Positions 1-64,000 are shown, counted from the stretch's first letter. The stretch: 64,000 nt of DNA from Bacteroidales bacterium (GCA_029932855.1 JAOZPG010000001.1:83404-147403), one strand, 5' to 3'. Translations and numbers: made by a program. Notes: generated from the sequence alone by a model not told the origin.

Positions 1-1215
1 GGCTCTCAGCGCTTTTGCCAGTGTCAGCCTGAATGAGTTTGCAACAGGTATAATACCAATTAAGAAAGTAATTATAAAAACAGTTATTACTTGATTATAA
101 AAAACAGACGGGATCCAGGAAAAATACATATTAGGCTCTAGTCCCATCTCAATCATGGTCTCAGCTGCATCTCCTGTTAATTTAACCGGATTATTATAGA
201 AGTAGCTTATTAAAGGTATACTTCCCATAAATCCGCTTAATACTCCGGTCAGTCCAATAAACACTGTTTCATAAAACAGTATTAATCCCAGCTTTGCTCT
301 TTGAAGTCCTATAGCCACAAGAACTCCCATTTCCCTTCTTCTTTCTGCAAGCATCATGCTTATAGTACCCAGAATGCCAAAACCAATAACTAAATATAGT
401 ATCCCTTTCATTACAACAGCACCTGCCCGGTCTGCTTCTATCATTTGTACAAACTCGGGCTGCATTTCATCCCAGGTCATTAAGGTATATGGAGACTTTA
501 TTTTCTTATTCAGAACACGCCTGGCGTGGGGCAGATCATAAGGACTGTCAAGCATAACTATCAAGGAACTTACCAGCCCCTCGGCAGAGAAAAATTCCTG
601 ACAATTTTCCAGGTCCATATAAACCAGTTGCCTGTTAAGATCCGGGGAGGGCAGATCAATAATTCCTTTTACAGGATATTTGCCGGCAGCACTGAGCCCG
701 TGATATCCCTGCCCCAGGAGCACCAGTGTATCATTAAGCCCCAGCTTTAAATAGTCTGCAAGTCCCGCGGCAAGTAGTATTCCGTCATCTCCCGGCAAGA
801 GTATTTTTCCAGATGACAACCATTTACCAATACCCATCATCTGCTCTTCCTTTGCCGGGTCTATCCCAATTAAGATTGTACCCCTGCTCTGGTCATTGGT
901 TGAAGCCAGGGCAAAAGATTCAAGCCTGGGGACAACATAACTTACCCTGTCAGAAGAGGAAACCTTTTTTAAAAGTTCGTCTGTAAGTTTAATGGTATTA
1001 TTTATTGTTTTATGATCCCAGTAATCTTCATTCTGAACCTGTATATAACCGGAATAAAATTTTACCACATTATCAACCATTGTGCTATAGGAACCTTCCT
1101 GCATTGAAGACATAAATGTTGAAACAATGACTCCAAAAAACACAGAAGCAACAGTTATCAATGTCCTTTTCCTGTTTCTCCATAAATTTCTCCAGGCAAT
1201 TTTAAGATTTTCCAT
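1..1215 (-). CDS. ABC transporter permease, FtsX/MacB/LolC-type; 405 codons open, stop codon lies just outside the window
   Basis: Absent from the ORF track because there is no stop in the window. I read the minus frame codon by codon from the ATG at 1215 to base 1 and found no stop. The N-terminus MENLKIAWRNLWRNRKRTLITVASVFFG and C-terminus ...RLTLAKALRA parallel the adjacent 405-aa paralog. Confidence 0.85.
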   Translation of the reverse strand, partial: MENLKIAWRNLWRNRKRTLITVASVFFGVIVSTFMSSMQEGSYSTMVDNVVKFYSGYIQVQNEDYWDHKTINNTIKLTDELLKKVSSSDRVSYVVPRLESFALASTNDQSRGTILIGIDPAKEEQMMGIGKWLSSGKILLPGDDGILLAAGLADYLKLGLNDTLVLLGQGYHGLSAAGKYPVKGIIDLPSPDLNRQLVYMDLENCQEFFSAEGLVSSLIVMLDSPYDLPHARRVLNKKIKSPYTLMTWDEMQPEFVQMIEADRAGAVVMKGILYLVIGFGILGTISMMLAERRREMGVLVAIGLQRAKLGLILFYETVFIGLTGVLSGFMGSIPLISYFYNNPVKLTGDAAETMIEMGLEPNMYFSWIPSVFYNQVITVFIITFLIGIIPVANSFRLTLAKALRA

Positions 1216-1282
1216 TTGTTATTATTTGTTTCCGGTTCTATAGTTTACTTCAGATTAACAATTAATAGCTGAAGGCTGTTGC

Positions 1283-2500
1283 TTAAGCCCGTAATGCATT
1301 TACTGCCTTCAATCTAATTACAGATATAAGCGGATAAATAGCAATAACTATAGATATTATAAATATACTTATTGCGGGATTTAAGAATATATGTATTTCA
1401 TTACTGAATATAAGTACCGGTTCAAAGCCCATTTCCCCATATAATTCCCCCATTTCTCCCCCTATCTTAATAGGATTTCTCACAAAATAGTTAACAAGGG
1501 GAATACAAAATATAAAGCTAAAAAACACACCGGTAGCTGCTATAAGCAATGATTCAAGAAAAAGAATAAGCGAAAGCCATAAACGGTTCATCCCAATGGC
1601 TATCATAATTCCCAGTTCTCTTTCTCTTTCTGCTATCATCATTATAAAAGTTCCCAGTATGCCAAAGGCTATTATTATAAAAAGTATAATAATAAATATC
1701 TTTCCGCTGGAGGTCTTTCCATCAATAAGCTGGACAAGCTGAGGCTGCAGGTCTTCCCATCTCAAATAAACAAATTCCGGATTGTCTATTTGTTCAAGAC
1801 TTTTCATCAGTGCTGTCAGTGTGCCTGGTTTTTCCACCATAAGGATAAGGGATGTTACAGTTCCCGGGACCTGAAAGAAATCACCGGCAGTGCCAATATC
1901 CATATATAATATCTGGCGGTTTAACTCTGATATGGGGAATTTCAATAGCCCCCTTACAGCAAACAGGCCTGCTACCTGTACCCCATGATATCCCTGTCCT
2001 ATAAGTATAATTGTGTCACCGGTATTTACTTCAAGCTTATTGGCAAGAAGTTCTCCAAGAAGTACCCCTCCGGGATCATCACCGGAGTAGGAACCCTGAA
2101 TAATCCATTGTGAAAGTTTAGAGATTTTGTCTTCATTCTCAAAATTAACACCTATGACAGCAGTCCCGTAACTTTTTTCCCCGGTTGCAATTAGGGAAAA
2201 AGTTGAAAGCCTGGATGTATATTTACTTATGAATTCGTTATTATCAAGAAAGTTATAAAGTTCTTCATCAGGTATAAAACCATTGTTCAGGCTCTTGTTA
2301 TCCTTATAATCAATATTCTGTATCTGTGCATAACCGGTTGTAAAACTGACCATGTTGTCAACCATATTATCAAAAGAACCAGTCTGAAGAGAGCTTAATG
2401 CCACTGCCCAGAGCACACCAAAAAAAACAGAAGCTATTGTTATGAGGGTTCTTTTCCGGTTCCTCCATAAATTACGCCATGCTATTTTTAAAAGTTTCAT
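1283..2500 (-). CDS. ABC transporter permease, FtsX/MacB/LolC-type (tandem paralog)
   Basis: 405-aa ORF. The N-terminal KIAWRNLWRNRKRTLIT motif is followed by a TM helix, a large extracytoplasmic domain, then three C-terminal TM helices ending IRLKAVNALRA. Confidence 0.9.
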   Translation of the reverse strand: MKLLKIAWRNLWRNRKRTLITIASVFFGVLWAVALSSLQTGSFDNMVDNMVSFTTGYAQIQNIDYKDNKSLNNGFIPDEELYNFLDNNEFISKYTSRLSTFSLIATGEKSYGTAVIGVNFENEDKISKLSQWIIQGSYSGDDPGGVLLGELLANKLEVNTGDTIILIGQGYHGVQVAGLFAVRGLLKFPISELNRQILYMDIGTAGDFFQVPGTVTSLILMVEKPGTLTALMKSLEQIDNPEFVYLRWEDLQPQLVQLIDGKTSSGKIFIIILFIIIAFGILGTFIMMIAERERELGIMIAIGMNRLWLSLILFLESLLIAATGVFFSFIFCIPLVNYFVRNPIKIGGEMGELYGEMGFEPVLIFSNEIHIFLNPAISIFIISIVIAIYPLISVIRLKAVNALRA

Positions 2501-2535
2501 TGCAGATTGTATCTTCTTAATATTACAGCACTTTA

Positions 2536-3306
2536 TCAGCGTATTCTTTTCATATTCTGTATTGAGAAAAAACTATCTTTTATATCGACATTAAAAATTA
2601 TGTTATTGAATTCCATTATGGTCATATAGCCATCTTTTTCAACAGGTACAATTTCAAAGCGAGTAGGTATCAGCCTGTCACCTATATTTTTAATCTTTGA
2701 TAATGTTTCACGGTTTACCAGGTATCCGTCTTCATCGTAATACTCGTTTTTTAATGTAATATATTCGTTTACAGATATCCATGAAATAATTTTACCCCAT
2801 ACAACCGGAGTATCCTCATCGGGTACAAGTTCTATAATATAGCATTCGTAGTCATCAATAATTTCCCTTCCAAGTAACTTATGTTCATAATCTTCAACGA
2901 TAGAAGATTCCTTTACCAGGTCATCATTGGTCATATCTGAGCCCATCCATGACTGCATCATCATTGATGGTGGTATTTTTATCATTCGTTCAATTGACGG
3001 CAGCCAGTTCCACATTTCCTTGTCCCTTTTAAGAAACACCTGTCCCTTTTCCTTTGCAGGGGCAGTAACATATATCAACGAATATTCTGTCCCTTTCGAC
3101 CATGTCTTAAATGATAATGATCTTTCCCATTTAGGACGCATTATTGTCATTGTCATTTCCCCCCGGCTTGTTTTGCCACGCATAAGCTCATAGGCTTTAT
3201 CAACTATATCTTTTGCAGATACTTCCTGTGCTTTGGCTGCTTGTGTACTGAGTGCTATAATAATTATAGTAATTACCAGTCGAAATTTGTAAATAATACT
3301 TTTCAT
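2536..3306 (-). CDS. secreted LolA-like outer membrane lipoprotein-sorting family protein
   Basis: 256 aa with an N-terminal signal peptide (ALSTQAAKA/QE). The block KGQVFLKRDKEMWNWLPSIERMIKIPPSMMMQSWMGSDMTNDDL matches my memory of the LolA_like family that accompanies FtsX permeases. It lies 35 nt upstream of the permease gene. Confidence 0.7.
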   Translation of the reverse strand: MKSIIYKFRLVITIIIIALSTQAAKAQEVSAKDIVDKAYELMRGKTSRGEMTMTIMRPKWERSLSFKTWSKGTEYSLIYVTAPAKEKGQVFLKRDKEMWNWLPSIERMIKIPPSMMMQSWMGSDMTNDDLVKESSIVEDYEHKLLGREIIDDYECYIIELVPDEDTPVVWGKIISWISVNEYITLKNEYYDEDGYLVNRETLSKIKNIGDRLIPTRFEIVPVEKDGYMTIMEFNNIIFNVDIKDSFFSIQNMKRIR

Positions 3307-3318
3307 GTCTTAAGGCTA

Positions 3319-3894
3319 TTAAATGTATTTTTTTATTATTATTTCTTTAACTTCCTTTATTTTAAAGTTTTCAGGATTAAGTATATAGTGCATCCCAACA
3401 CCATCAAGTATTGCCCCTATTAGTTTTGCTTCTGCTTCCGGATTTTCTGATCCCTGATTTGTAAAATAATTCTCAAGCATTTGCATTATCGGACTTAAAT
3501 ATTCGTTCAAACTTTTTTCAAACATTTTATATATCATGGGTTTCATAATCAATATAAAATACAGCTTCCAGAAATCTCTGCTATTTTCTAATTTATCCAA
3601 TGAATTTTCAATAAACAGAATAAACTCATCTTTAGTAAGTATGCCATCATGGTTTTGGTCAAAAGATTTGAATATTTCGTCCAGTCCGAAATGAAATATT
3701 TCTGATAGCAGGTCTTCTTTGTTTTGAAAATAATTATAAATAAGTCCCTTTGAGATATTTGCAGCTTTAGCAATTTTATCTATGGAGGTAATATAATAAC
3801 CCTCTTCAGCAAACAGCTTAAGTGCCGTGTTCATAATAAGCTTTCTTTTTTCTTCCCTTATTATTTTTAATTGCTTCGATGTACGGGGTGACAT
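3319..3894 (-). CDS. TetR/AcrR family transcriptional regulator with an EF-hand-like loop
   Basis: HTH region TSIDKIAKAANISKGLIYNYFQNKEDLL. The track ORF extends to 3939, but those first codons coincide with a 20-bp palindrome, so I prefer the ATG at 3894 (MSPRTSKQLK...). Confidence 0.85.
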   Translation of the reverse strand: MSPRTSKQLKIIREEKRKLIMNTALKLFAEEGYYITSIDKIAKAANISKGLIYNYFQNKEDLLSEIFHFGLDEIFKSFDQNHDGILTKDEFILFIENSLDKLENSRDFWKLYFILIMKPMIYKMFEKSLNEYLSPIMQMLENYFTNQGSENPEAEAKLIGAILDGVGMHYILNPENFKIKEVKEIIIKKYI

Positions 3895-3919
3895 AATATG
3901 ATTCCGGATAAATAGTTTA

Positions 3920-3939
3920 TTGACTGAATATTCGGTCAA
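3920..3939 (-). promoter_or_regulatory. 20-bp near-perfect palindrome, candidate TetR operator
   Basis: TTGACTGAATATTCGGTCAA is self-complementary at 18 of 20 positions. It lies 26-45 nt upstream of the preferred TetR start at 3894. An imperfect -7-like box (TCaaTTTG on the minus strand, plus-strand 3954-3961) lies just upstream. Confidence 0.55.
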
Positions 3940-4045
3940 TATTACAATCTTGCCAAATTGAAACCAAATAATTGTTCAGTTTTTTTCAAAATGAAATATT
4001 ATTATTTATACAATAAAGCCTTTTGTTAAGCCTGGCAATAGCAGA

Positions 4046-4360
4046 TTAAACACATTTACTAACACAATCTATAATCTTGCTAAGGTTTTCGTGCTTCAAA
4101 AAGTAATAGGTGTTTTTTCCCTTTCTCAGTGATGACAAAACCCCTTTATCTTTAAGTATGCCCAGGTGGTGTGATGTTGTTGATTGCTGAATATTTAATT
4201 TTTCGTGTATTTCAGATACATTAAGTTTATTATTATCCAAAAGATTTAGAATGGATAGTCTCATGGGGTGAGCAATTGCTTTCAACATGCTGGCAGCAGC
4301 GTCTAATTGTTCTGAATTAAGATCTTTGATTTTCATGCTTAAATGATCTGTTATGTTCAT
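4046..4360 (-). CDS. ArsR/SmtB family transcriptional regulator
   Basis: 104 aa. Winged-helix signature HPMRLSILNLL...NVSEIHEKLNIQQSTTSHHLGILKDKGVL. There is a C-terminal CVSKC cysteine pair and no alpha-3 CxC site. Confidence 0.85.
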   Translation of the reverse strand: MNITDHLSMKIKDLNSEQLDAAASMLKAIAHPMRLSILNLLDNNKLNVSEIHEKLNIQQSTTSHHLGILKDKGVLSSLRKGKNTYYFLKHENLSKIIDCVSKCV

Positions 4361-4513
4361 TATTATTTTATGATTTAATTACCAATTCCCTTATAAATCT
4401 TGAAGTTATACAAATATATAAATAGCTGGTTTCTTTTAATGGTATAATAAGATATTTAAAAGCATGTTTTTGTGGAATAGTAAATATATTATCTTTATAG
4501 GCAAAGATCCCAT

Positions 4514-5488
4514 ATGTCAAGAATTGATCTGATAATGTCACCGATTAAGCAGGAAATGACAGAGTTTGACAAATATTTCAAGTCATCTCTTAAGTCCAAG
4601 GTTCCGTTAGTTGACATAATTACCAATTACATACTCCGGAGAAAAGGAAAACAAATGCGCCCCATGTTTGTTTTTCTCACTGCCAAAATGCTTGGAGAAA
4701 TAAACAGGTCGAGTTATATTGCAGCTTCATTAATTGAACTCCTGCATACAGCCACTCTTGTTCATGATGATGTTGTTGATGAATCTTATGAAAGACGTGG
4801 TTTCTTCTCAATAAATGCTTTGTGGAAATCAAAAATTGCCGTGCTTTTGGGTGATTATCTACTTTCAAAAGGTCTTTTGATAGCTCTTGAAAATAAAGAA
4901 TTTGAAATTCTTGAGATAGTATCAGTAGCTGTCAGGGAAATAAGTGAAGGAGAATTATTACAACTTCAAAAGTCCTTTAAACTTAATATCCGAGAGGAAG
5001 AGTACTTTGAAATTATCCGCAAAAAGACCGCTACTTTGATTGCAGCATGCACTGCTACCGGAGCAAAATCAGTAATTGAAAATGACGAGGTCATAAGTGA
5101 TATGAAAAAGTTCGGGGAATATGCTGGTATAGCATTTCAAATACGGGATGATCTTTTTGATTATGAAAAAAACGGTCTTGTTGGTAAACCCCGTGGAAAT
5201 GACCTGAAAGAAAAAAAACTTACACTTCCCATAATATACTCCCTAAATAAAGCACCGGCAAGTGAACGAAAACATATACTGGGATTAATTAAAAAACATT
5301 CCACAAAAACCAGCTCTCTTGAAGAAATTATAAGCTTCGTTGAAAAGTCAGGGGGAATTGAATATTCTGCAAAAAAAATGCATGAATATAAAAACAAGGC
5401 CCTGGAATCAATTTCCCGATTTCAGGATAATGAATCGAAAAAAGCACTTATAGAACTTGTAAATTATTCAGTTGACCGAAAAAAATAA
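4514..5488 (+). CDS. polyprenyl diphosphate synthase (trans-isoprenyl, IspB-like)
   Basis: 324 aa with both aspartate-rich motifs: LVHDDVVDES and FQIRDDLFD. Confidence 0.9.
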   Translation: MSRIDLIMSPIKQEMTEFDKYFKSSLKSKVPLVDIITNYILRRKGKQMRPMFVFLTAKMLGEINRSSYIAASLIELLHTATLVHDDVVDESYERRGFFSINALWKSKIAVLLGDYLLSKGLLIALENKEFEILEIVSVAVREISEGELLQLQKSFKLNIREEEYFEIIRKKTATLIAACTATGAKSVIENDEVISDMKKFGEYAGIAFQIRDDLFDYEKNGLVGKPRGNDLKEKKLTLPIIYSLNKAPASERKHILGLIKKHSTKTSSLEEIISFVEKSGGIEYSAKKMHEYKNKALESISRFQDNESKKALIELVNYSVDRKK

Positions 5489-5638
5489 AATTGCAGTCAG
5501 ATGAGGCGCTCAAAACCGGGTTATGGCCGGTAAAAATTATTTTATTTGATTCTAATAACACTAAAACACTCACCTATTTCCACTAAACTGCTTATTTATA
5601 GAAGATTAATACGTCTAAACTTATAAATAAAAATTATC

Positions 5639-7441
5639 TCATCTGGAAGAGTTTTTGAAGTGTTTTAGCAAAATAGTACTTTTTACTCTTCCAATTTCTA
5701 TTTTCAACTCATAAGGTTTAAGTTTTTTTATTCTTTCAATAGATTTATATTTAATCAATAATTTGTTTATTGTCCTGGGACCAATTCCTTTAATTGAATC
5801 TAATTCTGATTTCGTTAATAACGCTGAACGTTTGTGCCTGTGAAAAGAAATTCCAAACCGGTGGGCTTCATTTCTTAATTGCTGGATAATTTTCAGAGAA
5901 GATGAATTCTTATCCAGGTAAAGAGGAACCGGATCTCCGGGTACATAAATTTCTTCAAGTCTTTTAGCAATTCCAAAAACCGCTATAGTACCTTTTATAT
6001 TCAAATCTTCCAATGCATCAATAGCCGCTCTTAATTGTCCTTTGCCCCCATCCACCAAAATCATATCCGGTAAGCTTTTTTTTTCGTCCAGCATTCTTTT
6101 ATATCTTCTGAAAACAACCTCTTTCATTGAAGCAAAATCATTTGCTCCTGCCACCGTTTTAATATTAAAATGCCTGTACTCAGATTTTTTGGGTTTCCCG
6201 TTTCGAAATACAACACAGGCTGCTACAGCTTGCTTGCCCTGTATGTTTGAATTGTCAAAACATTCTATATGTCGTGGTATATTCTTCAACCTCATATCGT
6301 CCCTGAGTTTTTCAAGCACATATATTTTATTTACCCTGTTCCTTTGAAGCTCTTTTGTACGCTTTCTTTCCATCATAAAGTAACGGGCATTTCTTTCAGA
6401 AAGCTCTAAGAGCCTTTTTTTATCTCCTCGTTTAGGAATAAATATTCTCATCCCCGGAAAACTGTATGCGGGCATAAAGGGCAAGAGTGTTTCACGTGAA
6501 ACCTCTCTCATATTTTGTGTTATCTCCGTGATAGCCAAGGTTATAAGTTCTTCCTTAGACTCATCAAGTCTTCTTTTTAATTCCAGTGAACGGGAATAAA
6601 CGACAGAACCTGCAAGCACCTTAAGATAATTTACATATGCAACATCATCATCATCCACTATGCTGAAAACATCAATATCTGTTATTCTGGAACTTACAAC
6701 TGTTGATTTGCTCTGATATTTACTTATTATTTCAACCTTTTCCTTTAAGTAGTCTGCCTCTTCATACTTATAATCAGCTGAATACTTATGCATAAGAACA
6801 TTTAAATAATCTCGTAATTCATTTATATTTCCTTTAAGTATGCTTCTTATTTGTTTTATAATTTCATTATACTCGTCTTCATCCTGTTTTCCTACGCAGG
6901 GAGCTTTACATTTGCCTATGTGAAATTCAAGACAGGGCTTAAACTTCTGATTATCAATGTTTTTAGAGCTAAGCTTGTAAGAACATGTCCTTATGGGATA
7001 TAATTGCCTGAGAAGGTCGAGAATAGTACGTACAAGCAAGGCAGATGTATATGGACCGAAATATTCTGACCCGTCATTTAGTTTATTCCTTGTGGAAAAC
7101 ACACGCGGGAAGGGTTCGTTTTTAATACATATCCAGGGGAAATTTTTATCGTCTTTTAAAAGGACATTGTAACGGGGCTGGTATTTTTTTATTAGTGTAT
7201 TCTCGAGCAAAAGAGCCTCATGTTCTGAATCCACTATTATAATATTTACCGAGACTGTCCTGGATATCAGGATTTTTGTTTTGCCTGTATTTTTCTTTGT
7301 AAAATATGAACTTACTCTTTTCTTTAGATTCTTTGCTTTGCCAATATATATAATTTCAGACTTCTTATCCCTGAACTGGTATATACCTGGTTTTGAAGGC
7401 AGGCTTTTAATACTGTCTTTTATTTTATTGTTTTCAGTCAC
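5639..7441 (-). CDS. uvrC: excinuclease ABC subunit C
   Basis: 600 aa. N-terminal GIY-YIG block PGIYQFRDKKSEIIYIGKAKNLKKRV, a central UvrBC domain and a C-terminal helix-hairpin-helix LDSIKGIGPRTINKLL. Confidence 0.95.
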   Translation of the reverse strand: MTENNKIKDSIKSLPSKPGIYQFRDKKSEIIYIGKAKNLKKRVSSYFTKKNTGKTKILISRTVSVNIIIVDSEHEALLLENTLIKKYQPRYNVLLKDDKNFPWICIKNEPFPRVFSTRNKLNDGSEYFGPYTSALLVRTILDLLRQLYPIRTCSYKLSSKNIDNQKFKPCLEFHIGKCKAPCVGKQDEDEYNEIIKQIRSILKGNINELRDYLNVLMHKYSADYKYEEADYLKEKVEIISKYQSKSTVVSSRITDIDVFSIVDDDDVAYVNYLKVLAGSVVYSRSLELKRRLDESKEELITLAITEITQNMREVSRETLLPFMPAYSFPGMRIFIPKRGDKKRLLELSERNARYFMMERKRTKELQRNRVNKIYVLEKLRDDMRLKNIPRHIECFDNSNIQGKQAVAACVVFRNGKPKKSEYRHFNIKTVAGANDFASMKEVVFRRYKRMLDEKKSLPDMILVDGGKGQLRAAIDALEDLNIKGTIAVFGIAKRLEEIYVPGDPVPLYLDKNSSSLKIIQQLRNEAHRFGISFHRHKRSALLTKSELDSIKGIGPRTINKLLIKYKSIERIKKLKPYELKIEIGRVKSTILLKHFKNSSR

Positions 7442-7477
7442 AACAATATTATATATATGGCTTCGCCAGCTTAAAAT

Positions 7478-9115
7478 TTATTGATTAAGATAGAGACCCG
7501 TTTGCATAAAGTTATTTACATCAAACAAGCCCTTGTCTCCTATTTTTATTTCAGGAATAACAAGGAGTGCCATAAAAGCCAGTGTCATAAACGGGGCTTT
7601 CATTTTGCCACACAATAATGAAGCTTCATTATTTAATCTATTATATGATTCTGCAACAAACTCTGGATTTGCCGAAGACATAAGTCCGGCTATATCAAGG
7701 ACCATGTTTTTTGTTCCGTTGATATCACTAATTGAAATACCTCCTTTTGTATCAATAAGTTTATTGATGGCATTTACAATATATTTATCATTCGTGCCGA
7801 CAGCAATAATATTATGGCTATCATGAGCAATGCTTGAAGCAATAGCACCCTCAGTCATACCAAAGCCATTTATAAAACCAATTGCAGGTTTAGCTTTCAT
7901 GTACCTGTTAAGTACTACTATTTTATTTATATCCATGCTGGCCAGGCTTTCTGAATCTGTACCCGTAAGGGATAAGTCCACAATTTGGCCCACAGTATAT
8001 AAATCGCCGTCTGATGCTTTAATAAGCTTAATTTTACCAGGAAAAAGATCAAGTTTAATATCTGAGATCTTTATCTTTTGAGCATTAAAATTGTTAATAG
8101 GCCTGGGCTTAGAATAAGAAAATTTAACTTTATTATTCTCAAAAACCACTTCCCCGTTTATCCAGGTTTCCATAATGTTAAATTCTTCTATATTATCTAT
8201 AACTATCAGATCTGCAGGATCTCCTTTTCTCATTAAACAGCTATCAAGATTATAATGAAGAGCAGGAGTAATAATAGCAGCCTGCAACACATTAAAAAGG
8301 TTCATACCATTTTTAATAGCCCTTTTTACAAGCAGGTTCATGTGACCCTTCATAAGGTCGTCCGGATGGAGATCGTCCGAACAAAGCATAATCATGCCAG
8401 GGTATTTATCTATAAGCCTGTATAACTTGTTAAAATTCTTTGCAGCACTTCCTTCCCTGATCTGTATCAGCATTCCTGCATTAATCTTTTCTTCAGCTTC
8501 TTCAAGATCAGAACATTCATGATCAGTAGAAATTCCTGCTGCAATATATTTTTCCAGGTCATCTCCCTCCAGGCCAGGAGCATGTCCATCAACAGGTTTA
8601 TTGATTCCCCTGGCAAACTTTACTTTTCCTACAACTGAGTCTACATTATTAATTATTGCCGGGAAATTCATCATTTCAGACAAATATTTTATTTCATCCC
8701 TCTCTAACAGGGCTTTTACATCATTATAATCAAGCTTTGCCCCGGAAGTTTCAAAATCAGTGGCCGGGACACATGAGGGGGCTCCAAAATAAATTTTTAG
8801 AGGACTTTTTTTCGCTTCCCCTACCATATAATCCACTCCTTTAATACCAAGAACATTGGCAATCTCATGGGGATCTGAAACACATGCTACAGTCCCATGC
8901 TTAACGGCAAGGAGGCCAAATGAGCCAGGTGGTAACATGGAACTTTCAATATGTATATGAGAATCGATCAGGCCTGGTAATATATAATTCAAATCCCTGT
9001 CCTCTTCTCCTAAAAAATTTATAGCCTCAATCCTGCTGTTTTCAATTTCAATCTTTCCATAATAGATTCTTCTTTTCTGAATATCAATAATATTTCCAAA
9101 AATATTTTTTCTCAT
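7478..9115 (-). CDS. ade: adenine deaminase
   Basis: 545 aa. Amidohydrolase metal site LPGLIDSHIHIESSML; length and architecture are typical of Ade. Confidence 0.88.
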   Translation of the reverse strand: MRKNIFGNIIDIQKRRIYYGKIEIENSRIEAINFLGEEDRDLNYILPGLIDSHIHIESSMLPPGSFGLLAVKHGTVACVSDPHEIANVLGIKGVDYMVGEAKKSPLKIYFGAPSCVPATDFETSGAKLDYNDVKALLERDEIKYLSEMMNFPAIINNVDSVVGKVKFARGINKPVDGHAPGLEGDDLEKYIAAGISTDHECSDLEEAEEKINAGMLIQIREGSAAKNFNKLYRLIDKYPGMIMLCSDDLHPDDLMKGHMNLLVKRAIKNGMNLFNVLQAAIITPALHYNLDSCLMRKGDPADLIVIDNIEEFNIMETWINGEVVFENNKVKFSYSKPRPINNFNAQKIKISDIKLDLFPGKIKLIKASDGDLYTVGQIVDLSLTGTDSESLASMDINKIVVLNRYMKAKPAIGFINGFGMTEGAIASSIAHDSHNIIAVGTNDKYIVNAINKLIDTKGGISISDINGTKNMVLDIAGLMSSANPEFVAESYNRLNNEASLLCGKMKAPFMTLAFMALLVIPEIKIGDKGLFDVNNFMQTGLYLNQ

Positions 9116-9139
9116 ATTTTTTCTGTTCCACGTGGAACA

Positions 9140-11011
9140 CTATCTGCCCAAATAAACTAAAAGAACAGAAACGTCAGCGGGGGATACACCAATAATTCTA
9201 CTTGCTTGTCCTATAGTTTTAGGATTTATTTTTTTCAGTTTTTGTCGACCTTCTATTGAAATGGATTTCAAACTATCATAATCTATATTCGCAGGAATTT
9301 TAACAGCTTCAAGTCTTGCTATTTTTTTTGCTACCAATTGCTCTCTTTCAATATATCCAGAATACTTTATAACAATTTCAGCCGATTCAATAATTTCTTT
9401 CCTTAATTTCCCTGCTTTTATTACAATACTATCAAGTTCTTCATATAAATCCAGGATCATTTCAATATTTACCTCCGGACGTTTTATTATTTCAGAGACT
9501 TTAACAGATTGTTTTATCCTGCTGCTACCGAGGTTTTCCAATAATTGATTAATAATATCAGGTTTAACAGAAAACTTCCTTAGTTTTTCTACCAATTCAT
9601 CTCTAATCGCATATTTATTTCTACATAACTCAAATCTCTCTTTTCTTGCAAGTCCAATATTATAAGCCTTTTCAGTAAGTCTCTCATCGGCATTATCTTG
9701 TCTTAATAATATCCTGTATTCTGCTCTCGCAGTAAACATGCGATATGGTTCATCCACCCCCTTTGTAACAAGATCATCTATAAGAACACCTATATAGGCT
9801 TCATCCCTTTTAAGTACAAATTCATTCTTCCCACGAATTTTCAGATTTGCATTTATCCCCGCCATCATTCCCTGAGCCCCGGCTTCCTCATATCCGGTAG
9901 TTCCGTTTACCTGTCCGGCAAAATATAAATTTTTCACCATCTTGGTCTCTAAAGTATGATATAGTTGAGTTGGATCAAAATAATCATATTCTATCGCATA
10001 TCCTGGTCTGAAAATTTCAACGTTTTCAAAACCTTTCATTTTTTTTAAGCCTTCATACTGAACCATTAAAGGTAATGAAGAAGAAAATCCGTTCAAATAA
10101 TATTCAATTCCTTCCTCTCCCTCCGGTTCAAGAAAGAGCTGATGACTGTTTTTATCAGAAAATGTTTTTAGCTTATCTTCAATACTGGGACAATATCTTG
10201 GTCCAATGCTTGAAATCGTACCATCAAAAAGGGGTGATTCAGAAAGTCCTAATTCCAGTTCTTTGTGAACTACCGGACTTGTATGAGCAATAAAACAACT
10301 ACGCTGAGGCCCCTGCTTTTTATCATAATTAAGATAAGAAAAATATCCACCCTCTTCATCACCTTTTTGCTCTATCAGCCTTCCAAAATCAACAGTTCTC
10401 CCATCAATTCTCACAGGGGTGCCTGTTTTCATTCTTCCCATTCTAAATCCATATTTTTCCAGGCCATCAGACAATTCTAAAGATGCCTCATCTCCCATTC
10501 TTCCACCTTCAATTTGATTTTTTCCCACATGCATCAATCCATTCAGAAAAGTGCCACTTGTAAGAATTACCGCTTTAGCCCTAAATTCCACACCCAGTCT
10601 TGTTTTAACTCCTTTGACAATATTTCTTTCAATTATTATACCTGTAACTGTATCCTGCCAGAAATTTACACCTTCAGTTTCTTCGAGCATTCTCCTCCAT
10701 TTATCAGAAAATCTCATTCTATCACTTTGTGCCCTGGGACTCCACATCGCCGGACCCTTAGACCTGTTAAGCATCCTGAATTGAATCATTGTATCATCCG
10801 TAACAAGGCCCGAATAACCACCCATTGCATCTATCTCCCTGACTATCTGCCCCTTAGCAATGCCCCCCATGGCAGGATTACAAGACATTTGAGCAATTTT
10901 TCCAAGATCCATTGTAATCAGCAGTACTTTTGATCCCATATTCGCTGCTGCTGCTGCTGCTTCGCTTCCAGCATGGCCAGCTCCTATAACTATAATATCA
11001 TAATCCTGCAT
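9140..11011 (-). CDS. mnmG: tRNA uridine 5-carboxymethylaminomethyl modification enzyme MnmG (GidA)
   Basis: 623 aa. FAD dinucleotide fold YDIIVIGAGHAGSEAA, and conserved GidA blocks MSCNPAMGG and GQVNGTTGYEEAGAQG. Confidence 0.95.
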   Translation of the reverse strand: MQDYDIIVIGAGHAGSEAAAAAANMGSKVLLITMDLGKIAQMSCNPAMGGIAKGQIVREIDAMGGYSGLVTDDTMIQFRMLNRSKGPAMWSPRAQSDRMRFSDKWRRMLEETEGVNFWQDTVTGIIIERNIVKGVKTRLGVEFRAKAVILTSGTFLNGLMHVGKNQIEGGRMGDEASLELSDGLEKYGFRMGRMKTGTPVRIDGRTVDFGRLIEQKGDEEGGYFSYLNYDKKQGPQRSCFIAHTSPVVHKELELGLSESPLFDGTISSIGPRYCPSIEDKLKTFSDKNSHQLFLEPEGEEGIEYYLNGFSSSLPLMVQYEGLKKMKGFENVEIFRPGYAIEYDYFDPTQLYHTLETKMVKNLYFAGQVNGTTGYEEAGAQGMMAGINANLKIRGKNEFVLKRDEAYIGVLIDDLVTKGVDEPYRMFTARAEYRILLRQDNADERLTEKAYNIGLARKERFELCRNKYAIRDELVEKLRKFSVKPDIINQLLENLGSSRIKQSVKVSEIIKRPEVNIEMILDLYEELDSIVIKAGKLRKEIIESAEIVIKYSGYIEREQLVAKKIARLEAVKIPANIDYDSLKSISIEGRQKLKKINPKTIGQASRIIGVSPADVSVLLVYLGR

Positions 11012-11068
11012 ACTTCAAAATTTCTTCAAAGATACAACAAGCAAAACTGAAATAAAATGTAATGATAT

Positions 11069-11503
11069 TTACAATTCTCCGAATGAATTAAGATAAAGGT
11101 CTTCCTTCTTTGTCATAATGTTTTTTTCATATTCGTTCCCATCATTATAACCAATTAAATGTAGTAAGCCATGAACCATTACTCTCAATTGTTCATTAAA
11201 AACCGAGACACCAAATTTTTCCGAATTTTCAATTATTCTATCATAACTTATAAAAATATCTCCTCCAATAATTTCTTTCTCCTCTGAATAATCAAATGCA
11301 ACAACATCTGTATAATAATCATGATTTAAAAACCTCATGTTTATTTTTAATAACTCTTCGTCCCCAATAAATATATAGGTAATTATTCCGGGAATTTTTT
11401 CTTCCTCTAAAATTACAAATTCAAGCCATTTAATAATTGACTTTTCTTTATACTTTTTAAATGATTTGTGTTCTGTGTTAATAAAGATGGGCACTTCAGG
11501 CAA
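11069..11503 (-). CDS. ybeY: rRNA maturation endoribonuclease YbeY
   Basis: 144 aa with the zinc motif VHGLLHLIGYND. Confidence 0.9.
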   Translation of the reverse strand: MPEVPIFINTEHKSFKKYKEKSIIKWLEFVILEEEKIPGIITYIFIGDEELLKINMRFLNHDYYTDVVAFDYSEEKEIIGGDIFISYDRIIENSEKFGVSVFNEQLRVMVHGLLHLIGYNDGNEYEKNIMTKKEDLYLNSFGEL

Positions 11504-11927
11504 TATTAAAAATCATTTCAACACCAGATCCTTCTTTAAAGAAATTTACCTGATCTGACAAATGATTCATAAGAAAAACACCTCTTCCGTTAATTCTCTC
11601 AATATTTTCCGGAGCAGTGGGGTCCGGAAGATTACTAAAATCAAAACCCACTCCCTCATCCTGTACAACTATTCTTAATTTTTCCTTATTACTCTTAACC
11701 TCGATATTAACAAATTTATCCGGATTAGATTTATTGCCATGAATAATACTATTATTAACAGCCTCTATACAGGCAACCAATACCTTTCCATACATATCTG
11801 ATGCAAGAGAACATCTTTCAGACAGTTCATCAATTAATTTTTCCACCTGTCCTAAATTCTCAGGCATTGAAGAAATCCTTAGTTCCTTGTCAAGATTCAT
11901 TTCTATATTGCCCATATTACTACTCAC
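11496..11927 (-). CDS. GHKL ATPase, anti-sigma regulatory factor / RsbW-SpoIIAB-like Ser kinase
   Basis: 143 aa. N-box-like EAVNNSIIHG, G1-like QDEGVGF and G2-like INGRGVFLM. The stop overlaps the ybeY start by 8 nt. Confidence 0.7.
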   Translation of the reverse strand: MSSNMGNIEMNLDKELRISSMPENLGQVEKLIDELSERCSLASDMYGKVLVACIEAVNNSIIHGNKSNPDKFVNIEVKSNKEKLRIVVQDEGVGFDFSNLPDPTAPENIERINGRGVFLMNHLSDQVNFFKEGSGVEMIFNIA

Positions 11928-11979
11928 TTATAGCTTATACAATTTTATCACGATAAAGTTACATTTCTTTTTCCATTTT

Positions 11980-13170
11980 TTATCTACTCAACCAAAGCTC
12001 TGGATTTTGAGTCTTTTTTTCCTTATATATTCTAAAATGTAATATCGTTTCTCCATTCCCCTCAGTATCAGAATATACCCTTCCAATTTCCTGTAAGTAA
12101 TCAACTTTTTCACCAACCCTTACTTTTACATCAATAATGTTCCGGTAAACAGTAAGAAAACTTCCATGCCTAATTATAACAGTTTGATTAGCACCGGGTA
12201 TAGCAATAATTTTCATCACTACTCCTTCAAAAATATTTCTTACGCTACTTCCTTTTGTAGTAGTAATATCTATTCCCCCATTATCAATTTGTATGTTTTT
12301 CATAACAGGATGCGGATGAACCCCAAATTTTCCTGTTATAATCCCGCTTGCGGTCGGCCAGGGCAATTTGCCTTTGTTCTCTTCAAATTTGTCAGAAATA
12401 ATTCTGTCTGATGGGGTTAATTTATAAATACTTTTTGCCTTTTTAGCCTCTTCGGCAAGTATCCTATTGATTTCTTCATCCAGCTTTTTTGCAATATTTT
12501 CATTCTTCCTTATCTCCCTCTTCAAATTTTTCTCCCTTTTTTGCAAATAAGTAAAATATCTTTCCTGCTTATTTATATCATAACTTAAGTTAACTCTTTC
12601 CCTCGTAATCTCGGAATAAACCTCTTCTTTCAGCATTCTTTTCTCTGCCAATTCTACATTCATAATATCCAGAAGTTCCTGCATTTGTAAAATTATTTTT
12701 ACCTGTTTTTTTCTGTATTGTGAATATTGTCTAAGATAAAGAGTGCGTTTATAGGCCTGGTTCAGATCAGCAGATGAAAACAGGTAAATAAGTTCAAAAT
12801 ATGGTGGCCTTTGCTGATATACTGATTGAAGCAATTTCCCATATTCCGTTTTTATCCCTTTAATATCTTTTTCAAAAGAACTTATAATATATTCATTTTC
12901 TTTTATCCTCTTATCCAGTTCTTTAAGTTCGCCAGATATTTGATTTATCAATTCTTCCCTGTTTTCAACCTGTTTGTTTAATATCCTTATTTTATTTAGT
13001 GATATATTTTTATTTCTGGATACTTCTCTGATTATCTTGTTTGTCTTCTCAATTTCTTCTCTCGCTTTGATTTTCCTTAATTCAAGCTCCCCACGTGTTT
13101 GAGCAATAAGGTTAAGCTGAAACGCAAAAAATAGAAATAAAATATTTACATAAAACACTTGTTTTTTCAT
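11980..13170 (-). CDS. EnvC-like murein hydrolase activator (coiled coil plus degenerate M23/LytM domain)
   Basis: 396 aa with a signal peptide, a long coiled coil and a C-terminal LytM-like domain. The expected HxxxD reads NGGID and the expected HxH reads ILH, which suggests an activator rather than an active peptidase. Confidence 0.78.
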   Translation of the reverse strand: MKKQVFYVNILFLFFAFQLNLIAQTRGELELRKIKAREEIEKTNKIIREVSRNKNISLNKIRILNKQVENREELINQISGELKELDKRIKENEYIISSFEKDIKGIKTEYGKLLQSVYQQRPPYFELIYLFSSADLNQAYKRTLYLRQYSQYRKKQVKIILQMQELLDIMNVELAEKRMLKEEVYSEITRERVNLSYDINKQERYFTYLQKREKNLKREIRKNENIAKKLDEEINRILAEEAKKAKSIYKLTPSDRIISDKFEENKGKLPWPTASGIITGKFGVHPHPVMKNIQIDNGGIDITTTKGSSVRNIFEGVVMKIIAIPGANQTVIIRHGSFLTVYRNIIDVKVRVGEKVDYLQEIGRVYSDTEGNGETILHFRIYKEKKTQNPELWLSR

Positions 13171-13964
13171 ATTCCATCAAAATATTTTACCCTTATATAG
13201 TTATCCGGTATTTTAATTTTAACCGGAACCTTTTGATTTATTTCTATTCTGTCATAATATAATTCAAGCTTATATTCAGAATTATTCAGAACTGTAACAA
13301 TGTTTATTCCAGAAGGGTACAAAAACCCATCTATTTCATTATAATCAAAATACCTCAGTTTAACATAATTATTTAATTCCTCATCGATAAAACCAAGGCT
13401 CTCCGGCATAGCATTAAATTTGTTGAAACAAAGGGTTTTTTTCGTCTTTAAATCCTTAGTTGATAAATCCAATATATTAAAACAAACACTTTTTGTTTCA
13501 ATATCCACTGTCTTTGGGATTTTTTCTATTTTCAAATTATCTATTAAGAATACTGTTTGTAAAAATTTAAAATCTGCCAGATAAGAAAAATGTTCTCTCA
13601 TTTTATTCTTTTCTACTCTAGAATATGATTTCTCAATTCTGTTTATAAAAGTGATACTATCCTTTTCTATAAATAACCGGTATCCCTCCATTCCGAGTTC
13701 ATTCCTAAGAACAACTACTATAACACTGTCTTTTATTGCCCTTATACCTGCATAAAAAACTTCCCGTTTACCAGAATAATAAAATTTTCCTTTTATTTTC
13801 TTTATCCATAAGTGTTCAATCTTATTGCTATAGCTTTTATAGGCATTATAAATATCATTATTGCTGAAATAATTACTACTTGTACTAATAACTGCTTTTT
13901 TCGTACTACATCCTGCAATCATTATAAATGTAAAAACAGAAATTATTAATACCAGTTTTTTCAC
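13167..13964 (-). CDS. lipoprotein, DUF4292-like (conserved partner of the TPR and M23 genes in Bacteroidota)
   Basis: 265 aa with a lipobox MIAGCS. It has a 4-nt ATGA overlap with the downstream EnvC-like gene. The family assignment is from memory of the conserved dut-TPR-DUF4292-M23 gene order. Confidence 0.55.
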   Translation of the reverse strand: MKKLVLIISVFTFIMIAGCSTKKAVISTSSNYFSNNDIYNAYKSYSNKIEHLWIKKIKGKFYYSGKREVFYAGIRAIKDSVIVVVLRNELGMEGYRLFIEKDSITFINRIEKSYSRVEKNKMREHFSYLADFKFLQTVFLIDNLKIEKIPKTVDIETKSVCFNILDLSTKDLKTKKTLCFNKFNAMPESLGFIDEELNNYVKLRYFDYNEIDGFLYPSGINIVTVLNNSEYKLELYYDRIEINQKVPVKIKIPDNYIRVKYFDGI

Positions 13965-13976
13965 AATTCTTATGTC

Positions 13977-15725
13977 TTATTTTAATTTCTTTGCTTTTTG
14001 TATTTTACTTTTTAATGATCCGGCTTCTCCACCAGCTTTTTCTGCTTTTTCCCAGAATTTGATAGCAGTATCATATTTCCTGAGTTTATAATTAACATCC
14101 CCATAGTGTTCAAATACTTCTGCGCTGATATCATTATCATTATCTATAGCTTTTTTCAGGTAGGTTTCCGCCTTTCTGTATTTTTTCATCTTATAAAGTA
14201 TCCAGCCATAAGTATCTAGATAAGTACTGTTATTTGGTTCAGCAATAATAGTTTTACTACTCATTTCTTCGGCTTTTTTCAGGTTTTCCCCCCTAAGCGA
14301 TAAATAATAACTATAATTATTTAATAATATCTGATTGTTGGGATCTATCATTAGTCCTTTTTCAAAAGATCTGTCAGACAGATCATTCATACCAACATTT
14401 TTATAGCATTCACCAATTACGGAATAAAATTGTAAGAGCAGGTCATTATTATTATTTACACGCTCAATCCCCGACTTTAATATCTCTATGGCTTCTTCGT
14501 CTAACTCCATAGCACTGCATGCCGTTCCTTTAAAAAGATAGAGTATTGCTGATTTGGGAAATAATTCAATTGCAGCACTGCTATATTTATACATATCTTC
14601 ATTCTCTCCCAGTATATTTTGTAAAAATAAAAGCTGTTCCCATACCAGGTAATTTCTTTTATCCTTTTCCAAATAAGACTTAAACTCCAGAGAAGCATTT
14701 TCATAATTACCACATTTCACATAATAATCACCTATAAGGGCAGTAATCTTAATCTCTTCATTGTATTTCTCCCGGTACCTGTTAAGGCTATAATATAGCG
14801 AGTCTTTTATTTCTGCAAGTAGTAATGGATCTGAAAATAAATAAACAACAATGTCAAATTTTGTTTCTATCCTGGTATCGTCATTAAGTAAAAGACTATC
14901 GGTAAGACTCATTAATTTATTATATTCTTTAGTAATAATATAAAACTTCATGCGACTTATCTTTAACTCTTCATTTTCCGAATATCTTTCTATTAAGTTG
15001 TTGTATTCTTCCCTGGCCCGTTCTGTTTCTCCACTTTCTGCAAGCATTTCCACATACATAAGTTTGTAGCTAAGATTATCATCAGATATCTCATTTAATT
15101 TTTCCAGTTCTTTAATAGCTTGCTGCTTTTTATTATTTCTTCTATATATTTCTGCTTTTGAAACAGAAACAGATTCCTGTAAACCAACATCGTTTTCTAT
15201 CTCATCAAATAAAAGCAGGGCCTTTTCATTTCTTTCCCCATCCATATATAACTTAGCAAGCTGATATTTATAATCAAGGTTTTGAGGACACATTGCCACT
15301 ATTTCTTCATACACCATAATACTACTATCTGCTTTACCAAGGCCGCTATACAACCCCGCAAGCTGTAATTTATACCATATGTTTCCTTTGTCGGTTTTTT
15401 CCGCCATCCTGGCATAATCCAGTGATTTATTATAATCCCCGGAATAACTATTAAGCTTGCTTAGTTCAAACATCACCGCATCACTTTCGGGATTTATTAT
15501 AAGGCATTGCTGGTAATATTTCTGTGCCTGGGCATAATTTCCCAGATTTTTCTGCTTTATTGCCTCACTAAACAGGTAATTATAATTTCTAAAATCTGTT
15601 TCGTTTTTATAATTACCGGCCATTTTTGAACTTACCGGTACAACAGATCTCTGGCAGGAAACAAATAATAATAAAAGCAGGAAATATAAATATTTGCCTG
15701 TGTTCGGCTTATATGGTTTGTACAT
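13977..15725 (-). CDS. tetratricopeptide repeat protein
   Basis: 582 aa with an N-terminal signal/anchor. It has many 34-residue TPR-like repeats, for example YAQAQKYYQQCLIINPES and YRKAETYLKKAIDNDN. Confidence 0.8.
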   Translation of the reverse strand: MYKPYKPNTGKYLYFLLLLLFVSCQRSVVPVSSKMAGNYKNETDFRNYNYLFSEAIKQKNLGNYAQAQKYYQQCLIINPESDAVMFELSKLNSYSGDYNKSLDYARMAEKTDKGNIWYKLQLAGLYSGLGKADSSIMVYEEIVAMCPQNLDYKYQLAKLYMDGERNEKALLLFDEIENDVGLQESVSVSKAEIYRRNNKKQQAIKELEKLNEISDDNLSYKLMYVEMLAESGETERAREEYNNLIERYSENEELKISRMKFYIITKEYNKLMSLTDSLLLNDDTRIETKFDIVVYLFSDPLLLAEIKDSLYYSLNRYREKYNEEIKITALIGDYYVKCGNYENASLEFKSYLEKDKRNYLVWEQLLFLQNILGENEDMYKYSSAAIELFPKSAILYLFKGTACSAMELDEEAIEILKSGIERVNNNNDLLLQFYSVIGECYKNVGMNDLSDRSFEKGLMIDPNNQILLNNYSYYLSLRGENLKKAEEMSSKTIIAEPNNSTYLDTYGWILYKMKKYRKAETYLKKAIDNDNDISAEVFEHYGDVNYKLRKYDTAIKFWEKAEKAGGEAGSLKSKIQKAKKLK

Positions 15726-15759
15726 ATTGTTTCTATTAACTAATTTCTTAATCAGGCTA

Positions 15760-16194
15760 TCAGCTTATACCTGTGTGGCCAAATCCCCCGCTTCCTCTTT
15801 CAGTTTTCTCCAAGTAATCAACTTCTGTCCATTCCGCTGTTTCATGTTTTGCTAAAATCATCTGACAAATCCTTTCTCCATTCCCTATAATAAAGTCCTT
15901 GTTTGAAAGATTAATAAGTATAACCTTTATTTCACCCCTGTAGTCTGCGTCTATTGTGCCAGGAGAATTTAAGATGCTTATTCCTTTGTTTATTGCAAGT
16001 CCGCTCCTGGGTCTTATCTGGGCTTCAACGCCTACAGGCAACTCAATAAAAAGTCCGGTTGGAACCAGTCTGCGCTCAAGGGGTTTCAGTAATATGTCCT
16101 CTGTAAGATTTGCTCTTAAATCAATTCCGGCACTGTACCCGGTGCTATATTCCGGTAATTTATGTGCCGACTTATTTACTATTTTAACTTTCAT
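15760..16194 (-). CDS. dut: dUTP diphosphatase
   Basis: 144 aa. Motifs [33 protein letters not shown] and [11 protein letters not shown]. Confidence 0.95.
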
Positions 16195-16254
16195 TTTTCT
16201 GTTTTTCTACAATTATCTTACCACGCTTATTATACCCCCTGTGCAGATTACGGT

Positions 16255-17733
16255 TTATTTTTCAAATTCACCTAATTTATTCTTTACCTCTCTAAAATAA
16301 ATAAAGACCGTGAAAACAATAAGTATAATATTTCCGGTGATTAGTTTTATAAGCATACTGCTAAATACCCAGTTTGAAAAGGACAGGAATATTACCAGGC
16401 TGACAAAAATATATATAAGAGCCTTTTTTACCATATAGGGTACCTTATAAATTTTTCTGCCCAGATAATATGAAACTACCGTCATTATTAAATATGATAA
16501 TAAATGTGCCCACGCAGAAGCTTTATAACCATAGTGCGGAACAAATATTACATTTACCATTATTGTTATTATTGCGCCTATAGATGCTAATAATGCTGCA
16601 TATTTTGTAATGTCATTAAGTTTATACCAAACCGAAAGATTTACAAATATCCCAAACATAACAAATGCACCTAGTAAAACGGGTATAACATTAAGGCCAT
16701 CCCAATAGTTATACGGTATCAAATGTTTGAAAATATCCAGGTTGATATTAATGAATAAAAAAATTAAAAGGCAAAACAATAAAAAATAATTCATAATACC
16801 GGCATATAATTTTGGTGCCCTGCTGTCATTTGCTTTTGAAAAAAAGAATGGTTCTGCAGCATATCTGAACATTTGTATGAATATTGCCATCAATACAGCA
16901 ATTTTATAATTTGCCCCGTAAATACCCAGCTGTTCTATTGCCGTATCCTTTCCGGGAAGAAGAAATTTCAGACTGGCCTTATCAAAATTATCTATAATAA
17001 TACCTGCAAGACCAGCAAATAAAAGTGGTATAGAATAATTCAGCATTTTTTTTAATATGGAAACCGAAAAACTATATTTATCTCTTACAAAATCAGGTAT
17101 TAATAAAATCAGGCTTACTACGCTTCCACACAGGTTAGCAATAAAAACATAACCAACACCAATTTCTTCTGAATAAATATTATTAAGAACGGATCCTGGC
17201 TTATTTTTTAGATATTCCGGTATAAATAATAAAAATGATATCGCTACTCCTACAATTACCAAAACATTAATGATTTTTATCGTTGCGAATTTAAATACCC
17301 TATTCTCTATCCTTAATCTTGCAAATGGCAGGGCAGATACAGCATCTATACCAACTATCAGTGAAAACATTATTATATATTCCCTGTTTCCTGAATATTG
17401 TAACAGGGTGGCAAAATTTGTAGAAAAAGCTAGTACAATAATGATAAATGATACAGATGTAATTAAAAGGCTTGTTAATGCGGATGAAAAAATTACACCT
17501 TTATTATTTTTATCCTTTGTTGCAAACCTGAAGTATGCTGTTTCCATCCCATAGGTCAGCAGTATGAGCAGAATTGCCATATAAGCATATATCTCTGTCA
17601 CGACGCCATATTCCCCCAGACCCAGGACGCGTGTATAAAATGGCGTTAAAAGGGCATAATTAAGTACCCTGGGAACGATAGTCCCCATTCCATAGATTAT
17701 TGTTTGCCCCGCAAGTTGTTTTATTGAATTCAC
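16255..17733 (-). CDS. MOP-superfamily polysaccharide/oligosaccharide flippase (Wzx/MurJ-like)
   Basis: 492 aa and highly hydrophobic with about 14 predicted TM segments. The N-terminus GQTIIYGMGTIVPRVLNYALLTPFYTRVL is typical of this family. Confidence 0.78.
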   Translation of the reverse strand: MNSIKQLAGQTIIYGMGTIVPRVLNYALLTPFYTRVLGLGEYGVVTEIYAYMAILLILLTYGMETAYFRFATKDKNNKGVIFSSALTSLLITSVSFIIIVLAFSTNFATLLQYSGNREYIIMFSLIVGIDAVSALPFARLRIENRVFKFATIKIINVLVIVGVAISFLLFIPEYLKNKPGSVLNNIYSEEIGVGYVFIANLCGSVVSLILLIPDFVRDKYSFSVSILKKMLNYSIPLLFAGLAGIIIDNFDKASLKFLLPGKDTAIEQLGIYGANYKIAVLMAIFIQMFRYAAEPFFFSKANDSRAPKLYAGIMNYFLLFCLLIFLFININLDIFKHLIPYNYWDGLNVIPVLLGAFVMFGIFVNLSVWYKLNDITKYAALLASIGAIITIMVNVIFVPHYGYKASAWAHLLSYLIMTVVSYYLGRKIYKVPYMVKKALIYIFVSLVIFLSFSNWVFSSMLIKLITGNIILIVFTVFIYFREVKNKLGEFEK

Positions 17734-17764
17734 AAAATTCTACTATGATAAATGAGCCACAAAA

Positions 17765-18640
17765 TTAATACTTACTTTTCGTATCAATATGAATCGTTGC
17801 CAAAATATCTAATTTAATCTTTATTTCTTTAAATAATTCTTCCGTTATATATGTGGCTTCACTGAGTTTAATGTTTCCGGGCAAAACAATATGAAAGGTC
17901 ATTTCACTATGAAAACCATAATTATGAATATGGAAATGATGAAGTCTTAAATTGCCCTTATAAATATTCCCGGCAATTTTTTTTATTTCTGAAATTATTT
18001 CATCATCTGGTTTTCGTCCTAATAAATTGTTAATTGTGTTCTTAAGTATTATAATCGCTGAATAGAATATAATTATAGCAATAATAACACCCATAAGTCC
18101 GTCTATCCACCAGGCCCGGTTCTTAAAAAAAATACCCGCAAGTATTACTACAGAAGAAAGAGCATCTGATCTGTGGTGCCAGCCATCTGCTCTTACGCTT
18201 TCCGATCCTGTTTTTCTTGCAACATAAAAAGCATAACGAGCAAAGATTTCTTTTACCAGAATAGAGCTAATTGTAACAATAATTGCAACTAATCCAAAAT
18301 CTGCACTTTCTGTATTTTTCAGTTTATCAATGGACTCAACAAGAAAATGAAAAGCAATTAGTATTAATAATATTCCTATTACCAGAGAAACTATTGTTTC
18401 TGCTCTTCCGTAACCAAAAGGGTGTTCTTTATCTGCCGGTTTTAATGCATACTTAAGTCCCAGAATTAATAATACTGATGAAATTGTATCGCTTAGTGAG
18501 TGCCAGGCATCGGCCATAAGGGCAACTGATCCGGAAACAAGCCCTGCCCATATTTTTAATCCAAACAGGCTAATGTTCCCTATTATCGAGAGAAGCCCCT
18601 CCAGTATACCCAGCCTGTATTTTTCTGAAGCAGTATTCAT
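17765..18640 (-). CDS. cation diffusion facilitator family transporter
   Basis: 291 aa with six TM segments. Metal-site motifs ADAWHSLSDTISS and GWHHRSDALSS, plus a cytoplasmic C-terminal domain. Confidence 0.9.
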   Translation of the reverse strand: MNTASEKYRLGILEGLLSIIGNISLFGLKIWAGLVSGSVALMADAWHSLSDTISSVLLILGLKYALKPADKEHPFGYGRAETIVSLVIGILLILIAFHFLVESIDKLKNTESADFGLVAIIVTISSILVKEIFARYAFYVARKTGSESVRADGWHHRSDALSSVVILAGIFFKNRAWWIDGLMGVIIAIIIFYSAIIILKNTINNLLGRKPDDEIISEIKKIAGNIYKGNLRLHHFHIHNYGFHSEMTFHIVLPGNIKLSEATYITEELFKEIKIKLDILATIHIDTKSKY

Positions 18641-18721
18641 TTTCTATATACAATTTTAACAATAAAAAGCCTGTTTATGTATATCTGTGTGCTTTACTGC
18701 TTAAAAGTCGTCAAATAAATA

Positions 18722-18729
18722 TAATTTTG
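18722..18729 (+). promoter_or_regulatory. -7-type promoter box TAatTTTG
   Basis: An exact TAnnTTTG match 20 nt upstream of the ATG at 18750. No good -33 TTTG occurs at consensus spacing. Confidence 0.35.
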
Positions 18730-18749
18730 TGCCAAATTATGTGCTAATA

Positions 18750-19085
18750 ATGAAAAGCGAATCATCCAGCTGGGAAGAGCTACTTGAGAATCTTAATAAA
18801 AGCCTGGGAATAAATAAAAATCTGATGTCTGTTTTGTTTATTATGGGCCTCCAGGAAAAAGGTTCGGGTTTTAAGAATTATTCTCAGGAAGAAAAAACAG
18901 AAATAATTAAAACTGTTCAATTTAACTTATTGTGCAAAAATGATTATTACATAAAACCCGCAAAAGATCTTAATGGTCAGGCTATATGGATAGAAAATCC
19001 CGATAAGGAAATTCCTGATGGAAATGCCTATGAAAAGCTTTTAAAAAATCTTGTTTTAAATTATTTCAATACTAAATTATTATGA
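18750..19085 (+). CDS. hypothetical protein
   Basis: The track ORF begins at a GTG at 18729, which sits inside a TAatTTTG promoter-like box. I prefer the ATG at 18750 (MKSESSSWEELL...). It has a 4-nt ATGA overlap with the downstream PPIase gene. Confidence 0.55.
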   Translation: MKSESSSWEELLENLNKSLGINKNLMSVLFIMGLQEKGSGFKNYSQEEKTEIIKTVQFNLLCKNDYYIKPAKDLNGQAIWIENPDKEIPDGNAYEKLLKNLVLNYFNTKLL

Positions 19086-19912
19086 AAATCAAATTAATTA
19101 AAATATTCCCGGTATTTCTTATTCTTAGTTATATGGTTTCTTCTTGTTCTCCAAAGAATACACCGGAATCAAAAGAACAACTTGTATTAATTGAAACCAG
19201 CCTTGGCAATATTAAAGTAAAATTATATAACGAAACCCCTTTACATCGTGATAATTTTATCAAACTGATAAATGATTCTTTTTACGATAATCTTTTGTTT
19301 CACAGAACTATTAATGAATTCATGATCCAGGGAGGTGACCCTGATTCAAGAAATGCAAAAGCCGGTCAGGCTCTTGGTGATGGTGGGCCGGATTATATTA
19401 TTAAAGCAGAATTTAATTCACAATATTTTCACAAAAAAGGGGCTCTTGCAGCTGCCAGAATGGGAAATCAGCTTAATCCTGAAAAAAATTCTTCTGCTTC
19501 ACAATTTTATATAGTACACGGAAAAACTTTTACGGACGAAGAATTGGACAAAGTTGAGCAAAGGATAAATGATATGTTAAAACAGGCTGTTTTCTTTGGT
19601 TTTATAAAAGAAGAAAAAGAGAAGGTTATTCAAAGAGGGGAAGAGTCGGATATGGCAATAATTCAGCAACAAGCCTCTATTCGTAGTGCCGAGAAATTTG
19701 ATAGTATTAAGGCATATGTTATCCCGGACTACCAACGGGAAATATATAAAACACTGGGCGGGACTCCTCATCTTGATCAGAATTATACAGTATTTGGTGA
19801 AGTTGTTGAGGGCCTGGAGGTGGTTGATAAAATTGCTTCGGTTGAGACAGATTCCAGGGACAGACCTATAAAGGATGTTAAAATAATATCCATTAAGCTT
19901 ATAGAAAAATAA
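19082..19912 (+). CDS. cyclophilin-type peptidylprolyl isomerase, lipoprotein, with a large internal insertion
   Basis: 276 aa with a lipobox MVSSCS. Cyclophilin blocks FHRTINEFMIQGGDP, SASQFYIV and YTVFGEVVEGLEVVDKI are separated by an insertion of roughly 75 aa. Confidence 0.88.
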   Translation: MKIKLIKIFPVFLILSYMVSSCSPKNTPESKEQLVLIETSLGNIKVKLYNETPLHRDNFIKLINDSFYDNLLFHRTINEFMIQGGDPDSRNAKAGQALGDGGPDYIIKAEFNSQYFHKKGALAAARMGNQLNPEKNSSASQFYIVHGKTFTDEELDKVEQRINDMLKQAVFFGFIKEEKEKVIQRGEESDMAIIQQQASIRSAEKFDSIKAYVIPDYQREIYKTLGGTPHLDQNYTVFGEVVEGLEVVDKIASVETDSRDRPIKDVKIISIKLIEK

Positions 19913-19917
19913 TTTTT

Positions 19918-20958
19918 ATGATTGAAAAAATAAATACATTAATAAAGCAAGCCTCCGGTTTCTCTGCTTCCGGTATTAATGACATAGAAAATTTTAGGAT
20001 TTATTATATTGGTAAAAAGGGCTTAATTACTACTCTTTTCCAGGAATTTAAGACTATTGCCCCTGAAGAAAGAAAAGAAATTGGTAAAAAAATTAATGAA
20101 TTAAAGACAATTGTAAATGATAAAATAAAAACTGAGAAATTCAGACTTTTAAGTACAAAAAAAACAGAAGAAAAGAAAGACCTTAGCCTGCCCGGAGACC
20201 TTTTAATACCGGGTTCACGTCATCCCATTTCTCTTGTAAGAAATGAGATTGTTGAAATATTTGCCCGGCTGGGTTTTATAATTTCTGAGGGTCCTGAAAT
20301 TGAAGATGATGAACATGTTTTTTCAAAACTTAATTTTACTGCCGAACATCCTGCCAGAGACATGCAGGATACATTTTTCATAAACAGAAAATCTGCTGAG
20401 CAAAGTGAAAAAAACGATATTCTTTTAAGAACCCACACTTCTTCTGTACAGGTTAGGGTGATGGAAAATCAAAAACCTCCTATTCGTACAATATCACCGG
20501 GTCGTGTTTTTAGAAATGAAGCAATCTCTGCAAGGGCTCATTGTATTTTTCATCAGATAGAGGGTTTATATATAGATAAAAAAGTTTCTTTTGCTGATCT
20601 TAAACAAACTTTATTATATTTTTCAAAGGCAATGTTTGGTGAAGAAACCAGTATACGTTTGCGTCCTTCGTATTTTCCTTTTACTGAACCTTCTGCCGAA
20701 ATGGATGTGACCTGTAAGATATGTGGTGGGAAAGGTTGTAATGTATGCAAATACACCGGCTGGCTGGAAGTGCTGGGTTGCGGAATGGTTGATCCTAATG
20801 TATTGGAAAACTGTAATATAGACAGCCAGGTATATACCGGGTATGCTTTTGGAATGGGTATTGAGAGAATTGCTATGCTAAAATATCATATAAATGACCT
20901 GAGAATGTATTTTGAGAATGATCTCAGATTTTTGGAACAATTTCGCTATTCTTTTTAG
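19918..20958 (+). CDS. pheS: phenylalanine--tRNA ligase alpha subunit
   Basis: 346 aa. Class II motifs HPARDMQDTFF, FRNEAISARAHCIFHQIEGL and GMGIERIAML. Confidence 0.95.
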   Translation: MIEKINTLIKQASGFSASGINDIENFRIYYIGKKGLITTLFQEFKTIAPEERKEIGKKINELKTIVNDKIKTEKFRLLSTKKTEEKKDLSLPGDLLIPGSRHPISLVRNEIVEIFARLGFIISEGPEIEDDEHVFSKLNFTAEHPARDMQDTFFINRKSAEQSEKNDILLRTHTSSVQVRVMENQKPPIRTISPGRVFRNEAISARAHCIFHQIEGLYIDKKVSFADLKQTLLYFSKAMFGEETSIRLRPSYFPFTEPSAEMDVTCKICGGKGCNVCKYTGWLEVLGCGMVDPNVLENCNIDSQVYTGYAFGMGIERIAMLKYHINDLRMYFENDLRFLEQFRYSF

Positions 20959-21371
20959 TTCATAATTTTAATTTCATGAGCCAGTTCAAATGACTTCCTG
21001 TAATTAAAAGAAACCCCACAATATCTATCTTGTGAAAGATTCACGGCTTTTTCAATTTTATTCATGGGCAGATCCTTTCCCCAAAATTCATAAATAATAG
21101 TCATTTTTGAAAAATGTTTTGGGTGCTCTTCTGTTAATTCACCTTCCACTCTTACATTAAACTTGTCTACCTCCACTCTCATTTTATTAAGTATAGAGAT
21201 TACATCCATACCTGTGCAGCCGGCAATAGAAACCATCATTAAAGGTTTTGGTTGAGGGCCCCTGCCTTTGCCTCCAACTTTTTCTGCCGCATCAATAATA
21301 ATTTTCTGTTCTCCTACCTGAGCTTCAAATGCCATTCCTTTTAACCAGTTTACATTAATGGTTTCTTTCAT
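20955..21371 (-). CDS. OsmC family peroxiredoxin-like protein
   Basis: 138 aa with two conserved cysteines in the contexts SIAGCTGMDV and QDRYCGV. Confidence 0.85.
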   Translation of the reverse strand: MKETINVNWLKGMAFEAQVGEQKIIIDAAEKVGGKGRGPQPKPLMMVSIAGCTGMDVISILNKMRVEVDKFNVRVEGELTEEHPKHFSKMTIIYEFWGKDLPMNKIEKAVNLSQDRYCGVSFNYRKSFELAHEIKIMN

Positions 21372-21479
21372 TTTCTCAATACTTTCTTGAATAAAAATTT
21401 TCGCAAATATACTTTAAAATTGTATCTTGCAAAAATTTCCTTTTACTCTGATAGCTTGTAATAAATATAGTTTATAGGC

Positions 21480-22181
21480 GTGAAAAAAAAGAAGTATACC
21501 CCCTCTGAAGAAGAATGTTCCCTTCAGAATCATCCCATTTTTCAGCGTCTTACAGACGAAGAATTTGAACTGGTCAATTATGAAAAAAAATGCGATTTTT
21601 TCTCTCGTGGCGAAATACTTTACCATGAAGGAAAAAGAATGTCTGATTTTTATTGTGTTAACAAAGGAATCGTAAAAATCTATAAGACCGGAATAGATGG
21701 TAAAGAACAAATCATTGCTTTTGCAAAACAAGGAAATATTTTAGGATATCGTTCAATATTAAGTGATGAAAGCGCCTGTACAACAGCAAAAATCATTGAA
21801 GATGCTGTTTTGTGTTTTCTTCCTTCTCAATTACTTGTCGACCTGGTTAAGAAAAATGCTTCATTTTCATACGAAATAATGAAGCTTACATGCCAGGAAC
21901 TGGGTGAGGCAAATTCATATATACTTGATATTGCACAAAAAACGGTGAGAGAGAGGCTGGCTGAAGTATTGATACTTCTTAAAAATAAGTTCGGGCTTGA
22001 TGAAAACAAAACCCTTAATATATCTCTTACACGTGAAGAACTTGCTAATATTGTAGGTACAGCGACTGAGTCTGTTATCCGCCTTCTTTCAGAATTTAAA
22101 GACGATGATTTTGTGGAATTGAATGGCCGGAAAATAAAAATTCTTGATCTCCAGGGCTTAACAAAAACTGCCAGTTTTTAA
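21480..22181 (+). CDS. Crp/Fnr family transcriptional regulator
   Basis: 233 aa with a GTG start. N-terminal cNMP-binding fold (FFSRGEILYHEGKRMSDFYCVNKGIVKIYK) and C-terminal HTH LTREELANIVGTATESVIRLLSEF. There is no FNR-type N-terminal cysteine cluster. Confidence 0.85.
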   Translation: MKKKKYTPSEEECSLQNHPIFQRLTDEEFELVNYEKKCDFFSRGEILYHEGKRMSDFYCVNKGIVKIYKTGIDGKEQIIAFAKQGNILGYRSILSDESACTTAKIIEDAVLCFLPSQLLVDLVKKNASFSYEIMKLTCQELGEANSYILDIAQKTVRERLAEVLILLKNKFGLDENKTLNISLTREELANIVGTATESVIRLLSEFKDDDFVELNGRKIKILDLQGLTKTASF

Positions 22182-22204
22182 ATTGGTTCCGCCTTTTACG
22201 ATTT

Positions 22205-22375
22205 TTATTCCATAATATTATTTAATACTACATATAACAGAAAGCCAAACATAATCAGGCCACCACTTATTAGTAACAACTGATTACTTTCCATTTTCTG
22301 GAACTCTGAATATGCAAGCAATAATACTCCTGCAAAAATAAAAATTATACCTGATCTTTTAATATATTCTCTCAT
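22205..22375 (-). CDS. small two-TM membrane protein (56 aa), below the ORF-track size cutoff
   Basis: Hand-translated: MREYIKRSGIIFIFAGVLLLAYSEFQKMESNQLLLISGGLIMFGFLLYVVLNNIME. It has two clear hydrophobic helices, lies on the same strand 75 nt downstream of ruvB, and fills an otherwise empty 270-bp gap. Confidence 0.4.
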   Translation of the reverse strand: MREYIKRSGIIFIFAGVLLLAYSEFQKMESNQLLLISGGLIMFGFLLYVVLNNIME

Positions 22376-22450
22376 TATACTAACAAATATTTGGTTGTAT
22401 TTATTAAGGCTTTAAATATACATAAAAAAAAAATTCAATATTCTTCAGTA

Positions 22451-23482
22451 TCAAAATAATAATCCTTTTTCTTCTGAATAGTGGGCTTTACCTAAATGTT
22501 TATATGCTTTTTCAGTAGCTTCTCTACCCCGTGGTGTTCTTTTTATGTATCCTTCTTTAATTAAAAAAGGCTCATATACCTCTTCAATTGTTCCTGCTTC
22601 TTCCCCGGTAGCAGTAGCTATAGTAGATATTCCAACTGGTCCTCCTTTAAATTTTTCAATAATGGTAAGCAAAATCCTGTTATCCATTTCATCAAGTCCG
22701 TGAATATCAATATTTAATGCTTTGAGAGAATAGTTAACAATTTTGTAATCAATTTTTCCTGTTCCCTTTACCTGTGCAAAATCACGAACTCGCCTTAATA
22801 ATGCATTAGCAATTCTAGGTGTTCCTCTGCTTCGGGAAGCTATTTCGCCAGCGGCCTTTTTATTGATTTCAACATTTAATATATAGGCAGATCTGTTTAT
22901 AATTCCTGCAAGAACCTCGCTATTATAATATTCAAGGTGTGAGCTTATTCCAAATCTGGCGCGCAGAGGGCTTGTTAACAAACCGGACCTGGTTGTAGCA
23001 CCTATAAGTGTAAAAGGATTAAGTTTTATTTGTACACTGCGCGCACTGGGCCCTTTGTCTATCATTATATCTATTCTGTAATCCTCCATTGCCGAATAAA
23101 GATATTCTTCTACAACCGGACTCAACCTGTGTATTTCATCTATAAATAATACATCATGCTCCTCAAGTCCTGTAAGCAAGCCGGCAAGGTCTCCGGGTTT
23201 ATCAAGAACAGGTCCGGATGTTATTTTTATTCCAACATTCAACTCATTTGCCATAATATATGCAAGAGTGGTTTTTCCCAGGCCCGGAGGACCATGAAAA
23301 AGAGCATGATCAAGTGCTTCTTCTCTTTGCCTGGCAGCTTCAACAAATATTTTAAGATTATCAACAACTTTATTTTGTCCTTTAAAATCTTCAAATTTTA
23401 ATGGCCTTAACTTTGATTCAAATTCCTTTTCCTTTTCCTTTTCTGTAAATTCTTCTAAGCTGAAATCTAAATTATCTGCCAT
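22451..23482 (-). CDS. ruvB: Holliday junction branch migration DNA helicase RuvB
   Basis: 343 aa. Walker [12 protein letters not shown], Walker [10 protein letters not shown] and sensor region [16 protein letters not shown]. Confidence 0.95.
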
Positions 23483-23487
23483 TTGTT

Positions 23488-25050
23488 TTATTTTATCCTT
23501 TTTATATCTGTATCAAGATTAACCTTTACTCCGTTTATTCTTCTCTCAATGTCATCTTTGTAATTAATAAGCAGTATTATATTACCTTCAATATCGTATT
23601 TTTTCCAGTTTTTCTGTTTTATTCCTTTTTCATAATATTGTTCTTCGCTGATATTTCCATTACTAAAATAATATTTATGGCTGCCTTCAGGCATGCCAAA
23701 TCTAAAATTTCCTGAAAATTTAAGTGTTCCGTCTTTATAATATTGTTTCCATATTCCCTCTTTCAAACCGGTTATATACTTTCCCTCCTCAATATAATCA
23801 CCCAATTCATAATGCCAAAAACCTTCTTTTTCTCCTTCAATGTATTCACCTCTTAAAATTACTGAACCATTTCTGGAATATTCAACAGATAAACCATCTT
23901 CTTTTCCATTAAAATATTCTTCTTCCCTGTGAAGCTTATTGTTTTCATAATACCATTTCCATAAACCGTTTGTTTTTCCATTTCTGAAAGATCCTGTTTG
24001 TTCTATATTTCCATTTGGTCTGTAATAGTTCCATGTACCAGATTTCAAATTATTAACGTATTCCCCTTCCTTTTTCATTTTTCCTCCTGGATAAAAATAT
24101 TTCCAGTGTCCGAGTTTTTCTCCCTTTTCATTTATAATGCCTTCAGAAATTATATCACCATTATTATCATATATTTTTGAGGAAATAACTTCTCCTGACG
24201 GGGAATAATTTCTATGTATTCCAATAGGAATATTATTTTTATAACTACCACTGGACAAGAGAGTTCCTTCCTTATCATAAACATTTTTTATTTCAACATC
24301 TTCCAGGTCATCATTACTATCATTAATAATTTTTCCTTCTTCATACCTTATAGAAAACCTAAGATTACCATTTTCATCATATTCTTTATAATATCCGTTT
24401 AACAGGTCATTTTTATAATTTTTTTCAAAATGTATTTTTCCATTAGGATAAAACTCTTTCCATACACCTTGTTTTAATTTATTATTATCTGTCCTGTTAA
24501 CTATTTCTCTGTTAATAAGATATCCTTTATGGTATTCCAGTATTGTAATAATTTTTCCTTTCTGTGAATATTCAAGACTTAATCCCTGTTTTTTCCCTTT
24601 AACATAATTTACCGATAATTTAATGCTTCCGTCAGGATAATAAACATATGCTTTACCGTTTCTCAAATTATTCAAGAACAATTCCCTGGAAAAAAGGTAT
24701 CTTTTATTTCCATCTTTTTTATCGAATTCATATTTCAACGAATAACCATTTTTCTTACCAAACTTATAGCTTATTTTCTCTATAGTATCTCCCGACTGAT
24801 TATAAAATATCCATATACTATCTAACAAATGCTCATATCTTTTTCCTTCAGATTTTATAATTCCAGTGACATAATATGTTTTCCAGTATCCATCTGGTTT
24901 TCCATCTTTCATCATACCTTCACTCGAAATCTGTTTATTTGGATAATAAAATACAACCGGACCATTTTTGGTTATTTTCTGTCCATATATGATATTGGAT
25001 ATCAATATCCAACACAAGAAAAATATAAATAATTTACGCTTATTTATCAT
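23488..25050 (-). CDS. secreted MORN-variant (YwqK-like) repeat protein
   Basis: 520 aa with a signal peptide. It carries about 20 degenerate repeats of the form G.W..YY.NGK....G.Y..GK..G. It has a 4-nt overlap with nadA upstream and a 5-nt gap to ruvB downstream. Confidence 0.78.
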
Positions 25051-26063
25051 TTGATATAATTATAACCCAGGTCTTTAGATATCTTTAACATTTTGTGAAT
25101 TGATTTGATTGCTTTGTTTATTAATACTTTTTCCAGTATAATTTCCGGTTGTTCATATTTTAATGTAGCCCATAATTTTTTCATGCTTATTAATTTCATG
25201 TATTCGCAATTACTGCATGAATAAGTAATATCTTTTGGAGGGGCTGCAATAAAATGTTTATCCGGGTTTAGTTTTTTCATTTGATGCAATATACCTGATT
25301 CTGTAGCAACAATATAAGTTTTTGAATTGTCTTTATCTGTAAAATTCAATAAAGAAGAGGTAGATCCAATATGGTCAGCAATTTTTAATACTGTTTCTTC
25401 ACATTCAGGATGCGCTATTATTTTTGCTTCCGGATATTTTTCTTTTATTTTTAATATTCTTACTACTGAAAATTTCTCATGAACATGACATGCACCATCC
25501 CATATCAGCATATCCCTTCCAGTCTTACTTTTAATATAATTTCCCAAATTTCTGTCAGGAGCAAATATTATTTTCTCATCCTCAGGTAATGATTCTACTA
25601 TTTTCAGAGCATTTGTTGAAGTACATACAATATCTGTTAATGTTTTTATTTCAGCTGTAGTATTTACATATGATATAACTGTATGATAAGGATGTGCTTC
25701 CAAAAATTTCTTAAACTTATCTGCAGGACATGAATTTGCAAGAGAACAACCTGCATTTAAATCAGGAATAAGTACTTTTTTATCAGGAACCAATATTTTT
25801 GCTGTTTCAGCCATAAAATGAACTCCTGCAATAATTATAATATCAGCCTTATTTTTTTCAGCCATTTGAGCTAATACAAGACTATCACCAACAAAATCTG
25901 CAATATCCTGAATGTCACTATTTTGATAAAAATGAGCCAATATTACAGCATTCTTCTCCTTCTTCATTCTTTTTATGTCCTCAATTATATCAATATCCGG
26001 AGGAGGATTAATATTACAAAAGCCATATTTTTTTACATTAAAATATACTTGTCCACTGTTCAT
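25047..26063 (-). CDS. nadA: quinolinate synthase
   Basis: 338 aa. Blocks AVILAHFYQNSDIQDIADFVGDSL, GVHFMAETAKIL and HPECEETV, plus conserved cysteines. Confidence 0.93.
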   Translation of the reverse strand: MNSGQVYFNVKKYGFCNINPPPDIDIIEDIKRMKKEKNAVILAHFYQNSDIQDIADFVGDSLVLAQMAEKNKADIIIIAGVHFMAETAKILVPDKKVLIPDLNAGCSLANSCPADKFKKFLEAHPYHTVISYVNTTAEIKTLTDIVCTSTNALKIVESLPEDEKIIFAPDRNLGNYIKSKTGRDMLIWDGACHVHEKFSVVRILKIKEKYPEAKIIAHPECEETVLKIADHIGSTSSLLNFTDKDNSKTYIVATESGILHQMKKLNPDKHFIAAPPKDITYSCSNCEYMKLISMKKLWATLKYEQPEIILEKVLINKAIKSIHKMLKISKDLGYNYIK

Positions 26064-26290
26064 TTATATTATTATTAATTACTTATATATATATGATATT
26101 AATATTGTGCTGTTGAAAAAGTTAATAAAAACAATTTCATTCATTAATTATTTTTTAAAAATAGAAATAAACAGCTTCTAAATAGATTATTGTTTTATTA
26201 AAATGTTAAAAATCAATATATTACCATAAAAGTAATAATATTGTTAATTAATTAATATTTAATTATATATCACAAAATATTTAGTTAAGT

Positions 26291-26318
26291 TGTTCATAAA
26301 ATGTTTGTGAAATGAACA
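26291..26318. promoter_or_regulatory. inverted repeat TGTTCAT-N14-ATGAACA in the nadA/rpiB divergent intergenic region
   Basis: Perfect 7-bp arms at 26291-26297 and 26312-26318. The right arm is part of a 15-mer that recurs at 42326-42340. Confidence 0.35.
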
Positions 26319-26526
26319 GAGAAATTAAAAACTAAAATGAGAAAAATCAATTTATTTTTATATAGAGAATAAAAGTAATTTATTTTAATAAAAGTTTTAC
26401 AACTTTATTAACAGGGATTAAACAAATAATGAAAATTTAAATATTGTTTCAAAACATATATAAAACAGTTAAATACCAGTGATATTTTATATATTACGAA
26501 AATTTTATTTTAGCCATTCATATTAA

Positions 26527-26964
26527 ATGAAAATAAAAATAATAGCGATTGCATCAGATCATGCAGGATATAATTTGAAAACAAAAATTATTAAGTACCT
26601 GAAAGGAAAAAATTTTATAGTTAATGACCTGGGAACAGATAGTGAAAAAAGTGTGGATTATCCCGATTATGGCCATCAGCTGGCAAGAGAAATTGAACAA
26701 AATAAAGCAGATATTGGCATTAGCTTATGCGGCAGTGGAAATGGTATAAATATGACAATGAATAAACATAAAAAAATAAGGTCAGCACTTTGCTGGTCTG
26801 AGGAAATATCAAGCTTAGCCAGAGCACATAATGATGCAAATAATTGTGCTTTACCTGCAAGATTCATAGATTATAAAGAAGCAATTTTAATAATAAATGC
26901 GTTTTTAACTACTGATTTTGAAGGAGGAAGGCACATAGCAAGAGTGAATAAAATTGCTTATTAA
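26527..26964 (+). CDS. rpiB: ribose 5-phosphate isomerase B (RpiB/LacAB family)
   Basis: 145 aa. Motifs IASDHAGYNLK, CGSGNGINMTMNK and FEGGRHIARV. Confidence 0.9.
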   Translation: MKIKIIAIASDHAGYNLKTKIIKYLKGKNFIVNDLGTDSEKSVDYPDYGHQLAREIEQNKADIGISLCGSGNGINMTMNKHKKIRSALCWSEEISSLARAHNDANNCALPARFIDYKEAILIINAFLTTDFEGGRHIARVNKIAY

Positions 26965-26975
26965 TAAAACAGATT

Positions 26976-27419
26976 ATGATTTTATCTAATGCCTGTAAAT
27001 ATGGAATAAGAGCGCTAATATTTTTAGCATTAACTGACAATAAGCATAAAAATATAGGAATAAAAACAATTGCAAAAAAATTAGATATCCCAACACCGTT
27101 TCTTAGTAAAATATTACAGAATCTGGCAAAACATAATATATTATTATCTACAAAAGGACCTCATGGCGGCTTTCAGTTAGCAAAGGATCCTAAAACGATA
27201 AAAATGATAGACATTGTTCTTATTATTGATGGAGACGATGTATTTGAAACATGTCTGATAAGTCTTAAATCATGCAATACAAGAGATCATAATCATAAGC
27301 CCTGCCCGGTACATAAGAAATTCCTTCCAATACAAAAGCAGCTGATAAGTTTATTTACAAACGAGTCTATTTCCAATCTTGCTGAAGATATTGAGGCAGG
27401 TAATATTATAGAGATTTAA
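26976..27419 (+). CDS. Rrf2 family transcriptional regulator with candidate Fe-S ligands
   Basis: 147 aa. N-terminal winged helix ACKYGIRALIFLA...IKTIAKKLDIPTPFLSKILQNLAKHNIL, then C93-x6-C100-x9-C110-x2-H113. It lies 11 nt downstream of rpiB. Confidence 0.85.
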   Translation: MILSNACKYGIRALIFLALTDNKHKNIGIKTIAKKLDIPTPFLSKILQNLAKHNILLSTKGPHGGFQLAKDPKTIKMIDIVLIIDGDDVFETCLISLKSCNTRDHNHKPCPVHKKFLPIQKQLISLFTNESISNLAEDIEAGNIIEI

Positions 27420-27552
27420 TAAGTCCTATAATTTTCTTAATTTTAGTAAGCACAATTTACATATAAATCTACTGAAACAGAGAACAGTTCTTGATTTAAG
27501 ACATGTATTCGTCTGTGTTTAAATTCTCATTTATAATTGGTTTTAGTGTATT

Positions 27553-30500
27553 ATGGAAAAAACAAAGGAATTATTAAACTTATTAAAAAAGGAAAATATT
27601 AATACCTGGTTTGATCTGGGTTTATTTATTGATAGGTTTAAAGAAAATAGCAAAACAACAACAACATATAGTACTAATTATTCAGGCTTTAAAGATATTC
27701 TGAAAAAATCGGGGATTGCATTTTTGACCTTTGGTTATTCTGTAGACGGAGTTACAATAGAAATATTAAAATATGCAAAAATATTCAGAAAAGAATTTAC
27801 AGGAACCAATATTCATTTAATAGGCGGGCATTTCAATCCGGAATCGCATAAGCTTATAGATAAAGAATATAAAAAACATGAAATAAAAGAAGCAAGTGCT
27901 TTTGATGACTGGAGGCTTTATAAAAAATTCTATTTTACAAAACTAGAAAGAGGAAGCAAGGAATATAATCAGCTTATACTTGACTATTGGAGCGAGGTAC
28001 TTGTACTGGTTGAAAAACTGGGTTATTATATTGAAAAAGAAAATATAAAATTATTATATCTGGTAAATATTGCTTCCAACCCGGGCAACGTATCCCTTAC
28101 ACTTGCCACCATACTGATCTCAGAAGTATTTGGAATTCCAGTAATAAATAATAACCATGATTTTTACTGGGAAGGAGGAAACAGTGAAATAAACAGGATA
28201 AGTAAAAACATTGCTCCCGGACCAAGGGATTTTTTCTTTACTAATTCCCATCTTGGAGAATTCTTTTCTCTTCTAGAGGTTTTATTTCCCTGGGAATCCA
28301 GATCGTGGTTAAATGTTAATATAAATAAAGAACAAATTAATTATCTGATCCAGACTAAAGGACATAATCCGGCTAATGTATGTGAAATAGGAACAGCTGT
28401 GGACATGGATGATTACAAATTTGTTAGTAAAAGAAATAAGATAAATACATTTTACCAGTTTGAAAAGATCCTGAGCAGATATAAAGAAACCCTTATTGCA
28501 TATTCTGCCAGGGATGTAATAGATAACAAGCTAATTGAAGTCTCAAACACAAAACCAATTTTAATTGCCTATAATAACACAAGACCATTAAAAAATTTCC
28601 TGGCCGAGAATATAATATTTCTTCAACCAACAAGGATAATTGGTAGAAAAAGAATTGAAACAGGATTCCGGCTGGTGGAAAGGCTCTTTTCATCTGAAAA
28701 ATTCAGATCTAAATTTAATGAGACCGAAACCCTGAAACTTACGATACTGGTTACCGGCCCGATTGCCACAGGACATTATAAATATTTAGAAAAACTTATA
28801 AGGCGTTTTAGTTTGCTTGTAAAAAGCCTGGATGATAATATAAGGAAAAAAATATTCCTGGCATTTATTTTTAGTGAACTTGACAAGGAATCTTTTAAAG
28901 ACAGATTTGATGATCCTGTTAGTATTACAGATCTGTATAAAATTTCTTCTCTGGTGTTACTTCCAAGCGAAACAGAGGGGAGGGGTTTACCAATAATCGA
29001 ATCTGCCGCAGGTGGTGTTCCCATATTTTGCAGGAGATACTATCCCGAACATGTATATTCACACGTAATAGGAGAACATTTACCGGAAGAGGACAGGTTG
29101 AGGGTAATAGAATATGACGGAAAGAAAATTCGTAAGGAACAACTTGAAGAAATAACCAAACTTGTATTTTATCCTCACCATTATGGTGAATATTTTAAAC
29201 ATAACCAGAATGTGGTTAAAAAAAGATACAGCCTTGAATCGCTTAATGAGAACATTAAAGGATTATGTTATAAATTATATCTTCAACAGAAATCGTCAGA
29301 TAAAATCAGGGATTTAACAAACAGGGAACTCAAAAATTATATTAAAAAAATAAATAATCCCGATGAGATTTTTAAGGAATTGATAGACATAAGAAACAGG
29401 CAATATTTACCAGGGTTTGGAAAGATGGAATTTATGTTAAATCTTAAATCTCTTATTGATCCTAGTGCTTTTCGTGCCGAAGAACAGACAAACAGGGGAA
29501 TGATATTTGCTTTTGCACGGGAAATACTGGAGAATGATCAGGACAGGGAGTTTTATAACGAAAAAAAAGTCACAGATTTTTATAATGCAGTAGATGAGAT
29601 ATTTAATATCTCAGACGGGGAATTCAACATACAGCATGATCATTCGTTTGCCTACAGACACAGGAATAAGAGACGATTTCCTTACAGGCAGCTTACTTAC
29701 CAGGAACTTACAGGATTGGTAAATATGCTTTATTATAAAATCCTTAATCCATGCTCCTTACATCCCGTTGATTCAGGAATACATTTTTTTACAGATTGGA
29801 ACCTGGCACTTTCGCAGTTAACAGCAAGTAATGAGCTTCTAATAGACGATAGGGAAATCCTGATAAGAAAAATGAAAGACAATATCGTTCTGGGAATATT
29901 TTCAGGTAAATATGTTAAACACGAACTTGAGTTTTTTGTATTGCAGGCAATACGTTCAAGATATAAGTTAAAATTACAGGAAGAATTGACAGAAAAAATA
30001 TTGCTGGAGAAAAAGAAAGACAAAAAACCAATTTATCTGTTTATAAGAGAAAAATCAGTTATTGGAGCTTCACCTGCCGGGGAGGTTATAAATTTTATTA
30101 AAAACGGAGATGACAAAGAACTTAAACTGATACTAAAACATGGTTTATTAAGAATAATAAAAACCAAACAATATTGTGTGGGAATACATTTTGCTTTAAG
30201 TGGCAGAGAAGCACTTAAGGCCTTGAAGGAAATCAAAGAACAGAACGGCCTTATTATTTCTCATCACAGGAATGCGGCTGTAATGACTGATATTATTGAT
30301 ATTGACAGGATACACATTGATAGGGTTGAAGATCCTATAACATCAAATATTATGGGAATTCCTGAAGGATCAGGCTACATACAATTTGTACCTGCCGGTA
30401 TACGAACCACATTAGCTTATCCGACACCTGTACAAACGGCACTTGATTTTCATAATGCCATGAAAAGCAAGGAATTTAAAAAGTTGAAAAAGAAACTGGG

Positions 30501-31737
30501 TGAAAAAGAACTTTTCAGAAAAATACGGGAAGATGCCATAAAGCAAGGAAGACCTATAAATAAATTACTAAATGAATTACTCAGCAAAGAATCGAAAAGA
30601 AAAGAAACAATTTTTAAATCATTTATTAGCGGGGTATATGAAGATGGTTTACCCTGGAGTGGAGCATATATAAAAACAAAAAACTTAGACAAATCAAAAA
30701 AATGGAAATTTATTGCACAAACAAGCTCAACTAAAACAAAAACCGTATCGGAATTTGTAAATGATTATGAAAAGAAAACAAATCAAAAAGTAGAATTTGC
30801 GTGGAACGGAGGTTATATACTAAATCCAGAATTAGTTGGAAAACTAGGACTTCCTGAATCATATATCGGATCACCCCTGGGACTGTTAATATCAGACGGT
30901 AAACTAGAGTGTCCGCCATTATTTAATAAACCAGCATTACTGGTTCATCAGGATGGAACAATTATAATAAAAAGAGTTAATTCAGCTGCGGGATTTAGTA
31001 TTAAAAACGGGAATGAAGAAATAAAATTTACTGCCGAACAATACAATATTACTAAGCCGGAAAAACAAAAATATTGTTATTATGATTTATTATACGACAA
31101 AGATTTTTTCAATGCTAAAAACAGGATAATAGTAAGACTTGCCGGAAACAGGGTTATGGAAGTTATTGATTTTACCAGAAATAAATTAAAAAATTATAAA
31201 GTTAAAAGTATTCCTGTCGGCTTAACTTTATCTTTTCATCCGGATAGTTTTCCTAAAGATCTTTTTCAGGAAAACAAAAAGCTTGATATTTTATTAAATG
31301 GTTTTGAAACAATACAATATGCAGTAGAAGCGGGACCCCTGCTTATAAAAGAGGGAAGTATAAATATTGATATGGAAAAAGAAGGCTGGAAAAGTAGTAA
31401 TTCGATCAAGACACAGGCAGCACGACTAGATTATACAAACATGAGGGGACCTAAAATAGCAGCAGGAACAGATAAAAATAAAAACCTAATAATTCTTACG
31501 ATTAACGGCCGGATAAGAGAATCGGTTGGTGCTACTCATAAAGATATGGCAAAGATATTACAACAACTGGGTGCTATTGAAGGAATGGGTTTCGATCCAG
31601 GGGGCAGCTCTACACTTTTTTCAGATAATGAAGTTTTAAACATATCTCCTTATAATAGCAGATACGAAGAAAATATATATTCTCTTTCTCCTGAGCCAAG
31701 AGCAGTGGCCAATGCTGTTTTGGGCATATATGAATAA
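27553..31737 (+). CDS. 1394-aa multidomain protein: N-terminal GT-B (GT4-like) glycosyltransferase module, unknown central region, C-terminal NAGPA-type phosphodiester glycosidase module
   Basis: A single uninterrupted ORF. EX7E motif ETEGRGLPIIE at aa 475-483 (nt 28975-29001). C-terminal blocks AWNGGYIL, SPLGLLISDGK, VEAGPLLIKEG, LTINGRIRESVGATHKDMAKILQQLGAIEGMGFDPGGSSTLF and PRAVANAVLGIY. The N-terminus is hydrophilic with no signal peptide. Confidence 0.8.
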   Translation: MEKTKELLNLLKKENINTWFDLGLFIDRFKENSKTTTTYSTNYSGFKDILKKSGIAFLTFGYSVDGVTIEILKYAKIFRKEFTGTNIHLIGGHFNPESHKLIDKEYKKHEIKEASAFDDWRLYKKFYFTKLERGSKEYNQLILDYWSEVLVLVEKLGYYIEKENIKLLYLVNIASNPGNVSLTLATILISEVFGIPVINNNHDFYWEGGNSEINRISKNIAPGPRDFFFTNSHLGEFFSLLEVLFPWESRSWLNVNINKEQINYLIQTKGHNPANVCEIGTAVDMDDYKFVSKRNKINTFYQFEKILSRYKETLIAYSARDVIDNKLIEVSNTKPILIAYNNTRPLKNFLAENIIFLQPTRIIGRKRIETGFRLVERLFSSEKFRSKFNETETLKLTILVTGPIATGHYKYLEKLIRRFSLLVKSLDDNIRKKIFLAFIFSELDKESFKDRFDDPVSITDLYKISSLVLLPSETEGRGLPIIESAAGGVPIFCRRYYPEHVYSHVIGEHLPEEDRLRVIEYDGKKIRKEQLEEITKLVFYPHHYGEYFKHNQNVVKKRYSLESLNENIKGLCYKLYLQQKSSDKIRDLTNRELKNYIKKINNPDEIFKELIDIRNRQYLPGFGKMEFMLNLKSLIDPSAFRAEEQTNRGMIFAFAREILENDQDREFYNEKKVTDFYNAVDEIFNISDGEFNIQHDHSFAYRHRNKRRFPYRQLTYQELTGLVNMLYYKILNPCSLHPVDSGIHFFTDWNLALSQLTASNELLIDDREILIRKMKDNIVLGIFSGKYVKHELEFFVLQAIRSRYKLKLQEELTEKILLEKKKDKKPIYLFIREKSVIGASPAGEVINFIKNGDDKELKLILKHGLLRIIKTKQYCVGIHFALSGREALKALKEIKEQNGLIISHHRNAAVMTDIIDIDRIHIDRVEDPITSNIMGIPEGSGYIQFVPAGIRTTLAYPTPVQTALDFHNAMKSKEFKKLKKKLGEKELFRKIREDAIKQGRPINKLLNELLSKESKRKETIFKSFISGVYEDGLPWSGAYIKTKNLDKSKKWKFIAQTSSTKTKTVSEFVNDYEKKTNQKVEFAWNGGYILNPELVGKLGLPESYIGSPLGLLISDGKLECPPLFNKPALLVHQDGTIIIKRVNSAAGFSIKNGNEEIKFTAEQYNITKPEKQKYCYYDLLYDKDFFNAKNRIIVRLAGNRVMEVIDFTRNKLKNYKVKSIPVGLTLSFHPDSFPKDLFQENKKLDILLNGFETIQYAVEAGPLLIKEGSINIDMEKEGWKSSNSIKTQAARLDYTNMRGPKIAAGTDKNKNLIILTINGRIRESVGATHKDMAKILQQLGAIEGMGFDPGGSSTLFSDNEVLNISPYNSRYEENIYSLSPEPRAVANAVLGIYE

Positions 31738-31769
31738 GGTAGTGTTTAAGAAATGATCATATAATTTAA

Positions 31770-32897
31770 ATGGCAGGCATATATATTCATATTCCATTTT
31801 GCAGAACTATCTGTTCATATTGTGACTTTTTTAAGTCAGCATCTCTTGCACAGAAAGCTGATATGATAAATGCACTTAAAAAAGAAATAAAACTCCGGAA
31901 GGCCTATCTTGATAACAAAGAAATTGAAACAATATATTTTGGGGGCGGAACACCTTCCGTGATGAATATAGCGGAGATAAGTTTATTAATAAATGAAATA
32001 AACAAATATTATAAACTGATTGATAATGTAGAAATAAGCTTTGAAGCAAACCCGGATGATCTTGATAAGCATTATCTTAATGATCTTTTTTCTACAGGAA
32101 TAAACAGATTAAGCATAGGTTGCCAGTCTTTTAATGATAATGAGCTTAGGCTGCTTGAACGCAGACATGATGGCAGACAGGCAATAAATTCTGTTTATAA
32201 TGCTGCCGGAGCCGGATTTAAAAATATAAATATTGATTTAATATATGGAATACCCGGAGAAAATATCTGGACAAACACACTGAAAAAAGTAACAGACATG
32301 CCAATACAACATATTTCGGCATATCATCTGACGGTTGAGAGAAAAACAAAATTATTTTTGTTAAGGGAAAAAGGTCAGTTTAAAGAAATTAATGAATCTG
32401 TCAGTGCCGCCCAGTTTGAAGAATTGTTGCATTTTGCAGAAGAAAATGCTTTTATTCAGTACGAGATCTCAAATTTTGGGAAAGAAAATTTCTTTTCCAG
32501 ACATAACAGTAATTATTGGAAACAGGTTAAGTATCTGGGAATAGGACCATCTGCCCATTCTTTTGATGCCAATTCAAGACAATGGAATGTTTCTAATAAC
32601 AAAAAATATATTGAAGAAATAAACAAGGGGATTATTCCTTCTGAAAAAGAAATATTAAGTCCTCTTGATAAATATAATGATTACATAATGTTATCATTAC
32701 GTACAATGTGGGGAATTGACCTGGATTATATTGAAAACGAACTTTCTAAAGAACTGAAAGATTATTGTTTAAATAACGCCGGGAAATATATAGATTATGG
32801 AATGTTAATAAGAGAGAAAGAAAATATTATTTTAACAAATCAGGGTAAATTCGTATCCGACAATATCATATCTGATATAATGTATAGTAATGAATAA
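31770..32897 (+). CDS. hemW: radical SAM family heme chaperone HemW
   Basis: 375 aa. Radical SAM cluster motif HIPFCRTICSYCDF, then GGGTPS and a HemN_C-like C-terminal domain. It has only the one cysteine cluster. Confidence 0.88.
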   Translation: MAGIYIHIPFCRTICSYCDFFKSASLAQKADMINALKKEIKLRKAYLDNKEIETIYFGGGTPSVMNIAEISLLINEINKYYKLIDNVEISFEANPDDLDKHYLNDLFSTGINRLSIGCQSFNDNELRLLERRHDGRQAINSVYNAAGAGFKNINIDLIYGIPGENIWTNTLKKVTDMPIQHISAYHLTVERKTKLFLLREKGQFKEINESVSAAQFEELLHFAEENAFIQYEISNFGKENFFSRHNSNYWKQVKYLGIGPSAHSFDANSRQWNVSNNKKYIEEINKGIIPSEKEILSPLDKYNDYIMLSLRTMWGIDLDYIENELSKELKDYCLNNAGKYIDYGMLIREKENIILTNQGKFVSDNIISDIMYSNE

Positions 32898-32902
32898 TTA
32901 CT

Positions 32903-34189
32903 CTATAAATTTTTTGCTACAGTAATAAGTTCTTCCAGTTTTTCCTGTAAGGTGTCGTATGAAAAATATTTTTTCCCAAGTACAAAATTGTATTCTGCAA
33001 TTTCCCGATTTAACTTTTTGTTAAGAATAATTTCCCGCATATCCTCAACAGCCCTATTATTAAGATTATTTTTTTCAAGCATTACGGTTTTAAATCCCTT
33101 ACTGCCAATATCGGGCCAGTAAACCGGTTCGTAATTATTTACAAATATTGGCACTTTTGCAAGGACAGATTCAACAAAAGCATTGCCAAAACCCTCATAC
33201 ATACTGAAATAAGTAGTTGCCACGGAATGGGCGTAAGCGTCTGATAAAGAATAATTCCTGTCGGAATTATGTCCCGTAAGTCCCTTTTTATGTATTAGAT
33301 GCGAAGCAAAGATCACCTTTTTCATTAGTTTTAGTTCATGTATCTGGTTAATCAGTTTATTATAATAAATACTACCCTCATCATCTTTATAATCGCCGGT
33401 AACTACCAGTTTTATTCTGTCATCATCAAGTCTGTGAACAAGGTCAATTGCCACCTCAATACCTTTTCGTTCAACTATCCTGGTTACCTGAAAAAGTAAT
33501 TTATCATTTTCATTCAGACCAAGATCACGCTTAAGAAATTTATTGTTTTCTGATAATTGTCCGAATTCGATATCAAAATCCATTACATTGGGGACCACTA
33601 TAGAATTTCTGTTGAACTTTTTCTTAAGGGTTTTTTGAGCATTAAGATTAATAACAGCATGAAATGAATTTGATAATCTAAGGGGAAAATACCTGGCAAC
33701 CATTTTATTGATATCCTTATGTGGGGAAACATACCTGTCACCCCTTTCCCAGGCAAAATCATGATCATGGGTAATAATGGGAATATCAAGTTTTTTAACA
33801 GCCATATAAATTCCCTTTCCCATTTCCAAATGGGAGGGAAGAGCCGAAGCGTTTTCAGATATCAGTAGTTCCAGTTTCTTTTCAGAAACCCATTTGATAA
33901 TCTTATCCGAGATGATAGCTGAATACATATCAAGGTGCTCGTTCAGCTCCTCAACATTAGTGTCGGGGTGGAAAAAAGCTTTTTTTTGGCTCCAGAAACT
34001 TTCAGGAGAAAAGAAAGACATTTCTACAACCAGGGAGTCATGACTGGGGTCTGTCTTCCATTCCTGGAACTGTCCTGACAGAATAAAAATCTCGTGTCCC
34101 ATTTTTTTAAGAACGCTTATCCATTTTTCAGCTTCAAGGGCTACTCCGTCAACGCCCCCAATACGACCAATGATAAAACCTATTTTCAC
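32903..34189 (-). CDS. GT-B (GT4-like) glycosyltransferase, paralog of the N-terminal module of the 1394-aa protein
   Basis: 428 aa with EX7E motif YEGFGNAFVES. It shares the blocks GGVDGVALEAEKW and ITHDHDFAWERG with the giant protein (YSVDGVTIEILKY and INNNHDFYWEGG). Confidence 0.8.
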   Translation of the reverse strand: MKIGFIIGRIGGVDGVALEAEKWISVLKKMGHEIFILSGQFQEWKTDPSHDSLVVEMSFFSPESFWSQKKAFFHPDTNVEELNEHLDMYSAIISDKIIKWVSEKKLELLISENASALPSHLEMGKGIYMAVKKLDIPIITHDHDFAWERGDRYVSPHKDINKMVARYFPLRLSNSFHAVINLNAQKTLKKKFNRNSIVVPNVMDFDIEFGQLSENNKFLKRDLGLNENDKLLFQVTRIVERKGIEVAIDLVHRLDDDRIKLVVTGDYKDDEGSIYYNKLINQIHELKLMKKVIFASHLIHKKGLTGHNSDRNYSLSDAYAHSVATTYFSMYEGFGNAFVESVLAKVPIFVNNYEPVYWPDIGSKGFKTVMLEKNNLNNRAVEDMREIILNKKLNREIAEYNFVLGKKYFSYDTLQEKLEELITVAKNL

Positions 34190-34409
34190 TTGTTGATTTT
34201 TAAATTATTTGATAATAAATTAAGTAAAAATATTTTAAACCCTGCTAATTACTTGTTACAGGTATTATCGGGTTGAAAAACCTAATCATATCTTTTTATT
34301 AAATAATTGTCAGAATATCTTAGTTCTACCAGGTTCACGGGTCCTATTAATATTTGTTGCTTGTGAAATTAGCAAGTTCTATATTAACATATAAGTTATG
34401 AAAAAAGAT

Positions 34410-35327
34410 TTAATTAAGACTAAATGAAGAATTTCCGATAATATAACCGTCAAGATAAAGCTCTACAGAATAATTTCCCGGAATCAACATGCCATTATTA
34501 GTCCAGTAAATACACATATCAATATCCTGGTTCATGTATTCAACCATTCTTTTTGCAGAGTAAACCAGCTGTTTGTCAGAGTATTCAAATAAATTTTCAA
34601 AAGATGAACTAAGAACAATATCATCAGGACGAATGATACGCAGGAACACTTCTTTTTCTCCGGGTTCGGTTATGGGGTTTTCCCTAAGGCTAAAGCATAT
34701 CCTTATCTTCTCAATTTTAGAGATCTTGAATTTTTCCTTTCCTTTCGAATTAATAGGAACAGACAGGATATTTTTGGCCTGTAATACAGATGCTAATTCA
34801 ACTTTCGAGCCAAGTTCCTCCTTAATTTTTGACAGCTCCTCATTTGTATCCTTAACATCCTTAAGCTGGGATTTTACACTTTTATTTTCTGCAACTAATT
34901 CAACATTCCTGGTATTTAAAGAATCTATCTGCCTTATATAGCTTTTCATTACATTCCTCAGTGTTCTCAATTCTTTTTTATATAATCTTATCTTTTGAGC
35001 GTTTGAAGCCTGTACATTTAATAAACCCTGTATTCTGCCCTGCTGTACACCTATTTCAATATTTAAACTATCATTATTGGTCTTAAGGGTATCATACTGA
35101 TACATTAATCCCGATAGTTCATTAACCAGGGAATCTTTTTCAGCCGTTAACACTTCTTCCATTTCCACCATTTCAGATTTCTGGTTAAGGTGAATATAAA
35201 CAAGTCCGGCAAGAAGGATACTGAGCAGTACTATAACAACAGATAATATGGTAGTCTTTTTGTTGTTTCCAGGATTGCTGTTTAAAGCATCTGACCCGGA
35301 CAGGTCGCCTGTATTTGTGTTGTTCAT
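34410..35327 (-). CDS. membrane-anchored coiled-coil protein, unknown function
   Basis: I prefer the start at MNNTNTGDLSG (ATG at 35327), because the longer track ORF would overlap 119 nt of gpmA. It has one TM helix (ILSVVIVLLSILLAGLVYI), about 170 aa of coiled coil and a C-terminal domain that looks beta-rich. Confidence 0.68.
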   Translation of the reverse strand: MNNTNTGDLSGSDALNSNPGNNKKTTILSVVIVLLSILLAGLVYIHLNQKSEMVEMEEVLTAEKDSLVNELSGLMYQYDTLKTNNDSLNIEIGVQQGRIQGLLNVQASNAQKIRLYKKELRTLRNVMKSYIRQIDSLNTRNVELVAENKSVKSQLKDVKDTNEELSKIKEELGSKVELASVLQAKNILSVPINSKGKEKFKISKIEKIRICFSLRENPITEPGEKEVFLRIIRPDDIVLSSSFENLFEYSDKQLVYSAKRMVEYMNQDIDMCIYWTNNGMLIPGNYSVELYLDGYIIGNSSFSLN

Positions 35328-35328
35328 A

Positions 35329-36087
35329 TTACTTATTTGTTTTTTTAGCTTTACCCTGACCGGCAACAGCATCCATAGCTTTTTTAACTTTTTCCGGATC
35401 ACCCAGATAATAACTGTCTGTGGATTTAAGATTATTGTCCAGTTCATAAACCAGCGGAAGGCCGGTAGGTATGTTTATTTTAAGAATTTCTTTGTCTGAG
35501 ATATTATCTAAATGTTTAACAAGGGCTCTGAGGCTATTACCATGAGCTGCAATAATTATACTTTTCCCATCTTTAATTGCAGGAACAATTTCTTTATCCC
35601 AATAAGGCAGAAAGCGTTCAACGGTATCTTTAAGGCACTCTGTAAAAGGAAGATCTTTGGGATTTACATCTTTATAAGCAGGGTCATTCCCGGGGTAGCG
35701 TTCATCGTTTTTTTCCAGAGCCGGTGGCTGAATGTCATAGCTTCTGCGCCAGATCAATACTTGTTCTTCTCCGTGTATAGCAGCCGTTTCGGCTTTATTA
35801 AGTCCCTGAAGCGCCCCATAGTGCCTTTCGTTAAGCCTCCATGATCTTTTTATAGGAATAGCAGTAAGTCCCATTTCTTTAAGTGCCAGCTCAAGAGTTT
35901 TATTAGCCCTTAATAATACAGAGGTAAATGCAAGATCAAATTCAAAACCATTTTCTTTTAACACTTTTCCTGCTTCTACAGCTTCATCAACACCCTTTTT
36001 TGTAAGATCGACATCCGTCCAGCCGGTAAATCTGTTTTCTTTATTCCATAAACTTTCTCCGTGTCTGAGCAATACTATTTTATACAT
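35329..36087 (-). CDS. gpmA: 2,3-bisphosphoglycerate-dependent phosphoglycerate mutase
   Basis: 252 aa. Catalytic block [23 protein letters not shown], plus ERHYGALQG and [10 protein letters not shown]. Confidence 0.93.
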
Positions 36088-36329
36088 TTAGAACGATATT
36101 TATTAAAAATACTTTATTTCATTGACAAAGATAAAATAAATATCAGCGGCTTTATTTATTTAATTTGTTCAAGCCCTTCAATTGCCGATGCTCCTCCCGG
36201 CGTATGTAATAGTGCTTTTTGAAATAATATTTTTGTCTCCCTGGTGCGACGAAGCCTGTAATTGGTCCACATTACGGCAGAATACAACACAAAGCAAGTA
36301 TTTCCCTACTCGTTAAACCTAAACGGAAA

Positions 36330-37133
36330 TTACTGCTCTGCCGCTTTAAGACTTTTTCCAAGACTGAAAAACAAAATCAATAATCCTGCAAATATCAGCG
36401 GAAGACTTAGCCACTGTCCCATATTTAGAGTCATATTGTTTTCGAAGCCAACCTGGGGCTCTTTTATGAATTCAATAATAAACCTTGCTGAAAATACCAG
36501 TATAAGGAAGAGACTAAAAAGCAGACCCTTTGCGGGTTTCCCCTTATTTTTCATATAGGCCAGGTATAAAATGATGAATATCACCAGATAAGATAAACCT
36601 TCATATATCTGTGTTGGATGTTTGGGCATCATCTCTCCGTTTCTTTCAAAGATAAATCCCCAGGGCAGGCTTGTTTGAATACCATATATCTCGGAATTCA
36701 TGAGATTGCCCATTCGTATCAGGAAGCCTGCAAGAGCAACAACCACTGCCAGGCGGTCCACCGTCCACAGAAAGTCTCTTTTTTCTTTATATGAAAAATA
36801 CCAGATTGATAATAAAATGCCTATTGCAGCACCATGACTAGCCAGCCCGCCATGCCAGATTTTAATGATTTCAAGAGGATTATTTAAATAATAATCCGGT
36901 TCATAAAACAGGCAATGTCCCAGCCTGGCACCTATAATTGTACCAAGAGCAGTATAAATAGTTAATTTATCCAAAACTTCTTCCGGTACTTTTTCCAGTT
37001 TAAAAAACTTTGTAAGTATGATATAACCAAAAAAGAAACCTGAAGCAAAAAGCAAACCATACCAACGAATCTCATGGTTGCCAATACTAAAAATAGTTGG
37101 ATTAATATTCCAGTGAATAAAGCTTTCTATCAT
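36330..37133 (-). CDS. lgt: prolipoprotein diacylglyceryl transferase
   Basis: 267 aa polytopic membrane protein. Blocks IRWYGLLFASGF, WHGGLASHGAAIG and HPTQIYEGL. Confidence 0.92.
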   Translation of the reverse strand: MIESFIHWNINPTIFSIGNHEIRWYGLLFASGFFFGYIILTKFFKLEKVPEEVLDKLTIYTALGTIIGARLGHCLFYEPDYYLNNPLEIIKIWHGGLASHGAAIGILLSIWYFSYKEKRDFLWTVDRLAVVVALAGFLIRMGNLMNSEIYGIQTSLPWGFIFERNGEMMPKHPTQIYEGLSYLVIFIILYLAYMKNKGKPAKGLLFSLFLILVFSARFIIEFIKEPQVGFENNMTLNMGQWLSLPLIFAGLLILFFSLGKSLKAAEQ

Positions 37134-37336
37134 TTTAGTACTTTATTTAATATTTTAGCAAACCTACAAAAAGTTTATTTATCACGCTAATAAGCTTAGA
37201 ATAAACGGTTCTCCATTATTTATTCGGAATCCAGGGGGTTAATAAAAAACAGATGTAAGCGGTTATACAAAATTTCAGATTTTCGATTAGTATACTACCA
37301 AATGAATATAAAATATTATGCTACTGAAAACAGCAA

Positions 37337-37368
37337 TTTGCCTATTGCTGATTCTGGATATATATTTG
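37337..37368 (+). promoter_or_regulatory. Bacteroidota-type promoter (-33 TTTG / -7 TAnnTTTG)
   Basis: TTTG at 37337-37340 and TAtaTTTG at 37361-37368, separated by a 20-nt spacer. The box ends 24 nt before the ATG at 37393. This matches the published Bacteroides consensus and spacing. Confidence 0.5.
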
Positions 37369-37392
37369 TAACAAAATAATTCATATAATCAC

Positions 37393-39138
37393 ATGAAGAG
37401 ATTGGTTTGTATTCAAAAAATATTATTTCTGTTTCTCACGTTGTTTTTATATATGAATTGTGCAAGAATTGCTTCTCCTCCCGGGGGTCCTAAAGATGAA
37501 ACTCCTCCACGAATAAAAAAGAGTGTTCCGGAAAATTTATCAGTTAATTTCAGTAGCAGGAATATTGAAATAGAATTTGATGAATATATTAAGTTTAATG
37601 ATATAAGCCAGCTCATTACATCTCCGCCGATGAAAGAAAAACCAGAAATTAAACTGAAAGGAAAAGGATTACAAATAAAACTTAATGAAGAATTACAGGA
37701 TAATACAACCTACACGATTAATTTTGGTAATGCAATAGTTGACAATAATGAGTCTAATGCAATTGAGAATTTTCAATATGTTTTTTCTACCGGACCAGAC
37801 CTTGATTCTTTAAGTCTTGCCGGAAAGGTTGTAAATGCTTTTGATCATAGCTTAGCCGAGGATGTTTATATACTTCTTTATGAAAATCTTTCAGATTCGA
37901 CAATATATAATGAAAAACCTCTTTACCTGACAAAGACCGATAAAAGAGGATATTTTAAGATCAATAATCTCAAAGAAGGAGATTATCAGGTTTTTGCATT
38001 GGAAGATGTTAATAGAAATTATATTTATGAACCACCGGAAAAACTGTCATTTATTGATTCAGTAATACACTTAGATGCGGATTTTAAAACTGACACAATT
38101 AGTTTATCTGATAGTTTAGGGCCTGTACCGGAAATGATTAATTTATATTTGTTTGAAGAAGTTGTCCCCAAACAATATATAGAAAGCTCAACCCGTATTT
38201 CTGATAATAATATCTTGCTGGTTTTTAATGAAGTATTAATAAAAGAACCAGGATTTTCACTTCCCGGATATTCCGAAAAGGATAACTGGTTTATAATAGA
38301 AAACTATATCGTAGGTGATAGTATTGGTCTGTGGATCACAGATACTGCAATAATTAATCTTACAAGATTAAATCTGGAAATAAAATACCCTCTGTCCGGA
38401 GTTGATACAGGCTTATTCTATACTGATACAATTAGTTTGAGTGTAAAGAAGAACAAAAGCAAAGGAAACAGGAAAGCATTGGGTAAGAGCGAAATGGAGA
38501 CAAAGCCGGAGCCACAAACAACAAACTTGAACCTTATGCCGGGCAGTGGAAATATATTAGATCTTAATAAGGCTTTTTGGTTTGAAAGCAGAACGCCGGT
38601 CAACAATATTGACACAAGCAGGATCTCGTTATTTGAAATTGTGGATTCTGTTGAAACAAAATTGAATTTTCGGCTTGCTTTTAACAAGAGAGATTTCAGG
38701 AGGCTGTTTTTCAAAACTGACTGGAAAGAAGGTACTGATTACAGGATAAAACTGTATCCTGGTGCAGTGAATGATATTTATGATAATAAAAATGACAGCA
38801 CTGAATTTTCTTTCAAGACAAGAAAGATGGATGAATATGGTTCTATAATTATGGAGATGCAGGAGATAGAAGAAGAAATGATAATTCAGTTGCTTGATGA
38901 GAAAAATAATATTTTGAGATCAATATCAATTAAATCTGATACCATCCTGAATTTTGAATTTCTGCAGCCTAAAACATACAGGATAAAAGCAATACTTGAT
39001 AAAAACAAAAATGGTAAATGGGATACCGGATCATGGTTAAAAAAATTACAGCCGGAAAAAATTGATTTTTATATTGAAGAAATAAAACTCAGGTCTAACT
39101 GGGAATTTACCAAAACCTGGAAACCTGATCCACAATAG
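37393..39138 (+). CDS. lipoprotein with N-terminal Ig-like (SbsA/Big_5-like) domain, unknown function
   Basis: 581 aa with a lipobox LYMNCA, followed by SPPGGPKDETPPRIKKSVPENLSVNF, which is typical of a widespread Bacteroidota Ig-like lipoprotein family. A consensus-spaced promoter lies upstream. Confidence 0.68.
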   Translation: MKRLVCIQKILFLFLTLFLYMNCARIASPPGGPKDETPPRIKKSVPENLSVNFSSRNIEIEFDEYIKFNDISQLITSPPMKEKPEIKLKGKGLQIKLNEELQDNTTYTINFGNAIVDNNESNAIENFQYVFSTGPDLDSLSLAGKVVNAFDHSLAEDVYILLYENLSDSTIYNEKPLYLTKTDKRGYFKINNLKEGDYQVFALEDVNRNYIYEPPEKLSFIDSVIHLDADFKTDTISLSDSLGPVPEMINLYLFEEVVPKQYIESSTRISDNNILLVFNEVLIKEPGFSLPGYSEKDNWFIIENYIVGDSIGLWITDTAIINLTRLNLEIKYPLSGVDTGLFYTDTISLSVKKNKSKGNRKALGKSEMETKPEPQTTNLNLMPGSGNILDLNKAFWFESRTPVNNIDTSRISLFEIVDSVETKLNFRLAFNKRDFRRLFFKTDWKEGTDYRIKLYPGAVNDIYDNKNDSTEFSFKTRKMDEYGSIIMEMQEIEEEMIIQLLDEKNNILRSISIKSDTILNFEFLQPKTYRIKAILDKNKNGKWDTGSWLKKLQPEKIDFYIEEIKLRSNWEFTKTWKPDPQ

Positions 39139-39150
39139 GAAAATAGTTAT

Positions 39151-40116
39151 ATGAAAGAAGTAGCAGCAGGTATTGATATTGGGGGCACCAATTCTGTAGT
39201 TGGTTTGGTTGAGAAAAATGGTAATATTTATAATACCACAACAATCCCAACTTTAAAATATCATGAGCCTCGTGATCTTATTTATAATCTACACATATCT
39301 ATACAGGCTATGTTAAAAGATGCTAAAGAAGAGCTTCAGTTAACAGGAATAGGTATAGGTGCCCCCAATGCCAATTATTACAGGGGTAGTGTAGAAGACC
39401 CTGCCAATCTTCCCTGGAAAGGAATAATCCCGGTAAGGGCTATGTTTTCTGAATATTACGATCTTCCTGTTATCATAACAAATGACGCAAATGCTGCTGC
39501 CGTTGGAGAAATGATATATGGCGGGGCCAGGGGCATGAAAGATTTTGTTGTTCTTACACTGGGAACCGGACTGGGAAGTGGAATTATTGTAAACGGAGAT
39601 CTGGTTTATGGTAATAGTGGTTTTGCAGGAGAACTTGGACATATGATAATGTTTCCAGATGGCAGACAGTGCGGTTGCGGTCGTAAAGGATGTCTTGAAA
39701 CCTATGTTTCGGCAACAGGGATATGCAGAACAGTAAGTGAATTAATTGATAAGGGCTTCAGTCCGGGAATGCTTAATAAATATAAGCCGGAACAACTAAA
39801 TTCATTACTTATTTCAGAAGCTGCTGAGGCCGGGGATAAAATAGCTCTTGAGGCATTTGAAAGAACTGCTGAAGTATTGGCTATAGCCATAGCCAATACA
39901 GTAGTTTTTACCAGTCCCGAAGCAATTTTTTTGTTTGGCGGTTTATCCAGGGCTGGTAAACTTCTTATGGATCCTTTAAAAAAGTGGGTGGCTGAAAAAA
40001 TAATGTTATCTTTCAAAGACTCTTTTAAGCTCTTATTTTCTTCCCTGGAAAATAAAAATGCAGCCGTACTTGGATCAAGCGCCCTGGTCTGGAAAGAACA
40101 AAACAACAGTAAATAA
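39151..40116 (+). CDS. ROK family sugar kinase (glucokinase / N-acetylglucosamine kinase-like)
   Basis: 321 aa. ATP site GIDIGGTNS, ROK signature and zinc site GHMIMFPDGRQCGCGRKGCLETYVS. There is no N-terminal HTH. Confidence 0.88.
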   Translation: MKEVAAGIDIGGTNSVVGLVEKNGNIYNTTTIPTLKYHEPRDLIYNLHISIQAMLKDAKEELQLTGIGIGAPNANYYRGSVEDPANLPWKGIIPVRAMFSEYYDLPVIITNDANAAAVGEMIYGGARGMKDFVVLTLGTGLGSGIIVNGDLVYGNSGFAGELGHMIMFPDGRQCGCGRKGCLETYVSATGICRTVSELIDKGFSPGMLNKYKPEQLNSLLISEAAEAGDKIALEAFERTAEVLAIAIANTVVFTSPEAIFLFGGLSRAGKLLMDPLKKWVAEKIMLSFKDSFKLLFSSLENKNAAVLGSSALVWKEQNNSK

Positions 40117-40131
40117 TAAAATATAATAATT

Positions 40132-41139
40132 ATGGATTTAATAAATAGTAAATATAAAGGAATAGCACTGGTAAAAGAGATGTTGGAAACACCTGGTATT
40201 ATAAGGAATTTTAAGCCGGAAGAATCCATGGAATATGCCGAAAAACTAAGATCAAGGAAAAAATTGTTACTGACAGGAGAGGGAAGCAGCAGGATATTTC
40301 CGGCAAAAAGAGCAATACAATATGCTTTACAAAGGGGACTTGAGATGTCGGTTTTTACAGAAGGTTCAACCCAGGCTATAGAATATGATCTGCGTGATGT
40401 GGGAGTACTTGGAGCATCCAATTCAGGACAAACAAAAGAACTTATGAGATTAATTTTGCATTTAAAAGACAGATCTCATAATTGTTTTTTCGGTATTACA
40501 GCAAGTAAGAATTCAAGACTTGAAGAACATACTCTTGCAACCCGGGTATTGAATTGCGGGAAAGAAAATGCAGTGGCCGCCACAAAATCGGTAATGGAAC
40601 AGGCCCTGTTTTATGACAGCCTAATAAGAAATATGGCGGGATTGAAAATGGAGGGGCTCGACCGCCTGGCAGACCAGGTGGAAGAAGTTCTTAGCATGAA
40701 AACAGATGATAAGATCATTGATAAACTTTCATCTGCAGAGATGATCTATTTTTCAGGAAGAAATAACGGGGCGGCTGAAGAACTGGCTCTTAAAACAAAT
40801 GAGATATGCAGGAAAAAATCTGATTTCCTGGAAGGAACATACGCATTACATGGCATAGAGGAAGTAATGTCGGAAAATGAAACCCTTGTTCTTGTTAGTC
40901 CTTTTAAAGAAGAAGAAAGTAAATATGTTGAGTATCTTGAAAAAGGCGTGGGAATGCCATTGATAGCTATAGCCGACAGGGAAACCAGTTTCCCGACAGT
41001 TAAAATTCCGGGTTCGGAACAATACAGTGAATATATTGAGCTGGCAGCCGGATGGAACCTGCTTGTTGAAACAGGGATATCTCTTGGTATTGATCTCGAC
41101 AAACCACAAAGGGCACGAAAAGTAGGGAACCAGTTTTAA
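40132..41139 (+). CDS. double SIS-domain sugar-phosphate isomerase/deaminase (AgaS / FrlB / GlmS-isomerase-like)
   Basis: 335 aa. First SIS motif LTGEGSSRIF...GASNSGQTKE, with a second SIS-like half. It lies 15 nt downstream of the ROK kinase. Confidence 0.75.
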   Translation: MDLINSKYKGIALVKEMLETPGIIRNFKPEESMEYAEKLRSRKKLLLTGEGSSRIFPAKRAIQYALQRGLEMSVFTEGSTQAIEYDLRDVGVLGASNSGQTKELMRLILHLKDRSHNCFFGITASKNSRLEEHTLATRVLNCGKENAVAATKSVMEQALFYDSLIRNMAGLKMEGLDRLADQVEEVLSMKTDDKIIDKLSSAEMIYFSGRNNGAAEELALKTNEICRKKSDFLEGTYALHGIEEVMSENETLVLVSPFKEEESKYVEYLEKGVGMPLIAIADRETSFPTVKIPGSEQYSEYIELAAGWNLLVETGISLGIDLDKPQRARKVGNQF

Positions 41140-41147
41140 GGAAATAT

Positions 41148-41172
41148 AAGCCCCTGAAAATTTCAGGGCTTT
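41148..41172. terminator. strong hairpin between convergent SIS and ispD genes (candidate bidirectional terminator)
   Basis: AAGCCCCTGAAaatTTCAGGGCTT forms a stem of about 10 bp with one bulged C. It lies 9 nt after the SIS gene stop and includes the ispD stop codon. T-runs are short on both sides. Confidence 0.5.
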
Positions 41173-41864
41173 AGTGATTCTGAATATGGGTCATTATTAT
41201 TTAGAATTCCGGCAAGCTTAAGATCGGTTTTATTGGTTATTTTTATATTTGAAGATTCTCCTTTTACCAGGTTAATTGTTTCCCCAATACTTTCCAGCAT
41301 GTTTGATTCATCAGTAAAGCTATCTTTCCATGCTTGCTTAAAAGCCTTTTTAAGTAGTTTAATATCAATAATCTGAGGGGTTTGAAGCCCCACATAATCT
41401 TCACGGTTAACTGAGAAGTTATTATTTCCCTCAAGTTTTCTCAATGTGTCGGTAACAGGAATATATGGAATAGCATTACCCTTTTCTTTAGCCTGCAGGA
41501 AACAGCGCGAAATAAGATCGTATCCCGGAAATGGCCTTGCCGCATCATGTATCGCAACAATACCTGTATCAGGTAATTTAGCTATAGCATTTTTTACAGA
41601 ATGATATCTTGTTTTCCCGCCCGGGACTATAATAACCATTTCCGGAACCGGGTATTGTTTAATTAATTCCTGCCAGTAATTAATATAAGTCTCGGGAAGC
41701 ACCAGGAATAAGGGCATTGAAGGATCAAAGTTGTGAAATACATCAATGCTCCAGTGTATCACAGGCTTTCCTTGCAGCAACAAGAATTGCTTGGGAGTTT
41801 TTTCTCCCATTCGCAGCCCCTTCCCACCGGCAACAATAATACAATATTTCATCTTATCATTCAT
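41163..41864 (-). CDS. ispD: 2-C-methyl-D-erythritol 4-phosphate cytidylyltransferase
   Basis: N-terminal IIVAGGKGLRMG and HDAARPF blocks. The start is ambiguous (ATG at 41915, 41864 or 41852); family N-termini normally begin a few residues before the VAGG motif. Confidence 0.9.
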   Translation of the reverse strand: MNDKMKYCIIVAGGKGLRMGEKTPKQFLLLQGKPVIHWSIDVFHNFDPSMPLFLVLPETYINYWQELIKQYPVPEMVIIVPGGKTRYHSVKNAIAKLPDTGIVAIHDAARPFPGYDLISRCFLQAKEKGNAIPYIPVTDTLRKLEGNNNFSVNREDYVGLQTPQIIDIKLLKKAFKQAWKDSFTDESNMLESIGETINLVKGESSNIKITNKTDLKLAGILNNNDPYSESLKP

Positions 41865-41952
41865 CTTTGTAAAGATACTTGTTTTTATCTCGTTTATCAT
41901 TCTGTACAAAAACAATCCTTTTCAAACTTTCTCAATAATACCCTGGCAGGGT

Positions 41953-42084
41953 ATGGGAAAAGACAGGCTATATTTATTACCTAAAAATGACAATTGGGTG
42001 GTTTTTGGAGATGTTCAGGTAATATTCAGGACTGATGCATCTGATCATTGTGCGGTATTTGCTAAGGTTGGATATAAAAGATAA
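41953..42084 (+). pseudogene. C-terminal remnant of an endonuclease/exonuclease/phosphatase (EEP) family gene
   Basis: The translation MGKDRLYLLPKNDNWVVFGDVQVIFRTDASDHCAVFAKVGYKR ends like EEP proteins (RIDYI-type strand followed by a SDHxPV-type catalytic His). Only about 45 codons remain, where the family normally has 250 or more. Confidence 0.3.
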
Positions 42085-42665
42085 ACTTAATAGATATCCA
42101 TTGAAACGAAGAACTTTGGATTTTAACTACAAATTTCCGCTAAATCTGTTGTTAAAACTTACATTTTTTTTGTTTGTGTGACGGGAAAGATTTATCTGTA
42201 ATTATTTCTTAATGTTATTATGTTAAACAGGAAACATGTAATGATCATTTATGCCGGATAAAGATGATATTTGAGCGAAGACAATATAATTACAGATCAA
42301 AACAGGCTATTCGCGAGTATGATATTTTGTGAAATGAACAAAGCATTGTTTATAAAAGCGAAGAAATATACACTGGCTGAAAGCGGTAAATAATACGCAT
42401 ATGTTTTTAATTTGTAGTTTTCCGGATCAAATAAATCTGGTTTAGACAGGACAATGTTTTTTAATCATAGTTTAATTAATAAAATTTGTAGCTGAGGCTT
42501 TTAATAAATCATAGTCCATGTTATTGATTAAATCATTTTCTTTATTAGTCCGATTATCAGCAAATAATAATAATGGGTTTAATAAGCAGAAATAAATAAA
42601 AGTAAAATCTGAATTTGAAATATTTACTCAACTCATGAACAGGGGAACACAATATTCAATAAATA

Positions 42666-44147
42666 ATGAAACTATACATTAATAATAACAGGTTGGCGAT
42701 CCTTGTTGTGTTAAGTTTATTTTTTTCTCTTTCTTCCTGTACAAAGGGAAAAAACAAATCTCTTCCCAATATCATAATTATTTATGCCGATGATATGGGC
42801 TATGGTGATCTTGGTAGTTTTGGGGCTAAGGGTTTTGATACTCCCGTGTTGGATAAGATGGCGGCCGAAGGGATGCGTTTTACAGATTTTTATTCTGTGC
42901 AGGCAGTATGTAGTGCTTCAAGGGCGGGTCTTCTTACGGGTTGTTATCCTAACAGGATAGGTATTTCCGGGGCTTTAATGCCATGGTCCAGAAAAGGACT
43001 GGACGATGATGAGATGACTATTGCAGAACTGTTGAAGCAAAAAGATTATGCAACAGGCATTGTGGGAAAATGGCATCTTGGATGGCAGAAGCAGTTTCTT
43101 CCTTTACAGCATGGCTTTGATTTTTACCTGGGCCTGCCATATTCTAATGATATGTGGCCGGTTGATTATGACGGAACCCCGGTGACCAAAGAATCGCCCA
43201 AGCCATGGAAATCCAAATATCCTCCGCTTCCTCTTTATGAGAATAATGAAATTACAGATACAATAGAGAATCTTGATGAACAAGCCCTGCTTACAACAAG
43301 ATATACTCAGGCGGCAGTTGATTTTATTCAGAAAAACCAGGACAAAGCCTTTTTTCTTTATTTTGCTCATTCCATGCCTCATGTTCCGCTGGGAGTATCT
43401 GATAAGTTCAGGGGAAAAAGTGAACAGGGAATGTATGGAGATGTAATAATGGAGATAGACTGGTCCCTTGGTTGTTTACTAAAGACCCTCAAAGAAACAG
43501 GAAACGATAAAAACACCCTGGTGATATTTACAAGCGACAATGGACCCTGGCTGAATTTTGGCAATCATGCAGGATCAGCAGGCGGTCTGAGGGAAGGAAA
43601 GGGTACAAGCTTTGAGGGAGGTCAGAAAGAACCATGCATTATGTGGTGGCCCGGTATTATTCCCGGGGGGGAAACGTGTAATGAGATATGTGCAACCATA
43701 GATATTTTACCTACTATTGCCAGTATAACGGGAACCAGGCTATCTGATAATATAATTGACGGGGTAGATATATCCTCTCTTCTTCGCGGAGATAAAAATG
43801 CCCGTCCCCGCAACAAGCTTTATTATTATTATCAAAAAAATGCTCTTGAGGCAGTTAGAAAAGGAAAATGGAAACTTGTTTTACCTCATAAGCATAGAAC
43901 ATATGAGGGACTTCTTCCGGGGAATGATGGTTCTGCAGGACCCACACATATAGTGGCAACGGATACGGCTCTTTTCAACCTCAGAAGGGATCCGGGAGAA
44001 AGATATGATGTAAAAATGCTTTACCCGGAAGTTCTTGAAGAGTTATTGTTAATTGCGGAAGAGGCAAGGACTGATCTTGGAGATGATCTTACAGGAAGAA
44101 AAGGGATAAACAACAGGCCTCCCGGGATTATCCCGGAGACTGAATAA
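42666..44147 (+). CDS. arylsulfatase-family sulfatase, lipoprotein, CxAxR-type formylglycine motif
   Basis: 493 aa with a lipobox SLSSCT. Blocks IIIYADDMGYGDLG and CSASRAGLLTG (nt 42909-42923), GKWHLG and FTSDNGP. Confidence 0.92.
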   Translation: MKLYINNNRLAILVVLSLFFSLSSCTKGKNKSLPNIIIIYADDMGYGDLGSFGAKGFDTPVLDKMAAEGMRFTDFYSVQAVCSASRAGLLTGCYPNRIGISGALMPWSRKGLDDDEMTIAELLKQKDYATGIVGKWHLGWQKQFLPLQHGFDFYLGLPYSNDMWPVDYDGTPVTKESPKPWKSKYPPLPLYENNEITDTIENLDEQALLTTRYTQAAVDFIQKNQDKAFFLYFAHSMPHVPLGVSDKFRGKSEQGMYGDVIMEIDWSLGCLLKTLKETGNDKNTLVIFTSDNGPWLNFGNHAGSAGGLREGKGTSFEGGQKEPCIMWWPGIIPGGETCNEICATIDILPTIASITGTRLSDNIIDGVDISSLLRGDKNARPRNKLYYYYQKNALEAVRKGKWKLVLPHKHRTYEGLLPGNDGSAGPTHIVATDTALFNLRRDPGERYDVKMLYPEVLEELLLIAEEARTDLGDDLTGRKGINNRPPGIIPETE

Positions 44148-44156
44148 TCTATTGAA

Positions 44157-46127
44157 TTACCTGCAGTACTTGCTTATTGCAAAATAGGCATCTTTAATAC
44201 CAAGCTCTCCTGCCTTACTGAGGTCACGACATCCTTTCTCGGTTTCATTATAATATAAATGTATCAAAGCCCTGTTATAATAAGCGTCGGCAAAATCCTT
44301 ATTTAGTGAGATAGCCTGGTTATAATCATAAATTGCTTCAGGAAGGCTGTTTAGCATGCTTTTTACATAAGCCCTGTTGTAATATGCCGTTGCTAAATCA
44401 GGTTTTAAAACTAAAATATGGTTATATGTTTTTAGCAGGTTTTCGTAGTCATCAGTATTATCAGATTTCTTAATATTTCTTTTTTCTTCCCTGTTTCCTA
44501 TCATCAGGAAATCATTTTTTACATCAATAGAATTCAACATTTCTGTAAGTTGAAATTTTAATCCCGCCATTGTAAATAATAAGAGATAATTATCGGGACT
44601 TTCTTTAATGGCTGCATTCATATTTAGGAATGCAGAGTTAAAATCATTTAGATTTCCATATAATATGCCTTTAATAAAACCAATCAGGTATTTGTCTTTA
44701 TTGATATTTACTTTCTCAATAGCAGCAAGAAGCTCTTTTTCGTCAAGAGATTTTTGATTATCAGGATGGGTGAAGCCAATCTTAATTGCCTCACCAAGCT
44801 GTGAATTCAGGCTTAGAATGTCTTTCTCATAAAATGGACTGATATATTTGTTTTCAACGATTGAAATAATATATACCTGCTTCATTTGAACGGAAAAATT
44901 CATAATAGAAAACTTTGTTCCTGCTATATTTCCATTTTCGAAGTTTGCTTTAAGCTCTATGAGTTTATTGAAATAGCTTGAATCTATCCTGGCAAAGTTT
45001 TTTTGCAAAAAGCTGTCGCTGGATATTTTTTCGGCCAGCAACCTATCTTCTTCAGCCCCGGCAAAATCATACATTTTGCTTTTTGCTACTGACCTGTTTA
45101 AATAAGCCTGAGTAAAACCCGGGTATAGTTCAATAACCCTGGTAAAATCATCGATTGAAGCTAACAGTTCGCCGGTATTTAACCTGGCTCCTCCACGGTT
45201 AAAAAACGCAAAGATATTATTTGGATTTAGTTCAATAACCCGGTTATAATCAAAAATGGCTCCCTGGTAATCACCTCCCTGGGTTCGAAGTATGGCTCTG
45301 TTATAATATGTCAGGGCATTAAGCGGGTCTAACTCTATTACGAGGTCATAATCAGCCATTGCTCCGGCCAGATCATCCTGCTTATATTTAGTAAGAGCCC
45401 TGTAATAAATTGCCCTTGAATTTGTAGAATCAAGTTTTATAATAAAATTAAAATCATCAAGAGCATTCGGGTAATCCTCCATCTGGTAATAAATAAGGCC
45501 TCTACGGTAGAAAGATTCAACATTATACTTATTTATGCTGATGGCCTGTTTACAATCCCCAAGTGCTTTTTCATACTCCTTCATCATTGTCCATACCATA
45601 CTCCTGTTCAGGTAAGCCTGGTAATTTCTTGAATCTATAAGGATTGCTTCATTAAAATCGGCCATTGCACCGACAGTATCATTCAGCAAGACTTTTGTAA
45701 ATCCCCTGCTGGAATAGATATCCGGATTAACCGGATCAATTTCAATGGCCAAGTTATAATCGCGAATAGCTGAATTATAATTATTAAGCCTTTCCTGACT
45801 TATGCCACGGTAATGGTATGCATGAGAAAAATAAGGATGTAGCTCAATGGCAAAGGAAAAATCATAACGGGCACCAACCAGGTCACCCAGGTTAAATTTG
45901 GCAACCCCTCTGAAAAAGTATGGTTGGTAAAGCTTATTGTTAATTTTTATGATTGCATTAAATCTTCGTATAGCTTCCTGGTATTCTCCGCTGAACAAGC
46001 TTCTTTTGCCGAGTTCCAGGTAATTTTGAATGTTTAATTGGGCATAACTGTCTGCCTGGTTAAGGAAACATGTAGAAACAAATACCACAATTATTATCAA
46101 ATAAAACTTTTTAAGACTTTGTTTCAT
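44157..46127 (-). CDS. tetratricopeptide repeat protein (secreted)
   Basis: 656 aa with a signal peptide. It has two blocks of tandem TPRs of the type YYNRA...GDYQGAIFDYNRVIELNPNN. Confidence 0.8.
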   Translation of the reverse strand: MKQSLKKFYLIIIVVFVSTCFLNQADSYAQLNIQNYLELGKRSLFSGEYQEAIRRFNAIIKINNKLYQPYFFRGVAKFNLGDLVGARYDFSFAIELHPYFSHAYHYRGISQERLNNYNSAIRDYNLAIEIDPVNPDIYSSRGFTKVLLNDTVGAMADFNEAILIDSRNYQAYLNRSMVWTMMKEYEKALGDCKQAISINKYNVESFYRRGLIYYQMEDYPNALDDFNFIIKLDSTNSRAIYYRALTKYKQDDLAGAMADYDLVIELDPLNALTYYNRAILRTQGGDYQGAIFDYNRVIELNPNNIFAFFNRGGARLNTGELLASIDDFTRVIELYPGFTQAYLNRSVAKSKMYDFAGAEEDRLLAEKISSDSFLQKNFARIDSSYFNKLIELKANFENGNIAGTKFSIMNFSVQMKQVYIISIVENKYISPFYEKDILSLNSQLGEAIKIGFTHPDNQKSLDEKELLAAIEKVNINKDKYLIGFIKGILYGNLNDFNSAFLNMNAAIKESPDNYLLLFTMAGLKFQLTEMLNSIDVKNDFLMIGNREEKRNIKKSDNTDDYENLLKTYNHILVLKPDLATAYYNRAYVKSMLNSLPEAIYDYNQAISLNKDFADAYYNRALIHLYYNETEKGCRDLSKAGELGIKDAYFAISKYCR

Positions 46128-46186
46128 CGGCTGAAAATGATGCTTTGGAATAAGAATTGCAATTTAAGGAATAATAAGAAACAGGC

Positions 46187-47449
46187 TTAAAGTTGTGAAA
46201 CAGAAAGTTTCTGAAAATCATCTCCTGTAGGATTCTGGAAAACACGAAGATCAAATTCAGGAAGTATGGACAGTATATGGTCAAAAATATCGGCTTGAAT
46301 TGCTTCATATTTTGCCCATTCCTGCTCATTGCTAAATACGTATATCTCTATTGGCAGTCCTAGTTCTGTTGGTTGAAGATGCCTGACCAGGAAGGTCATC
46401 TCCTGGTGGATCTTCGGATGTTTTTTCAGGTAGTTTTCCAGGTAAACCCTGAAAGTTCCAAGGTTTGTCATGCGGCGGCCGTTTGTAACCACCGAATCAT
46501 CAAGTTCCAGGGATTTATTATATTTCTCTATTTCTTTTTCCTTGGAATATATATAATCACTCAGCAGGTAATAGTTTCTGAATTTCTCAATTTGTTCCTT
46601 GTTAAGAAATGAAACAGATTTCATATCAATATTGATGGAACGCTTAATGCGCCGGCCACCCGAATCTTCCATTCCTTTCCAATTATTGAAAGATTCTGTA
46701 ACCAGGGCATAAGTAGGAATACTTGCAATTGTTTTATCCCAGTTCTGTACCTTTACAGATATCAGGCTAATATCTGTTACGGTTCCGTCTGCATTGTATT
46801 TGGGCATGGATATCCAGTCGCCCAGATTTACCATTTTATTGGCAGACAATTGTATGCTGGCAACAAATCCCAGTATAGTATCCTTAAAGATCAGCATTAA
46901 TACAGCCGCCATAGCACCCAGGCTGGTCATCAGGGCTTTGGGAGTTTTCCCGCTGAATATTGAAATAATAAGAACAATGGCAGTGAAATAGAAAACAATT
47001 TTAACTATCTGTACAAATCCTTTAATATTCCTTCCTTCAGAAACAGGAAATTTCATATATATCTCATGGAGGGCATTTAATAACGCATCAATTACCAGAA
47101 GTACCAGCAGGGTCATATAGACCTGAACAATATTTTCAAGAAAAGTTACCAGTCCGGGTGCATCAAAAATAAATTTCAGTGCATAATATGTTAAAATCGC
47201 AGGAGCGAGATGAGCCAGCCGGTTAAATACTTTGCGTTCAAGAAAAATATCATCCCAGTCATTTTTTGAGCCTTTTACAATACGGGTGATAGAAGAAATA
47301 ATAATTTGTTTGACAATTATATCAGACAGTACGGCAAGTACGGCAATCAGTATTATAATACTTATGTTTTCTATGAAAACAATAAAGTTCTCAGATATCC
47401 CGGTAGTACTCAACAGGTCGTGGTACCATATAATCCATTTTTCAATCAT
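46187..47449 (-). CDS. mechanosensitive ion channel family protein (MscS-like)
   Basis: 420 aa with N-terminal TM helices. Pore helix and beta domain FKDTILGFVASIQLSANKMVNLGDWISM...GTVTDISLISVKVQNWDKTIASIPTYALV. Confidence 0.88.
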   Translation of the reverse strand: MIEKWIIWYHDLLSTTGISENFIVFIENISIIILIAVLAVLSDIIVKQIIISSITRIVKGSKNDWDDIFLERKVFNRLAHLAPAILTYYALKFIFDAPGLVTFLENIVQVYMTLLVLLVIDALLNALHEIYMKFPVSEGRNIKGFVQIVKIVFYFTAIVLIISIFSGKTPKALMTSLGAMAAVLMLIFKDTILGFVASIQLSANKMVNLGDWISMPKYNADGTVTDISLISVKVQNWDKTIASIPTYALVTESFNNWKGMEDSGGRRIKRSINIDMKSVSFLNKEQIEKFRNYYLLSDYIYSKEKEIEKYNKSLELDDSVVTNGRRMTNLGTFRVYLENYLKKHPKIHQEMTFLVRHLQPTELGLPIEIYVFSNEQEWAKYEAIQADIFDHILSILPEFDLRVFQNPTGDDFQKLSVSQL

Positions 47450-47519
47450 TCGAATTAGCTATTAGGAAACGCGTGCATAATAAAATATGGCTGTGTCAGG
47501 TATTTATATTAGTCGTGGA

Positions 47520-49151
47520 CTATTTATATTTAAACCTTTTTATACTTTTCTTAGGGGTTTTTTCAAATTCTTCATTATATATTTCACAACCGGCAATAGT
47601 TACATGAGATGGAAGTTTTTTATTCAGTTTGATCCTGTATTCCTCAAATTTCTTTTTAAGGTCTTCATCCTTAATTCCCTTGCTTTTCATTTTATCCCTG
47701 TCCGGAACCATAAGGGCTATAAGTTTCCCTTCTCTTTCAACAATAATCGATTCCAGGACAAGAAACTTTGTATTTATAAATGATTCAATTTCTTCGGGAT
47801 AGATATTTTTCCCTGAAGGTCCCAGGATCATGCTCTTGTTTCGTCCTTTAATGTAAATGTTTCCTTCCTTATCAATTATGCCCAGGTCTCCGGTCCTCAG
47901 CCATCCGTCTTTACTTAAAACCAACCCGGTAGCTTCAGGATTTTTATAATATCCCTGCATTACATTATCTCCTCTTACCATTATTTCACCTGTTACTAAA
48001 ACAGGGTCTTCCGAGTCAATTTTTACTTCAAGGGTATCAACTGCTTTACCACACGATTCCGGTTCATGTTCCCTCCATGATGAATAGCTGATAAGCGGGG
48101 CACATTCGGTCATACCATAGCCAATTGTAAACGGGAATTTCATATTTGTAAAAAATGTTTCAGCATCACGATTAAAAGCAGCTCCTCCAAGTACTACTTC
48201 TCTGAATTGTCCTCCAAATACAGCGGATATTTTCTTGTTTATGCTTTTATATAAGAGGTTTTTTAGTCCCGGAACAGATAATAAAACCCTCATCACTGGT
48301 TTTTTAATTACCGGGACCAGTTTGTTTTTGTATATTTTTTCCATTATTAACGGAACCAGGAGTATTAACCTGGGCTTTATGTCACTATATGCTTTTGTTA
48401 GAACTGGCAGGGAAGGAATACGGGTAAGCAGGGTAATATGACAACCAAGAGAGAAAGGAAAGAGGAAGTCAAATACCATCCCAAATACATGGGCAATGGT
48501 AAGTAATGAAAGAATGGGATCACCAGAGTTAAGAGGCATATTGTTACGGGCATACCTGATATTTGCCGCCAGACTGTTATGTGTTAACATTACCCCTTTT
48601 GAAAAACCGGTTGTACCAGAAGTATAACTAATTACTGCCAGCTCGTTTTTATCAGGGATATCAAATTTAATATCTTCAGCCTTCAGCCCTTCAGGGTGCT
48701 TTTCCCTGAAAATGTCATTCATGTTATTATTTCCCTTAGCTGAAAGCAATTCAAAGTCATCAACAGAAAACACTGAGTACAGTTTTTTCATTTTTTTGAT
48801 ATCCAGATTTTTCCATATACTATTTGCTGAAAAAAGGAGTTTTGAATCGGAATGATCTACAATATGGTGTATATCACCGGGTTTAAAATCGGATAAGATA
48901 GGCACTACCACTGCACCATATGTAAAAGTGGCAAGGTAAATTACAGCCCAGTTAGCTGCATTATTTGATATAAGTGATATTTTATCTCCCTTTTTGATAC
49001 CGGTTTCAGAAAACAGGTAATGCAATTTGGTAATTAACTCTCCCACCTCTGAATATTTGTAACTAATACCTTCATAATCAGAAAGAGCAGGAATATCCCA
49101 GTTTTTCTTTATACTGGATTGAATGTATTCAACAAAATCTTCTTTTATCAT
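47520..49151 (-). CDS. AMP-dependent synthetase/ligase (long-chain fatty acid--CoA ligase-like)
   Basis: 543 aa. AMP-binding motif YTSGTTGFSKGVMLTH, plus GYGMTE and WLRTGDLG blocks. Confidence 0.9.
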   Translation of the reverse strand: MIKEDFVEYIQSSIKKNWDIPALSDYEGISYKYSEVGELITKLHYLFSETGIKKGDKISLISNNAANWAVIYLATFTYGAVVVPILSDFKPGDIHHIVDHSDSKLLFSANSIWKNLDIKKMKKLYSVFSVDDFELLSAKGNNNMNDIFREKHPEGLKAEDIKFDIPDKNELAVISYTSGTTGFSKGVMLTHNSLAANIRYARNNMPLNSGDPILSLLTIAHVFGMVFDFLFPFSLGCHITLLTRIPSLPVLTKAYSDIKPRLILLVPLIMEKIYKNKLVPVIKKPVMRVLLSVPGLKNLLYKSINKKISAVFGGQFREVVLGGAAFNRDAETFFTNMKFPFTIGYGMTECAPLISYSSWREHEPESCGKAVDTLEVKIDSEDPVLVTGEIMVRGDNVMQGYYKNPEATGLVLSKDGWLRTGDLGIIDKEGNIYIKGRNKSMILGPSGKNIYPEEIESFINTKFLVLESIIVEREGKLIALMVPDRDKMKSKGIKDEDLKKKFEEYRIKLNKKLPSHVTIAGCEIYNEEFEKTPKKSIKRFKYK

Positions 49152-49163
49152 GAGAAAATGATT

Positions 49164-49559
49164 TTAGTTAAAAATCAGAAAATTGATTACAAATCGTAAT
49201 AAGACAATTATAATAATAAAATGTAATAAAGTAAGGATGTAATTATAAGCAGTCCGCCCTTTGTGTATTTTTCTTCTCAACAACATTGTTGTTGTTGGCA
49301 GTAGTCCGCCAATGATAGCCAGCGTATAATTTATTACAGTAAAATATTCTTGCAGGTTTTTGTCTGTAAACATAAGCATGTAAATAAAAGCAAGATATGA
49401 TGCAAGATATGCCAAATAACTGTATTTAAGGGCAGATGTTGAAGATTTACGTTTCCTATGGGTGCGGGTAGGATTCAGTAAAATTACAGCAACAATAAAA
49501 ACAATACTTAAACTTCCAATACTGATTAGCCTGACTAGAAACTGAAAAAAATCATTCAT
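49164..49559 (-). CDS. hypothetical four-TM membrane protein
   Basis: 131 aa with four hydrophobic segments. It lies 12 nt upstream of the acyl-CoA ligase gene on the same strand. I recognise no family motif. Confidence 0.55.
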   Translation of the reverse strand: MNDFFQFLVRLISIGSLSIVFIVAVILLNPTRTHRKRKSSTSALKYSYLAYLASYLAFIYMLMFTDKNLQEYFTVINYTLAIIGGLLPTTTMLLRRKIHKGRTAYNYILTLLHFIIIIVLLRFVINFLIFN

Positions 49560-49887
49560 CAGTTTAAAATTTTACAATTATTTGTATTTCCTGTGCAGAC
49601 ACATAGTTCTGTGCAAGCTTAAATATTGTCTGACAGGATATCACAAACAGCTACTTTGTTCATATTTCCGGAAGAATTACTTAAAAACAGTAATAAGAAA
49701 ATTAAAACCGGCAGTAAACTGTTAATACTCATACAATAAATATAGTGAACTTTACGGTTTTTTTTATTTATACCTGATTTTTCCACCTATGATTTACCAT
49801 TTATGCTTTGTGGATTGATAAATATTTATAAACTTTGAAAACTGTTTACACTTAAAATGTTTCCTGGTTTTTAAATTAGTAATTAAT

Positions 49888-50502
49888 ATGGAAATAAATA
49901 ACAATATCCTGCTTAATAAAGTAAAAGAGCTTTATAACAAATATGGAATCAGAAGTGTTAGTATGGATGATGTGGCACATGAGCTTGGGATATCTAAGAA
50001 AACACTTTATCAGTATGTCAGGGATAAAAATGAACTTGTGGAAAAAGTTGTATTGTATGAGATAGATACAAAAAGAGATTTCACAGACGAGAAATATTCA
50101 AGGAATGCCATAGAAGATCTGTTCCATTTGAATGTAATGATAATTGAAACAATAAAGAACACAAACCCTTCCAAGATGTATGATCTGCAGAAATATCATC
50201 CGCAGATATATGAAAAAGTAAGTGAACTAAGAAAGAAACGAATATTAGACTCGATGAAACAAAACTTCAGGAAGGGGATGAAAGAAGGATTATACCGTTC
50301 AGACCTGGATGAAGACGTTCTTTCAAAGATGTATGTATTAAGAATGGGCCACTTAAGTCATGAGAATGATATTGATATGTATGAATTTACATCATCAGCA
50401 TTTATTAACGAAGTATTTAAATATCATATCAGGGGAATTGCCAGTAAAAAGGGGATAGAGTTTTTAGAAAATAATATGGACGAACTGTTTAGTGTAAAAT
50501 AA
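49888..50502 (+). CDS. TetR/AcrR family transcriptional regulator (efflux operon regulator)
   Basis: 204 aa. HTH YGIRSVSMDDVAHELGISKKTLYQYVRDKNELV. It lies immediately upstream of the tolC-MFP-RND genes. Confidence 0.85.
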   Translation: MEINNNILLNKVKELYNKYGIRSVSMDDVAHELGISKKTLYQYVRDKNELVEKVVLYEIDTKRDFTDEKYSRNAIEDLFHLNVMIIETIKNTNPSKMYDLQKYHPQIYEKVSELRKKRILDSMKQNFRKGMKEGLYRSDLDEDVLSKMYVLRMGHLSHENDIDMYEFTSSAFINEVFKYHIRGIASKKGIEFLENNMDELFSVK

Positions 50503-50507
50503 TTAAT

Positions 50508-50529
50508 AAAACCGGGATCTCCCGGTTTT
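50508..50529 (+). terminator. hairpin plus short T-run between tetR and tolC (terminator/attenuator candidate)
   Basis: AAAACCGGG-atct-CCCGGTTTT, with a 5 G-C pair core extended by A-T pairs. It starts 6 nt after the TetR stop and ends 26 nt before the tolC ATG. Confidence 0.45.
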
Positions 50530-50554
50530 ATCATGATAAGTTAAAATAAATATT

Positions 50555-51907
50555 ATGAATTTGAAAAATATTATAAAATACAGTTTTTTAGTTTTCTTTT
50601 TTACATACTTGTCTGCAGGTGCTCAGGAGGACGACGGCATTATGACATTTACATTGTCAGGAGCACAGGAATTTGCTCTTGAAAACAATCTTAATATTAT
50701 AAATGCCAGACTGGATGTTGATTATGCAAAAAAGAAAGTTTGGGAAACTACTGCAGAGGGTCTTCCCCAGGTAAACAGCAGCATAAATTATAATAATAAT
50801 CTAAGCCTTGCCACTTCATTGCTTCCTGGAGAGATTTTTGGAAGGCCAGGAGAAATGATGGAAGTACAGTTTGGTACCCAGCATAATGCTACGGTTTCCA
50901 TTGGGGCCAGTCAGCTTGTATTCAGCGGACCTTATCTTGTTGGTCTTCAGGCATCCCATATATTCAAAAGAACAACAGAACAACAGCTTGTTAAAACAGA
51001 GATAGAAATAAAAGAACTTATTGCTCAAAACTATTACCTGGTACTGCTTGCAGAAGAGAGCAGGGATATTTTAGACAGTAATGTAATAAACCTCAGGGAA
51101 ACAATTAAGGACACACAAATAATGTATGAAAGCGGTTTTGTCGATGAAACAGAAGTTGACCAGCTGAAAGTAACGCTTATAACTCTTGAGAATTCTTTAA
51201 GATCTGCTAAAACACAAATAGAGGTTTCCTATAAACTATTAAAATACCAGCTGGGCATAGATTTGGCTACTAAAATCGTGTTATCAGAAAATATGGAAGG
51301 TATTATTGATAAGATTAATAAGGAACAAACACTTGTTGATCCATTCCAGGTAATAAATCATATAGACTACCAGTTACTTGAGACCCAGGAAGAACTGGCA
51401 AAAATGCAGGTTAAGCTTGTAAAATCAGAATTCCTTCCCAGCCTGAACGCTGTCTATAATAACAACACTTCTGCAATGAGGAATGATTTTAATTTTTTTA
51501 ATAGCAATGAGAAATGGTATTACAGTTCTATGCTGGGTTTTAGTTTTAATATACCCATTTTTTCAAGCGGGAACCGAAAAGCCAGGCTGAGTGAAAAGAA
51601 GATTGAATATATAAAAGCCGGAAATGCAAAAAGGCTCGTACAGGATGGATTGATACTGGAAAATCAACAGGCCAGGTCTGATTTTATTACTGCCTGGGAA
51701 AAATATCTTGCAGAACAGGAAAATGTAAAAATATCAAACAAGATACTTAAAAAGACAAGAATAAAAGTCAGTAACGGACTGGCTTCCAGTCTCGATTTTA
51801 CACAGATAAATAATCAGTATTTGCAAACAGAATCTAATCTTATCAAGTCAATGATTGAGTTACTAAATGCCAAAATAAGACTGGATAAGGCAATGAACAG
51901 ATTATAA
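50555..51907 (+). CDS. TolC family outer membrane efflux protein
   Basis: 450 aa with a signal peptide. Two-repeat OEP architecture, starting LSGAQEFALENNLNIINARLDVDYAKKKV. Confidence 0.88.
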   Translation: MNLKNIIKYSFLVFFFTYLSAGAQEDDGIMTFTLSGAQEFALENNLNIINARLDVDYAKKKVWETTAEGLPQVNSSINYNNNLSLATSLLPGEIFGRPGEMMEVQFGTQHNATVSIGASQLVFSGPYLVGLQASHIFKRTTEQQLVKTEIEIKELIAQNYYLVLLAEESRDILDSNVINLRETIKDTQIMYESGFVDETEVDQLKVTLITLENSLRSAKTQIEVSYKLLKYQLGIDLATKIVLSENMEGIIDKINKEQTLVDPFQVINHIDYQLLETQEELAKMQVKLVKSEFLPSLNAVYNNNTSAMRNDFNFFNSNEKWYYSSMLGFSFNIPIFSSGNRKARLSEKKIEYIKAGNAKRLVQDGLILENQQARSDFITAWEKYLAEQENVKISNKILKKTRIKVSNGLASSLDFTQINNQYLQTESNLIKSMIELLNAKIRLDKAMNRL

Positions 51908-51942
51908 ACCATTGATAATAAAACGATATAAAAAATAAAGCA

Positions 51943-53013
51943 ATGAAAAAAACAGTAATATTCTTATTTGCAATTCTTCTGGCAGCTTGTGGACACAGGC
52001 CCGGAGGTGAAGACCCCCGGGAAGATAAAACTTCAACTAGTGAGACAGTTTCTCCAGAAAAGAACGGAATAGCTGTAAAACTTGAAACACTGAAACCACA
52101 AAAATTTCAGCATTTCATTGAAATAAACGGATCTGTGAAAGCAGAAAAAGAGGTAATTGTAAGTGCGGAAGCCAGTGGAACGATAAATGAAATTCGTGTT
52201 ACAGAAGGCGAAAGAGTAAAAAAGGGCGAGCTTCTGGTCGTACTGAATTCAAGTGTTATCAGCAGTAATATTAATGAATTGAAAAACAGCCTGGAGCTTG
52301 CAACAGATAATTATGAAAAGCAGGCTGCTTTATGGGAACAAAATATTGGCACAGAGATGCAATACCTGCAGGCAAAGAATAATAAAGAAAACCTGGAAAT
52401 AAAATTACAGACCCTGAATGCCCAGATGGAAATGACAAAAGTAAAAGCTCCTTTCGATGGTATAATTGATGAAATATTTTCAAAAGAAGGAGAACTGGCC
52501 AGTCCCGGGGTACGCATTTTGCATCTTGTTAACCTTACAGAGCTTAAGGTGTATGGTTCGGTATCCGAATCATTACTTCCAAGCATAACAAAAGGCGACA
52601 TGGTAAACCTTAGCTTTCCGGTTTATCCCGATTATACCCAAAAAGCCTCAATACACAGAAAAAGCGAAGTTATCAATGAAAAAAGCAGAACATTTAAAAT
52701 TGAGATAAAACTGCATAATGGTGACAGGAAGATAAAGCCTAATATGATATCCAAAATAAGACTGAATGATTTTTATGCCGATAACGCCATTGTTGTTCCT
52801 TCACATATTATTAAGCACGATTTTAATGGTTCTTTTCTTTATGTGGCAATAGATAATGGAGATCAGCTGATAGCTAAAAAGACATATGTTAAACCGGGGA
52901 TTACATATGAAAGTAAAACCATGATACTGGAAGGTCTTAATGCTAACGAAAAAGTAATAGTAGTAGGATATAATATGGTTTCATCCGGAGCACATATTTA
53001 TATTGCCTCATAA
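51943..53013 (+). CDS. efflux RND transporter periplasmic adaptor subunit (MFP), lipoprotein
   Basis: 356 aa with a lipobox LLAACG. It has lipoyl, hairpin and beta-barrel blocks, for example GTINEIRVTEGERVKKGELLVVL and VKAPFDGIIDEI. Confidence 0.9.
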   Translation: MKKTVIFLFAILLAACGHRPGGEDPREDKTSTSETVSPEKNGIAVKLETLKPQKFQHFIEINGSVKAEKEVIVSAEASGTINEIRVTEGERVKKGELLVVLNSSVISSNINELKNSLELATDNYEKQAALWEQNIGTEMQYLQAKNNKENLEIKLQTLNAQMEMTKVKAPFDGIIDEIFSKEGELASPGVRILHLVNLTELKVYGSVSESLLPSITKGDMVNLSFPVYPDYTQKASIHRKSEVINEKSRTFKIEIKLHNGDRKIKPNMISKIRLNDFYADNAIVVPSHIIKHDFNGSFLYVAIDNGDQLIAKKTYVKPGITYESKTMILEGLNANEKVIVVGYNMVSSGAHIYIAS

Positions 53014-53024
53014 ATAAAAAATTT

Positions 53025-56000
53025 ATGGATAATAATAACAACATAGAGAAGGGGGAAAGGGAGTTTAAGATAACCAGCCTTGCATTGAAGAATGGTAATA
53101 CTGTTTTTATCATTACTCTTTCCATTATTCTATTCGGATTGATTTCATTCCGTAACCTGCCCAAAGAGTTATTTCCAGAGGTAGCTTTGCCTACAGTAAT
53201 GGTACAGACGGTTTATCCTGGTAATGCCCCGGCAGATATAGAAAACTTAATTACAAGACCCCTGGAGAATGAGATAGAGTCAGTAAAGGGTTTAAAAAGT
53301 CTTAGTTCTAATTCATTGCAGGACATTTCTTTTATTACGGCTGAATTTAATTTTGATGTTGATCTGGAAAAGGCAATTGATGATGTTAAAGACGCTGTGG
53401 ATAAAGCAAAGAATGAACTTCCAAATGATCTTTTAACGGATCCCAGGGTATTTGATATTGACCTGTCTGAAAGGCCAATCATTTATATAAACCTGTCCGG
53501 TGATTTTTCTAATCAGGAACTCAGGGATTATGCAGAACTGCTTCAGGACAGGGTTGAGACGATACCGGAAATATCGAGAGTTGATATTAAAGGATTAAAC
53601 GAGAAAGAGGTGAAAATAATGGTTGATCTTATTAAAATGCAGGCTTATAACCTGACATTTTTTGATATAGAAACAGCCGTCACATCCGAGAATTTATCTA
53701 TTTCAGGAGGAGAAATATTACAAGGGAATTTCCAGAGATCAATAAGGATATTTGGAGAGTTTACAGATATAGAAGATATACAAAATGTTATTGTTAAACG
53801 TGATGAAGGAGAAATAATTTATTTAAAAGATGTTGCCGATGTACAACTGGGCTTTGAAGATCCTACAAATTTTGCCCGTCTCGACAAAAAGCCTGTAGTT
53901 TCCCTGCAGGTAATAAAGAAAAGCGGTGAAAACCTTCTTAATGCTACCGATCAGATATTTGAGATAATGGAAGAAGTAAAAGACAGTAAGCTGCTTCCTG
54001 AAATTCTTAATATTGATTATACAAATGACCAGTCTGATATGGTTAGAAAACAGCTTAGCAGCCTCGTGAATAATATGATCATGGGGATAATCTTTGTTGT
54101 TTTTATATTATTCTTTTTCCTGGGATCAAGGAATGCATTAATTGTGGGTCTTGCCATACCCATGTCTATGTTTACAAGCTTCATTGTATTAAGCCTGATT
54201 GGTTATACCATAAATATGATAATTTTATTTGCATTGATACTTGCACTGGGGATGCTTGTTGATAATGCAATAGTTGTGGTAGAGAATGTTTACAGGTTTA
54301 TTTCAGAGGGTATTCCTCCAATGGAAGCAGCCAGAAAGGCTGTTGGTGAAATAGCAGGACCAATTATTGCTTCAACAATAACCACGTTAGCAGCATTTAC
54401 CCCACTGGCTTTTTGGGAAAGCATGGCGGGAGAATTTATGAAAGCACTTCCGATTACATTAATAATTGTGCTTAGTTCCAGTTTGTTTGTTGCTCTTGTA
54501 ATTGTTCCGGTGTTTTCTGCAAAATTTATTGATCTGGAGAACAATGTCAAAAAACCTGGTCACAGGAAAAGTCTTATTGCTGCATCTGTATTGCTTGTTA
54601 TAGGCCTTATTGCTTTCCTGGCTAAAGTAATGATACTGGCGAATTTTTCATGGGCCATAGCGGTGATTCTTATATTAGATACTTTGATTTTTAATAAAAT
54701 AGCTTACTGGTTTCAGAATAGATTCCTGTCCTGGCTGGAAAAAATATATCTGCACCTACTTAGTTTTTCATTAAAAGGGAAAAACCCCTGGTTTGCCTTC
54801 ATGGGAACAATAGTATTACTTATCTTGACCGTGATTTTCTTTTTTGCCCGAAACCCACAGATCGGGTTTTTCCCCGATGGTGATCCCAGTTATATAAGTA
54901 TTGTTGCCGAACATCCCATTGGGACAAGTATTTATTCTAATGATACATTCTCGATAAGGCTTGAGAATGATCTTTTTGAATTCCTTGAACCAGATAAAGA
55001 TGTTATTAAATCTATCTTAACGACAGTTGGTAAAGGTTCACCGGATAAGTTTAATATAGGTGACGAGGCTCATAAATCAATAACTACAATTGATTTTGTT
55101 GATTATCAATATAGAAACGGAAAGAATACTTCAGATATACTTGCCAGGATTTCCGGGGAGTTTATTGGGAAATATCCGGGAGTATTGATCACTATTGATA
55201 AAGCCAGTATGGGTCCCCCTGCAGGAAAAGCAATAAATATTGAAGTTAGTGGAGAAGACTTCAGGAAACTGATAGAAGTATCTGATTCGCTGAAAACATA
55301 TATTGAAAATGCACATATCCCGGGTATTGAGGGATTAAAAACCGACCTGGATGTGGGCAAACCCGAACTGGTGATTAATATTGACAGGGAAAAAGCCAGG
55401 CGTTTTGGTCTAAGTACCAGCCAGGTGGCCATGAATATCAGAACGGCTTTGTTTGGTAAGGAAATCTCGGATTTCAAGGTGGGAGAGGAAGAATATCCAA
55501 TTGTGATAAGACTGAAAGATGATTACAGGTATAGCGTATCTTCATTAATGAACCAGGATATACAATTTCATGAAAATGGAGAAGATATAAAAGTACCCCT
55601 GTCTTCTGTAGCCGATATCAGGTATAGCTCGACTTATGGAGCCGTTAACAGGAGAGATCAGAAAAGGCTTATTACAATTTATTCAAATGTATCAGAAGGA
55701 TTTAATGCTACAAAGGTAAATCATCAAATTGCAGCACATCTGGCCGGTTTTAAGATAGCTGAAGGATATAGTTTTGAATTTACCGGTGAACAGCAGGAAC
55801 AACAAGAGTCAATGGCTTTTCTTGCACGTGCAATGTTAATAGCTGTTGCCCTTATTATTATGATATTGGTTACTCAGTTTAATTCAATAATTAAACCCCT
55901 GATCATTATAATGACCGTATTGTTCAGCACAATAGGTGTATTCGGAGGAATAGCAACATTTAAGATAGACTTTATTGTTATTATGATGGGTATAGGCATA

Positions 56001-56429
56001 GTATCTCTGGCAGGGATAGTTGTTAATAATGGTATCGTGCTGGTTGATTATATTGAATTACTGAAGAAAAGGAAAAGAGAAGAACTTGGACTTGCTGAGG
56101 GTGCATTTCTTCCTGTTGACGAAGCAACATTATGTGTAATTCAGGCCGGAAAAACACGATTGCGCCCGGTATTATTAACTGCTATAACAACTGTGCTGGG
56201 ACTTATTTCTCTGGCAATAGGTTTGAATTTTGATTTTGAGACAGCATTAAGAAGTTATAATCCCCAGTTCTTTATTGGCGGAGATATGGTTTCTTTCTGG
56301 GGACCAATATCCTGGACAGTTATTTTCGGACTTACATTTGCAACTTTTCTTACTCTTATTATAGTCCCTGTAATGTACAGGCTGACCATAATTATTCAAA
56401 AGAAAATAATAAGTATTTTTAACAGATAA
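53025..56429 (+). CDS. efflux RND transporter permease subunit (AcrB/HAE family)
   Basis: 1134 aa. It has 12 TM helices in a two-fold repeat with large periplasmic loops. Blocks ALGMLVDNAIVVVEN and GIVVNNGIVLVDY. Confidence 0.93.
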   Translation: MDNNNNIEKGEREFKITSLALKNGNTVFIITLSIILFGLISFRNLPKELFPEVALPTVMVQTVYPGNAPADIENLITRPLENEIESVKGLKSLSSNSLQDISFITAEFNFDVDLEKAIDDVKDAVDKAKNELPNDLLTDPRVFDIDLSERPIIYINLSGDFSNQELRDYAELLQDRVETIPEISRVDIKGLNEKEVKIMVDLIKMQAYNLTFFDIETAVTSENLSISGGEILQGNFQRSIRIFGEFTDIEDIQNVIVKRDEGEIIYLKDVADVQLGFEDPTNFARLDKKPVVSLQVIKKSGENLLNATDQIFEIMEEVKDSKLLPEILNIDYTNDQSDMVRKQLSSLVNNMIMGIIFVVFILFFFLGSRNALIVGLAIPMSMFTSFIVLSLIGYTINMIILFALILALGMLVDNAIVVVENVYRFISEGIPPMEAARKAVGEIAGPIIASTITTLAAFTPLAFWESMAGEFMKALPITLIIVLSSSLFVALVIVPVFSAKFIDLENNVKKPGHRKSLIAASVLLVIGLIAFLAKVMILANFSWAIAVILILDTLIFNKIAYWFQNRFLSWLEKIYLHLLSFSLKGKNPWFAFMGTIVLLILTVIFFFARNPQIGFFPDGDPSYISIVAEHPIGTSIYSNDTFSIRLENDLFEFLEPDKDVIKSILTTVGKGSPDKFNIGDEAHKSITTIDFVDYQYRNGKNTSDILARISGEFIGKYPGVLITIDKASMGPPAGKAINIEVSGEDFRKLIEVSDSLKTYIENAHIPGIEGLKTDLDVGKPELVINIDREKARRFGLSTSQVAMNIRTALFGKEISDFKVGEEEYPIVIRLKDDYRYSVSSLMNQDIQFHENGEDIKVPLSSVADIRYSSTYGAVNRRDQKRLITIYSNVSEGFNATKVNHQIAAHLAGFKIAEGYSFEFTGEQQEQQESMAFLARAMLIAVALIIMILVTQFNSIIKPLIIIMTVLFSTIGVFGGIATFKIDFIVIMMGIGIVSLAGIVVNNGIVLVDYIELLKKRKREELGLAEGAFLPVDEATLCVIQAGKTRLRPVLLTAITTVLGLISLAIGLNFDFETALRSYNPQFFIGGDMVSFWGPISWTVIFGLTFATFLTLIIVPVMYRLTIIIQKKIISIFNR

Positions 56430-56450
56430 TATTTATATCCTCTTTCATTA

Positions 56451-56478
56451 AAACCCGGCTACATAGTCGGGTTTTTTT
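56451..56478 (+). terminator. Rho-independent terminator after the RND permease gene
   Basis: AACCCGGCT-acat-AGTCGGGTT forms a 9-bp stem including one G-T pair, followed by T7. It starts 22 nt after the stop codon. Confidence 0.75.
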
Positions 56479-56664
56479 ATAAATTATTATTGGATGCAAC
56501 CAAATACATTTTAATTATGTTTGTATAATATAGAATATAAGGGAATGGAATATTTTAAATCTAATGATGGATACTGTGATTATTGAATTATTTAAAGTTC
56601 AATTTATCAGCATGGAAGATTGCTTAAAAAATGTTATTTTTAAAAAGCTGCAATTAAATAAATA

Positions 56665-57756
56665 ATGTCTGCAGAAGCATATAAAATAAAAGATAAAGGA
56701 CTTAAGCTTTACAAGCAGGAAGCAGATAATGAAATGTCTTTTATTTATTATGGGCATTTCTCAGATCGGGTAAATGATTCTCTTGTTCCACTGGCAGAAA
56801 TTTTTATTGGAAAGAGCCAGGTTGACCTGAAAATACGTAAAAGGGCATTCTATATTTTTGTGGAATGCATACAAAATGTAAACCGTCATAGCAGTAAAGG
56901 GAAGAGGAGTAAAAGCTTTCCTCACGAGATCTTTTCAATAAGACAGAAACAAAACAGGTTTAACATTGCATTTGGAAATGTAATGCCGAATTCAAAGGTT
57001 GGGTTTTTAAAGTCAAAGATCGATGATCTGAATAAAACTTCCGTAGAAAAACTTAACCTTAAATATAAGCGTATCTTAAAGGATACAGTATTATCAAAAC
57101 TGGGTGGGGCAGGACTGGGATTAATTGAAGTGGCAAGGAAATCAGGGAATAAGATCAGGTATAAATTTGATAAGCTTGATGATAGTTATTCATATTTTTC
57201 AATGGAAACCAATATTAATGAACCCGGACAGGAAACCACTTTGCCCAAATTTGACGGCCTGTCCTGTCTTGATCTGTATAAACAAGAATTTAGTAAACAT
57301 AAGTTTGGGTTTTTTCTTAAAGCCCCCAGGGAAACATTTTTGGAACTTAAGGAAAGAAATTTATTTGTCCTGATGAATAAGCTTGATAAACCCGGCTTTT
57401 TTAAGCTTAAAAATCCTGAAAATTACCTGAGTGCAATAATTGAGTCTATTAATGGCAATTGTATGGAAGAATTATTGCCAGGGAAAGGATTAATACTCAA
57501 GCTGGAGAGGGTAGAAAAAGAAAGGTATTTTAATTTATGTTTAAATGGGAATGATGTACAGGTAGAGGATTGTGTAGATGATTTGAGAAAAAATATCGAT
57601 AAACAGGAAACGGGCAACAGTATAGCAAAAAAGACTTATAAACAATTTTTCGAGTTGTTAAACCTGTTACAATATAATACAAAGCAGAAAACACTTATCG
57701 AAACAGGCCATCATTATCCCGGGAATAAATTTCTTATAATAAGAACCCCCTTATAA
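56665..57756 (+). CDS. SiaB-like GHKL protein kinase family protein with an extra C-terminal half
   Basis: 363 aa. The N-terminal half has MSFIYYGHFSDRVNDSLVPLAE, KIRKRAFYIFVECIQNVNRHS and GGAGLGLIEVARKSGNKIRYKF, a pattern I associate with SiaB-family (DUF6272-like) kinases. These are normally about 180 aa, and the remaining ~175 aa are unassigned. Confidence 0.5.
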   Translation: MSAEAYKIKDKGLKLYKQEADNEMSFIYYGHFSDRVNDSLVPLAEIFIGKSQVDLKIRKRAFYIFVECIQNVNRHSSKGKRSKSFPHEIFSIRQKQNRFNIAFGNVMPNSKVGFLKSKIDDLNKTSVEKLNLKYKRILKDTVLSKLGGAGLGLIEVARKSGNKIRYKFDKLDDSYSYFSMETNINEPGQETTLPKFDGLSCLDLYKQEFSKHKFGFFLKAPRETFLELKERNLFVLMNKLDKPGFFKLKNPENYLSAIIESINGNCMEELLPGKGLILKLERVEKERYFNLCLNGNDVQVEDCVDDLRKNIDKQETGNSIAKKTYKQFFELLNLLQYNTKQKTLIETGHHYPGNKFLIIRTPL

Positions 57757-57920
57757 GAATATTTTTCAGGGAAAGGATTTATTTTATTCTTGGTCTGTGT
57801 TAAGAGAAAGTTCCTGATTTTTTCATATTTCGCACACCAAATATGATTTGCTTCTTTGTTAAGTAAGGGTTTTAATTTTAATAAAAAATCAATATATTAT
57901 TAAAATTATCCAGATGATTT

Positions 57921-58613
57921 ATGCCTGTTAAAGAGCTTTATAGCAATTTTATTGACCTGGTGTTTCCTCCGGTATGTTCATCATGCGGGCAGCTTCTTGT
58001 TCAGGGGGAAAAGTATATATGCACAAAGTGTCTGCTCGAAATGCCCAAAACAAATTATCATTTACATAAAGACAACCCTGTTGCTGAAGCATTATGGGGA
58101 AGGGCAAAGATAGAAAATGCAACTGCATTATATTTTTTTGAAAGCGGTAGCAAATATCAGAATCTGATTCATAATATTAAATATAAGGGACAGAAGGAGA
58201 CTGCTTATGGCATGGGTTTGCTTTTCGGAAAAGAAATAATGGAGTCAGATTTCAAGAATATTGATCTTATAATTCCTGTGCCCCTGCATAGGGCAAAAAG
58301 GCGTAAAAGAGGTTTTAATCAGAGCGAATGGATAGCAAAAGGATTATCTGAAAGCATGGGAAAACCACTTGAGACGGGACTTTTATACAGGCAGAAATCC
58401 AATCCTTCCCAAACAAGAAAGAACAGGTATGAACGATGGGAAAATGTTGAAGATATTTTCAGCATAAGGAATAATGAAGCCTTATCGGGCAAGCATATAT
58501 TACTGGTTGATGACGTATTAACAACCGGTTCAACAATAGATGCCTGTGCAAATGTTTTGTTAAAACAACAAGATGTGAAACTAAGTGTTGCCGTACTGGC
58601 TTATGCCCTTTAA
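57921..58613 (+). CDS. ComF family protein (phosphoribosyltransferase-like)
   Basis: 230 aa. N-terminal zinc-finger cysteines CSSCG...CTKC and PRTase motif ILLVDDVLTTGSTI. Confidence 0.85.
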   Translation: MPVKELYSNFIDLVFPPVCSSCGQLLVQGEKYICTKCLLEMPKTNYHLHKDNPVAEALWGRAKIENATALYFFESGSKYQNLIHNIKYKGQKETAYGMGLLFGKEIMESDFKNIDLIIPVPLHRAKRRKRGFNQSEWIAKGLSESMGKPLETGLLYRQKSNPSQTRKNRYERWENVEDIFSIRNNEALSGKHILLVDDVLTTGSTIDACANVLLKQQDVKLSVAVLAYAL

Positions 58614-58651
58614 GCATTTTTGCCAGGTGTTATTGCATGCTGTTTTCTTAT

Positions 58652-59221
58652 TTAATGACTTCCCCACTTAAAGCTGTCTATCTCAAATCCGGCGAGGCCA
58701 AGTATTTTGTCACTTAATGTTTCTGCAAGATCTTTGATTGTTGCAGGCCTGCCATAAAAAGAAGGTGATGCCGGACATATTATTGCACCTGCCTCGCTAA
58801 GACTTTTCATATTATTTATGTGAATAAGATTGTAAGGCATTTCCCTGGGAACAATAAGCAGCTTCTTTCTTTCTTTAAGCATTACATCTGCAGCCCTGCT
58901 TATCAAATCGTTTGAAATGCCTGCAGCAATCCTGCCCATGGCGCCCATGGAGGAAGGGCAAATGATCATTGTATCGAATCCGGCCGATCCTGAAGCAAAG
59001 GGAGCATTAAAATCATAAGGATCGTATTGTTTAAAAGGCAGTTTCTTATAATCGGAATTTTTAAGTTCGTATTCCCATATCTCTTTTGCATTTTTTGAAA
59101 ACACTATGGCAGTATCAGCCAGTTGTTCTTTTATTATAGAAAGCCTGTTTATGAGAGATTGGGCATATATTGCACCACTGGCACCCGTGACGGCTATAAT
59201 CAGATTTTTTTTATTGTTCAT
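58652..59221 (-). CDS. ubiX: UbiX family flavin prenyltransferase
   Basis: 189 aa. N-terminal IIAVTGASGAIYA, with CPSSMGAMGRIAAG and LIVPREMP blocks. Confidence 0.9.
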   Translation of the reverse strand: MNNKKNLIIAVTGASGAIYAQSLINRLSIIKEQLADTAIVFSKNAKEIWEYELKNSDYKKLPFKQYDPYDFNAPFASGSAGFDTMIICPSSMGAMGRIAAGISNDLISRAADVMLKERKKLLIVPREMPYNLIHINNMKSLSEAGAIICPASPSFYGRPATIKDLAETLSDKILGLAGFEIDSFKWGSH

Positions 59222-59909
59222 TATTCATTTTTTCCATTAATAATTTTTTTAATTCTTTAACACCTTTACCGGCACCCATTTTCAATGAAATAATATTTGA
59301 GGAAGGAGGAACAACTTCATTTGGATCAATCAGGTAAACAGGTATATCCCTGGAAGTATACTGTAACAATCCGGCTGCAGGATAAACATTTAGTGAAGTA
59401 CCAATAATAACCAGTATATCGGCCGATTGCATAATGGGAATAGCATCTTCGATAGCCGGGACAGCTTCTCCAAACCATACTATATGCGGACGTAGCTGGT
59501 ATCCTTTTTCACATTTATCACCTTCTTTTAGTTCCCATCCTTTAAGTTCATAGATAAGGGATGGGTCGCCTGTACTCCTCACCTTTTTCAATTCACCATG
59601 CAGATGCAAGACCTTAGAGCTGCCGGCTCTTTCATGAAGATCATCCACGTTTTGTGTAATTATTTCCACGTCATAATCATTTTCAAGCTCAGCAAGACCC
59701 ATGTGACCACAGTTGGGTTCCACTTCATATAACTGCTTTCTTCTTTCATTATAGAACTTAAGTACAAGGTCTCGATTATTTTCCCAGGCCATGGGACTGG
59801 CAACCTCGGTAACATCATATTCTTCCCATAATCCACCCATATCCCTAAAGGTTCTAATGCCACTTTCGGCACTTATTCCTGCCCCGCTTAAAACAATCAG
59901 CTTTTTCAC
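59211..59909 (-). CDS. cobB: NAD-dependent protein deacylase (Sir2 family), apparently lacking the Cys4 zinc site
   Basis: 232 aa. Motifs GAGISAESGIRTFRD, QNVDDLHERAG and HLHGEL. Only one Cys remains in the region where sirtuins carry CxxC...CxxC. It has an 11-nt overlap with ubiX. Confidence 0.88.
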   Translation of the reverse strand: MKKLIVLSGAGISAESGIRTFRDMGGLWEEYDVTEVASPMAWENNRDLVLKFYNERRKQLYEVEPNCGHMGLAELENDYDVEIITQNVDDLHERAGSSKVLHLHGELKKVRSTGDPSLIYELKGWELKEGDKCEKGYQLRPHIVWFGEAVPAIEDAIPIMQSADILVIIGTSLNVYPAAGLLQYTSRDIPVYLIDPNEVVPPSSNIISLKMGAGKGVKELKKLLMEKMNNEQ

Positions 59910-60069
59910 ATTTTGCTTTTTAGATTGTTAATTTACTGAATCTTGCTTCCCTTCATTTTAGTACAGGCTTTTCTTGCAGACTCTGAATATATGTAATTAT
60001 TTATTTTGTTAACTTAGCAAAAATAGAAGACAAATACTAACGATCTGATAACCAGGAGTTTTAATTAAG

Positions 60070-62019
60070 ATGATAGACAGGAATACAATTGACAGAATAA
60101 TGGATATTGCAGAAATATCGGAAGTTATTCAGGATTTTGTTACGCTTAAAAAAAGAGGGGTAAACTACCTGGGTCTCTGTCCTTTTCATAATGAAAAAAC
60201 CCCTTCATTTACAGTATCTCCGGCCAAGGGTATATATAAATGCTTTGGTTGCGGAAAGGCAGGGAATGTGGTTGGTTTTATAATGGAGCATGAACATCTC
60301 AGTTATCCTGATGCCCTGAGATACCTTGCCCGCAAATATCATATTGAAATAGTTGAGAAAGAATTATCTGAAGAAGAGAAACAGCAGCAAAACGAAAAAG
60401 AAAGCTTGCTGGTTATCCTTTCCTGGGCCAATAAATATTATCATGAAATGTTGTTTCATGATAATGAGGGGATATCAATAGGACTTAGCTATTTCAAAGA
60501 AAGAGGCTTCAGGCAGGAGACACTTAAGAAATTCAATGTTGGTTATTCCCCCGAAAAAAGAGATGCATTAACAACCAGGGCAATTGAAGCGGGCTATAAA
60601 CCGGATTATCTTATTAAGTCGGGCCTGAGCATAGAAAAAAATAATTCTCATTTCGATAGATTTGCAGGCAGAATAATATTCCCGATTCGTTCTTTATCGG
60701 GACAGGTTATAGGATTTGGTGGCAGGATATTAAAATCTGAAGCAAAAGCAGCAAAATACCTGAATTCACCGGAAACGGATGTTTATCATAAAAGTCGTGT
60801 ATTATATGGTTTATATGAGGGAAAGAAAGATATAGTTGCAAAAGAAAAATGCTTTCTGGTTGAAGGATATACAGATGTTATGGCCCTTCACCAGGCAGGA
60901 ATTGAAAATGTTGTTGCCTCATCCGGAACAGCCCTGAGCAATGACCAGCTAAGACTTATAAAAAGATTTACATCTAATATTACCATTCTTTTTGACGGCG
61001 ATGAAGCTGGTTTAAAAGCTTCACTAAGAGGAATAGACCTGGTATTGGAAGAAGGATTAAATGTAAAAGTGGTAATGTTGCCGCAGGGCGAAGATCCCGA
61101 TTCTTTTTCAAAGAAAAAGAGTGCGAAAGAATTTACAGATTTTATTAATGAGAATGAAAGAGATTTTATAAAGTTCAAAACAGAACTCCTTATTAAAGAA
61201 TCGAAAAATGATCCAATTGGAAGGGCTAATCTTATACGGGATATTGTAAAATCGATATCAGTTATACCTGATAATATCAGCAGGTCGGTATATATTAAAG
61301 AATGCAGCCTTATATTAGGACTCGAAGAGCAAATATTGTATCAGGAAACAGATAAGCTAAGAAGGGGCCGAACAGAACAGAATTACAGAAAATTAAGGAC
61401 AAAAGAAGAAAATATTTCAGGTCAGACGAAAAGAGCTAAAGATATAATTGAGTTCAGGGAAGACACTGAAGCCCAGGAGAAAGAAATTATAAGGATACTT
61501 CTTAATTATGGTGACAGGGAATTATTGATAGTGAAGGAAGAAAATGAGGAAGAAAAGAATATTTCTGTGGCTGAATATATCATTTCCGAGATCAGGGGAG
61601 ACGATCTGAGCATGGAAAATAATAACTACCAGTTAATATTTGATGAATATACAGGACTATTTGAAAAAGGCTCCCCCCCCGGTCAGAAATATTTTATTAA
61701 TCATTCAAATCCTGAAATAAGCAGTTTAAGTGCACAACTGCTTGCTGATGAATATGATCTTAGCAAGATATGGAAGCGTCATGATAATTTTGTAGAAACA
61801 GAAGAAATGAAACTCATAGAACTTGTGCCGGAGACTGTGAATTCATTTAAGAATAAAAAGGTATTAAAAGCCCTGGCAGATTTGCAGGAAAATCTTTCTC
61901 AGGCAGAAAAAAATAACAAGGAAGAAGAAATTTCAGAGATACAGGCCCGTATAGTTGCTCTGAATAATATAAAAAGAGAAATCTCAAGGAAGCTTGGGGG
62001 CAGGATAATATTAAAATAA
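60070..62019 (+). CDS. dnaG: DNA primase
   Basis: 649 aa. Zinc finger CPFHNEKTPSFTVSPAKGIYKCFGCGKAGN, and TOPRIM blocks VEGYTDV and LFDGDEAG. Confidence 0.95.
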   Translation: MIDRNTIDRIMDIAEISEVIQDFVTLKKRGVNYLGLCPFHNEKTPSFTVSPAKGIYKCFGCGKAGNVVGFIMEHEHLSYPDALRYLARKYHIEIVEKELSEEEKQQQNEKESLLVILSWANKYYHEMLFHDNEGISIGLSYFKERGFRQETLKKFNVGYSPEKRDALTTRAIEAGYKPDYLIKSGLSIEKNNSHFDRFAGRIIFPIRSLSGQVIGFGGRILKSEAKAAKYLNSPETDVYHKSRVLYGLYEGKKDIVAKEKCFLVEGYTDVMALHQAGIENVVASSGTALSNDQLRLIKRFTSNITILFDGDEAGLKASLRGIDLVLEEGLNVKVVMLPQGEDPDSFSKKKSAKEFTDFINENERDFIKFKTELLIKESKNDPIGRANLIRDIVKSISVIPDNISRSVYIKECSLILGLEEQILYQETDKLRRGRTEQNYRKLRTKEENISGQTKRAKDIIEFREDTEAQEKEIIRILLNYGDRELLIVKEENEEEKNISVAEYIISEIRGDDLSMENNNYQLIFDEYTGLFEKGSPPGQKYFINHSNPEISSLSAQLLADEYDLSKIWKRHDNFVETEEMKLIELVPETVNSFKNKKVLKALADLQENLSQAEKNNKEEEISEIQARIVALNNIKREISRKLGGRIILK

Positions 62020-62090
62020 TAACGAATTTTGTAAATTGCATCATCATCATTTATTAGCCCCAGATGAAATAAACAACAATTAATAAAACA

Positions 62091-62993
62091 ATGAGATATT
62101 TTATTTTCAGTTTTATGGTCGCTTTATTAGTAAGTTCTTGTACAAACCGGGACGGGATAAACAATTTAAAAGGAGATAATTACTACAGGAATAATACGGC
62201 TGATAAAAGCAGGCGTTTTATTCAGAATAGTTCGGAGCATGAAATTTTTTACGGACTTTATTCCCCCGATGAGGTTTCAAGGATGCTAAAGAGTAGTGGT
62301 TTAAGATATAAGCCCGAGGCTTTTCTCCCGGTTGAAAAAGCTGATAAATACAGTTCGAGCTCCAAACAGGCTGTAAGCCTTGGGATTTATGGTGCTGATT
62401 TCAGCATAGCAAAATTATTTGATGATACAGAAGAAGCGGTAAAATATATGAAGGTTATTGGTCAGTTATCAGAAAAACTCGGTGTGCCACTTGAAATGCT
62501 TGATAATTCGGTGTCTGAAATTGAACAAAAACTAGGAGATATTGATTCATTATCTTATGTGGTTTCAGAAGTATTTACAAGTTCTACTGAATTCCTTTTG
62601 GAAACAGGGCGTGAAAGTGCCATAAGCCTGATAATGATGGGTGGTTGGATAGAAGGGATATACCAGATATTGAATATAATTGAAACCGATACTTTGCCTG
62701 ATCCGGTGTTGATTGAAGCTGTTATAAGTCAAAAATACAGCCTGGATTTTTTGTTAACACTTATGAAAAATCAGTATGAAGATCCGGATGTTGCATATTA
62801 TTACAGGCTCTTTGAGGTGCTGGCTACTCATTTTGAGAAGCTACAGATATATTATATGAAAGGAGAGCTTAAAATAGATACAGCAGCAAAATTAATTAAT
62901 ACCTCCTGGAGCAAGTATGATTATTCCCTTGCTTCGCTTGAAGATATCAAACAGATTGTATCAGGAATAAGATCTATATTAATTGAAACCTGA
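62091..62993 (+). CDS. lipoprotein of unknown family (paralog A)
   Basis: 300 aa with a lipobox LVSSCT. It shares the blocks EV..MLK..G, DKY, LGIYGADFS and MMGGWIEGIY with the next gene. Confidence 0.65.
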   Translation: MRYFIFSFMVALLVSSCTNRDGINNLKGDNYYRNNTADKSRRFIQNSSEHEIFYGLYSPDEVSRMLKSSGLRYKPEAFLPVEKADKYSSSSKQAVSLGIYGADFSIAKLFDDTEEAVKYMKVIGQLSEKLGVPLEMLDNSVSEIEQKLGDIDSLSYVVSEVFTSSTEFLLETGRESAISLIMMGGWIEGIYQILNIIETDTLPDPVLIEAVISQKYSLDFLLTLMKNQYEDPDVAYYYRLFEVLATHFEKLQIYYMKGELKIDTAAKLINTSWSKYDYSLASLEDIKQIVSGIRSILIET

Positions 62994-63059
62994 TTTTTTC
63001 GAGTTTATTTAGATAGATAATTATATAATAGGTTTTTACAAATTAAATTAAGCTTTTAT

Positions 63060-63067
63060 TATATTTG
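63060..63067 (+). promoter_or_regulatory. -7-type promoter box TAtaTTTG
   Basis: An exact TAnnTTTG match 34 nt upstream of the ATG at 63102. TTTA (3 of 4 for the -33 element) lies at 21-nt spacing. Confidence 0.4.
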
Positions 63068-63101
63068 AACTCTTAATGTATTTATTATAAATTTTATTGA
63101 A

Positions 63102-63938
63102 ATGAAAAATCAGGGTATATCTGTGTTAAAAAGTATTTCTTTAACAATTCTTGTTGTACTTATTTCATTAAGTTCCTGCAAGAATGTTAATAAGCAACAG
63201 GACGAAAGCCAGGTGAAAATTGAAGATGTTAAAGGCCAGATCAGTGAGGAAGTTGAGCAATTTGTATATCCTTTACCTACTTCATACGAGGTAACTGAAA
63301 TGCTTAAGCGCATAGGTATTCCTTATATGCTGGGAACTTCCAATACGGTTGAAAATATAGATAAATATTTTACTGCCAAGGCAAAAGCATATAATATAGG
63401 AATTTATGGCAGCGACCTTAGCTATGCCAGTACTTATCACATGACCCAGGAAACAATGCTTTATCTTGAAGCAATTACCCAGCTTGGTAATGACCTGGGA
63501 ATTTCGTCTATCTATAATGAAGATTTGCTGAAAGGGATAGAAGATAATATTAATAATAAAGACACCCTTATTGAGATTATAACAACCACTGTTTATGATA
63601 CTTATGATTTTTTAAATCAGAATGGGAAAGGAGACCTGGCATTATTAATGGTAACCGGAGGATGGGTTGAAGCACTATATCTTACAACAAATGTGTCTGC
63701 AAATATTGCCAACAACCCGGAGATAGTTAAGATCATTTATTCACAAAAGAAATCTCTTGAAGAATTAATCAAGATAATTGAGAAGCGTAAAGATGAGGAA
63801 AATATTAAGGAATTATTAGAAGGTATTACCCCAATAAAAGAAGCTTATGATAAGGTTGACAGCGAAGATATGACGGAAGAAGAATTAAACAATATTATGA
63901 ATGCTGTTGAAGATCTTCGTGAGAAAATAATTGCCTGA
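63102..63938 (+). CDS. lipoprotein of unknown family (paralog B)
   Basis: 278 aa with a lipobox SLSSCK. It shares the blocks EVTEMLKRIG, DKY, IGIYGSDLS and VTGGWVEALY with the previous gene. It has its own TAtaTTTG box upstream and a strong terminator downstream. Confidence 0.65.
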   Translation: MKNQGISVLKSISLTILVVLISLSSCKNVNKQQDESQVKIEDVKGQISEEVEQFVYPLPTSYEVTEMLKRIGIPYMLGTSNTVENIDKYFTAKAKAYNIGIYGSDLSYASTYHMTQETMLYLEAITQLGNDLGISSIYNEDLLKGIEDNINNKDTLIEIITTTVYDTYDFLNQNGKGDLALLMVTGGWVEALYLTTNVSANIANNPEIVKIIYSQKKSLEELIKIIEKRKDEENIKELLEGITPIKEAYDKVDSEDMTEEELNNIMNAVEDLREKIIA

Positions 63939-63961
63939 TATTATCATAAAAAATACAATTT

Positions 63962-63991
63962 AAGCCTGCATGAAAATGCAGGCTTTTTTTT
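63962..63991 (+). terminator. Rho-independent terminator after lipoprotein paralog B
   Basis: AAGCCTGCAT-gaaa-ATGCAGGCTT forms a perfect 10-bp stem, followed by T8. Confidence 0.8.
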
Positions 63992-64000
63992 GATAGCTGG

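Follow-up and report, generated by a model that had tools for sequence, protein, structure and literature searches.

Within the window, i.e. the whole stretch of 64,000 nucleotides that was analysed, a gene of the TetR family encodes a small regulator that carries a 12-residue loop of the EF-hand type between its helices α4 and α5. Taken as a whole, the observations are best explained by a repressor of a Lol/MacB-like exporter operon with a metal-tuned EF-hand at the α4-α5 junction, a reading to which we would assign a probability of about one half. The most likely role of the loop is that of a metal (Ca2+) site on the connector helix α4 which would modulate repression. No description of an EF-hand in a TetR/AcrR (or helix-turn-helix) regulator was found in open-access full-text papers and preprints, in agreement with the first-pass annotation of this sequence, which knew of no characterised EF-hand TetR.

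The tetR gene, its operon and its predicted operator

The regulator gene and the elements surrounding it are the following:

3319..3894, minus strand: TetR-family regulator gene, 191 aa, with ATG at 3894 and stop codon at 3319-3321 (homologs, Pfam, AF2, Foldseek)
3920..3939, palindromic: 20-bp imperfect palindrome and predicted operator, TTGACCGAATATTCAGTCAA in minus-strand reading, 26-45 bp upstream of the start codon (family motif)
2536..3306, minus strand: LolA-like / TP_0789-like periplasmic protein, 256 aa, with an N-terminal signal-like hydrophobic segment (Pfam PF17131, E = 7e-56)
1283..2500, minus strand: FtsX/MacB-type ABC permease 1, 405 aa (Pfam MacB_PCD and FtsX; NCBIfam lolCE-like below cut-off)
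1..1215, minus strand: FtsX/MacB-type ABC permease 2, 405 codons, with the stop codon just beyond the window (translation)

Since all homologs share the N-terminus MSPRT, the true start of tetR is ATG 3894 and not TTG 3939, where the mechanical reading frame in the ORF listing of the window opens. The LolA-like gene begins 12 bp past the tetR stop codon, and the operon extends past the window, the same genome (L089) adding a third FtsX gene, a LolD-like ABC ATPase and a protein of 347 aa that belongs to no known family. Essentially all related loci whose downstream sequence is long enough show the order TetR, LolA-like, FtsX. The neighbours upstream of tetR vary among loci, which rules out the ArsR gene at 4046-4360 as a part of the system. 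A functional study of the operon (TP0789; LolA-like with FtsX and TetR) was not found in the open-access literature.

The palindrome at 3920-3939, to which the first-pass annotation had already drawn attention, proves to be a genuine family-wide predicted operator with the consensus TTGACyrAmCGTTCAGTCAA. At least one such site lies within 200 bp upstream of tetR in 66 of 80 related loci, often in two copies near -35 and -95, and there is one site elsewhere in 804 kb; in the 64-kb window, 3920-3939 is the sole good site. As far as can be told from sequence only, the regulator thus has the palindrome near its own gene that is typical of TetR/AcrR proteins. Together, the conserved palindrome and the conserved operon order support a putative autoregulated unit of repressor, operator and operon, and we infer that repression would be brought about by occupancy of the operator.

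Membership in the TetR family

By every testable criterion the protein belongs to the TetR family, as had been proposed from its sequence. TetR_N (PF00440) matches residues 20-66 with E = 3.5e-17, and the AlphaFold2 (AF2) model, made from a 54-sequence family alignment, comprises nine helices (mean pLDDT 94, pTM 0.87), the C-terminal ligand/dimerisation domain being all-helical and of the TetR fold according to both the model and Foldseek. The structures nearest to the model are Bacillus FadR (3whb, 1vi0), the Clostridium FadR-like 6azh, NalD, MtrR and AcrR, with a Foldseek probability of 1.00 to FadR, NalD, MtrR and AcrR and a TM of about 0.6-0.7. The best kin in fold and sequence are the FadR-type TetRs (B. 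subtilis FadR/YsiA 3whb, C. perfringens 6azh; TM about 0.70, profile E 1e-18), which are of similar length (~190-200 aa). However, they share only ~20% identity with the window protein, their α4-α5 loops are without ligand residues, and they have other targets. In NCBIfam the FadR equivalog NF053878 yields 62.6 bits against a cut-off of 200, and the window protein is therefore a relative of FadR in fold only.

The EF-hand loop between helices α4 and α5

The following features of the protein, all encoded on the minus strand, bear on the loop:

3697..3837, minus strand: HTH DNA-binding region, residues 20-66 (Pfam TetR_N; mean column information of 3.26 bits in 120 homologs)
3670..3720, minus strand: helix α4, residues 59-75, serving both as connector helix of the TetR fold and as entering (E) helix of the hand (DSSP, AF2 model)
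3625..3660, minus strand: 12-residue EF-hand loop DQNHDGILTKDE, residues 79-90, followed by F (residue 91) (translation, PROSITE, Pfam, family alignment)
3610..3684, minus strand: match to Pfam EF-hand_1 (PF00036), residues 71-95, model positions 2-26 of 29 (27.1 bits versus a gathering score of 25.4)
3583..3633, minus strand: helix α5, residues 88-104, the exiting (F) helix, beginning at loop position 10 like in canonical EF-hands (AF2 model)

Translation of 3660-3625 on the minus strand confirms the match on which the first-pass annotation had been built, as DQNHDGILTKDE together with the following F satisfies PROSITE PS00018 at every position. Oxygen ligands would be provided by D79 (position 1), N81 (3), D83 (5) and T87 (9), a backbone ligand by I85 (7), and the bidentate Glu at position 12 by E90. 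G84 supplies the glycine at position 6 and L86 the hydrophobic residue at position 8, where Leu is atypical when compared to Ile or Val. Among the 45 long ORFs of the window (18,296 aa) the PS00018 match is unique to tetR, the expectation from the amino-acid composition of the window being 7.5e-4 per 191-aa protein and 0.076 across all 45. By itself, a lone match of this kind is only mildly unusual, and the shortness and degeneracy of the pattern, with ~0.08 matches expected in these ORFs, would speak for a chance match in an ordinary TetR loop; the conservation data given below refute this explanation.

Profile comparisons extend the likeness beyond the loop proper. In addition to the EF-hand_1 match of the window protein, EF-hand_1 is found at E <= 0.01 in 40 of 54 family members; four further EF-hand models of Pfam fall slightly short of their gathering scores in the window protein, among them PF13405 with 24.4 against a GA of 25. 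For some family members EF-hand Pfam matches have already been precomputed, the databases holding the match without comment. When the 33-aa segment GLDEIFKSFDQNHDGILTKDEFILFIENSLDKL alone was compared with all PDB sequences, the best 60 matches comprised only genuine Ca2+-binding EF-hand proteins and no TetR, including Arabidopsis CML18 (LREIFRSFDQNKDGSLTELEL), to which the loop segment is identical in 14 of 21 residues, Entamoeba CaBP, KChIP2, NCS-1, hippocalcin, troponin C and calbindin D9k. A second EF-hand was not found in the same chain, so that there is one motif per chain and no pair of hands, and Dx[DN]xDG was not found in the LolA-like protein and the FtsX proteins of the window. By its sequence the loop is a canonical EF-hand, but for want of a partner in the same chain the protein is best classed as a TetR fold with one EF-hand-type loop and not as an EF-hand-domain protein.

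Predicted structure and origin of the hand

In the full-length AF2 model, helix 59-75 (α4) is followed by 12 non-helical residues (76-87) and by helix 88-104 (α5), with pLDDT values of 92-93 for the blocks of the loop. The hand accordingly lies right behind the HTH, as had been noted before, and between α4 and α5. It is predicted as a helix-loop-helix flanked by E and F helices, the F helix starting from about loop position 10 (pLDDT above 90), and not as the continuous helix that had been named as the structural outcome speaking against an EF-hand (mean pLDDT of the model 94). A single-sequence model of the isolated 50-residue fragment (57-106), made with no alignment, extended α4 through loop positions 1-4 and left a loop of 5 residues, for which reason the loop conformation is seen to depend on context and alignment. 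A Foldseek search with this fragment gave no significant match, its top EF-hand being troponin C with E = 7.4.

In the solved TetR relatives α4 and α5 are linked by an ordinary loop of about the same length that has none of the ligand residues, e.g. FEENKEKT-PEELLEMF in 2eh3, and profile and single-sequence searches of the PDB found such ordinary loops only and no solved TetR with an EF-hand loop. Because a loop of similar length is present at this place in the relatives, the hand is no inserted domain but the α4-loop-α5 segment converted in place, its residues having most probably evolved where a surface loop of the TetR fold was already present. Such an origin agrees with the general argument that Dx[DN]xDG loops are convergent in origin (Rigden et al. 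2011, PMC3123361).

Conservation and loss of the motif

A homolog search of 5.8 billion proteins yielded 310 relatives, the best 120 of which share 42-100% identity and are nearly all 190-200 aa long. PS00018 is found at the same aligned position in 107 of these 120, and among the 80 best loci, with one genome taken for each GTDB species, 75 have the pattern at residue 79 or 80. The mean column information in the 120 homologs is 3.1 bits for the loop and 3.26 for the HTH, compared with 1.9 for the stretch of α4 ahead of the loop and 2.4 for the remainder. A motif that is fixed at one position in the genomes of 75 of 80 species and in 107 of 120 homologs down to ~42% identity, with a loop as informative as the HTH, leaves a chance match with a negligible probability. 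The same two counts show the ligands to be conserved in orthologs lying beside LolA-like/FtsX operons; a lack of such conservation had been named beforehand as an outcome that would refute the reading.

Relatives were found in at least 597 species in a scan with one genome per GTDB species. Almost all of the hosts are Bacteroidales/Bacteroidota MAGs, Ignavibacteria and Chlorobiota contributing a few more MAGs, and Carboxylicivirga fragile (L053) is the one cultured strain among the matches. The full set of ligands (D1, N/D3, D5, G6, L8, E12) is present in 226 of 342 unique family sequences, and the residue frequencies in these 226 motif-bearing sequences are as follows:

Loop position 1: D 100%
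Loop position 2: P 72%
Loop position 3: N 80%, D 20%
Loop position 4: K 47%, H 32%
Loop position 5: D 99%
Loop position 6: G 100%
Loop position 7: V 49%, I 35%
Loop position 8: L 95%, I 4%, V 1%
Loop position 9: T 71%, E 17%, S 9%, D 1%
Loop position 12: E 100%

At position 2 the window protein has Gln, compared to Pro in most family members.

The motif is not shared by the entire family. When 1.84 billion cluster representatives were searched exhaustively with a profile, 682 clusters were obtained at E <= 1e-30, and of the 149 best representatives at 50% identity (all full-length, E < 1e-52) the pattern is kept in 56 and PS00018 is missing from 93. Complete loss has affected about a third of the wider family in several lineages, which have retained the same operon, HTH and core; the motif-less orthologs P0044, P0088, P0100 and L066, for instance, still head the same operon. 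With 93 of 149 representatives lacking PS00018 and the operon kept by motif-less orthologs, the motif is ruled out as a universal feature of the operon's regulator. This loss in orthologs is not visible from the window sequence alone, and it qualifies the earlier reading of the loop.

The ligand score is bimodal, 165 of 268 members having 6/6, 83 having <=3 and 20 being intermediate. In motif-less members the loop columns carry only 0.4-1.8 bits, the HTH and the core being conserved as in motif-bearing ones, and the core signature W109, Y112, Q118, P119, P152, D164, G165 and P178 is kept with or without the motif. Two residues outside the loop, M139 and E155, were seen to co-vary with it. Relic loops occur beside motif-bearing kin, as in FDRNKDGVLTNKEF (P0046) versus FETNNDDIITEENF (P0044), which are 71% identical outside the loop, and in FDPNKDGFLTENEF (P0099) versus FDQKETGFLTEDEF and YNPNKFEEITEDVF. 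A crude NJ tree calculated without the loop columns, which is too weak for exact counts, implies ~30 state changes and a motif-positive root by parsimony. The pattern may be read as that of an old hand which was lost many times; given the relic loops in close kin and the motif-positive root, multiple independent gains are less likely than losses.

From the bimodal score and the loss of conservation in the loop only it follows that selection acts on the motif as a unit, as is typical of sites whose residues cooperate, e.g. in the binding of a metal. Nevertheless, the loop might be conserved for reasons other than metal, such as helix capping or a contact with a protein or an organic ligand, with its EF-hand likeness being convergent and non-functional. 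PS00018 is known for false positives, Pro2 and Leu8 deviate from typical Ca2+ loops, and many lineages can dispense with the motif. However, capping alone hardly explains why six positions for ligands and geometry, including the bidentate Glu12 and Gly6, are jointly conserved to 95-100%, the all-or-nothing score is as expected of a cooperative metal site, and the flanking hydrophobic pattern fits the EF-hand profiles too, so that a conserved loop without metal appears distinctly improbable.

Since motif-less orthologs keep operon, HTH and core, the loop has to be regarded as an add-on input or a stabiliser and not as the essence of the regulator, and by these comparisons it appears dispensable for the regulation of the LolA-like/FtsX operon.

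Probable metal binding and its possible role

In the Bacteroidota family, α4 as E helix, the loop D-x-N-x-D-G-x-L-T-x-x-E and α5 as F helix would together constitute a complete single EF-hand. On the evidence of its sequence the loop probably binds a metal, i.e. a divalent cation, which would most likely be Ca2+, possibly exchanging with Mg2+: Glu12 should favour Ca2+, and Mg2+ may fill the site at rest. With respect to the affinity for Ca2+, the hand is unpaired, which speaks against a strong Ca2+ sensor, isolated EF-hands usually being weak Ca2+ binders. Free Ca2+ in the bacterial cytoplasm is sub-micromolar, and the occupancy of the loop by Ca2+ is uncertain for this reason. The Leu found at position 8 in 95% of the motif-bearing sequences, in place of the usual Ile or Val, is a further point against a strong Ca2+ sensor; it may simply reflect the absence of a β-bridge between two hands. 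So is the Pro at position 2 of most members, in place of which the window protein has Gln. Because TetR dimers form through contacts made by α8 and α9 (PMC4150764), the pairing of two loops across the dimer, as suggested by the first-pass annotation, is doubtful.

In the proposed mechanism, the TetR repressor would bind the 20-bp palindrome ahead of its own gene and thereby control the Lol/MacB-like ABC exporter operon with its LolA-like periplasmic protein, FtsX permeases, LolD-like ATPase and protein of unknown family. In TetR proteins α4 is the connector helix that passes the state between the LBD and the DBD (PMC4150764). The distance between the two HTH heads is set by α4 acting as a lever, and a metal bound in the loop would therefore tune DNA binding by altering the angle between α4 and α5 and with it this distance; the metal could act as inducer or as co-repressor alike. 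The metal would be an input additional to any hydrophobic ligand sensed by the FadR-like pocket; this ligand would remain the ancestral input, which would explain why the hand can be lost. That the role of the metal is regulatory and not purely structural, with repression depending on occupancy, can be put forward tentatively from the comparisons given here, at somewhat less than even odds overall.

A structural site would account for part of the same observations: Ca2+ or Mg2+ might be bound constitutively and stiffen the α4-α5 junction, induction being effected wholly by the ligand of the hydrophobic pocket and the metal being no signal. In line with this, loss of the motif leaves the association with the operon and the conservation of the core intact, the FadR regulators, which bind acyl-CoA, are nearest in fold and point to a ligand pocket of the ordinary kind, and Dx[DN]xDG loops in folds other than the EF-hand are mostly structural (PMC3123361). 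However, the loop sits exactly on the allosteric lever α4, and its invariant Glu12 and sensor-like canonical flanks resemble signalling EF-hands. Moreover, structural Ca2+ sites are typical of extracellular proteins, and permanent filling in a low-Ca2+ cytoplasm demands a very high affinity. A purely structural site is thus considered unlikely, though less so than a conserved loop without metal.

With respect to the nature of the ion, tuning to trivalent ions with a lanthanide-like selectivity instead of Ca2+ might be suspected from the family consensus DPNKDGxL...E, with Pro2 in 72% of the motif-bearing members. Pro at position 2 is rarely seen in EF-hands and is reported to weaken the binding of Ca2+; it is a hallmark of lanmodulin, all four loops of which contain it, and has been linked to a selectivity shifted away from Ca2+ and towards trivalent ions (PMC9362731). 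However, the window protein has Gln at position 2 and Thr at position 9, where lanmodulin has an additional Asp, Asn prevails at position 3, there is one loop compared to four, the hosts are Bacteroidota MAGs apparently from sediment and spring samples, and the loci retrieved did not show a gene context of lanthanide enzymes. Tuning to trivalent ions is accordingly very improbable, and lanmodulin-type identity, i.e. Pro2 and Asp9 in four loops, was rejected for the window protein with its Q2, T9 and single loop.

Returning to a Ca2+-tuned repressor, its most far-reaching form would make the protein the first one-component bacterial transcription factor to sense cytoplasmic Ca2+ directly via a canonical EF-hand, with the α4 lever switching the repression of the exporter, a possibility that the sequence comparisons leave on the less probable side. 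It includes the origin of the hand in situ in the TetR loop and its later repeated discarding, and if it is true, a rise in cytoplasmic Ca2+, e.g. upon envelope damage in Ca2+-rich marine sediment, would be wired straight to genes of envelope export.

Comparison with known systems

The hand resembles those of the canonical EF-hand sensors (calmodulin, CML18, NCS-1, troponin C) in its 12-residue loop with ligands at positions 1, 3, 5, 7, 9 and 12, in having Gly at position 6 and a hydrophobic side chain at position 8, and in the amphipathic character of its E and F helices. It differs from them in being single and unpaired, in that its helices are the TetR helices α4 and α5 and not those of a four-helix EF-hand domain, and in that the TetR family has Leu8 in 95% and Pro2 in most members. 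Calcium loops in unrelated folds are known from other proteins, among them the lytic transglycosylase Slt35 of E. coli with its single EF-hand. With the convergent Dx[DN]xDG loops the hand has in common that a calcium-type loop is embedded in an unrelated fold, whereas here a full helix-loop-helix with Glu12 is found in a cytoplasmic DNA-binding protein; a TetR context is absent from the survey of these loops (Rigden et al. 2011, PMC3123361), in which the loop backbones of the Dx[DN]xDG sites superpose on calmodulin EF1 (1exr) with an RMSD below about 0.6 Å.

On the side of the regulators, the TetR scaffold is shared with the metal-responsive TetR-family repressors, i.e. TetR with [Mg-tetracycline]+, the Zn sensor SczA and the Cu-responsive ComR. 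In these proteins the metal or metal-drug complex is held within the LBD by His, Glu or Cys ligands and moves α4 and α6, upon which the DNA is released. None of the three is known to use an EF-hand loop or to sense Ca2+. EfhP of Pseudomonas aeruginosa is likewise a bacterial EF-hand protein that ties Ca2+ to gene expression, whereas EF-hand and HTH share one polypeptide here; EfhP is not known to have a DNA-binding domain and acts indirectly. It has been described as a Ca2+ sensor affecting transcription in a paper whose main text never uses the term 'DNA-binding' (PMC11559002).

Implications

The TetR with an EF-hand loop, which hundreds of species of Bacteroidota have kept, is, by its sequence features, a good candidate for a transcription factor that would sense calcium directly. 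Ca2+ signalling is widely suspected in bacteria and very few of its molecular receivers are known; none was found that joins an EF-hand to a DNA-binding domain within a single polypeptide. Since the protein is small (191 aa) and easily expressed, has a defined predicted operator of 20 bp and occurs in at least one cultured host (Carboxylicivirga fragile), the question whether a bacterial repressor reads Ca2+ directly is testable at once, and close motif-less orthologs are at hand as natural comparison proteins. TetR repressors are workhorses of synthetic biology, and a natural Ca2+-gated (or metal-gated) TetR, if true, would be a useful biosensor scaffold. If the site should be only structural, it would still represent a new structural context, of modest importance. 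With respect to evolution, the protein would show cleanly how an EF-hand can arise within a fold unrelated to it, and the convergent Dx[DN]xDG sites would gain an example from a cytoplasmic protein that binds DNA. The family could, moreover, give bacterial Ca2+ signalling a direct transcriptional receiver.

Conserved residues of the TetR regulator

With respect to the EF-hand-type loop itself (residues 79-90), the family alignment shows that proline occupies loop position 2 (DPNKDG) in 72% of the motif-bearing members, i.e., the 226 TetR-family sequences having the full EF-hand ligand set, while the window TetR carries not proline but glutamine (Q80, codon 3655-3657). A proline at this position is rare among EF-hands and otherwise known from lanmodulin (PMC9362731).

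Outside the loop, two residues are enriched in motif-bearing members, and the N-terminal arm is strongly conserved:

3478-3480, minus strand: codon of M139
3430-3432, minus strand: codon of E155
3871-3894, minus strand: N-terminal arm MSPRTSKQ, residues 1-8

E155 is found in 84% of motif-bearing members versus 48%, and M139 in 47% versus a diverse set of residues; both may touch the loop. In the arm preceding the HTH, P3, R4, T5, Q8 and also R13 are almost invariant, and this segment may constitute an additional DNA-contacting arm.

Operator and neighbouring gene

Two features lie upstream of tetR:

3920-3939: predicted 20-bp operator, conserved across species
4046-4360, minus strand: ArsR-family HTH regulator gene, directly upstream of and on the same strand as tetR

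The predicted operator, TTGACyrAmCGTTCAGTCAA, is kept upstream of tetR across species (related loci L006-L085), and at many of these loci it is present in duplicate with a spacing of about 60 bp, around positions -35 and -95 relative to the start codon; of the two copies, the window tetR has only the proximal one. The ArsR-family gene is not conserved next to TetR at the other loci.

Variation of the exporter operon and paralogous regulators

The genome from which the window derives has three tandem FtsX/MacB permease genes, each of 405 aa (9680-12160 at L089, its own locus, compared with window 1-2500), in contrast to two in most relatives. DUF1329 is weakly matched by the LolA-like protein, and the last operon gene (347-399 aa) matches no Pfam or NCBIfam family except, faintly, DUF1302 in one ortholog, by which similarity it may encode an outer-membrane partner. 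In several relatives small genes of PF05635 ('23S rRNA intervening sequence protein', a four-helix bundle) are inserted inside the operon or just after it; the window's operon has none.

Last operon gene: L001 12709-13857; L002 12750-13949; L089 13051-14094 (beyond the window start)
PF05635 genes: L004 13918-14268; L005 13918-14268; L086 7075-7443; L001 14024-14398

Finally, the metagenome-assembled genome Bacteroides sp. SM23_62_1 encodes two motif-bearing regulator paralogs (L008 and L011), and therefore some organisms possess duplicate systems.
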